64,000 bases of DNA from Ministeria vibrans ATCC 50519. Taxonomy: Eukaryota; Protista; Filasterea. Positions 1 to 64,000 of the stretch are shown in pieces. The notes under the pieces were generated by a model. The model worked only from the letters and a program-made list of their open reading frames with translations, had not been told where the DNA came from and ran no database searches. The position numbers and the translations under genes were made by a program. Every line of letters begins with the position of its first letter. Position 1 is the stretch's first letter. Where the stretch lies: NCBI GenBank assembly GCA_943704425.1, contig CALSCP010001890.1:78468-142467 (forward strand). Direction: 5' to 3'.

Positions 1-325
1 GCCGAGGACACTCTAAAGAGCGGTAGAGGGGTCAGAAGGAGAACGGAGGGAAAGAGTTATGGTGTGAATCAGTCGCGGTGCGTCTTGGTTGGGGGAGGTG
101 CCGTGGATGTGTGTGTACCTGTGTCCGGTGGGGCGGGGCATGTCAAAAATGTGATGATTGTGATTGGTGTTATATTCATTTTTGGCATTGTGTGTGTGAT
201 CAGTCTTCGATCAGTCATCGATGACTGTATTGATTGATTATTTAATGTGCGATCAAGTCTCTCGCTATGTGTCTCTCGGTGTTTAATGTATAATACAGAA
301 CAGTGAACATGGGATGCCGGCGTGC

Positions 326-901
326 CTACACGTTGTACTTGGCCTTCATCGCATCAATCTCCGCTCGCTTCTTTTCCACATCCATCTTCTCAAATTGTCT
401 ACAAGGCGGGAATTAGAACGGCGAGAGACACACTCCAAGCGGTACTTGTTCGCCTGGTAGTAGAGGACAACGAGGTAGCGGCCGAGCACGTTGAAGCCGT
501 TCAAATGTTCGCAGGCAGCCTTGGCCTCGTAGATGTCGTCGTACACGACAAACGCCGTGCCCTTGGTCTCCTTTGCCGATCCAATGCGAACCTAGAGGGG
601 TGGTGGCGGGGTGAGCGGCGTGAGGGGGTGCGTGGGGGGCCGCTGGGGGAGCAGCAGCGACGTTTGACGACAACGCAACGACGTTGACGAGAAAGACAGG
701 CGCCGCTGCGAGCATTCGCCATGCGCACATCCACCGTACCTGTCTAATGCACCCGTACTTGCCAAAGACGTCGTAGATTTCCGCCGGTGTAATGTTGTAA
801 CTGAGATTCTTCACGAGCAAGACACGGTTGACTTCGGGTGCGAGGCGCTTTCCTCTTTGTGCGTCGGCTGCAAGAGCACCCCCGGCACCTACTGCGGCCA
901 T
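326..901 (-). CDS. SF3B6: Splicing factor 3B subunit 6 (p14), RRM protein, 3 exons
   Basis: Spliced translation: [36 protein letters not shown]|[49 protein letters not shown]|[23 protein letters not shown]; GT-AG introns. Confidence 0.95.
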
Positions 902-1082
902 GCTGACAATATTATTAGTAATAAAAGAAGTGATAAGTGAAAAGACAGAAAAGTGATTACTGACTACAAATTGATCATTCTAATAAAATAATTATAGTAT
1001 CGAATGACTAATCTAGAACTAATCTATTCATCACTCAAGTTCGTTCTTGTTAACTTTATTGCGTGCAACTCGCTTCGACATC

Positions 1083-2888
<1,806 letters not shown>

Positions 2889-3639
2889 CTCAGCTCATAC
2901 ACATACAAACATACTCACACAGGAAACTGGTCAAACAAAGGTTGCGTTTGAAACACGTTTGGTTCGCAAGTCGGTCGCAGGCACAGTTTGTCTGAGGGCA
3001 CTTGTACCTTTGCAAAGCTCCTCGGACAGCGTGCTGTGGCGTCCTCGTCGGCCAGCGACGGCACAACCATGCTGTCGTCGCTGGATGGCGGACGTCGTTT
3101 GCCGTCAGCTGTAGTGAGGTTAGCACGCGCTGAATTTGCGTCGTATCGCTACTCTTGAAGAGAGCTTCAGGGTCGCTATTCTTCTGGGCCTTACTTTTCC
3201 TTGTGAGCTTCTATTCGGTGCCAATGATCTACACAGCGCGTGCCATCGCCGCAGTGCCGGCATTGTCTTACGCGAGACACTCATCTTGTAGTTTGCTCCT
3301 CTCCAGTACCTCTGCAACCACCGTGCTATAGTACCTTCTCGGTCGGCGTTAGTCAACCCATCTTCTCCCCCCTCGAGAGAATAGTGCGCAAGCCAGGGCG
3401 CTCGAGTGAGGGTGACAGTGACTTAGTCGCCAGCACACTCAACGACCAGTCGTTCTATTGTCTGCTGAGCGATGATTTTAGAGTAAGCGGCTGAGGCACT
3501 GAGGTAGGTAGGTGGGTCGCTTCTGCAGTTTGTTTTGTAATGATACAACAGCTGGTTCACTCCCACTCTCTTTCTTCTCTCCACCCACTCACTCCTCACC
3601 ATTTACCAACGCCCTTTTTGTTGAATATATATTGCCATC

Positions 3640-4362
3640 CTAGTAATAATGATGGTGATGATGGTGCGTGCCTCCCCAGCGAGACCTCCGTCGATGTCGC
3701 TCACGCTCCTCCATCTCCGACTCTGCCACTGCACCCGCCACCACCAGAGCCGCCGCGCCCACCATAAGAATGCCCGCGCCCACCACTTTGCAGCCGTCCA
3801 CCAGTGCTTTGGCCAGGGTGCTCTTGAGCGCCGGCTCTTCGCTGTCGGGTGCATTTGAGATGCGCCAGCCGAGACACGACGTGGGCAGGGGATGGTCGGG
3901 CGGTGCCAGAGACACATAAAACGAGCTTGAATTGCGCTTGTGGTCTTCGTACACAGACAAGGCCCAGCCGGCATAGCGCCCACGCGCCATCACCAGGCGC
4001 ACCGGGTCCGTTGCGCTTCCCAGCGGCTCAATAGCCCACAAGAAATTCTCAATGTTTTCGTCCGCCCTCCGCGGCACAACTGTCACCACTCCACGGCCCT
4101 GCGCGTCCAGCGCCGCCGACGCCCCCAGTAGAGCACCCGCCAGCTCAGCGTCTGCAACGCGCGATACGGTGTACAGGGGCTGTGCGGACGTGGTATCGCT
4201 GTACAGCGAAGTGAACCACATATTCCTCTTCTGCGGCTGTTTGTGCACCTTGACACGCTGCTCTCCAAGCGCTGTCGTGTCGCACCTCTTGGCATTGTGC
4301 GTTGTCAACAGCCAGCCTTCGCGAAAGCACGCCAGCCCAATGTGGATCGCGGGTAGTGCCAT
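3640..4362 (-). CDS. Hypothetical 240-aa protein with a C-terminal TM helix and His-rich tail
   Basis: Intronless ORF with ATG next to an AT-rich divergent promoter; hydrophobic VVGAGILMVGAAALVVAGAVA; ends HHHHHHYY. Confidence 0.6.
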   Translation of the reverse strand: MALPAIHIGLACFREGWLLTTHNAKRCDTTALGEQRVKVHKQPQKRNMWFTSLYSDTTSAQPLYTVSRVADAELAGALLGASAALDAQGRGVVTVVPRRADENIENFLWAIEPLGSATDPVRLVMARGRYAGWALSVYEDHKRNSSSFYVSLAPPDHPLPTSCLGWRISNAPDSEEPALKSTLAKALVDGCKVVGAGILMVGAAALVVAGAVAESEMEERERHRRRSRWGGTHHHHHHYY

Positions 4363-4508
4363 TTCAATTGGGTAAAAAGTAAAAACAGTGATTTGTATTT
4401 TTTTTCTCGATTTCGACGAGATTTAAAAGAATCAACTACAAAATGTGTAGTAATCAACTACAATTTTGTAATTGATTGCTTTCTTTGACTCGACTATTCA
4501 CAGTCGAC

Positions 4509-4779
4509 ATGGCTTCGGACGTGATTCTGTACGATCTGCATGTTTCCACGGAATGGATCCATGACACGTTCGTGTCGGCCAACGCTGATCAGGCGGCCGC
4601 TCAGGTTCCATCCCGCCTTCCCCACCCCGCTTCTAACCCGCTTCCCGCTCCCCTTCTCCTCTCTCTTTCTCTCTCTCCGCCCTGCAGACCTTTCTCGACG
4701 TCGTCAATTACGTCACTTCGACCGTACAAGGTAAACATCATTCTGTCGATGTCTCTCCTCTCTCTCTCTCTTTCTCTCG

Positions 4780-4824
<45 letters not shown>

Positions 4825-7800
4825 TCTCTCATCCTCCTACACACTCACGCACCCGTCTTCTACCCTCTCCTCCTCGCCCGCTTGCCCGTTCATGCGCGCA
4901 GGCTCCGTAACAAATGTCGTCAACGCGATCCGACCGCCAGCGCCCTTGCCCCGCAAACTACTCGCTCTCGAGGCGCTCCGGTCGCCCTGGCACATAGCGC
5001 TGGCGCCCCAAGGCGACCAGGTTGCCATTCTCTGCACCTCACACGTCGAGGTGCGCTCCGTCGACGCACCCGATGCACCGCCACGTCTCACCGTCTCCTT
5101 CGAGCCATCCGACCCCTTCCCTCAACACTGCCGCGTCGCCTGGTCGCTCGATGCCGCCTTCCTCGCCTGGACCACCACCTCGGGCGGCATTTTTGCCAGC
5201 CAGAACACCGCCGCCCGTGCGTCCCCCGATGCCGTCCTGCTTGACTCGGCCACGCCGCACGGGCCCATATCCGCACTCTGCTTTGTGTCGCCACGCCAAG
5301 AGTCGCACCTCGCCGAACTCGTTCATGTGGACTTTGCATGTACACTGCGCACCGCCGCTATCGTTCGCGGCGCAGGTCTCGTCAACAATGCACTGCCCTC
5401 CTTCGAGCTCTCACCCTGGTTCGACCTCATCACCGCGCTGCTCTACGACGCTGAACGACACATCCTGGTGGTAAGCGGTCAGCGCTCCGTCGGCACCCCA
5501 CTCGACGCCAAACCCTTTGTCGCCTTTCGTGTCGTGCGTCAAACACCCTTCTTGGTGGCACTCGCCGAGACAGACTCCCGTCCCGCTGCCTCCCCTTCGC
5601 TCCTGTCGCGCCTCTCTCGCTCCGTCCGTCGTCGCGTTGCCAGCGAACTCCCCGACACCATCATTTCAGCGTCTCTCTCGCCCGATGGTCGCGCCGTTGC
5701 TACGGTGTCCGAGTGGGGCGCTGTCACCGTCTGGAATGTGGCCTCGGGCGACGTCCGTCGTCTCTGGTCCGCCGACATCCTCCACGACACTGACGCGCCG
5801 CCGTCGCCCTCGTCGGTCGCGCTCAATCCAACGTCGTCGTCACATTCGCAACAGCAAAATCAACTGCACCAACTTGCGTCGCTTGTGCCTCCCGAACGTG
5901 TCGTCCAGGTAACCTGGTGGAACGCAACGAGTCTTGTCGTTACTCGACTGTCGGGCGCCACCACCGTCTGCTCCGTTGACGAGTCCGTCCCGCGCAACCT
6001 ACTTGGCGCCGATCCAGAGGTGCTCTCGCGCGGCGCTCGCACTGCTTCCACCGGCAGCGCCATCGAAGGCACCACAACTTTGTTTGCACTGGAGCACGAG
6101 CGGCGCTGGGCGCGCTTCAATGTCGTCACTCAGTCCATGGAGCCCGTCGAAGACAGTCTCAATGCGTCGCTTGGCGACCACGACGTTCACGAGTCAGCGT
6201 TGCGACGTGTCTGGAACCGCGCGCTGCAGTTTATGGCGCTGCACGACGCCGACGCAGAGGATGCACGTCCTCGTCGCATCAGCATTTTCCGCCTCATCTG
6301 TGTGCAGTCGGCGTCGCCCGACGAGATGTTTCGTCGTCGCGTCGATGCTGGCGAGTACGGTTTGGCACTGCAGCTCGCCAAAGTCTATCGCCTCGACAAG
6401 GATCTCGTCTACCACCACCAGTGGCGCAGCCAGACCGTCTCACAGTTTAGCATCGACGATTGCCTTGCCAAGGTCGCCGACGATCATTGGGTGATGGCCG
6501 AGTGTATCAACAACGTGCCCGACGAGGCCTCGGGCGTCCGCATGCTTCTGCTTTTCGGCCTCGAACGCTTCTACCTTCACCGCTGGACCGATCTCTGTCT
6601 TGACGCCGAATCCGATTTGCGCTCTCATAGCGACGATGGCGAGGACGACAAAGATGAGGAGGAGAAGAAGAAGAAGAAGAAACAGCTCGAGCGAGCACGC
6701 TCCATGCTACTGGACAGTACCATTGCACGTGTGACTGGTCTTGACATGGACGTGCGCGAGTTCACTTGCAACGCACGCGACTATCTTCATCGTCTCGCAA
6801 CCTACGAGGCCATCTGTGATGCGGTCAATGAACCCTTTGATGCAAAGGCCTTCTCGCGCTTTCGCATTGCCGATCTGTTGACATTGGCTCGCACGTATGC
6901 GCAAGAGGAACTATTTGATGCTCTGCACGTCCTCTTTACCTTCCACCCGCACGTTCTGCTGCCACATCGTCTCGAACTTCTCTCGCTCATTCCCGAGACG
7001 AGTCTCCTTGCCCTCTACGAGTCTCTCCTCCCCCGCTGCGACAACGCCGCGACAGTCCAGCCATGGCCATCGCGTCTTCACGCGCACTCCCTCTACCACG
7101 TTGGTCGGGCAGGCCGAGGCACGAGCAGCAGTCTCTTGCGCGAGGCACTCGAGGCCTACGAGGAACACGTTCAACAGGCGAAGCACGACGGCATCCTGCC
7201 GTCTCTGCTCACTGTCGAGCGCGTACAACAGTGGTACATTGAGCGAGCGCGGGCCATTGATGAGTTTTCCGGTCGGTCAGACCAGGCGCGACAACTCCTT
7301 GAGTTTGCCACGCGCAATCGTGTCTCCAATGTCGCCGACGAGCTCTTGCTGCTCACGCAACTCTGTGTGTGTGTCTACGATCGTGTCTGTCCTATTACGC
7401 TGACTCTGAGCGACTTTCGCCTCATGTCGGCGAGCGAACGGGCGGCCATGCTCTTGCACGATGCCACGCCCGAGACAATCGCTGCGGATGCGAGTCGTCT
7501 TGTCGTCGTCGATGGTGCCCCCGAGGGCTTCCAGCTATTTCTTGACTTTCTCGTTGGCGTCGCCCAGCACCACGACACCGATGCCGACGGCAAAGTTCGC
7601 CGCAGTGACACGCGCGCCGTCGAATTGCTACTTGCTTGCCTGCGCCAACGCCACAAAGTGTCCGTCTTTCCCGACGACCGTGCATGCATCCACGCCATTC
7701 TCGCCGTGGTGCATGCCTGCGAGTCGTCCGAGGCTCATGCGCTCATTGCTACACAGTTGCTCTCGCTGATGCCCAGTCGTGACCCGCACGTGCGTGCGCC

Positions 7801-10800
7801 GGATTACATCCAGCTTCACGAGCGACTGCGCACTCTCGTGCAACGCATTGACGCTGTTGCTACCTGCGCGCGCCACGCTGTCCCATGCTCCGTTGCACGT
7901 CTTGCTGCATTTGTCGAAGCTACCGGTGACGCCGAGGGTGTCCGCGCCTTGCTTGTGCGTCTCACACGGGCCGCCTCGCGTGCCCGTCCTGTCTACAACG
8001 CCAAAAAGTGGATGTCGCTCGCGGAGGATATGGAACGTGTGCGTCGCTGTACTTTCTGCAATGAAACCCCACTGGTCTCGTCGGGCGAGTGTCGCCGTGT
8101 GTTCCTCGAAGGTGCACTTGCATGTGAGCAGGACGCGGTGCTTGCGGCCTGTCGTCCTCTCGTGCAGGCCGAGGGCATGGCGGCCGTCGAGGTGTGTGTC
8201 AAGGCGGCACAGGAGTACCTCAATGCGGCCACGAGCGACGAGCATCTTTTGGCCCAGAGCATAGCCTATGCGTGCACCTGTCTTGCCCTTGCCGAGTCCA
8301 CTGTGCCCAAGGAGGACGTTGACAAGAGCCGCGACTATCAAGATGAGGATGACGATAGCGATGGCGAGACTGCTGTAACGATGATTGCGCGCGAGCGTCG
8401 GCTGCACAGTGCGATTGCGCTGTTGCGCTCTACTGGTGCCGCCATTGAGCCGCTGCGGGTCCGTCTTGCCCGTCATGTTGGCGTGTTGGTGGAGCAAGCG
8501 GTGGTGCTTGGTGGCGCGCGCTTTACTCTCAACCACGCACTGCAGTTGAGTGAACTACTTGCGGACATACGTCCAAGCGACTCTTCCCCGCCAATGCGAC
8601 AATCGTCTCTTCTTCGCCTTTCGCGCGGCCACGCTCTCGTGGCATTCGCCACTGCCTGTCAGCACCACCAAAGCGATCGTCGCGACGAGGCTCTCGAGGC
8701 ATGTCTCAAAATTATCCGTGAGACACACGCCGACGGCTGGGCCGTGTGCAGTGAGGTCGGGCGCAGCACGCGCGACTCGACAGTCACGCGTCAGCTCGTT
8801 GGTTTCGCCGTCGCGCACTGTCCTCCCGCCAAACTGGATGCGTCACTGCGTGCGTTTGCCTTGGCGACACAGTCGGGTCATGGCGACGACAGCGAGCGCA
8901 CCCACCACTTGGTGCAGCAGTGGCATCGACAGGCACGCGAAGACAATGTCGGTGCGCCTCTGCTTTGGTGTGAGCGCATGGTTGAGCCACCAGCGCCCAC
9001 CGAGACAGCGGAGCGGAAGGCGGTCGACGATGCTCGCATTGCTCTGAACACAACCCTTTTTCGTGCGTGGGTGCAGTCTACAGACGACACCGTGCCCATT
9101 GCGCCGGTGCTCCTTGAGCTTGCTGCCGACACTGTCAACAGTGACACGGCACTGTCGCTTGCCTATCTCTTTTCGTTGCCCGACGGTGACCTTGCTGAGG
9201 CGCACTTCAAGCGTCTGCCCGACTGCGAGGCGACCTACCGCCTTGCGGGCTACTACCACGCTGTGTGTGCGAGCAACAGACAAGACGTGCGTCGCTCGGG
9301 CGATATCTATCGATGCACTCCAGTGCGTCAGGTCATTGAGAACTCACTCACATGTGCACCATCGCAGTCGCGCGAGCACGCCATGCGCTACCACGCTTTG
9401 CTGAACGACACGGAGAAGGCGGGCCAGCTGCGCTCATTGAGCACCTCGCTTGACGCGCGTCTTTTCACGCACGATCCTTCCTACCGTCGCCAGGCAGTCG
9501 CGTCACTCGCGCGCACACTCGATGCCGACCGCCTTGCCACCTTGATTTCCCTAGTGCATGCCACGCAGGCGGAAAGCCAGACGCAATCCGGCCGAGATGA
9601 TCTTGCTCCCTTTGACATCTACTGCGACCAACTCGTTCACATTTTTGGCGACACACAGTTTACCAGTGCCCACAATGACGCTCTGACACGCAGCCGAGAG
9701 CATCTACTGGCGCGCTCCAAAGACCTCATTGCGCATCTTGTCGGTGGCATCTTTCCATGCCTATGTGCAACCGACCTGTCCGCCACGCGTGCCTTCTTCC
9801 GTCTGCTTGTCGACGCCAAGACGCGCGTGCAGGTGACACACGGCAGTGGCGACGGAGACATCGGCGTGGGTGGTGAGCTGACGCTGCACGCAGAGGCACA
9901 TCTTAAAGCACTCAAGGCCTTTGGCAATGCACTGCCCGTTGACTACCGTGCGCTCGTGGCAGACCCGTCGGCCGTCGAGACGCTTTTGCCGACCATTGTA
10001 CGAGTGGCCACGGACGACTCTATCCGTGGTCTGGCCAAGGCAGTGTCGCTTGTGCCGCGCCCGAGTGGCAGTGCCCTCTCGGCTAGTCAGGTCATTGCCC
10101 AGTTTGTCCTGGTACACCTTGTTCAAGCTGATGGACTGCGCTGGTGGCGCGAGCTGGGGAGCACATTGGCCTCGCACCTGTCGGTCGCGGGCGCTGAACA
10201 AGTGGCTCGCACTGCTCTTCAGTCGGACGGTGGTGTGGCCGCATGCGAGACGGTTGTCCGCGACCTTGAGAGTGCCATCAAGCCATTCAGCAAGCGTGGC
10301 TGGACATCGTTTTGCCGCGCGTGTACCGGTGAGTTGGGTACAGCGGTGCCCGCGTTGCTCCACACTGACAACCAAGTGGATGCTTTGGAGTCTCTGGCAC
10401 AACAGTTGGCTGCACTGGGCGAGCCAGTAGGGCGCGTGCGCGCCATTGTTGTGCTCATGCGTAGTGATCAACCGGCTGCCGCTCTCGAGTCGGTCTACCT
10501 GTTTGCAATACGCTCGCTTTTGCAAAAAGGGCGCCCTCGGGACGCGGCGTCGGTCTTGGCTCAGCTGTCGGGCGAACAAGCCATGCGCAAGAAGGTAGTC
10601 GCGATGCTCGAGCAGACAGCCAACGATGATGACGACAGTTCCGCCCAGAGGCAGAGCAAGGCGGCCGCCATCCACGTGCTTGCGCTCGGCGGCGACGACG
10701 ATGCGCGTGCCAAACTCGTGCAAGTACAAACAGCCGATGTGGTGAGTCGACTCCAGTGCGCCGAGACGCTCTCTTTTGACGTGAGTGAGCTCGCGACAGG

Positions 10801-11527
10801 GACAGGCCAGGCGGCCCTCTTTGATCGTCTCTGGTCGTCCGCAGGCACACCCGAGAACAGCGTACTCTTTGGCGAACTTGTGGCCGTATGGTTGGCACAC
10901 GGCCAAGGCAGCAGTCCATCTGTTGACGCCGATGGAGGACACGCTGTCGGCGATCGGTTTGCGCGTGTGCTTGTGTCGGTTGTTGCGAGCGAACGCCTTC
11001 GCCTGCGCTCACAGGTGCCGGCCAATACACTCAGTGAGGAGCAAGACGAGCTGGTGCGCGACGCCATGGAATCGCCGCTATATGAGGTTCGGTACGCACT
11101 GCTTAGTGCTCACCAAGCGGTGTGGCGCACGGCCGCAGCTTCGTATGCTTTGAGTAGCAAGAGGAGTAGTGGTGAGACGGAGGCAGAGGAGCAACAGCTC
11201 GCTTGCACCATTCTCGAACGAGGCTTGCTCGGAGTGTTTGCCCACGGACCGCATATGCGCCATGTGGTGGCCCATTTGGCGCGTGGCCCTTCCTCACGAG
11301 TCCCTCCCGAGCTAATCTGTGAACTGGTCGAGGCCGGTGCATCGCAGGCAGCCGCGGCAGTGCTGATGCAGCGCGAGCGTGTTCATCATCTTCTACACAC
11401 CCGTCACAATGGTACCAGTGTGCTGGCACTCTTCCTACGTCGCACAGAACAACACGCTTCTACAAGTGTAGAACTGCGCGCGCAATGCCAGCGTGCGCGC
11501 GCCTCTTTGCAGTCGTATCAACAATGA
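4509..11527 (+). CDS. NBAS: NBAS/Sec39 (NRZ tethering complex subunit); exons ~4509-4603, 4688-4730, 4902-11527
   Basis: N-terminal beta-propeller (DPFPQHCRVAWSLDAAFLA), NLLGADPE, EYGLALQLAKVYRLDKDLVYHHQW, Sec39 motif WYIERARAIDEFSG, FTHDPSYRRQ. Confidence 0.9.
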
Positions 11528-11609
11528 AAAGAACACATTCACTTTTAAAACACAAATAATATAGATATAGTGCATTATTATAAAGCGAACACTCCGCTGT
11601 ATGCTGCTG

Positions 11610-12208
11610 TTAAATCATCGAGGCATCCTCGACGACGCAAGCAAGCTGGTCACGCAGTTCCGCCTCAACCTGGACAAAGCGCGGGCGATGGTTGGGGTCG
11701 CGAGCAAGACAGCGGTGCAGCAAAGTCGTACTACACAACAGTTCGTCGGTTAGTCAGATAAGGGTCAGTTCTAGTGCGGCCGCACGCACACACACACTTA
11801 CAATTCGGGCTCAGTGCCGGGGAGTGCTGGCAGACCGCCCTGTGCAAAAACTTGCTCGTGGAATGGGTTTGAAAAAGGCACTTTGACACCACCCGAGAAG
11901 ATTTCCCACAGCAAAAACGCGAACGAGAACACATCGCTCTTCTACAAAAAAGAAAAACAAAATGGAAGACAACCCGGTTCAGTACGGAGAGAAAAACAAC
12001 GTGAGAAAGAAAAAGAAGCGTGCGTGAGAGTTAGAGAATCAATATACCTCCGACGAAAGGAAGAGACGGGTCATCTCGGGGGCAGCGCTGGGCGGCAGAC
12101 AACCCGCGACCGTCTGCTGGTAGGTAGGCTCAATCTGCAGCGCAGTGCCGCTCTTGATTCGGCGCGCCAGTCCAAAGTCCGCCAGTTTGCTACAGATAGA
12201 TAGAGATG

Positions 12209-12301
<93 letters not shown>

Positions 12302-15300
12302 CGAAAGTGATAGAAACAAAGTGATAGAAACAAAGTGATAGAAACAAAGTGATAGAAACAAAGTGATAGAAACAAAGTGATAGAAACAAAGTGATAGAAA
12401 CAAAGTGATAGAGAGAGAGTGAAAAAATGAGAAGCGGTGTCAATCGAGAATCCCTTTGCTTCAAAATCATCACAACAAGATGACTTACACAACTTTGCTT
12501 TGACCATCAGATGAAGCAAAAATGAGGCAGTTACGGGCGGCAAGATCGCGATGGACGAATCCTTTGGCGACGAGACAGGAGCAGGCACTAGCCACCTGCA
12601 GTGCAATGTTGTACTTGTCCGTGAGTTGCAGCTGAGGCCCGACAAAGCGCAGGAACTGCAGTAGGTCGCACTCGGCGCGCTCAAGCACAAGACGCCAGTC
12701 GCGCGGGTCCGTGCCTGCCGTCATCTTGCCGAGCATGGAGACCACATGTGGGTGCTGCACCTGCTCCAGCAGCTCGACCTCCTTGCGGAAGGATCGTCGC
12801 TCCTGATCACCCGTGCCCCGCAGCATCTTGATCGCCACCGGCATTTGCTGGCCGTCGGCCAGCAGCAGGTGACCCTCACACACATTGCCAAAGTTGCCCG
12901 AGCCAATGGCGTCTCCACAGAAAATACTTGAGCTGGGAATCTCACCCGACGACACATAGCCACTCTGTGAGTTGGGCGCCGCAATAGGCAAATAAAACTC
13001 GCTGGTGGTGCCGTAGATTCCATCGGCGTAGGGAGACGTGTCGGCACGCTCAGCATTGCCACTAAGCGCCGTGAGTGGCTCATACGAATCCACGTCGCAA
13101 ATGCTGTCGTAGACATCGTTTGGCGTCTCATAGTGCCCCTCCTCCTGCACAAGAGCCCCTGCCGCCTCGGCCATCCCTGCCGCATCCTCGCGTGTCTCTG
13201 CCGCGTCGTAGACTTGCGTCTCCTCGTCCGCCTGGTCGTACACTTGCGTCTCCTCGCCGTCCCTGCGTGCCTCTACCTCGTCGTACAGAAGTCCGTCCAT
13301 GTCGGCCATGACGGCCTCAGCAGTCGTATACAACTCATCGTCGTTGGAGTTGTCGTTGTCACCGGTGATCAGGTCGCCTGCGTCATCCAGCGCAGCAGCA
13401 GCCAGCACCGCTTCCGCCGTGGCGTCCAGCTCAATATGTTCGTTGACACGACCGCCCTCGCGTTCCTCGAGAGGCAGGGGCAAGCTGAACGACGCACCCA
13501 TAGCCATTGAGGGACGCGTTGAGGTGGGCAGTGCGGCTGCGACGGGCGCCGACTCGACCACGGGCGAGTACATGTCGCCTTCAATGTCGTTGTCACGATA
13601 GTTGTCGAGCTCCGAGTAGACGTGACCGGGCGTGGCGACAAACGAGAGGCCGCGAGGATTCTGCAACGTACCACTGGCGTAGTCAGAGGGAGGCAGTGCG
13701 GGCGCAGATACGAATGCATCGGACTGCACCGGAGATAAAGACGTATCTGCGCCGGGTGCAGCAGAGGCACGCATGCGCGGTGGTTTCTTGGGCGCAGACA
13801 GAACAGCAGCGGCACGCATTGCCTCCGAGCTCTCGTACGTGGGATTGGCATTGGTCGAGGCAAACGAAGCAGTGAGATCCGAACCGGAACCGTTGCGTGC
13901 GCCATACGTCGAGTTGGTGTTGGTCTTAACGACGTTTCCGCCGCCCGAGCCATACGTTGAGTTGTCACAAATGGTATGTTGGCCAGCAGAGGCGTACAGG
14001 CCACTGTCGCGCTCGGCCGACACACCCGCAGAGCCATAGAGAGCGTTCTCTTTCACCGACGTGAACCCACTGGCGTACGTGTCGTTCTCGCGATCCTGCA
14101 CCATCCCCTGCGCTGAGCAGTACTGCGTGTCGCTCATCTCAAAATCACCTGTGTACGTCGATGGGCTCTGCATGCCATCCACCGACGGATTGCGCACGTA
14201 CTTGTCGCGCTGTCGACGACGGCGGCGCACCACCAACAGCAATAGCAACAATAACAGCACGAGCACAACCACCACAATGCCAATGATAAGGCCCATCGAA
14301 GAGGATCCAGAACCATTCCGCGCCGCTGAATTGGCATCATTCGGGGGCGCTACGACCAAAACCGTGCTGAAATGCGCGACTTGACCGACAGCCGTTCCGA
14401 GTTCTGCGCAGAGAGAATATGTTAATAAGGTTAGAGAAAAAAAAAAGGCATAATGATGAATGAAACAGCGCACCAAGATCAACAAGTACATCGGTGGCGT
14501 ACTCCCAGGCGGGGGCAGAAGCAGTGATGTCCGTCGTAAAGATCATGGCAAATCCGTCAGGATTGGCACTGAAAGGATCGTATGCAGACTGATTGAGATT
14601 GAGACGGACCTCGACAGGCGTATTGAAGGTGTGAGGAGAGGGAGAGAGGTCAAAGGTGAGTGACATGGGAAGCACGTCAGGAGGGAGAACACTCCCTGAC
14701 GGTGTACACGACTCCTTGGCGCTCACTGTAATGGACGAAGAGACTGCGTTGGTGGGAACCACAATGGAGATTGAGAATGTGGTGGGAGATTGAGCGCCGC
14801 TGGGGGTGGCCGCAAACGAAAACAGAGGAGGGTTGGTGCTGCACGATGGAACAAGTGAAGCTATCGCAGTCGTCTCTTGTGCGAGTACGTGTGTTGTCTG
14901 CGGGATAACTACAACGGTCGTCTCAGAAACAACGGTTGTCTCAGGAACAAAGAGAACGGTCGTTTCCGGGAGAGGAGCGGCTGTCGTCTCCATTGCACCC
15001 GCAGCAGCAGCTGTGGTCTCCGCTACTACTATTGTCGATGTAGTTTGCGCCACAGCTCCGCCCACACTGGTCATCACAGCCGCACTGGGACTGAACACAA
15101 CGACAAAAGTTCCCATCTCCATTACTGAACCGGAAAGAACTCCAGCGACAAGGGTCAGGTCAGTCGCCATTTGCCAGACGGGTGCAACGGGATCGCTCGT
15201 GTACAGGAGCGCAAAATCAGCGGCGCTGGCGCTGGAAGGGTTGAACACGCCCGACGTAGCATTGAGTGTGATAGAGACGGTTACCGCCTCAAGCCAGGTG

Positions 15301-18300
15301 TATGGGGGTGATGGCTGGACAAGATAGAAGGGCGAGACGACTGAGGTGTCGGCGGGAAGAAGTGAGGCGGGGACAGCACATGTCTCCTTGGCAGACACTG
15401 TCTCAGTGTCGCTCTCGGGAAGTGCGTTGGGTGGCACCGAGACTCGAATAGAAAGTCCCTTGACAGTAGCGCCGCCGCTGACACCAACGGAGAAGGAGAA
15501 GATGTCGGGCAAGACGGAGCAGACGGCAGTGTCACACGCGGCACCGGTAAAGCCAGAGAGGCAGGTGCACTGGTGGCCATTAAGCTGATCAATGCAGCTA
15601 CCGCCGTTGTGGCATGGCATCGAAAGACACTCGTCGACTTCGCTCGCACACGTCTCGCCAGTGTAGCCTGCGCTGCAGACACACACAAAGGTAGCGACAT
15701 CGTCCACACAGGTGGCGCCATTCAGACAGGGCGACGAGGCACACTCGTCGATATTTACTTCACACAACTCCCCTGTAAAACCCTGGGCGCACACACACGC
15801 GTGTTGGCCAAGTCGATTGTCGCACGACGCGCCATTCAAGCACGGACTGCTCGCACACTCGTTGATATCCACCTCGCATTGGTCGCCAGTGAAGCCTGCG
15901 ACACATGTACACGCAAACGCACCCACCACGCCATCATTTGAGCATGTGCCGTTGTTTTGACATGGAAACGACGCGCATTCGTCAATGTCCACGGCGCACG
16001 TGTCGCCTGTATACCCTTCAGAGCAATTACAGTGAAAATCACCTGCAACAAGTTGAGAACAGCCCGCACCATTTTGGCATGGCGACGACTGACACTCGTC
16101 AATGTCCGTCTCGCACAGCGGACCCTCAAAACCGACGGTGCACTGGCACTCAAAAGAGTTGACAAGATCGACACACACCCCGCCATTAAGACAAGAGACT
16201 GTCGCGCACTCGTCAATGTCCGTGTCACACAGGGCACCGGTGTAGCCGGCGGCACACACGCACGACACATTGGCCACGCCGTCCACGCACGAGGCACCAT
16301 TCCGACATGGCAACGACGTACACTCGTCAACATTGACATCGCATACGAGCCCCGTAAACCCCCCGTTGCAGATACACGAGAAGGTAGCGTTGGTGCCTTC
16401 GACACACTGACCGTGCACGCAGGGCGACGAGGCACACTCGAGCACGTCCACCTCGCAACGGTCACCAGTGAATCCCACAGGACATGTACAGGTGAAGGAA
16501 TTGACGCTGTGAGCGCAATCGCCACCTGCTTGGCATGGTGACGACGCACACTCGTCAACGTCCTCGTCGCACCGTACGCCTGTGTAGCCTGGTGCACAGG
16601 CGCATGTCCAGCCAACAACAGCCGAGTCAAAACAAGTTCCAGTGGTGGCACACGGCGACGATGCGCACTCGTCCGTGAGCGCCTCGCATGTGGCGCCAAA
16701 TCGCCCAGTGGTGCACGTGCACGTAAAGCCATTGGGATTATCAGTGCAGTTTCCGCCTGACTGACACGGCGATGAGACACACTCGTCAATGTCAGTCTCG
16801 CACAGCACGCCCTCAAAGCCGGGCGAACAGCTGCACGTGTAGTTGTTGATGCCGTCGACGCAAACGCCATTGGGGGTGCACGGTGACGACGCGCACTCGT
16901 TTACATTCACCTCACACAGCACGCCAGTGTATCCAGCAATACAGACGCACTCAAACGAGTTAATGCCGTCCTGGCAAACACCGCCATTCTGGCACTGCGA
17001 CGAGTTGGAACACTCGTTAATGTTAGCGGCACAGGTGGAGCCAGTGTAGCCCGCGACACAGTTACACGAGAAGACGCCTGCAGGCTCGTTGAGACACGCG
17101 CCGTTGTTCTCGCATGGTGACGAGAGGCACTCGTCAATGTCCACCGAACAGAGCGGGCCGGTGTAGCCGACGCTGCAAAGACACGCAAAGGCACCCGTGC
17201 CGTCAACACAGGTGCTGCCGTTGCGACAGGGCATCGAAGCACACTCGTCCAAGTCAATCTGGCACGCATCGCCGGTAAAGCCGCTAGTGCAAGTACAGGC
17301 AAACCCGTTGATGTTGTCAGTGCAAGTAGCGTTGTTGGCGCAAGGTGTTGAGGCGCACTTGTCGATGTTGGTCTCGCAAGTAGAGCCAGAGAAGCCACTC
17401 GCACAGGTGCAGGTGACGCCGTTGATATCGTCAACACATGTGCCATTGTTGGCACAGGGAGCTGAGGCACACTCGTCGATGTTGGTCTCGCAAGTAGAGC
17501 CAGAGAAGCCACTCGCACAGGTGCAGGTGACGCCGTTGATATCGTCAACACATGTGCCATTGTTAGCACAGGGATCTGAGGCACACTCGTCGATGTCAAC
17601 GTCGCAAAGAGTGTCGGTAAATCCCGCAGTGCAGGAGCAAGTAAAGCCATTGATGGTATCGATGCAAGAAGCATTGTTGGCACATGGAGCTGAGGCGCAT
17701 TCGTCGATGCTGACGTCGCAGTGAGGTCCAAACCAGCCGCTCGCACAAATACAGGTGAACCCATTGATGTTGTCGGTACACGTGGCATTGTTCGCACATG
17801 GCGCTGAGGCGCACTCATCGATGTTGGTCTCGCAAGTAGAGCCAGAGAAGCCACTTGCACAGGTACAGGTGACGCCATTGATGTCGTCGATACAAGTGGC
17901 ATTGTTGGCACAGGGAGCTGAGGCACACTCGTCGATGTTGGTCTCGCAAGTAGAGCCAGAGAAGCCACTCGCACAGGTGCAGGTGACGCCGTTGATATCG
18001 TCAACACATGTGCCATTGTTAGCACAGGGATCTGAGGCACACTCGTCGATGTCAACGTCGCAAAGAGTGTCGGTAAATCCCGCAGTGCAGGAGCAAGTAA
18101 AGCCATTGATGGTATCGATGCAAGAAGCATTGTTGGCACATGGAGCTGAGGCGCATTCGTCGATGCTGACGTCGCAGTGAGGTCCAAACCAGCCGCTCGC
18201 ACAAATACAGGTGAACCCATTGATGTCNNNNNNNNNNNNNNNNNNNNNNNNNNNNNNNNNNNNNNNNNNNNNNNNNNNNNNNNNNNNNNNNNNNNNNNNN

Positions 18301-19135
18301 NNNNNNNNNNNNNNNNNNNNNNNNNGATGCAAGAAGCATTGTTGGCACATGGAGCTGAGGCGCATTCGTCGATGCTGACGTCGCAGTGAGGTCCAAACCA
18401 GCCGCTCGCACAAATACAGGTGAACCCATTGATGTCGTCGATACAAGTGCCATTGTTCGCACATGGCGCTGAGGCGCACTCATCGATGTTGGTCTCGCAA
18501 GTAGAGCCAGAGAAGCCACTTGCACAGGTACAGATGACGCCATTGATATCGTCAACACATGTGCCATTGTTATCACAGGGAGCTGAGGCGCACTCGTCAA
18601 TGTTGGTCTCGCAAGTAGAGCCAGAGAAGCCACTTGCACAGGTGCAGGTGACGCCATTGATGTCGTCGATACAAGTGGCATTGTTGAGGCACGGCAATGA
18701 CGCGCATTCGTCAATGTTGGACTCGCAAAGGAGTCCAGTGTATCCCTCTTGGCAGGTACACAGGTAGCCACCAGTAGTCAAGTCGGCACATGTTGCGTTG
18801 TGGGAACAGGGTGATGAGAGACACTGCTGAACGTCAGGGGTCGGCTCAGCTGCCATTCTTGTCGTCTGCGCCACAGACGTCGCTTCAGGCACGCCTGCGT
18901 CGGTAGCAACAGTAGCAGTAGCGACAGACGTCTGGGCAGCAGCAGCAGCAGCGTCGGTTGTGCGCGGCTGCTCAACAACTGTCGAGACAGAAGTCACACA
19001 CAAGTCACTTCCGCCAATAATGAGTTCCGAGTCAAGCTCAACTTCCATCTCCGCCCCAATCCCAATGATAAGCTCGCCAAACGCCACGACGGTTCCGCCA
19101 GCGCCAGAGCCGACTGTAACCACCGCAGGCGCATC

Positions 19136-19170
<35 letters not shown>

Positions 19171-19399
19171 TTCTAAGAGTTTTCTCTCTCTCTCTCTCTC
19201 CTTCTCTTAGAACAAACGCATTGATGCTGCGTACCAACTCAAGGGTCACGTTGTCCAGCCCGCACGGAACCACGGGCGGCTGCCAGCGTGTCGCCGTGTT
19301 CCAGTTTCCGCTCATTTCCGGCTGAGCCCACGAAATGTCCAGACTGCGGACGGGCAGCGCAAACGCAAGCGCCACAACGACCACAAGTCGAGTCGACAT
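11610..19399 (-). CDS. Receptor tyrosine kinase: signal peptide, about 29 or more Ca-binding EGF repeats, 2 ZU5-like domains, TM, Tyr-rich juxtamembrane region, kinase domain
   Basis: Signal peptide MSTRLVVVVALAFALPVRS; DIDECASAPC repeats; [29 protein letters not shown]; GSGNFG, VAIK, HRDLAARN, DFG, SDVFSF, RPRF, joined over GT-AG introns; stop at 11610-11612. Confidence 0.9.
12309..12406. repeat. 14-bp minisatellite GATAGAAACAAAGT x7 next to a (GA)n tract in an RTK intron
   Basis: Counted directly; related copies near 2036-2116, 50092-50205 and 58250-58365. Confidence 0.9.
17350..18690 (-). repeat. Near-identical 114-bp EGF units with a 456-bp higher-order repeat; contains an assembly gap
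   Basis: The same DNA recurs at ~17697, ~18153 (+456) and ~18361; N-run starts at 18228. Confidence 0.85.
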
Positions 19400-19643
19400 C
19401 ACGTGTCACACAGGCGGGTTGTAAATAATAAAAATGATATTTATCGATTATATATTCATATTCGTTATCAGTTACAGTTATCATTGCGCAAATGTTGTAT
19501 GTTATGTCAGTCACTTCTCGGTCAACGACACACACATCGTCTAGCCGCCTTGAAAACGCATCCAATTTCCAAAGTCTTTCAAAGTACAAAACAAAGAGCA
19601 GCCAACTACAACTACTCGTGTGTGGGGTTGGGTTTATTTAGTA

Positions 19644-22013
19644 TTACAGACGACAGACATTGTCGCGCGTGCGAAAGTCCACCTCAATGGTCGGATGGGT
19701 ATTTTTGACCTTCTGGGGCGTGACACGCGCACGAAACGCCGTCAGATCAATCACGAGACGGTCGTCAAGGAAGCGATCAACGTTGAGCTGGGCACCACTG
19801 GTTACACCGCGACTGGTCATGACACGACCGCCACCAATGGCATTGTTGTTGTTGATGACGAGAGTCGCAGATGGGAACAGATGAAAGTCACTGTCCCACT
19901 TGTGAGTGTTGCGAAAGAGCCACTAGAAAAGCAGGGAATGGAGTTAGAGGGAAGGCGAGCAGTGTGCGAGGACGAATCAGCAGTTACCTGTTGCTCGAGC
20001 TGCATGGGATTGGACGGAGAACACACACTCATGTGCTCAAGAAGACGCTCTTTGGAGAGCATTGCGGCATCAATGTTCGACAGATACGACCAAGGGATGC
20101 CCAGACGGAATGGAACATATGCAAACCAGAAGAGCGACGACTCATCGGGTGTGCGGTGAACTGGGCTGTCGGCACCCTCGAGTGGAGTCAGAAGACGACG
20201 CGACTGGCGGACGGGGTTCGAGTAGCGCCGCTGAAGGTCAGGGTGCAGCCGCAGCTGCGTCGACTGCAAACGCGTGTCGGCGTGCATGAGACACGCCGCA
20301 CTGCGTACATTGGCACTGCGCAAAAATATCTGTCGCAAGTGGAAAAGAGAGTGAGCAAGTCAATGGGCGAATGCAGAGTCGGACGCAATTAGTATTGTAA
20401 TTCTTCACCTGTTCATCGACGTTGAGAATCACGTGGGAACTGGCACGACTGAGTATGGACCGGAAGGACTGCTCAAAGGTCCCAGCAAGATCACGCACAA
20501 GCTCGATGCGAAAAGAGCTGTGAGGCGCCAAACAGTCACGCACAAGCTCATACGCATTCGCAATGCGCTCCGAATCTGCTCGGTATTGTACCCAAACTGT
20601 CGTCAGGTGCGCCCCAATGGTATCTGTGAGACTTTCGATAAACGCAAACGTTTCCAACGGGCGATTGCGGGTGAACACAATCAGATCCACCGCAACCGCA
20701 TCAGAGGCTGTGCTGTCCCCCCCAGTCGTAGTGTTGGCCTCCATACATGCACGATACGATTCCACAATGCCCTGTTGCTCTGCTGTGAATGCACTCGCCT
20801 GCTCAGTCGAGTCGCTCGAATCCATTTGAGGTGTGCGAGGAAACTCGGCGTCGTCGTTCTCCAGCAGCATCCGCTCCTTCTCTGTAATGTCGGCTGGGAC
20901 ATTGGTGACGGGTGTGCGTGGTGGCACAAGAGGCGTTGGGTCGACGGAGGCAATGCGCGATGTCAGCTCGTCGATTGACACCTGCAAAATAATAATTATT
21001 ATTAAAGAAAGACACTCAGCAATGGCCCCCCACCACAATGTCAAAAAAAAAAAATAATAATAATACCTTTGAGATGTCTCGTTGAAGAGAAATCATAGGA
21101 AACATGCGGTAGGCAGCAAGATCGGAACGAGCAGGGGCCATGAGCAGCTCAGAGGACTCCCAACCGGGATGAACGGCACACTGTGAGGCGAACCACTCGT
21201 GCAGCGGGTGACTTGTGTCCTCGGCCGCGGGTGTTTGGGTCATCAGGTCTGCAACATTGGTCACAAGAACATCCTGTGTGCGCAGTGTAGGTAAGATGGC
21301 GCGGTGCAGTGCATGCAGACGCAACGCCGCCGGCTTGTCCTCCCAGCCAAGCCACACTAGCACGGGCTTGTGCGGCAGCCCTTGTGCCTCCCTTGGAGCG
21401 CGCCGTGCCGCCATAGCGGCTGCAAGGCGATCAGCCACCGAAATGGGCACGTCATTGATGCCATCGGGAGTCGCGTAGTAAACGCACTTGCCGTACGCGG
21501 CGCACTTGGCGATGCCACTCGACGTACTTGCGCCGTTGGAGTCAACAAAGGCGATGTGGTCAAAATGTGAAACAAGCGGCTCTTCGATCCCCTCATCGGG
21601 AAGCGTGCCAACAAAGTACACCTCGCGGACGCCCACAAGAACATTCCAAATCAATCCCTTGAAGAGAGAGAGAGAGTTTGAGAGAGTTTGAGAGAGAGAG
21701 AGAGTTTGACAGAGGAGAGAGAGGTTTGAAAACCTCATTTGCATCATTTTCGCCGTTTTACCCACACAAGGATGGACTGAGCGATTCCTGTTGGAGCCGA
21801 GTAGTCTCGATTGGCGGTGCTTCGCAGTTGGTGGCGCACAAAGCGCGCGTACTCGCCGAGACAGCCGTCGACAAGGTAACGATCAGTCGCCCATTGCTCG
21901 TCGCCAAAATCACCCTTGGCTGACGCGTCACTGTGCTGTGCCACGCACCCTAGGGGCCACACAGCAACCAGAGTTGCAAAGAACAGTAGATATGAGAGCG
22001 TAGACAATCGCAT
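19644..22013 (-). CDS. Secretory-pathway protein with a putative GT-A glycosyltransferase-like C-terminal domain, ~5 exons
   Basis: Signal peptide or anchor MRLSTLSYLLFFATLVAVW; DLIVFTRNRPLE, ILNVDE, NPMQLEQQ|W; last exon joined over a GT-AG intron at ~19923-19987. Confidence 0.6.
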
Positions 22014-22202
22014 CTTAAAAATGTGAACATTCAACATTATCTCAGTCTGTATTTCTGATTTCACACACACACACAAATGACACAATTTATATTTTCGTTT
22101 TCGGACGCCCCTCCTCGTTGAAACCCCTCTCTTGGTCTCTTTTAATCTCTTTGCGTTTGCAATTGACGCACCCGTGTACGCTTCTCATATTACTTTTTGA
22201 GA

Positions 22203-23765
22203 ATGGGACGCAACTCCAAAAAAGCGCGCTCCAAAAAAGCCAACAAAAGCAATCCTGCCACAGCCGACACGCCGCCACGAGACCACCCTGGTGTCTCCGA
22301 CGAGCCTGATTCTGACGACGATGATCTTCTGTCGGCGCAGATCTCGCCCTTTGGCCGTGCAACAGAGAATGCCGCAGGTCAACGCCGAAAACCGTTTTCT
22401 CGCTTTTTTGCTAATTTCTTCCTCGTCGTCTCTGCAGACACTCTCATGAGATGCAACGATTTCGTATGGGCTCAACAGAACCGAAGTGAACCCTTCTACC
22501 CTGCCGTGATCGTCACAGTGGACGCGAAGAGGCGCGCCTATGGCTACAAATACTTTGCATATGAGCATCGCGGAAATCAACTGTTTCGTAAGCTTGCCTC
22601 GTCTCAGCAAATCGTGCCCGACGGCTATGCTCGCCTGGATCTCATCAAGAATGGACGTGCCGCGCTCAGCGGCGATCCACTGAAGAAGGACAAGTTGGAG
22701 CAGTTCAACCAAGCGGTCAAAGAACTCGAGGATGCCTCGTACGAGCGACTCCCTAGTGCGCCGGACAGGATTCAGACCAAAGACGGAGATGAAGATGATG
22801 ACGAACACAAAGACGAAGACAACGAAGGAGATGGTGATGGTATTCCGATGACGGCAACTCAAGCAACACCCCCCGACGCAACACACAAAGTAACATCAAC
22901 GCTTCTGCGCACAGTGACAATTTCTGAAGAGACGCGGGAGCAGGTGGAGGAAGGACGGCCGCTGCAACGGCCCACACGAGTGCGAGGCAAGCCAAAGAAG
23001 CTGATAGTGTCGACGGAGGCGCACACGAAGACAGTAGAAAAGGTAGAGGAGACACGGGAGACGGTGACTACAACACGCACTAAACGGAAGAGGGCAAAAA
23101 ACGCTGAAGAAGAAGAGGAAACGCAAAAAGAGGAAACAAAAAAGACGACGAAGAGGAGGAGGATGAATAAAAAGAAGATGAAGGGCGAGTATTCGACGGC
23201 CAAAGTGGAGTGTGCGCTTTCCCATGTTCTGCCACAGGTTGTGAAAGAAATCAACAATGAAACGTTCAAGTCGCTCGAATTTCAGCAATACCGTGCAATG
23301 CGGGGGTCGAGACCTGATCGAAAGCAGCGCGATATACAGGTAAGTCTCGTTGAGAAAGAACCCCTTTTTGCTTTGTTTTTTTTATTAATTTTTGCTTTCT
23401 TATTCGCGGGTCTTTTGGGATTCAGGCGCGAATTGGCGCTTTCACATCAGACCAATACGATGGCATCGAGGCCGCTGTCAAAGAAGCCCTCAATATTAAA
23501 GATGACTTAAAATTTGCCTTAGGATCCGGGACAGACGAGTGAGTTGTCAATTTGCACAATTTTGACGCTGACAAGAGTTTGTTTTTTTTTTTGTTGTGGT
23601 GGATTTTTTGTGTGTAGCTTCTTTTATGTGACTCTTCCGGAGGTGTTGGTGCGTATTCTTATGCGTCTGCACTCGTGCGACTACCCAAGAGCCGTGCGCT
23701 ATTTGAAGGAAGGCATTCCCAACAAATCGGAGACCATGAAGGAAACCTTTGGCATGGAATCATGA
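22203..23765 (+). CDS. PWWP-domain chromatin protein, MUM1/PWWP3-like
   Basis: DFVWAQQNRSEPFYPAVIV (PWWP-like), basic NLS-like stretches, C-terminal VTLPEVLVRILMRLHSCDYPRAVRYLKEG. Confidence 0.65.
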
Positions 23766-24051
23766 AAAGAACTTCTGTACTGTATCACCCTTTCACCTTG
23801 CTTGTTGTATCATTCTCCCTCACTCGCTCACTATCTCTCCATCCCTTTGTTTCTGTCTATCACCATCTCTTCATCACCTTGTTTCTTTCTCTATCTAGTT
23901 TGTATCATTTTATTTCTTTCTCCTCCTCCCCCCTCTGTAAATCGCTTATTAAAATAATGTTTTAAAATTAGTATGATTATGTGTATAAAGTGGAAAGGAA
24001 ACCAAAAAATAAAAAGAACACACTCAGTCAGTCCTCACTTGTGTAGCTGAG

Positions 24052-27537
<3,486 letters not shown>

Positions 27538-27682
27538 ACTGCGGTTGACTCAAAAGCGAGATAGTGAGAGAATGATAAAAAAAAATGTTTTATAAGTTTA
27601 TTCAATTCAATCAAAATTTATTCAGTATGAAAAACGCAACACACTGCGGTGACACTGCGTTCAGCTTTAAGCTTTCATGTCA

Positions 27683-27780
27683 CTGCAAAGATCACTGATT
27701 TACTGTCCATTGAGCTGCAAAGATCACTGATTCACTGTCCATTGAGCTGCAAAGATCACTGATTCACTGTCCATTGAGCT
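27683..27780. repeat. 32-bp tandem repeat x3 upstream of VPS45
   Basis: CTGCAAAGATCACTGATTCACTGTCCATTGAG at 27683, 27715 and 27747 (one mismatch in the first copy), no spacers. Confidence 0.9.
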
Positions 27781-28086
27781 CACTTATTTCACTGCTCGCT
27801 GGCTTAGTCTGGCTATGTCCTTATTGTCCTGTCGTGGTGACACGTCTCATTGTTCCTTCTGAAACATTTAACTGAAACATACACTCAGATATAATATCGA
27901 CATGCAGCACTAGAGGAGTGAGCGTATCTTGTTATTCTCGTTGAGACAGATCTAGCTTCTCATGAGTCATGACAGAACGTGAATAAACCTGTATAATAAC
28001 TAATCGCTTTTTTACTTGATCTCTCTCTCTCTCTCTCCTTTCCACACCACACACACACACATCCACAAACAGTCAACTCAGATGCT

Positions 28087-29562
<1,476 letters not shown>

Positions 29563-29897
29563 GCTTTTAGAGGGTAAATTCGGTAAAAAGAATGAGTCAA
29601 TATGAGTCAATTAGTCAAAGAAAAATTCAAAGTAGTCAAAGAACGATCACAATATCACTGACTTTTCCTTATAAATAATCAACTAAATTATTACTATATA
29701 TAACTCCCTCTCGATGCTTCTGTAGCTTCGAGTGTGGTTCTGAGCTGTTTGTGTTGTCGCTTTTGTTTGTGAGTGATAATAAATTTTCCGATTCAAACAG
29801 AAAAAATTGTACCTCTTTGTACCTTTTGTTTCATCACTCTCAATACAAAAATGGTCGTCTCATTCATAATACGAAGAATCAAAACGAAAAAGTGGGA

Positions 29898-31900
29898 TTA
29901 AACGTCATTTGAACTTTGTTCGCTGGACTGAAACGACGGCGGGGCAATCATGGCGCGCGTTGAGACGCCGTCCAGCGACTCGCCAGTCATGGAGCCGTAC
30001 ATGGTGCTGACATTGGCGTGGGAGCGAGCATCGTCGCTGCGCTGGTACGACTGGGCATCGCCATCTTCTGCATCCCACGGTAGCGCAGTCAGAGGAGCGG
30101 CCGACGCAGAGGCCTCCGCATGTGCCACAGCCTCGTTCATCGACATGGGCTTGTTACGACGTTTGCGTTCGCGCGTTGCATTACCCGCTTCCATATCATC
30201 CTCGGTGGTACAGAGGGGTGGGATATAAGACTCGCTCACCGGATCAAGTGTGCCCATCATCTCACTCACTCCGTCCTGTGTGAACTGCGAGACGGGCGGA
30301 AGCGCAAGTTGAATGCGACCATAAAGCCGCAGAATTGTCAGAGCAAGCTGAAAGAAGAAGACAAGAGTGTGTGAGTGAGTAGAGGGGGGGGGAGTGATAA
30401 AGAGATGTGTGTGCGTGCGTGTGTGAGCTACCGTGGTGAGAAACGCAAGGACAACAAGAACTGTCTGCACCGCATACTGACCCAACTTGAAACCAAGAAA
30501 GAAACACATTGCACCCTATATATACACAAGAGTTAGAGACACATGATATAACTCTAATATGAAACCTGATAGACCATCACACAGACAAAGACACAGTTGA
30601 CGGCACTGCGAGTAAGACGGCCGTCAGGGGTACGCAGGGGTTGACGGGCCTGCTTGAGCAGAATGGTCTTCTCGACAAAGTACTGAACAAGAAAGTAGAG
30701 CACACCGGCAGGCACAATGAGCGGACAGGCAGTGCAAAAGACGAGGATTGCGCAGAAGATGGCACACATGGGTGCGTAGCGCTGGCCTGGGTCGCAAAGT
30801 GTATGTGTGTGAGTGAGTACATTAATATGTCGACTTTGTGGGTACCAAAGCGAGCAGTAAAGAACCGGCTTTCGCGTGCATCCTGCTTATCGCGAGGGGT
30901 CACGGCGCGACGAAGCTTGTACGTGCGCACAAGACCATCCAGGACGGGGAGGAGACGCAGGGCAGTGCCGACAAGGGCCGCAAAGAGGACAAAGTTGACA
31001 AAGATGGCTCCATTGTTAGGCAGGAACACACATTGGATGCGCGAGACGGCATTGTGTTGTGAATGGAAGATGACCTGCACAATCGCATCGGCCGACGTGA
31101 GCATCAGCGACGGAAGAATCTACGCATCATGATGAGTGTGAGAAACAAGAAGGAGGGGTGAGTGATCCCGTACGACTGTGGACAGAATGGCATAGGCAAA
31201 TGACTTGCGGACAACACTGATTTCGCGTTGGGAGATGGTGGAATGTTTCTCCCAGTAGGCAGTGGTGTTGACGAGGACAGGCATGAGGATAGTAATCGTG
31301 TACAGGAGAATGGTCGGCTGAGGGAGAAAAAGTGACAAAGTTCAGAAGATGAGGAATTGTTGTGAGTTGAAAGGAGGAGAAGGTGACACGAATACTGCGT
31401 AAGGCAAAAAAAAAAGTGTGTGTGTGCGTGTGCGTGTCGTGTGTGAGTGGTTACAATGACTGTCGTGAGGAGGGCACTACGGTTGATGACATCACTGGTG
31501 TGGAAGGTCTGATTGTCAATCTGCTCAAGAGTCGACAGGACAGACATGGGAGTGGTCCAGAAGAGCAGGAGCGCTACAAAGCCAATGTTGACCAAGAGCG
31601 CACGCACGGTGCGTTCCCGCCGGGGAATTGCGATCACGTCCCATTGGATGTCGTTGGACTCGGGTGCGATCTTCATTTGCCACAGATTCACCTGAAAACA
31701 GATAGAAATGAATGAGTGCAATGAGAGGAGAGGTAGAACAGGAGTTGAAGTGAGAGGAAAGAGAAAACTTGGAATATCACAAAGAGCATACACATCATAT
31801 ATGCACAGAAAAGAAAATAGGTGTAAAGAGAGTGATATATAGACGCTGTTACAAGCGGGCAAACAGAGACGAGCATGCAGTGAGAGACAGACAGACACAG

Positions 31901-31931
<31 letters not shown>

Positions 31932-33790
31932 CACACATGCAAATTATAAGGGCCATCGACAGAAACCCGCGGCAGTACCTGAAGAGACGGGTTCTGAACA
32001 AGCTGATGCTTGTGGTAGTCGGTGAGACAGCGCAGGGTCGTGTCGCGTGTGCGGAACGTCACAAACGCAATTCCACTGTGCCGATTCATCGCCTAATCAC
32101 GTTCACACAAGTACACACCCATCAGACGTTAATCATTTAACTACGTGTCCGTAACGACTCTATACCTTTTCCATCTGAGTACGCTTCAACTGGGTGAGTC
32201 TGTCCAGCTCTGCTCTCTCAGTCGCCAATGCGTCATAGGGAGGGCCGATGGGAAAGCATTTGCAGCAGCAGACGCCTGCGCGGTGCTGCTTCATGACTGT
32301 CGCGCTGCCACTTTGCATGCTCTCATACTCATATCTGATAAAAGTGGGCACGAGAAGGCAGGTTGAGGGAGTGAGTGAGTGATTAACAATGATAACAGTG
32401 TGATTGTTGATTGTGCACGAAAGGTACGTATTGTGCTCGTTTTGTAATAATATTATAATTATTGTTGTTTTGTACCTTTCGACCTGTCGCTGACATTTTA
32501 AAAGTTTCTTTTGCGTTTCAGTCAGTAGTGACACGTCAGGAGGAACTTCAACGACCAAAACCTAATTCAAAAAAATAATAACACTATGATCACCAAGGAA
32601 TACTGTGTGTCTGTTGGACTTACTTCCAAATCGGAGTATGCTCGACGAAACAACTGGTGAATTGCCTTTGCACGATCATTATTGTCACCCATAGGAATGC
32701 CAAAGATCATCACGGTCCTAAGAGAAAACGCAGTGGAGGAGAGGGTGAGAGGGTTATTCGAGATGGGGTTGAAAATCAGGAGGGTTACATTGGACAAAAG
32801 GGGGTAGAGACATTATTGGGCACTAGTTTTTTTATCCTCTTATTATTCGTGTGAGGCTGTATACCTGCCCCGTGGCTTTGCAATCTCTCGTGTGCTGACT
32901 CTGCGAGCAAACCGATGCAGAAAGAAGATCGCGACGGCTGAGTTGACATACACCAAGACTGTGTGCGCCCACAATCGCCCAAACCTATCTCACACTGAAA
33001 TCAATACAGGAGCTTCCTCCCTCCTCACTTCTCTCTCTCTTTTAAGCTGACTTTGAGCTGAGTGTATCAAGATTGGAAATGGTTGTTTGGCTGAACCCCA
33101 CCAGTCCCATCCTACGTTGGGTAGTGACGCAATAAATGCTCAGTCGAACTTTCTCCATTCACTTACGTTCCCGACAGGTTGACAGGAAGAGCAACGACGA
33201 GCGAGAAGAAACAGACGACCACTACAATGGTCAGAAGCGTGCGGATCAAGTCCATAAAGTCGGCGGCATCGCGACCGCCCGCCTCCTGAACGTGCGCCGC
33301 GGTCGCTTGATACACCGGCCCCATCCACGAGAACCACGTCCCGGAGTAGCCGGGCAGCACCGACGTTCGCGATTCGTTTGGGTTGCTCAGTAGTGGCGAG
33401 GAGAGCGCGGAGTTCTGAGACGAAGCCCTAAAGTGAGTGAGACTCGCAAAGGTCAGTGGCAGAGCTCAAGACCAACGCAGAAAATTACCGATCGCGACTG
33501 TACGCACTGACAGACGTGTTCTTTCGCGCCACTAAGGGCTGTTCTTCGTGGTCAGCGTCGTCTTCTGCGTCATGTTGATGACCATAACGCTAAAGATACA
33601 GAGAAAGTCAGAAGAGAGGAAAAACGTCCAGTTTTCTCATTTTGACCTGATTGAGACAATAGAAAAAGAAGGCAAGAGCCCAAATGGGCACAAAGATCAC
33701 AAGTGAGGTGGGAACTCCGCCGTGTGCCGACAGCGACGTCGTGATGTTGAGGTCGCATGGATTGTCGGGAACCGATGAATTGCCAAACAT
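29898..33790 (-). CDS. OSCA/TMEM63 (CSC1-like) mechanosensitive cation channel
   Basis: GGVPTSL before TM0, LPVNLSG, GIAFVTF, APESNDIQW, LPNNGAIFVNFV, CPLIVPAGVLYF. Confidence 0.88.
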
Positions 33791-34182
33791 TGTCTCAAAG
33801 CAGAAGGGGCCACGCGTTCACACAACTCCGCTCTTCGTTTGTCCAATGTCCACAGATAAAGGTACCCTTGAAAGTAAGCAAAGCGAGAAAAATAATATTG
33901 TAAATTGTTTTTTCTTTTTTCTGCGGTCAAACTGAAACTGAACTCATAAACAAGTCATCCCAAAACCCCCAGACACGAAACTTTCCCAAATACACAAACG
34001 AAACACACATACAGGTCTGTCTGTCTGTCTGTCTGTCATACACTGATACACTAATATTCCACTCATCGGCGAAATGCGAATGAGTGAGTCATCGCAGTCT
34101 TACAGCCATTAATAATTGTGAATCAATTAATCAAAATAATTAATAATTATTATTAATTATTAGAGTTTCGGTCGAGTTTGCA

Positions 34183-34270
34183 AGGCGGTCTGGCTGTGTC
34201 TTTGCGTGGTGAGTGGTGACTGCATCATTAATAAATGGGTTGTATTCTTCTTCTTCTTCTAATTATTATT
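34183..34270 (+). repeat. Direct repeat copy A (pairs with 35423-35500)
   Basis: AGGCGGTCTGGCTGTGTCTTTGCGTGGT...TAAATGGGTTGTATTCTTCTTC. Confidence 0.88.
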
Positions 34271-34368
34271 CACTCACTTCTTTCCTAGGGCTAGGGGATT
34301 GATCTTGGGAGATGAGCTTAACATGATTTTATTCCTATGATCAAGCAAACCCGACCACCATCAGTCCA

Positions 34369-34977
34369 TCACAAGGATGGGAATTCGTCTTCGTCGGCGA
34401 TGTCCCCGTGGAAGTGCGCCCCATGCTGGTATGGGCAACAAGGATAGCACCCGGCGGGAGCGCCGACGATCTGGCACCGATGCAAACTGAGTGCCGCACG
34501 GGCCGTCGCGGTGTCGACATGCATGAAGAGGCAGTTGTGCCAGTACGGACACTTGCCTGCAAAGAGAAACTTGTAGCATAGCCGTGGTATCTGCGCTTCT
34601 GGTTGGACTTGATTGTTTTCCTGCAGCCAGCGGGTAAACTTGGTTGGATACAGCTGGTTGGTGGGGATGACCAGCACGGGGTTGTCAGCGTGCTTGCTGC
34701 CCCAGTCGTACATGCGGACGACATCTTGAAGCACGCCGGCTGCAAGGAGCTGGTAGCCGGCTGGTGGCTGCAAGTCCTCCAAGTTGTGCACCCTGATGCA
34801 ATCGCCATCAAGACAACCTGGGTTGAGTCGATCGAGCGACTCACTGTCGAACGCGGTCTGACACAGTCGGGATTGGGGCGGAATAAAGCTTCCGGGCACC
34901 TTGGACCATAGTGGAGTAAACTGCTGCTGTGCGTGGGGCGGTACCGGTGGATAGCCTTGAAAGTAAATATCGTCCAT
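34369..34977 (-). CDS. Intronless CCCH zinc-finger-like protein (~202 aa)
   Basis: CYKFLFAGKCPYWHNCLFMH fits C-x8-C-x5-C-x3-H; further CCPYQH. Confidence 0.7.
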   Translation of the reverse strand: MDDIYFQGYPPVPPHAQQQFTPLWSKVPGSFIPPQSRLCQTAFDSESLDRLNPGCLDGDCIRVHNLEDLQPPAGYQLLAAGVLQDVVRMYDWGSKHADNPVLVIPTNQLYPTKFTRWLQENNQVQPEAQIPRLCYKFLFAGKCPYWHNCLFMHVDTATARAALSLHRCQIVGAPAGCYPCCPYQHGAHFHGDIADEDEFPSL

Positions 34978-35374
34978 TTTTGGTCGACTAAAGAAGTTTT
35001 TGGCTGTTAAAAAAGCAAAAGAAAGGGGAAAGCCCCGAGGTGAAGCGTGCTCCAGAGATCCACAAGTCACAACTGGGTGAAGTGTCAAGTGACAGAAGTG
35101 TATTAAAGATGTCTCAATTCTGAACGCGAACAAAAGCGGAGCGTGTACGGAAAAATCAACAAAAAACCACAACAAAAAAAAAAAAACAAAACAAAAAAAA
35201 ACAAAAACAAAAAAAAAACTTAAACCCAGATACTATGCTAACCAGCAGTCTCAGCTCACTCATACTGCATAGAACCCAAAAATGGCAACAAAAAAAACAG
35301 CAACTTACTTTTGTGAAAGATGAATAAAAGTGTGAAAGAAAGTGATAATAAATTGCAATAATAATAAAATTAAT

Positions 35375-35422
<48 letters not shown>

Positions 35423-35423
<1 letters not shown>

Positions 35424-35489
35424 GGCGGTCTGACTGTGTCTTCGCGTGGTGACTGTATCATTATTAAATGGGTTGTATTCTTCTTCTTC

Positions 35490-35500
<11 letters not shown>
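35423..35500 (+). repeat. Direct repeat copy B (pairs with 34183-34270)
   Basis: AGGCGGTCTGACTGTGTCTTCGCGTGGTGACTGTATCATTATTAAATGGGTTGTATTCTTC. Confidence 0.88.
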
Positions 35501-35527
<27 letters not shown>

Positions 35528-35906
35528 GCATGATCTAACCTTAAAACCCTCCGGGATCCAAGGGGTTAAATCATACAATAGTGCCGCGTAAACGAGTGGA
35601 GAGTGGTTTATTCGTTGAGTTGAACGATCGAAAATAATTAGGCCTTTAGAATAATCGCTTGCGAGCGGCTTTTGAAAAGGAGTCTCGTCATAATAAACGT
35701 TTTCGTGTGCGCATGAGCATCTCCATGGGCATTTGTCAACGTAATACGAATAAGACGACAAATGGGGAAATTGCAAGACTGCTAAGGAATTCTCTTCTAT
35801 CCTATTTCAATTTCTCTTATTAATTTTTATAATGTCATAGTAAGATGTACTTAAAAATTCCGCAGTAAACACACACAAAAATCATAATAATAATAATACA
35901 AAATTA

Positions 35907-38900
35907 TTAAACGTCATCGTCGTTCACCCACTGGTGCGCATCCGACATGGAATTGTCCAGAGATGACTCGTTATACGAGTCAAAGGCACCCGCAGCGTTC
36001 TGACGCGGACGAGGACTGGTCACGGTCGTCGCCGATGGGATGGTCGACATGACCTGCTCGAGGCGGCGGAACGAGTTGGGCGACAGCACCATCTTGCCAG
36101 CGTGCAGGTGCATCACTTGGTCACGCGTGAAGACGGCCTCTTCTTTCACACTGTCCGCATCGCTCGTGTCTTCCTCATCATCAATCTCAATCTGCGTCTC
36201 GCGTAACCCGTCGGCGTCATCTCCGTCAAGCAGCGAGGGCTGCTCAAACTCACTGAGACGGCCGTCCACAATGGAATCGTCCACGACGTCAAGTGGCGTC
36301 AGTCCCACGTGTGTCATTGTCGTCTCATTGTGTTCCACGACAGTGCGTCGTCGTCGTCGCTCGCCATCCGACCGACCAACACTCCCGCTGCTCTCTCGCA
36401 CACTGCTTCCTTCACTTCTACCACCACCATTGTTGCCATTGTTGCCGCCCCCTTCACTTCCAACGGGTCCCTCTTCCAACACCATCTCGTGCGTGTATCC
36501 TTCACTGAACGGTCGCACTCGCTGCGGTGAAGGTGCCGAGTCCAGCGTGCGTCGTCGACGTGCCTGGGCGTGCGACGACGGTGACGGCACACTCGTGCGT
36601 GCACTAGGACCCTCCAGTGAGCGACGCATGGCTTCGTGACGCTCCTCCTCCTCGGCAGGATCGAAAGAGTCCGCAATCGTCATGGTGGAGCCGAGTCGCG
36701 GCATGAAGTGGCGCATGCGGATGGCCTCGCGTGGGAGTACATCAAGCGAACTCGACGAGCCACTGCGACCACCGACAGACTGTGTGTTTCCAGCGCCAAC
36801 GGTACGACGAGACGGCACTACCTCGGGCGACTCCTGGTGCTCCTTCAACATGCTCACGACGCACTCAGTCGAAAGACCCGCCTGCACCGCCTCCTCAACA
36901 GCATCGTCAGAGAAGACGCGACTCACCGAACGCACCGCTGCACGAGGAACACTACTGCGCGGCGACGCAGTACTTGGCGTCGACGTCCTCTCGTGCACCA
37001 GCGGAGACGACACCCGCCCCACCGCCCCACCATGCCGCGCGTTTGTAGTTCCCGCTCGAGGATTTCCGCCGCGCGCAGGCGAGACCATGCCCTGACGTGT
37101 AATCGCACCCGCGCCAGCCCCTGCACCCGCACCACCAGTGCCATTGGACGAGCCCGATGAGGCAGCTGCGGGCTGCGCGCGTCGTAGACACGCACACTTG
37201 CGACGCAGGTTGGGGAAACGTGTGTCGAGTTCCTTGCCAAGTACCTTACGCACTCGGGCGGGCAGACAGTAGGCGTAGAAGAGGGTAAAGGTCTGCGCAA
37301 CATGACTGAAGACAAAAATGTACGAAAAGATGGGGTGCGAGCCAAAAAGCACAAAAATTCCGCAGAGCCAGGTGAGACCCAGCAGGACTGCAAGCGACGT
37401 GGTCACACGAATAGTGTACCACTCCAGCTCGAGTTCTTCGCGTCGCTCCTGCTGCACCTGTCGCTGCTTCTCCAGTTGCTCCTCACGCATTGCCCGCACT
37501 CGGTCGGTAATGTCTGTTTGAGTGGCGGGCAAGTCGAGCGTAGGCGGCAACGACGACTGCTCATTGACAAGCTCGCGAATCACGCGAAGTTCGTCTTCCG
37601 AGTCAATGGTGGTAATGCTCAAGTCACGCACAACGGACGACACAGCCGTGTCATTGGACGACTTCCATGCCGTCTTTTGCATCGCATTGTCCGAGTCATG
37701 CCAGCTCCCCACGACGGTACGCTCGGTCAGTGCCGGTGCAAGTGCGGTGGGGCTGGCCACTTGTGGCAGCAGCGAACGACTCGCCGTCGGACTGTTCAGC
37801 GACTCGAGCGAGTCGGAAAAAATCGACAGGTCGTGACTGAGTGGACGGCCAAGCGCGGGTGACGACGTAGTGCGTGTCTGCGCGAGCCGACGCACCTCAG
37901 GCGAACCCAAACGTGACAAGGGCATGTAGGAGGTGGCGTCAGGATGGCGCGAGGCAGAACGCGTCAACAGCATGCTGCTACGACTGCGACTGGCCGCCAC
38001 ACGACCGCCACGCACAGGCTCGGGCGAGCCAGGTTGACTGAACACGTCCGACAGAACCACCGTGTCTGAGTCGCTTCCACCGCCTTCGCCCATAGGGGAC
38101 ATTTCCATGATTTCATCGGGACGATTGGACGATGTCGTGCTGCGCCGTGTTTGTGTGGTGCGGCGCGCGGGCCGTTGCGCCTCGCCCGTCAAGACGCGCG
38201 TCGTGCGACGTGCGCGCTTGACTATCTTGCGCGCCTCGTAGAAGATGTACGTGTTGATGAGGACCACACAAAAGGCGGGCGCAAGGAGCGCACCCGAGAT
38301 GGCAGCGGTGGTCGGCAGGAAGCAGAAAGAGTCGGACGACATAACGTGCCCATAAGCACTGAGAGGCGAGCCACCATTAGCTATAACCACAGCAATAATG
38401 TAAACGATGACAATGACAAAGGGCGCCGCCACCACTGTGACAATGAGTCGCGTGTCGTGTCCTTCGTACGATGGACTCGGCTGAATCTTCACAAAGCAAT
38501 AGTAGGCCTTGTAGCCGTGCAGTGCCAGCATAGAAAACTGCCCAAGCACCACCACATGCATGAGCAAACCAAGCGTAAAGCACTCGGGGACGTCGATGCC
38601 GCTGGAGACGAGTGCGTCCACGATGAAGAACACATCGGTCAGCAGAATGGTGAAGACAATGCCAAGCACATAGGAGATGTTCTGGTTCTGGCGGCTTCGA
38701 AGGACGGGCACGAATAGATAGAGAAGCAGGGTACAGGCGGCGAGCAGCAGACTGAGGCTGGTCGACACATAGGAGAAGGCGGTGAGAGCAGCCGAGGCGG
38801 GCGCATCGCCACGCGCGTCAAGAAGCACGGCAAAGTTGGTGACGTGCGAGCAGGCGCACTGAACGGTCGTTGGTGACAGGCGTGCGACCAGTGTGCACCC

Positions 38901-41900
38901 GTCGTTGGTCCAGCTCTGCAGCGTAAAGTTCCACGAGACACAGTGCAAGGGAGAGGACGCGTCGTCAAGGTCAGATGCAAACGAAGGGATGCTCTCGGTG
39001 AGTGTCACGTTGTAGGTGAGCCACTGGCCGTCGGGAAACTGATGGACAGCATTGCCCGCTCCAGCACTGACCACGCGCGACACAATGGAGGAGGTGTCAG
39101 CTGAGAAGGCGGTCGCCGTTGACGAGGCGTCCACGTCCGTCTCGCCGATGGTCGCGAGTGTGGCTGTGCTGGCGAACACATCGCTGGAGCGCAGGGCATA
39201 AAAGTACACGGTGGTGCAGTCGACACCGGTAAGCGTGCCGCCACTAATGATCTGAAGGGTTTCGTCAAAAGAGTCGGGCAGGGCAAACGAGACGCCCAAG
39301 ATAGGGTCGGCAAAGGAAGTAGTGTCGCGCGCAGCAAGGTCAGCAATGGGACCGCGTCGGACATGAACGCTCCAGTTGTCCTCGGTGTACGACTCGATGT
39401 GTGCACCACCAAAGGGGGGACAGGCAAAGCCGTACTCGGACGATTCAGTATCGTTGGGCTGGGCCACCAGCGACTTGGCCAGCAGCTCAATGGTCTCGCC
39501 AAACGGATGTTCGTTTGCGGTGGTCGACGTTGGACTGGACAGTTTGCTCTTAGCTGCAGTGGCCACACGCAAAGAGAGAGCGGGCGCCAGCATGTTGTTA
39601 ACGGCCGCAACCACATTGCGCTTGGCGAGAACGGGAAAGAGCGCGCCGCCCGACGAGACGGACAGATTAGCAAAGGCTTCGACAGACTCAAAGGCAAGGG
39701 TAATGTCAGTCGCGACTATGACATCGGTGGCGCCCGTGGCCAGTGTCAAGTCAGTTGTGAGCTGCACAACCTGTGTAGGACCAACAGTGACGGAGCGCGC
39801 GAGCACATTGTTGGTCGATTCAAGCACAAACTGAATGGTTTCCGTGATGCACAGACCCGGCGGGCGATTGCCTGTGATCACGTTGCTGTCATTGACAAAC
39901 GATGTCCACGCCAGATTCTGCAGAGGGTAGCACAACATTGGGTTGTGCGTAATAGACATGTCACCCGACTCGATCGCCGTCAGGTTGAGCATGTCACGCA
40001 GCGTCCGCAGTTGGCCATTGTAGCCAATAAACATGGAGAGGAGAGTCGGCTCGGGCACGCCTTCCCATTCCCCTTCTCCCCCTCCTCCTCCTCCTCCTTC
40101 TCCTTCTCCTCCTTCTCCTCCTTCTCCTCCTTCTCCTCCTTCTTCCCCTTCATCGTCAAACGAGAAACCCAACTCGCCAGGCAGAGTCGTGTTTAGGTAG
40201 CGCTCGCGACCGCGAATGACCCGAAGTGCCGGCAAGAAGATGGAGGTGAGTGCCTCACAGTGAGCAACGGCAAGATAGCCTTCGATGGACTGGAGGCGGG
40301 GCAAACCAAACGCGTCGGTGCTGTTGGGCTGCCAGTAGGGCAGGAGTGTCAGGTGGAGACTTCCGTTGAGGTGGACCAACTGCGGCACATGCAACGAGAC
40401 AAATTGCTCGAGTTCCGACAGACGAAGATCACCCTTGAATGACGTAAGCTGCGGTAGTGAGACATTGGTCAGACTTTCGGCTGATACTGCCGCAAAATGG
40501 CCAGTGATGTGGGTGAGGGCAGGCGCTGCAAACTGTGTGAGCTGAGGGACGTAGTTGAGGGCAATGGACGCATTGGTAAAAAGTGAGAGGGTCGCTTGTG
40601 CGTCCGAATCGGACGGAGGGGTTGCAGCGGTGACGGTAGTGAGCAAAGGAATGTTCAGTGATGAAAGAGACTCGAGTTCGTTGAAGATGAGACGGTCCAC
40701 CGAGACGAGTTGGGGGAGACTGAGCTCGGAGAGAGATCTGATAGACTCGAGACGGACTGTGCCAAGTGAGAGGCACTGCGTGAGACTGAGAGACGCCAGT
40801 TGAGGGCTTGCGCGGATTTCAAAGCTTGTGGCGTGTACGAGGGCACTGAGGTCGACGGTTACAAGTGCACCGTTCTCAAAGAGCGAGACGGGGCCAACAG
40901 AGGTGAGAGACGGCAGAAGAAGTGCCGTAACACTGGTCGTTTGGGTGATGGTAAGTGAGAGAGTCGACGAGAGTGCTGGCAGAGAGATGGATGGAAGGGA
41001 GGAGAGTGCGGAGATGGCAAGGTGTCCGTCGATGGTGTGAAGACGCGGGAAGGAGAGGGTGACGAGGCTGTCGAAGGAGGTGAGCGACAGACTCGTGATG
41101 TGCTCCAGGTGTGCGCCTGTGAAGGCCGTAAGGGACCCGCTGCCTTGCTGATGCAGCTGAATGTTGCCTGTGACGTTGACAAGGGTGCCCAGATCAAAGG
41201 TGTCGAGAGTCATGAGCGACATGAGTAAGATGTCGTAGACGGATACAAGAGGCGCCAGACTCAGTGTGTGGAGGGCAACAGTGGACGCAATGGCCAGTTG
41301 GTTTGGAATGGTGTTCAGCGAAGGAAACCATGCGGTAAAGGAAAGATTAGTAATAGAGGGCGCGCCGCTAATGGAGATACTGGGGCAAAAGGAGAGGCGC
41401 GGGAAAGAGGCGCCTTGGATTAGGGCCATCTGGGAGATGGACAGGCTCATGCCGATGGTCTCGAGCGAGCTCCAGTTGCCCAGGGATGTTGTGAGTGTGT
41501 CGAGGGAATTGAGTTGCACTACAGAGCCAACGGACGTAAGATTGCCGAGTTGGAGAGACGTGAGCAGCGGGAGGTTGGACAGGGTGAGTGTGTCGTCAAC
41601 GAGGTAGAGTCGTGGGAAGTTGATGAAACTGAGTGCAGCATTGTGTTGAACAGTGAGATAGCGAACAGAGAAAAGTGTTGCAAAATCAACGGTGTGAAGC
41701 GCCTCGTTGCGCTCGACAAGAAGTATGCTGCCGAGTGCGGTCAGTTGGGGCACCGAAATCCACTCGAGTGTGCTATGATCAACAATCTCGACGAGCGCAT
41801 TGACACTGACGAGAGACGGTAGGGCCACGGAGAGGAGTTCCGTGTTACCACTGAAGTGGATGGAGTCAACATGCGCGAGCGCCGAGAGCGCGTCGAGGGA

Positions 41901-42774
41901 CACGGCCGTTGTGTTGCGGATGGTGAGTGACTGAGAAGACAAAATAATTGATGACGAAAGAAAAAGTTTGAAATGTGCAAACGAGCCAGTGAGTGGAGGA
42001 GGGAGGAAACAGGCAAACGGATAGCATGGTAAGGCGTGTATGTCGCAGAATAGACGGATCGAACGCAGCCGTGGCGAAGAGCAGCCCGAATAGCGGTGAC
42101 TGACTGCGTCGCACTTGTGCAACCCCAACAAAATGTTTTTTTTTTCAAACGATGTGGCACCCGACAAAGGCGCAAAACGGGCAACACGGCAACATGGGGG
42201 GTAGGCTTGGTAAAACGGGGATGGCAGATGCACGCGAGAGCGCTGCGGAAGAGCAGTGTGTGTTGAATGGGGACAGAGAAGCGACCGGCGAAAAAACAGC
42301 CACGTCAAAGAAGAGCCATAGAGGCACACGGGAGCGACAAAACACGGTGGGCGTGGATGCATGGTACTTGAACATGACAAACAGCCATGGTGGGGCACAA
42401 GGGGCGCAACAAGAAGGACAAAATCCAAACAAAAAAACCTTATCGCTTTTTTTTTTTCCGTTTGTCTCTCTCTCTCTCTCTCGTGTGGTTGTTTCTTACC
42501 CCAGCAATGGATGTGACGCCCGCAAGCAGAGTGAGGTTGGCTGTGGGCCCAATGGCGTCGACGGAGCCGGCGATGGCGGCGCAGGGGGCGAAGAAGGAGT
42601 TGGGGTCGACGCCGAGAGTTCCACCAAAGCAATCTGGTGGATGGTGCAAAAAAACAAGCGAGCGTGAGAGGGAGGAGAGACAGGCGAGGCGGGAGGGGGC
42701 AGCTAGGAGGGTTGTCTACCAGATGTGGCCAGTGTGACGAGCGTCAGTCCGCAAACGAGGGTGCTGATGAGCAT
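35907..42774 (-). CDS. Adhesion-type GPCR: signal peptide, receptor L-domain/leucine-rich solenoid, GAIN/GPS, 7TM with very long ICL3 and C-tail; 3 coding exons
   Basis: Exon 1 MLISTLVCGLTLVTLATS; LPxLxxVxG repeats; GPS CVSWNFTLQSWTNDGC...CACSHVTNFAVLL; TM6 LLGLTWLCG. Confidence 0.85.
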
Positions 42775-43220
42775 CGCGAGGAGAAGAATGAAAGTTCACC
42801 GCACGAGCCAAAAGGGGAAAGTGACGCAGGCGGGCCAGCAACCGTGTGAGCTGCCACAGGGTAGTGTCCGCTAGGAATGGGAGTGCAGTCTTGCAGAGAG
42901 TGTGTAGGAACAAAAAATAAAGATTTAGAAAGAGAGACTGAGAGTCGAGAGAGTCGCGTGATATTTGGGAAGAATGGCTCGTGAGTCGTCTGTGAAGTCT
43001 CAAAAATGTCCAAGTTTGTCTTGACTCAAAATCCTTGTCAAGAAGAACGAAAGAAAGAAGTAGCAACACGAACTAACAGACAAGGGTAAATTGCATCATT
43101 CATACGCAACGCTTTTGAGTTTTGCGGTGGCGCGGTCGGCCATAGAAAGAAGAAAGTTTAGAGCGATTGGGAGTTGATATTGAATATGATTAAATATTAA
43201 TAATTTTTCTTTCATTCATT

Positions 43221-44328
43221 ATGGCCTTGGGAGAGAGCGATGTGACGGCTGAGATGAAAGCCAAGTGGGATAAGTATGGGGGATTGACGGACGAGGAGAC
43301 CAAAGCGCGGATAGAAAAGCTTTTGGCGGAGAGTGACGATCCCGAGAGTCGCAAGGTGTCACTGCCACAGACGGACTGTGTACGTGTGGGCGATGAGGCG
43401 CCTGATGCAGAGGCGCCTCTGTTCTTTCTGGGCGGCGACAGTGGCGAGGAAGAGCGATCGTTGAGTATGGGCGCACTTCTCGATGACATTCACGCTCAAG
43501 GCAAAGTGGCTCTTCTGAACTTTGGATCGGTAGGCACAGTGTATGTATGTGTGTGTGTGTGTGTGTGTGTGACTGTGTGTGGTATGTCATATGTATGCAT
43601 GTGTGGTGGTGGTGTAAAGAGGAGTGTAAAAGATGAGTCTAAATAATCAACAATAATAATAATAATAATAATAATACTTTTTGACCATCCACCACTTGTC
43701 TTAGTACACATGACCACCGTACCGGGCAAAGTTGGGGGACGTTGAGAAAACGGCCGCAGCGTTTGCCTCAAGCGTGTGCCTCATTCACATTTACATCATT
43801 GAGGCACACCCGTCCGACGGATGGAATCTTCCGGACAACACAGACTCGGGCGTGTGCTTTAGGCAGCCTAAAACTCTTAAACAGAGACTTAAGTAGGGTT
43901 CTATTCAAAATCCATCATTTTTTCTGTCCATCTATTCAAAATCCCCCATCTATTCAAAATCCCCCCATCTATTCAACTTAAGTACATAATATAAAAATGT
44001 ATTTGTTGGGGGATACTAACTATTGACTATGGCATGTTGGGCTGTGTGTCTCTGTGTGCAGTGTGGCACAGCAGTTTGTGCGGGCGAATAGAGTGACGTC
44101 GCGCGTGCTTGTCGATGACATGTCTAATCGTGTTGAAAACGCCTTTGAAGCGCGTCCCGAACGACTGTATGTCCTTCGCAATCGGACCATTCTCTACCGT
44201 TCTGGTGTTGGGTAATTTTTGATAAATTAGAAGAGTCGTTTAAAAAATCATACTCTTTACATGTTGTTTTTTTTAGACCTTATCAGTATTCTGTTCCAAA
44301 ATTGTGCGAATTTCTTGACACACTATAA
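43221..44328 (+). CDS. Iodothyronine deiodinase-like selenoprotein; exons 43221-43529, 43705-43892, 44062-44211, 44277-44328; Sec TGA at 43711-43713
   Basis: Spliced: GDEAPDA...LLNFGS|YT(TGA)PPYR...IYIIEAHPSDGW...RQPKTLKQRL...LVDDMSN...FEARPERLYVL...YRSGVG|PYQY. Confidence 0.92.
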
Positions 44329-44375
44329 TTTCGTTGCTAATAATTTATTATTATTATTATTATCAACTCTCGACC

Positions 44376-44452
44376 TTTTTCTCCGAGGATTCGATTGCTC
44401 CAAAGTTCACTTTTGATTGGAATGAGCAGATTTGATGATGAATAAAGAAAAA
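44376..44452 (+). promoter_or_regulatory. Candidate SECIS element with a non-canonical GGA/GA core
   Basis: AGGAT (44386-90), 11 nt, AAA (44402-04); TGCTC/GAGCA stem; TGAT (44436-39); lower helix TTTTTCT/AGAAAAA. Confidence 0.5.
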
Positions 44453-44551
44453 AAGAAGATGATAATAATAATAAAAATAATAATAATACTATAAAAATGA
44501 TTTGAGAGAGACACTTGAATAAGTGAGAGTTGATTGCATTGTATAACTGCT

Positions 44552-47083
<2,532 letters not shown>

Positions 47084-47310
47084 TTAATCATGATAATTAT
47101 TTTATTTATTGGAAATTTGGAACGATTGTGGTGCTCTTACTCGGTATCAGTATTCTGTAACAGCCAACGGCGCTAACCGCCCGTAAACAAGAGGTACAAT
47201 TGGCCATCATTGATATTACTCATCGCGCCAGACGGCCACTCCAGAGTGGCGCAAGACAAATAATCAATCCGAAATCGTCAATTCGGAATATTATTCGTCA
47301 CAATTGTTCA

Positions 47311-47605
47311 ATGAATATCTCCGACGCCGTCTCACTCTCACTGAGCGAACGTCGCGTGCTCCTGGTGGCATTGACGGGTCCATCGATTGATGTTGATTCG
47401 GTTGTGCACGATGCGCGCGTGGCCGACGCCATTGGCGCTACAAATTCCATCTTGCTGCGTCTGGAGCACGGAACAGCCGGAGCAGCGCAATTTGGGCAGG
47501 TCTACCCCGTTGTGTTTGTTCCCTGTGTCTTTGTCATCGCCCCTGGTGGACGCCTTGAGCGCTCGGTGGCCGCTGTGCGTTCGGACGCCGCTGTAACTGT
47601 CGTCG
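47311..47605 (+). CDS. UBXN4: UBXN4-like, exon 1 (thioredoxin-like N-terminal domain)
   Basis: AAQFGQVYPVVFVPCVFVIAPGG; GTAAGT donor followed by (CT)n. Confidence 0.75.
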
Positions 47606-47636
47606 TAAGTGCTGAACTTGGCTCTTCGCACTCTCA

Positions 47637-47757
<121 letters not shown>

Positions 47758-47922
47758 ATCTGTCTGTCTCTCCCTGTGTGTGTATGTGCGTGTAGGATCG
47801 ATGGCAGAACCAATTAAGAGTGTATCGCAGAATGGGCCTTCTCGCGCCAAAGACTGCATAACAATAAAAGGAGAAAATCATTGTATATTACTGCGCAATA
47901 GGGAAATTGAAATAGGAGGCGG

Positions 47923-48349
47923 TTAAATGGATAGATTCTCTGGAGCAGCGCGATAGGAACGGTCACGCAGCTTCACCACAAGACTCTTAGACTGTTGGAC
48001 AACGACCTAAGTAAAAGAAAGAGACAAAGAGTGTGAGAATACGTGTCAGCTGGTTGGTTCCCCATCACTACAACGACACACACACATACACTGTCTCCCT
48101 GTCTCTTTTCTTCTTTTTTTTTTTCGGGATTACCTGCATTGGAACAGGGGCAACGTGGAGTGCATAGAGCTCATAGCAGGACACGAGCCCCGGACGTGCG
48201 CCGGGAAAGAGACGGCGCACAAGCTGCTCATAGAAGTTGGACTGATACATGAGATCCGCAGAGGGAAGAGGCAACTCGACGGCAAGCCCACCGTGGTCCT
48301 GGTCCTCAAACCAAAGGTTGTACGAGTACTGGAAACGGGAAGGGGAGAT

Positions 48350-48388
<39 letters not shown>

Positions 48389-50043
48389 GAAGCGAAGATA
48401 ATCCACAAAACACACTGTGACTGCCACATGCACTCATCGCACACACAAAATTATATATACATACCTGAAACTCGCCAGCGCGCATAATCATGCTAGAATA
48501 GCCCTGCGCGAGTCTCGCGTGTGCATGGTAGACCATCTCCCACACGCGCTTCTTGAGTGCAGCGGCACTCGCCACTCGCTCAGATTGCTTCTGATCGCCG
48601 CTCGACAGTGACTCGATTTGCGGTGCGACAACCTACAAAACATTTTAATATATTAACAATGCGCGGTGGTGTCTTGTTGGGTCTGACCTGATCTCTTGCG
48701 CGATCAACGTAAATGAAATGGACCAAACCAGGAAATTGGTTAAGAAAAGCCAACATTGTCACATTAGTCTGTCCTTTGACCAGCAGAAACGCAATGTGGT
48801 CGCGAAGCGAAATCTAACCATGATAGTAAGATAATAAAATTACATATATTATTAGTATACACACTAAGAACACTAAGCACAAACACACACTAAGCACACT
48901 AAACACACACACAAAGCACACTTTCTCTCTCTCTTGCTGTCACTTAGTCTCTTTATCCCTCTTTTCTCACTCTCTCATATGACACCATGGACTCTCATTC
49001 ATCTACCCTCACATGAAATCGCCGTTCCCTTTCCTTACTTGCATCAAGTGCTGCATTTCCGCCATTGCCTGCTTCTCCTCCTCACTCGCTCTTCGTCGGT
49101 CGCTAATCACCACAAACGTGGTTGATTCCGCCACTTCCATAAAATATATGTGGTATGGCAATGGCTTTCCGTTGGTCTCGCTGCGCAGAAACAGAACCTA
49201 AACAGCCCATTGTTCCAGAATGTGCATTGTGGGTGTTAAGAGTTTTATCATTCGAGTTTCTTGTGTGGTTGAGCGTACCTCACAAAGCGGTTCGCTCAAA
49301 GGTGACGGTTCAACCGCAGTGCGTTCACGCACTTTCCCTTTGCCCGACACACTCTCTTTGGGCGTTTTTTTCTTTTTCTCTGCCCGTACTCTATCAGTAA
49401 AAAACAGCCACAAATAATAAACTCCTCACAATAATAATAATAATAATAATAATACAACTACAATATTGCCTTCTTCTTACGATTGTTCTTGCATCATTCT
49501 CACGTGTAACGGAGAAATGGGCGAAGGAGTCGCAAACACAGGATTGAGTGGATCATCTCTATGGAAAAGTCAGAATCATTAATATTTCCAATCAGACACA
49601 ATCATTCACTCTTAATTTGACAAAGGATGCATTCACTCAGTCAGTCACAATCACTCACTCACAATAATACTCACAATCAGACACACGCCTTACTCTTCGT
49701 CATGTTCTCTATGCTCTTCCGCTGTCCCTTCACTCTCCCTCTCCCCACTTCCCTCTCCCTCTTCCTCCTCCGGTCCATTTTCGTCTCCCTCTCCCTCCTC
49801 CGGTCCATTTTCGTCTCCCTCTCCCTCCTCTGGTCCTTCCTTCTCCTCTTCCTCTCCCGTTGTGTCTATGACTGAGTTGCGTCCTCCTTCCTCAAACCGC
49901 TCCTGAGCCATCACAAAATGCTCCTTCTCCCCTAAGTTACAAAAAGTACACACAATCAATCAACAAAAATAAACACAGTAAATCAATCAATCAATCAATC
50001 AATGTCGTTACCACTCCCAGTGCTTCCCGTCGACGCTCTCCTC
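47923..50043 (-). CDS. HPS1: HPS1 (BLOC-3 subunit), 3' exons
   Basis: FPGLVHFIYVDR, ARLAQGYSSMIMRAGEFQYSYNLWFED, CYELYALH; stop at 47923-47925. Confidence 0.8.
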
Positions 50044-50213
50044 CTAAAAAAAACCACACACACACACACATTCAATCAATCATCCTCTCTCTATCACTTT
50101 GTATCTCTCTCCCTCTTTTCTTTCTCTGTATCACTTTGTTTCTTTCTCTCTCTCTATCACTTTGTATCCCTCTCCCCCTTCTCTTTCTCTCTATCACTTT
50201 GTATCTCTCTCCC

Positions 50214-50359
<146 letters not shown>

Positions 50360-50391
50360 ATTTCTCTCTCTCTCGTTTTTTCGTTGTTTAG

Positions 50392-51491
50392 GCTGCCATG
50401 TATGCTGCTGCTGAAATGGCCCCTCCCCAGAGCGACGAGGCGCCGGCGGGTGACGAGGCAGACGCAAACGCAGACACAGCAAGGGACGATCAGCAGCCCA
50501 GTGAACCCTCATCGTCGGCTTCCTCCTCCTCTCGAGATGTCCGCGAAGAGGCGCGGGCGCTGCAGCAGCGTCTGCAGGAACGTGCAGTGGAGAAGGAGAA
50601 GGAACGTGAGGCAAAGGAACGCGAAGCGGAAATCAAACGACGCGAACAGGGCCAAGAGCTGGCGCGAGTGCGTCGCGAACGCGAAGAACAAGAACGACGA
50701 CAAATCGTCGAAGAACGTCGACGGGAACGAGAGGAAACGGAGCGAGCACGAGCAGCAGTGAAGCGACAAATCGAACTGGATCGACTGGAGAGTCGACGGA
50801 GGCGGGCGGTGCACACAGCAGGCGACGCAGACATGTCCGACGACGAGTACAAAACACGCGACGAAGAGCCCCACAGCAAACGGAACAATTTGGGTGGTGC
50901 GACAACTGCCAATCTGCTTTTTCGCTTTCCCGATGCGTCCACGCGAAAGGAATCCTTTCCGGCCTCTGCTCAGTTTCACACTGTGCGCACATTCGTCGAA
51001 CAAGTTCGAAATTCTTCCAAAAATCACACACAAACTAAATAATCCACTTGTAGCACACCGAAGGTCGTAATGCAGTTTTGGCAATGACTTTTCCGCGCCG
51101 GACCTTCACACCCGACGACAACACAATGACGCTCAGTGCACTCCACCTCACCCCTTCCGCTGTCCTTCAAGTCACTTTCCCTTCTCGTACCACTCATGCA
51201 CTCCCTCTGATTCGTCTCACATTCTGACTTTTTTTTATAGAGGCTCAACATCAGCAACAGAAGAAAGCGGACCAGAGATCATTCATTGCGCTTCTGCTGT
51301 GGCTCCTCTCGTTCCTTAATCCATTCGCCTACTTCAAGCCCAATCCTAAGCCCAATCCTAACCCTAATCCTAGTCCTAACGCTAACCCTAATCCTAACCG
51401 TTCTCGTCTCGTCCACTCTCTTCGCACCACTAAAAGTGATAGTGATGACGATCAAACATACTACAATGGAAACTCAACTCAACAGTTGTGA
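50392..51491 (+). CDS. UBXN4: UBXN4-like, 3' exons (coiled coil, UBX domain, membrane hairpin)
   Basis: KRREQGQEL...ARAAVKRQIELDR, LLFRFPDAS, terminal YYNGNSTQQL*. Confidence 0.85.
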
Positions 51492-51540
51492 AATTTCACT
51501 CCCTCACTCAAAAATAAACTTTTGCCGTTTATCTCATATC

Positions 51541-52913
51541 TCATTTTTTCTTTGCAAACATATTGGAGGGAAGCGACGACAAATCGGTCAGTCCCTTTGT
51601 CCGAAACAGTCTCTCTGCTCTCTCTTTCACTGTCCCTCCGCATTTCAGTCCCTTTTCCTACTCACAATGTTACCCACTATCTCTATCTTATACTCACTTT
51701 TGATTATGTTCCCTTACTTGCAACGAATGTTTCAGGTCTTCCAGTGAAACACTCAATAGTGACTCGACCGACGCAAATTGTTCCAAGTCAATCGTTTTCC
51801 CTTCCACCTTTTTCACCTTTTCCTCTTCTTCTCTCTTCTCTTTCGTTCCCTCACTCTTCGTCTCAATTTGTCTCTCAGTCTTCGTCTCAATCTGTCCCTC
51901 ACTCTTCGTCTCACTCTTCGTCTCAATCTGTGTCTCAGTCGTTTCCGTCTCAGTCACACACTTCTCTGCTTCTTTTTCCCCTCTTTCCCTTTCCCGCTCA
52001 TCTACTCTTCTCGCCTCCTTTTCTTCCTTTCCACACATTTCCTCATCGCTCTCACTCCCATCGTCTTCCTCTTCCTCCTCCTCCCACATTTTGCGCCGTT
52101 TCACTTTGATCGAGCCCACACCACTCGCATCCTCTCCACTCCGCTTCGTTCCTCCTCCTCCTCCTGCTCCTCCCCCTTGTTGTTGTTGTTGCTGCTGCTG
52201 CTGCTGCTTCTTCATGATTCCCTCGCGCAGAGCATCCGCATTCTTTTCTTCAATCTCTTCCAAGTCGCGCATGGCACTGCGATGGTCAAACTGGTGTCGT
52301 GGCCCGGACAGGATCTTTTCGCGCATCTGCCGCTTCTGCAGCTCCGCCTCCTGGCGCTCCTTCTCCTTATGTCGAATAAAGTCAGCAACTCTAAGAAAAA
52401 AGAAAGAGAGAGAGAGAGACTGTCAACGACCTCTTGGCGCTCGAGTGGGATTTGTGATACTGTTTTTCAGCGTTGACCTGACGAACGCGTCGTCCGCTCA
52501 GATCCCGACATGCGTCGACGTTGTCGTCTTTGTTTCGCGAGAACTTGGCGCCTGCAGACCGCAGCATGCTGCCAAAGCCGCCCTTGCCGCCGTAAAGACG
52601 CAGCGAGATGGTGATGGTCGAAAATGCTGACGACGTCACGTCTTGTGGGTCTTCGCTTCTGTCGCTCCCGGCCTGAAGGCAGCCGTTCACGCGCACGACA
52701 GTCTCGCTTGCGTCAAGCCCGTACTCGCTGCAGACGAGCGCACACGCCTGGTGGATTGACAGAGAGAGAGACGGGGAAGGGGTTGGGGGGATGAGAAAGA
52801 GAGAACGGTGTTTGGTGAATTGCTACAGTGTGCGCTGAGCATGATTCGACAACACGACACGGAAGGCGTGCGGAGCACGACATGGGGGGTCCACTGACGA
52901 TAAACTGGGGCAT
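51541..52913 (-). CDS. SDE2: SDE2 (ubiquitin-fold-activated splicing/replication-stress regulator)
   Basis: [24 protein letters not shown]-terminal SAP domain ..[14 protein letters not shown]. Confidence 0.9.
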
Positions 52914-52968
52914 CGTCGTTCGGTAAGAAGAGAAAAATAAACTGAAACTGAAACTGGGAGTATTCATT

Positions 52969-53130
52969 TCATGCAGCACCGGCCACATCCTCTTCTGGAC
53001 AACTCTCTCCTCGCGCGTAGCGCGACATGTTGTCTTTCACAACCGCCATCATCTCCTCGCCAAACAACGACGTCGCCACATCCGTCACAAGACGGCGCAC
53101 GCTATGCACAGCCGCCGCATGGCGACACGG
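52969..53130 (-). CDS. 3' exon of a small unknown protein, cut by an assembly gap
   Basis: Open frame PCRHAAAVHSVRRLVTDVATSLFGEEMMAVVKDNMSRYARGESCPEEDVAGAA* starting at the N-run. Confidence 0.45.
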   Translation of the reverse strand, partial: PCRHAAAVHSVRRLVTDVATSLFGEEMMAVVKDNMSRYARGESCPEEDVAGAA

Positions 53131-53140
53131 GNNNNNNNNN

Positions 53141-53233
<93 letters not shown>

Positions 53234-53254
53234 GCTCTGTATACCTTTGTGGCT

Positions 53255-54416
53255 CCGTTTTCTCTTCTTCTTCTTCTGCTTCTTCTTCGTCTGCTTCTGC
53301 TTCTTCTTCTTGTTGTTGTTGCTCTTCTTCTTCTGGCTCTGTCTCTTCCTCTGACTCTTCTGATTCTTCTTCTGGCTCTTCTAATCAATCCAATATCAAA
53401 GGGTAAATCAATAAAACTACTTCACTCTCTAATGTGTTACCGGTCAGTCGAAAAAGCGATCGAATGTAAATCGAAAGCAAAAAGATGTCAGCAAAATGCA
53501 AGTGAGCCGAATTAGGTCGCGAGTAGTGAGCCAACAGCTAATAATCATTATAATTATTAGAAAGGCAATATCTCAACCACACACACACACCACAAAGACA
53601 CGCACACACACACACTTCCTCTCTTTCTCCCTCCTCTTATACCTTTGAGTTGATGAACAGCAATGCGTGCGTTGCCCCGTGCGACTTTCCGCCCAGTCGC
53701 AGTGCATTCTCTAGTGCCTTGACACACCCGCCCCGAATCATTTCGTTGACTTCCATGCGCTCGAGCGCTCGCACCAAAAAGGACTGTTGTGTGGCGCAAA
53801 GCGTTTTCAGTGTGCGGCTCAGCGCTAATAGAGGCTCTCGACTGCGCGTCGCAAACTTGTGGAGTCGCTCGACTTTCTCTTGGCCGTACTTCAGCACAAA
53901 CAGATCGTGTAGCAGCTGTAGCTGTCGACGCAGAAACTCTTCGCTCTCTCCCGTGTCTGCCACCGCCATGTAAAGAAGCGAGCCAAACTAAGAGAGAGAG
54001 AGAGAGAGATGCACACACACACAGAGAGACACAGACCAACATGAGAGAGTGTTTTACGCCACAGTGACAGACACCGTACCGTCTGGAAGACCAGCCGAGT
54101 CCCATCCTTGAGCTCAAGACACGTGAAGCGAGTGTTGAATGTCTCTTGCATGACAACCTGCGACAGGACAGACATCCGTACGTGTCACCACACAAGTCAA
54201 GTCAATCCGTTGTTTTGCGTACTTGCGTCATAGCGAACTGGTGCATCGCGATTTGCTTCATGTCGTTGTGCATTTGGGGCCCTTCGTCGTCGAGGAACGC
54301 TGCAGGACACGCGTCGCATTGTGAGCAGAGCGAAAGAAGAGTTAAAGTCTGAAGGGAAAAGAGACGAAAAAAAAACCTTTGTTCCCCATCTCATCCGTGA
54401 CCATGATCGATTTCAT
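53255..54416 (-). CDS. HPS1: HPS1, 5' exons
   Basis: MKSIMVTDE, GESEEFLRRQLQLL, QQSFLVRALER, HALLFINSK|LLAHYSRPNS...ADIFLL, then an acidic exon with a donor at ~53254. Confidence 0.82.
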
Positions 54417-54562
54417 CTTTTGAGTCTGCCACGTGTCAACCCAGATACACCCGACGCAGCTCACTCAAAAGCACAAAGATAAAAACTGTGAAACGAGACT
54501 GAAAATTAGAAATATCAACTCATTACAAAATCAGTTATATTTTGTTATACATCATCGTCATC

Positions 54563-55493
54563 ATGAGTAGCATTGCTGAAATATTCGCGTCAGTCCAGGA
54601 GCAGCTTGACTCGGGCTCGGATGTGCGCGAAGCCATCCGCGCTGTCGTCAAAGGCCTCGAAGCCGAATCGCGTCGCATCCTCGCCGCCCTGCAGCAGATC
54701 CACAATGCCAACGCAGCCGAGTCGGTCGCCATTGCTGCAAAGGCACGCGCTGACTTTGCAAAGGTACCCGTAGGAGAGCGACGTGAGCAGAGAGCAACGG
54801 CAAAACACACTCACACACCATCTCACTCACTCTCACTCACTCTCTCTCTCTCTCTCTTGTCAGATTCGCACGCACATTGCGACCCTTCGTGGCGCCTATC
54901 CGGCCGGCGAGTACTTTCGGTAGGCTGGTCCATGAGCACCCCCGACGCTCCCTGACTCCCCCTTGTGCCTTGCCCTTTCGTCTGCGTAGCTTCAATCAGA
55001 TGTGGAACTTTTCGCTCCAACAGTGCGTGTTTCTCGCCTCTCTCATTGTCTACCTTGAATCGGGCACTCTCCTGACCTTTGACGATGTCGACACTCTCAT
55101 GGGAGGTACCCTTTGGTTCACACCACATCCTCGCATGATCATCCAACACTCTCATTCCCGTTTGCAACAGTGAAAGTGGGCACAGTCGAGTGCAAAGACG
55201 AGTTTGTCGTGCAGCTCGACGATTTCCTTATGGGACTTTGCTCTCTCTCGGGCGAGCTTGCTCGTTTCTGTGTCAACTGTGTTGTCGCTGGTGACTACGG
55301 TCGTCCCAAGCGCATCTCAACCTTTCTCACCGAACTCAACGCGGGCTTCCGTCTGCTCAACCTGAAAAACGACGGACTGCGCAAACGCTACGACTCGCTC
55401 AAGTACGACCTCAAGAAAATCGAAGAAGTCGTCTACGACCTGTCCATTCGCGGCCTCAAAGAAGAAGAGAAAGTCCAGGAGAAGGAAGAATAG
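54563..55493 (+). CDS. TSN: Translin (C3PO subunit)
   Basis: ELARFCVNCVVAGDYGRP, FRLLNLKNDGLRKRYDSLKYDLKKIEEVVYDLSIRGL. Confidence 0.94.
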
Positions 55494-55580
55494 TAGGCTT
55501 CTTGTTGGCGTCGCTGTTGTTTGTTTTCCATCTCCAGTTTTTTGTATTATACTATATGAACTCTTTTTCTGCCGCCTTGC

Positions 55581-58182
<2,602 letters not shown>

Positions 58183-58366
58183 CTAATATATAAATATTGA
58201 AGAATTTTTTTTTAGCTCGGCTGTGATTCCGCTCTGGTGCCTCTCTCTGTATCACTTTGTTTCTTTCTCCTTCCTCTCTAACACTTTGTTTCTTTTTTCC
58301 TCTCTCTCTCTATCACTTTGTTTCTTTCTCCTCTCTCTCTCTCTCTAACACTTTGTTTCTTTCTCC

Positions 58367-58463
<97 letters not shown>

Positions 58464-58467
58464 GTAC

Positions 58468-59216
58468 CCACGCATGTGCTGTGTGAGGAATGACGCTCTT
58501 GTGGTTCCTAATTTTGTGCCAAAAGAGTGCAATCATGCCAAGGGTGACGCAGGCACACGCAAGCTGTTGCAGTTGCGAGTGGAGCTTGAGTTGCTAAATC
58601 AATCAGAGTGTTAGTATAATAATATTGTTATGAATTGGTATCACATTTAAATGAAAATGAGATAATCGCCAGAAGCGATTACAATGAAAATATTGACAAA
58701 GTGGTGAGGGAAGACTTGGATTTTGTGCGACCAAACGTTGGAAAGGCAGGGAGAGTGGTGGCGTATGGCCAGGGAAGAGGAGGCACTGAAAACGTTTCAC
58801 TAATTTGAATATATCTTCCGTTTCGCGTTGGTCGGCGCGGCCGAGGGTTGAGGAATGAGGCAAGGGGTTGGTATGCAAGGTGTGGCTTGGGCATGGAAGC
58901 CTTGGATATGGCGGGAAAGGGCGTGGGAGCGGCAGGACGATGGTACCTCCGCTCTTGAGCGCCCGTCGAGCGACCGGAAGGCAAGGACGCCTTCTGTGAA
59001 GAGCACCACGGTGCCCGCCGTCAAGAGAACCGGGTGCCATGCAAAGAGAGTGATTCCGTGCTGCTGGTCGAGCGTACAGAGAGTGACGCTGAAGGCAAAC
59101 ACAAGCAGCAGAATGTGGATGGCTGCGCCGAGCCAGCGCACCACATTGACGCCCGTGGTGCAGTCTCTGTTTACCAGAACAACGTTGTTCAACGATGACG
59201 ACGTTGCCGTGATCAT
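58468..59216 (-). CDS. Cytochrome b561 family protein, first two exons only
   Basis: LFAWHPVLL, TEGVLAF, KLHSQLQ, HTAHAW (heme-ligand His pattern); the remaining helices are missing. Confidence 0.75.
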
Positions 59217-59433
59217 TCTGCGTCTTCTAGAAACAAATAAAATAACATATTTAATGTGATCGTCAAGTTGTCACGTATCGGTGTTCGATTCTCTTCATCA
59301 TCATCTCATAAGCACACCCAAGTACTGACACAGCAGCAAATTCCACGTCGGAACAAATGAGACGTGGAATGTGCTGTGAGTGTTGTATCAACGACTATCA
59401 CTGTTAATAATAATGTTCGTTCTGTGTTTATTA

Positions 59434-61428
59434 CTACGTCTTCTTCTTGTCGTCTACATTGCGCTTAAAGAAGGCATGCTTAAGCGCCGCCTCGGGAGTG
59501 AGTCTGCGCTGGGGATCAATGCACAGGGCTGCCTCAAGAAGCTCCTTGAAGTGGCGCAGTTCGAGGCGCTCGTCGTCGGAGAGCACCTGGTCGTTGAGGA
59601 GGAGGCGGTGAAGGTCGACGGAGGGCTGGCCATTGCCAAAGTCAATGACCTTGATGGTCTTGTTGCCAGTGACCTTGTCGACAACGACGTGGAGAAAGTT
59701 ACCGTCGAGGTCAAAGTGGGCCTGGCGCAACTGGGCACTACGCAGCATACGTTTGGGGATGCGCCCCACAACGTCCTGCTGCAGCTTGAGCATGTCGTTG
59801 TTGGTGTGCCCCGCAAACAGAATGCGCCCCGTGTACAGCTCGTACAGCGTGCATGCAATTGCCCACATGTCAATCGCATACCCGTACGTCAGGCCCAGCA
59901 TGATCTCGGGCGCCCGGTAGTACCGCGTCACCAAATAGGGCGTAATCTGCACGTCCCGCTCCCCCATGGCCGACCCAAAATCACACATCTTAATGGTCAC
60001 GTTGCGACTGTCCACCAGAATGTTATCGGGCTTGATGTCTGCATGAATAAACTTGCATCGTTTGATGAGACGCAGCGCGAGAAAGAGTTGCTGTGCATAC
60101 GAGCGCACAGCGGCCATGTTCAGCCCCACACCGCCACCATACTTGCGGATGACCTCACGCAGATTCATGCTAAAGTGCTCAAACACCAGACACAAATGGT
60201 TGTGGTGCTCAAACTTGCCCATCATGCGCACACAGTGGTAGCGCCCGTCGGGGTCTTCGCGCTGCAGTGTGCGCAACACCTCGTACTCCTTCTCGCCCGC
60301 CTTGAACATGGTGGTGTTGCCACGGATCACTTTGATGGCCACCAGATGGCTGCTGCGCTCGTCCACCGCACGTAACACACTGCTAAATACTCCCTTGTTG
60401 CTGTACCCCTTGACGCGGTACGTGCCGTGCAACAGTTCGCCCGGTCGTGCGCGGTAGTACCCCTCGCTGTCGTCCCAATTGTCCATCAGCGACGCATTCT
60501 CGCCCGTCGTACTTCCTTTGTCGTCGCCCTTGGCAGCTGTGTTGGGTGCGGTTGTGGCTGCATTCAACGTGAGCAGCTCAATGGGGGACTCGGCGCCAAA
60601 CATGTCGGCAACGACGGCTGCTGGTTTGCTTGTCGTTGGTGGTGGTGATGGTGGTGGTGTTGTGCGTGTTGGTGGTTGTGTTGTTGGGGGTTGTGTGCGG
60701 ACTAATGTCGAGTCTTGTTGTGGCTGTGTTGTACTTGCTGGGTCAGCTGTGATGGGTGATGCGGTTCGAGTGGGGGCGGCACTGTCGAGTTTCTCAAGGA
60801 GCTTCTTGCGCTTCTCCCGCATCCGCGCAATCTTTTCCTCCTCATCTTCGCTCTCGTCCTCCAAGTCAATATCGAGCATGACGGGCGGCGGCGGCGACGG
60901 AGGAGCGGCAGGCGACGGTTCCCGATAACGTCGTCGATCGCTGGCGCCGTGGGGGTCGTCGCCAGCTCTGCGAGTCTCATGCGAATGGCGAGAGTCACGG
61001 TCGTAGTCGCGTCCGTGCCGATCGTCGTAGCGTCGGCTTGAGCTGTCGCGTCGCCGCTCGTCGTCTCTGCGTCTGTGATCCGAGCCGTATTGTCGGTCGC
61101 TGCCGCCCGAGCGGTGGTCGTAGTCGCGGTCGTACCTGCGAGCACTGCCAGACGTCGAATGGTCGCGAACGGACGACGCCACTGGACGATCCCAGTCACG
61201 TTCACGGTCGCGTCCGCCACGGTCGCGCCCATCGCGCCCATCACGATCATGGCTATGGCGCTCGGCGTCGCGAGAACGCTCGCGAATCCGCTCTTTTCCG
61301 CTGTTGTTGGTCTCTGGGTCGGAACGTCGTTCTTTCGATTCAATCACGCCCGCCTCTGCTTCCTTTGGCACACCGTCCATGTTCACATCTGCTTCCAGCG
61401 CAACCTCTCCATCTTCCAGGTCGGTCAT
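59434..61428 (-). CDS. PRPF4B: PRP4 kinase, intronless
   Basis: RS/RD-rich N-terminus, DNWDDSEGYY, HADIKPDNIL, MCDFGSA, TPYLVTRYYRAPEI. Confidence 0.95.
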   Translation of the reverse strand: MTDLEDGEVALEADVNMDGVPKEAEAGVIESKERRSDPETNNSGKERIRERSRDAERHSHDRDGRDGRDRGGRDRERDWDRPVASSVRDHSTSGSARRYDRDYDHRSGGSDRQYGSDHRRRDDERRRDSSSRRYDDRHGRDYDRDSRHSHETRRAGDDPHGASDRRRYREPSPAAPPSPPPPVMLDIDLEDESEDEEEKIARMREKRKKLLEKLDSAAPTRTASPITADPASTTQPQQDSTLVRTQPPTTQPPTRTTPPPSPPPTTSKPAAVVADMFGAESPIELLTLNAATTAPNTAAKGDDKGSTTGENASLMDNWDDSEGYYRARPGELLHGTYRVKGYSNKGVFSSVLRAVDERSSHLVAIKVIRGNTTMFKAGEKEYEVLRTLQREDPDGRYHCVRMMGKFEHHNHLCLVFEHFSMNLREVIRKYGGGVGLNMAAVRSYAQQLFLALRLIKRCKFIHADIKPDNILVDSRNVTIKMCDFGSAMGERDVQITPYLVTRYYRAPEIMLGLTYGYAIDMWAIACTLYELYTGRILFAGHTNNDMLKLQQDVVGRIPKRMLRSAQLRQAHFDLDGNFLHVVVDKVTGNKTIKVIDFGNGQPSVDLHRLLLNDQVLSDDERLELRHFKELLEAALCIDPQRRLTPEAALKHAFFKRNVDDKKKT

Positions 61429-61545
61429 TGTCACAGCAAATGTCTGTTGAAATTTGAAAAGTGTGTTTATAAAAGTTTGAAATCACTTTGAAATAAAATT
61501 ATTTATGAACAATCGATTTCAATTTTTCTGCCAACGCCGCTCGCT
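61429..61545. promoter_or_regulatory. Short AT-rich bidirectional promoter (PRP4K/ADAT1)
   Basis: 117 bp between divergent ATGs; similar gaps at 902-1082, 4363-4508, 22014-22202 and 54417-54562. Confidence 0.6.
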
Positions 61546-62853
61546 ATGAGTGCGGACAGCAACACGCTTGGTGATCGGATTGCCAAGGTATGTTTGGAGC
61601 AGTACGAGAAGCTAGGAAAGAATGGCAAGCCGGATGGGGCGGCGCGACAGTGGACTATGGTGGCGGGGGTCGTTGCCGAGCGATCCGACGGCTCGCTCGC
61701 CGTCCTTACACTTGCAACAGGTGATCGAGCTATCTTTCTCTCATTGGTGTCATATCAATTTTTTTTTTTTTTTGTTTGTGTTTTAGGCAGTAAATGTTTG
61801 GGTGCTTGTGATGTGTCTCTGGCTGGCGACACAGTGAACGACTCGCACGCCGAAGTGCTTGCCATTCGTGCTCTACGCCTGCTGATGACAGACCGTCTTG
61901 TGGCTGCACGGCCCAACGACGACCTTGTCGAGTGTGCGCCCACTCGACGACTCCGGCGCGACGTTCGCTTGCATCTCTACTGCAGTCATGCGCCCTGTGG
62001 CGATGCCTGCATCTTTCCACTGGATCACAGAGATGCGGCTGACGCAGCTCAGGAGGATGTCGGCGATGTGCTTGCTGTACGGCCACTACTGGATGAGTCG
62101 TTGAAGAAACGAGCGCGTGAAGAGGACGAAGAGGAAGCGGAAGGGGACGGAAGGGGTAAACGAGTGTGTGATATTCATCGAACGGGCGGACGCTCAGAGG
62201 CAGACGACCTTGCAGCCGGTGTGGACTACCATGTGACTGGAGTGGTGCGCACCAAACCGGGACGCGGACCACCGACCGAGAGCAAAACGTGCAGTGACAA
62301 GATTGCGCGATGGACGGTGATGGGAGTCCAAGGGGCGCTTCTGTCGCGCTCACTTGAGGCGCCCGTCTATCTCACATCCGTCACAGTGGGCCAGTGGTAT
62401 CATGAGGAGGCTTTGCATCGAGCATTGTGCACGCGCATCTGCCTGTCGTCCCCTCTCCCCGCCCCGTACAAGCACTCACCACCCGTACTCTACAGCACGC
62501 GTCACCGCTATGCACACGGTCGCGAGCTGCCCACCACAAGTGCCCTTTCTGCGCCCCTTGCAGTGGTCTGGCACTGCGACTGGCCACCAAACAAAGCAGA
62601 AGTACTCGCACGCGGTGTACGTGCGGGAGTGACGGCCAAGGCACGCAAGAAGAACGCACTGGCGGGAGTGAGTCGCGTGAGTGCGCGGCACTTGTGGATG
62701 CGCTGGGGTGCGCTGGAAGGGCACACAGATGCCCCACATGACGACGCGGGGATGCCACTGCTACTGGCACAGGCTAAGCGCGATGCAGTGTTGTTTCAAA
62801 GGGCACGAACAGTCTTTCATGCGAATGAGCCCTTTTCCAAGTGGAAGAAATGA
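61546..62853 (+). CDS. ADAT1: tRNA-specific adenosine deaminase 1, with an in-frame intron at ~61721-61786
   Basis: LATG|SKCLG, DSHAEVLA, PCGDACI, RTKPGRG, CSDKIARW; no dsRBD. Confidence 0.88.
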   Translation: MSADSNTLGDRIAKVCLEQYEKLGKNGKPDGAARQWTMVAGVVAERSDGSLAVLTLATGDRAIFLSLVSYQFFFFFVCVLGSKCLGACDVSLAGDTVNDSHAEVLAIRALRLLMTDRLVAARPNDDLVECAPTRRLRRDVRLHLYCSHAPCGDACIFPLDHRDAADAAQEDVGDVLAVRPLLDESLKKRAREEDEEEAEGDGRGKRVCDIHRTGGRSEADDLAAGVDYHVTGVVRTKPGRGPPTESKTCSDKIARWTVMGVQGALLSRSLEAPVYLTSVTVGQWYHEEALHRALCTRICLSSPLPAPYKHSPPVLYSTRHRYAHGRELPTTSALSAPLAVVWHCDWPPNKAEVLARGVRAGVTAKARKKNALAGVSRVSARHLWMRWGALEGHTDAPHDDAGMPLLLAQAKRDAVLFQRARTVFHANEPFSKWKK

Positions 62854-62901
62854 AAATTAATTCTTGTTGTTGTGTACAGTTGGACCTGATTTGTGGCACT
62901 T

Positions 62902-63391
62902 TCAATTTCGGTGGGTTGACACTCTATTATTGGTGTCACTTTGGATCAGTTGCGTCTGTGTTGGTCGTAGCCGAGTGAGTGTCGGAGTGGCTCTTTGCAA
63001 GGATCGCAGATTGGGCGGGAGTGAATGAGTCGGTGTGGGCCCAGTCGGGAGGAGGAGTCTCAAAGGCCCACTTGGCACACTCATAGCGCAGTGCGTGCAG
63101 GCACATGGGTTGCTCAACGCGATCAGGCAATGGGTTACTACACGCAAAAAGAAGAAAGAGAAAGTGAGAGCCGGTGAGAAAAAGTGAGTGTTGACTGACA
63201 TGCACATGTGACACTCTGGCTCAAAGTGATCGGGGTGGACTGGGAAGGTGAATGGGCTGCTCTGGTAGCACTCGGCATCGAGATCTACGCGACGGCGAGA
63301 AATACCCTTGCGAGCCTCTTCAAGCGCAGTTGGGCTCCACTCGCCACTCGCGAGACGCTCACCCGACCTAATGAAACGCACATATGTGAGT

Positions 63392-63466
<75 letters not shown>

Positions 63467-63896
63467 TAGGGGAAATGAATATGGAGTGATACCAAATGTC
63501 CGTGTTGTTGTAGATGGGATCACCCACTATGGGGTGGCCCAGAAACTGCAGATGGACTCGCAGCTGATGCATTCGTCCGTGTATGGGCATGCCTAGCAGA
63601 GAGAAAAAAGATAAAAAGGCGTTGTTTAGTCAGACAGATTGATAGATGAGATCAAGAGAAAGACAAAGGTGAGACGAGTAGTGGAATAAATTCTGCGTGA
63701 GCAAAGAATGACGACAAATTGATTGAGTGGGTGTGCAAAACAGAACTTGTCCTGTGGTGATACATTTGAGGAGTGACGTTTCACCGTCCGTCGCAATTCG
63801 CTCAAAGACTGTTTTGGATTCCTTTCCGTTGGCAAATGAGACGTGACACAGTCCGAGTTTGTGTGTCAGGACCACAATTGGAGCAGAACATTCTGT
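62902..63896 (-). CDS. RluA-family pseudouridine synthase (RPUSD2-like), 3' exons; continues beyond the window
   Basis: [42 protein letters not shown]. Confidence 0.88.
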
Positions 63897-63946
63897 CACA
63901 TCTCTACACAGATATCATAATATAATGATGATGATAATACTAATAC

Positions 63947-64000
<54 letters not shown>

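Follow-up and report, generated by a model that had tools for sequence, protein, structure and literature searches.

The window, i.e., the whole 64-kb stretch of DNA that was analysed, harbors a four-exon gene that is expressed and encodes a soluble protein of about 232 residues. We have hardly any doubt that this gene is real, expressed, and a member of the iodothyronine deiodinase family with its thioredoxin/peroxiredoxin-like fold (PF00837). Taken jointly, the data are explained, very probably, by a soluble selenoprotein of this family, in which the active-site selenocysteine (Sec) stems from a UGA codon that is recoded via a type-II SECIS with an AGGA core.

A reading of the locus made from the sequence alone (the sequence-only reading) had proposed four GT-AG-spliced exons and a TGA codon 6 nt behind an intron. 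Rereading of the sequence and the spliced contigs of four runs bore out this structure as well as the places of the quoted motifs. Exon 1 (43221..43529; all features of the gene are on the + strand) comprises 103 codons, starts with ATG, and encodes a hydrophilic N-terminal region and a beta-strand ending in VALLNFGS. Intron 1 (43530..43704) contains (TG)n and (AAT)n repeats. Exon 2 (43705..43892) encodes YT-UGA-PPY followed by IYIIEAHPSDGW and SGVCFRQPKTLKQRL, and the QPKTLKQR motif could be read from the sequence of this exon. The in-frame TGA, the predicted Sec codon, is located at 43711..43713 between FGSYT and PPY. Intron 2 (43893..44061, phase 2) is followed by exon 3 (44062..44211), which encodes ...VLVDDMSNRVENAFEARPERLYVLRNRTILYRSGV and harbors the motifs DDMSN and PERLYV. 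Behind intron 3 (44212..44276, phase 2), the coding part of exon 4 (44277..44328) encodes (G)PYQYSVPKLCEFLDTL, and the C-terminus reads ...GPYQYSVPKLCEFLDTL-TAA with the stop codon at 44326-28. All three introns are of the GT..AG type, and the frame closes with intron phases of 0, 2, and 2.

Exon-only contigs covering the gene were present in four public runs (X1, X5, X6, and X9) from four studies. We take these runs to be cDNA because the GT..AG introns were precisely removed; otherwise the run type is a guess. Intron 1 was spliced out in all four runs with a contig junction at 43528|43704, which equals 43529|43705 as one G is shared. The joint of intron 2 (43892|44062) was present in X1, X5, and X6, and that of intron 3 in all four runs at 44210|44276, i.e., 44211|44277 when the cut is moved by +1. 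An 877-nt contig of X5 extended from 43214 to 44332 across all four exons and the three junctions and continued for 167 nt beyond, and a contig of X1 extended 144 nt past 44332. Contigs of exon 1 started at 43214-43234 and ended at 43528/9. None of the spliced contigs of X1, X5, X6, and X9 showed a junction that removes the TGA, and this codon is kept in the mRNA. One X1 contig (43863-44091) retained intron 2, which may be due to unspliced pre-mRNA or DNA carry-over. In X9, a run labelled with another organism, a synonymous C>T exchange was present at 43815 within the EAHPSDGW codons 3' of the TGA.

An in-frame TAA (43191-93) precedes the ATG by 30 nt, residues 1-50 are hydrophilic, and 43214 is the start of the RNA contig. 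We concluded from the upstream stop and the hydrophilic N-terminus that the protein lacks the N-terminal transmembrane anchor typical of animal DIO1-3, in agreement with the sequence-only reading. The 3'UTR has an inferred minimum extent of 44329..44499, and its colinear arrangement was deduced from the lengths of the contigs only, because 44333-44501 was repeat-masked in the read alignment. It adjoins or overlaps the 3' end of an enolase mRNA; the two mRNAs are convergent, with 3' ends that meet or overlap in the region around 44480-44500.

Homology searches were performed with the exon pieces taken singly and never joined, and the piece behind the TGA was searched apart. The profile PF00837 (T4_deiodinase), proposed earlier as a check, matched the 59 residues after the TGA with 34.8 bits (E 1.4e-8) and the exon 3 piece with 27.5 bits (E 2.3e-6), the curated cut-off being 27 bits. 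When the genome was scanned with this profile, 34.7 and 28 bits were obtained at pieces of the gene, and a profile of homologues gave 80.4 and 52.7 bits on two pieces. Since PF00837 was significant on two separate exon pieces and the homologue profile scored as it did, the match is far beyond chance. The active-site turn G-S-x-T-[U/C]-P-P-[FY] is present as NFGS|YT-TGA-PPY, and the family-specific insertion E-A-H-x-x-D-G-W is present in IYIIEAHPSDGW, which aligned to residues 197-207 of Dio3.

An exhaustive HMMER search revealed 77 relatives at E<=0.001. Many of these are open reading frames that begin directly after the Sec position, as expected when UGA is taken as a stop by gene callers. 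Most of the relatives are metagenome proteins without a label. Those of full length were collinear with all four exon pieces, and the 3 residues missing between exon 1 and the post-TGA piece correspond to Y-T-[C/U], which is Y-T-C in bacterial forms. The best labelled relative was a Vermamoeba transcript with 61% identity over the exon-2 piece. Exon 1 aligned with the N-terminal halves of P0002 and P0004, an orthologue and an orthologue-like protein, and of bacterial homologues. The full-length product was absent from the protein collections searched, and a protein homology search with P0002 returned only two relatives. With exon 1 as query we found only a genomic open reading frame fragment (L053, on the metagenome scaffold ENA ERZ23497388) from a near-identical strain, which does not reach the 3'UTR. 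This genomic exon 1 is 98% identical with a single Asp-to-Glu change, and the organism or a close relative is therefore present in a metagenome of environmental or host origin.

Deiodinase-like proteins of bacteria (Sargasso Sea, PMC1088965; P0011, P0028, and P0055) have FGSYT[C/U]PPFR with Tyr at position -2, EAHP.DGW, QP.T..ER, and P.RLY in common with the protein described here and show 38-45% identity over exon 2. The bacterial forms mostly have Cys and often signal peptides, and their Sec forms carry a bacterial SECIS inside the open reading frame. In contrast, the gene in the window has introns, a 3'UTR of the poly(A) type, and a eukaryotic-style candidate SECIS. Vertebrate DIO1-3 (mouse Dio3, 4TR3/4TR4; Dio2, 9H48) are of the same fold family and share the Sec column and the Ser-x-Thr-Sec-Pro-Pro turn, but the protein encoded here is only about 40% identical, is without a membrane anchor, and has an omega-loop that is 3 residues longer. 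The sequence-only reading had pointed to Tyr in place of the Cys two residues before Sec. This Tyr is indeed present, but it is nothing special, as FGSYT[C/U]PPF is the motif commonly found in the deiodinase-like proteins of bacteria and protists. In these members, Tyr at -2 is the rule, as is Pro at the position of His219 of Dio3, and both residues are therefore marks of a subfamily and not an oddity of this gene.

The TGA at 43711-13 occupies the Sec/Cys column of the family, in which homologues have Cys. The first post-TGA piece aligned with mouse Dio3 (4tr3_A 58-112) from chain residue 58 on and also with Dio2. Judged by the numbering of Glu200, His202, Trp207, and His219, chain residue 58 is Pro171, and the residue after the TGA thus aligns with the one next to Sec170. 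The placement of the UGA at the Sec column was also confirmed by orthologue mRNAs. Metatranscriptome contigs L024-L027, which encode P0002, and L028/L029, which encode P0007, read NFGSYT-TGA-PP. The contigs L024-L027 are polyadenylated, and P0002 had been called with the TGA as Trp. Canonical SECIS are present in the short 3'UTRs of these mRNAs, with a GUGA core in L024-L027 and an AUGA core in L028/L029. Unlike the soluble protein described here, the orthologue of L028 has an N-terminal anchor. P0004 (Logan contig, 258 aa), which is soluble and orthologue-like, has Ser in place of Sec (NFGSYTSPTY) and represents either a Ser-form or a sequencing or calling artefact. Overall, it appears very likely that the UGA at 43711-13 is read as Sec.

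The genome (29.7 Mb in 2860 contigs) was searched for the components of Sec insertion. The tRNA-Sec, eEFSec, and SPS2, which the sequence-only reading had named for such a search, were all found. The tRNA-Sec gene (L001:1501-1597; G000:C2383:9718-9814) scored 55.3 bits with Infernal (cut-off 47) and has a CUUCAA anticodon loop. ARAGORN did not call this tRNA-Sec, although Infernal found it. The gene carries a 12-nt intron-like insertion immediately 3' of the UCA anticodon. The eEFSec gene (G000:C1964:5974-8886 (+), loci L046-L048) comprises the GTPase domain and showed matches to euk_SelB_III (34.3 bits) and eEFSec_4th (55.1 bits). The top match of TIGR00475 (selB) was eEF1A and was discarded; domains III and IV of eEFSec were then located by PF21131 and PF21208. 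SPS2, itself with an in-frame TGA, and SepSecS are also present, and for PSTK the genome search gave only a weak partial match. The GPx, MsrA, SelO, and SPS2 genes carry canonical type-II SECIS, consisting of [A/G]UGA-C, a helix strand of 11-12 nt, AAA[G/U], and, on the 3' side, UGAU. We also observed a second, much more divergent deiodinase-like gene (G000:C2418:47396-47784 (-), loci L051/L052). One of its exons reads ...S-TGA-PPLR...VFVYIKE, a later exon VVLDSIDDEFEKTYSAWPTRY, and the profile matches are weak (E 0.03-0.08) but collinear. The SECIS scanner detected no SECIS behind this second gene.

A pattern scan of 43000-46500 (+) revealed no SECIS with AUGA or GUGA core. The minimum free energy fold of the 3'UTR contained a candidate type-II SECIS with an AGGA core at 44376..44452 (+). 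A lower stem (44376-82/44446-52; U-rich/A-rich) is followed by an internal loop, and the predicted core A86-G87-G88-A89 (44386-89) lies opposite U-G-A-U (44436-39). Helix II (44391-44400/44424-35) has 10 bp and a 2-nt bulge. The apex consists of unpaired C-AAA (44401-04), a mini-stem of 5 bp (44405-10/44419-23), and an 8-nt loop (44411-18). The flanks of helix II, A-G-G-A-U (44386-90) and U-G-A-U, permit U.U, A.G, G.A, and G.U pairs. We infer that AGGA/UGAU stands in place of AUGA/UGAU, so that the tandem G.A/A.G pairs are retained and U.U is changed to G.U. The complementary microsatellites (AUU)n (44345-65) and (AAU)n (44460-86) form an AU stem of 20 bp or more around the candidate and appear to serve as "helix I" of the SECIS-like element. 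The sole AATAAA of the 3'UTR (44441-46) sits in the 3' internal loop of the fold.

The spacing of the candidate (core N plus 11 nt to the AAA; AAA at +13), the AAAG, and the 3' UGAU are identical to those of the GPx and SelO SECIS of the genome, and the spacing and the UGAU are also common with the MsrA and SPS2 SECIS. The helix II/AA(A)/mini-stem arrangement agrees with type-II SECIS (about 10-13 bp; AAA 11-13 nt after the core). Type-II SECIS follow the consensus UGAN (5' strand) and KGAW (3' strand), with a nearly invariant core U (PMC3753652). The 3' strand of the candidate (UGAU) fits KGAW, whereas the 5' strand (GGAU, with U changed to G) does not fit UGAN.

A widened scanner accepted AUGA, GUGA, AGGA, or GGGA cores, its thresholds and core set having been fixed after the candidate had been seen. 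In both strands of the window (128 kb), the candidate was the only match with an A/GGGA core. Dinucleotide shuffles matched in 8 of 3000 cases for the whole UTR and in 12 of 3000 cases for its central part. Looser NGGA cores gave about one loose match per 15 kb in GC-rich gene loci, and a search behind the sure selenoprotein genes of the genome revealed no further SECIS with a GGA core. With -8.1 kcal, four G.U pairs, and a bulge, helix II is weak. The excerpts 44366-44460 (z +1.8) and 44379-44431 (z +0.8) showed no energetic signal and were no better than shuffles, and the SECIS architecture was seen only in the fold of the whole UTR (z -1.4). A crude covariance model (R1) derived from four true SECIS yielded no more than noise (E>1) in the window and did not recover the candidate, but this result counts neither way because MAFFT aligned only 6 pairs consistently. 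Rfam detected no SECIS in 43000-45000 or 44320-44620, and RF00031 also found nothing genome-wide. This carries no weight, since the obvious SECIS of GPx and SPS2 in the same genome also escape Rfam. The first helix scanners, which required UGA and an uninterrupted helix, missed the candidate as well. Because of the post hoc thresholds, the loose-core matches, the weak helix II, the unremarkable excerpts, and the miss by the model, we regard the 3'UTR fold with the AGGA core as no more than a probable SECIS.

Two further registers tried by hand were rejected: CCGA/GA due to a bulged core and AUGA(44422)/GA(44506) due to a 66-nt loop. Elsewhere in the window, at 14524-14590 (+), a SECIS-shaped hairpin with GUGA core, AAAG, and 3' UGAG (-16 kcal) was observed. 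It is probably due to chance, since it seemingly lies in coding DNA of the opposite strand.

The non-canonical core raises the question of whether the UGA simply terminates translation. In that case, the gene would encode a 105-residue N-terminal fragment or be a decaying former selenoprotein gene, which lost its SECIS by an AUGA-to-AGGA mutation. We consider this unlikely. A canonical SECIS was indeed not found, the nearly invariant core U is replaced, and the candidate hairpin is thermodynamically weak. However, the three exons behind the TGA keep the frame, the splice phases, and every motif of the family, a conservation that the sequence-only reading had asked for, and the one variant 3' of the TGA is synonymous. 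The mRNA was assembled in four studies, although a stop before two exon junctions should invite nonsense-mediated decay. Moreover, the SECIS architecture is intact but for one base and shows the exact spacing of the other SECIS of the genome. Furthermore, Toxoplasma and Neospora possess SECIS with a GGGA core, in which G takes the place of the U of AUGA and the tandem G.A pairs persist, as is the case here. Novoselov et al. (2007, in PNAS) reportedly found the GGGA-core SECIS to be functional in Toxoplasma. The core in the window is AGGA and not GGGA, the lineage is unrelated, and the candidate here is a predicted element.

A parallel in terms of the protein is didA of Dictyostelium discoideum (Lobanov et al. 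2007, PMC2375036), which is likewise a Sec-containing deiodinase homologue of a unicellular eukaryote without thyroid hormone. Its SECIS is of type II with an unpaired AAA, as is the candidate. Compared by description, the Dictyostelium SECIS has a normal core preceded by UGUA and a very long mini-stem, whereas the core here is AGGA.

As another alternative, the UGA may be subject to read-through in which near-cognate decoding inserts Cys, Trp, or Arg in place of Sec, which would yield a full-length protein free of selenium. The non-canonical SECIS would be in line with this, as would the Ser of P0004, which indicates that the fold tolerates other residues at the Sec position. Such read-through is normally inefficient, however, the genome harbors the Sec machinery and other SECIS-bearing selenoprotein genes, and the TGA-containing orthologues carry proper SECIS. 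We therefore regard Sec-free read-through as very improbable. For Sec insertion, SBP2 and eEFSec would act on the type-II SECIS at 44376-44452 in the short 3'UTR and recode the UGA.

The alignment to Dio3 also bears on catalysis and substrate, for which the sequence-only reading had hypothesized an action on iodinated compounds. Exon 3 aligned with residues 241-274 of Dio3. Glu200, His202, and Trp207 of Dio3 are conserved, as is the ERLY...GP.Y motif. Since the Ser-x-Thr-Sec turn, the Glu and His of the EAH motif, the Trp of DGW, and ERLY...GP.Y are retained, the catalytic apparatus of the Dio3 type (PMC7506546) is present. In the aligned protein, Cys168 of Dio3 is replaced by Tyr, His219 by Pro, Cys239 by Ser, and Arg275 by Val. 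In Dio3, these four residues are involved in thyronine handling and turnover (PMC7506546). The lack of their conservation makes a thyronine unlikely, and, judged from the alignment, the substrate is probably not a thyronine.

By analogy to Dio3, the Ser-x-Thr-Sec turn and the Glu and His of EAHPSDGW would hold the selenolate, which would be located where helix alpha-1 begins. The selenolate would attack an electrophile, and the halogen of a halogenated phenolic compound is the most plausible target. A thiol would then reduce the oxidized selenium. Because both Dio3 cysteines are absent, this may be an external thiol or the Cys within the conserved loop G-V-C-F-x-Q-P. A loop Cys within the motif G-[VI]-C-x-x-Q-P is conserved in eukaryote-type members and would be a candidate for the resolving thiol. 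By the same analogy, Sec-dependent reduction of an electrophilic small molecule would be the most likely chemistry, with reductive dehalogenation of a halophenol as the leading guess.

It is a realistic possibility, if short of a likely one, that the encoded selenoprotein, although a member of this family, acts as a peroxiredoxin-like peroxidase or thiol/selenol oxidoreductase and not as a dehalogenase. One would not expect such organisms to have thyroid hormones, and for the bacterial deiodinase-like homologues a function in redox reactions was suggested (PMC1088965). The exchange of His219, Arg275, Cys168, and Cys239 is also consistent with such a role. In Dictyostelium, DIF dechlorination is not the task of the homologue, as a didA null mutant retains normal DIF dechlorinase activity (PMC3205185). 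On the other hand, the EAHPSDGW loop, which distinguishes deiodinases from plain peroxiredoxins, is fully conserved, and Sec is chemically suited to halogen-bond attack. We cautiously lean towards the AGGA hairpin being a working SECIS, a natural U-to-G variant of the quartet outside Apicomplexa, and the enzyme made with its help would be a soluble Sec-dependent dehalogenase with a natural organohalogen, not thyroid hormone, as its substrate.

Sec-containing deiodinase homologues outside animals were described for bacteria in 2005 (PMC1088965) and for Dictyostelium in 2007 (PMC2375036), and the gene is therefore less novel than the sequence-only reading had implied. It is a new member of the already known non-animal Sec deiodinase-like proteins, and the AGGA core of the SECIS is its sole departure from what is known. 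As ordinary gene callers miss the gene, its recognition is a correction to the annotation and raises the selenoprotein count of the organism by one. It also adds a data point on the spread of soluble SYTU-type deiodinase-like enzymes in eukaryotes without thyroid hormone. If the AGGA core works, it would provide an easy natural test of what SBP2 and eEFSec need in the quartet and would be a warning for pattern-based selenoprotein searches, since standard SECIS finders would miss some selenoproteins. The SBP2 of this lineage would then have to tolerate G.U in place of U.U, while the other SECIS of the organism are canonical.
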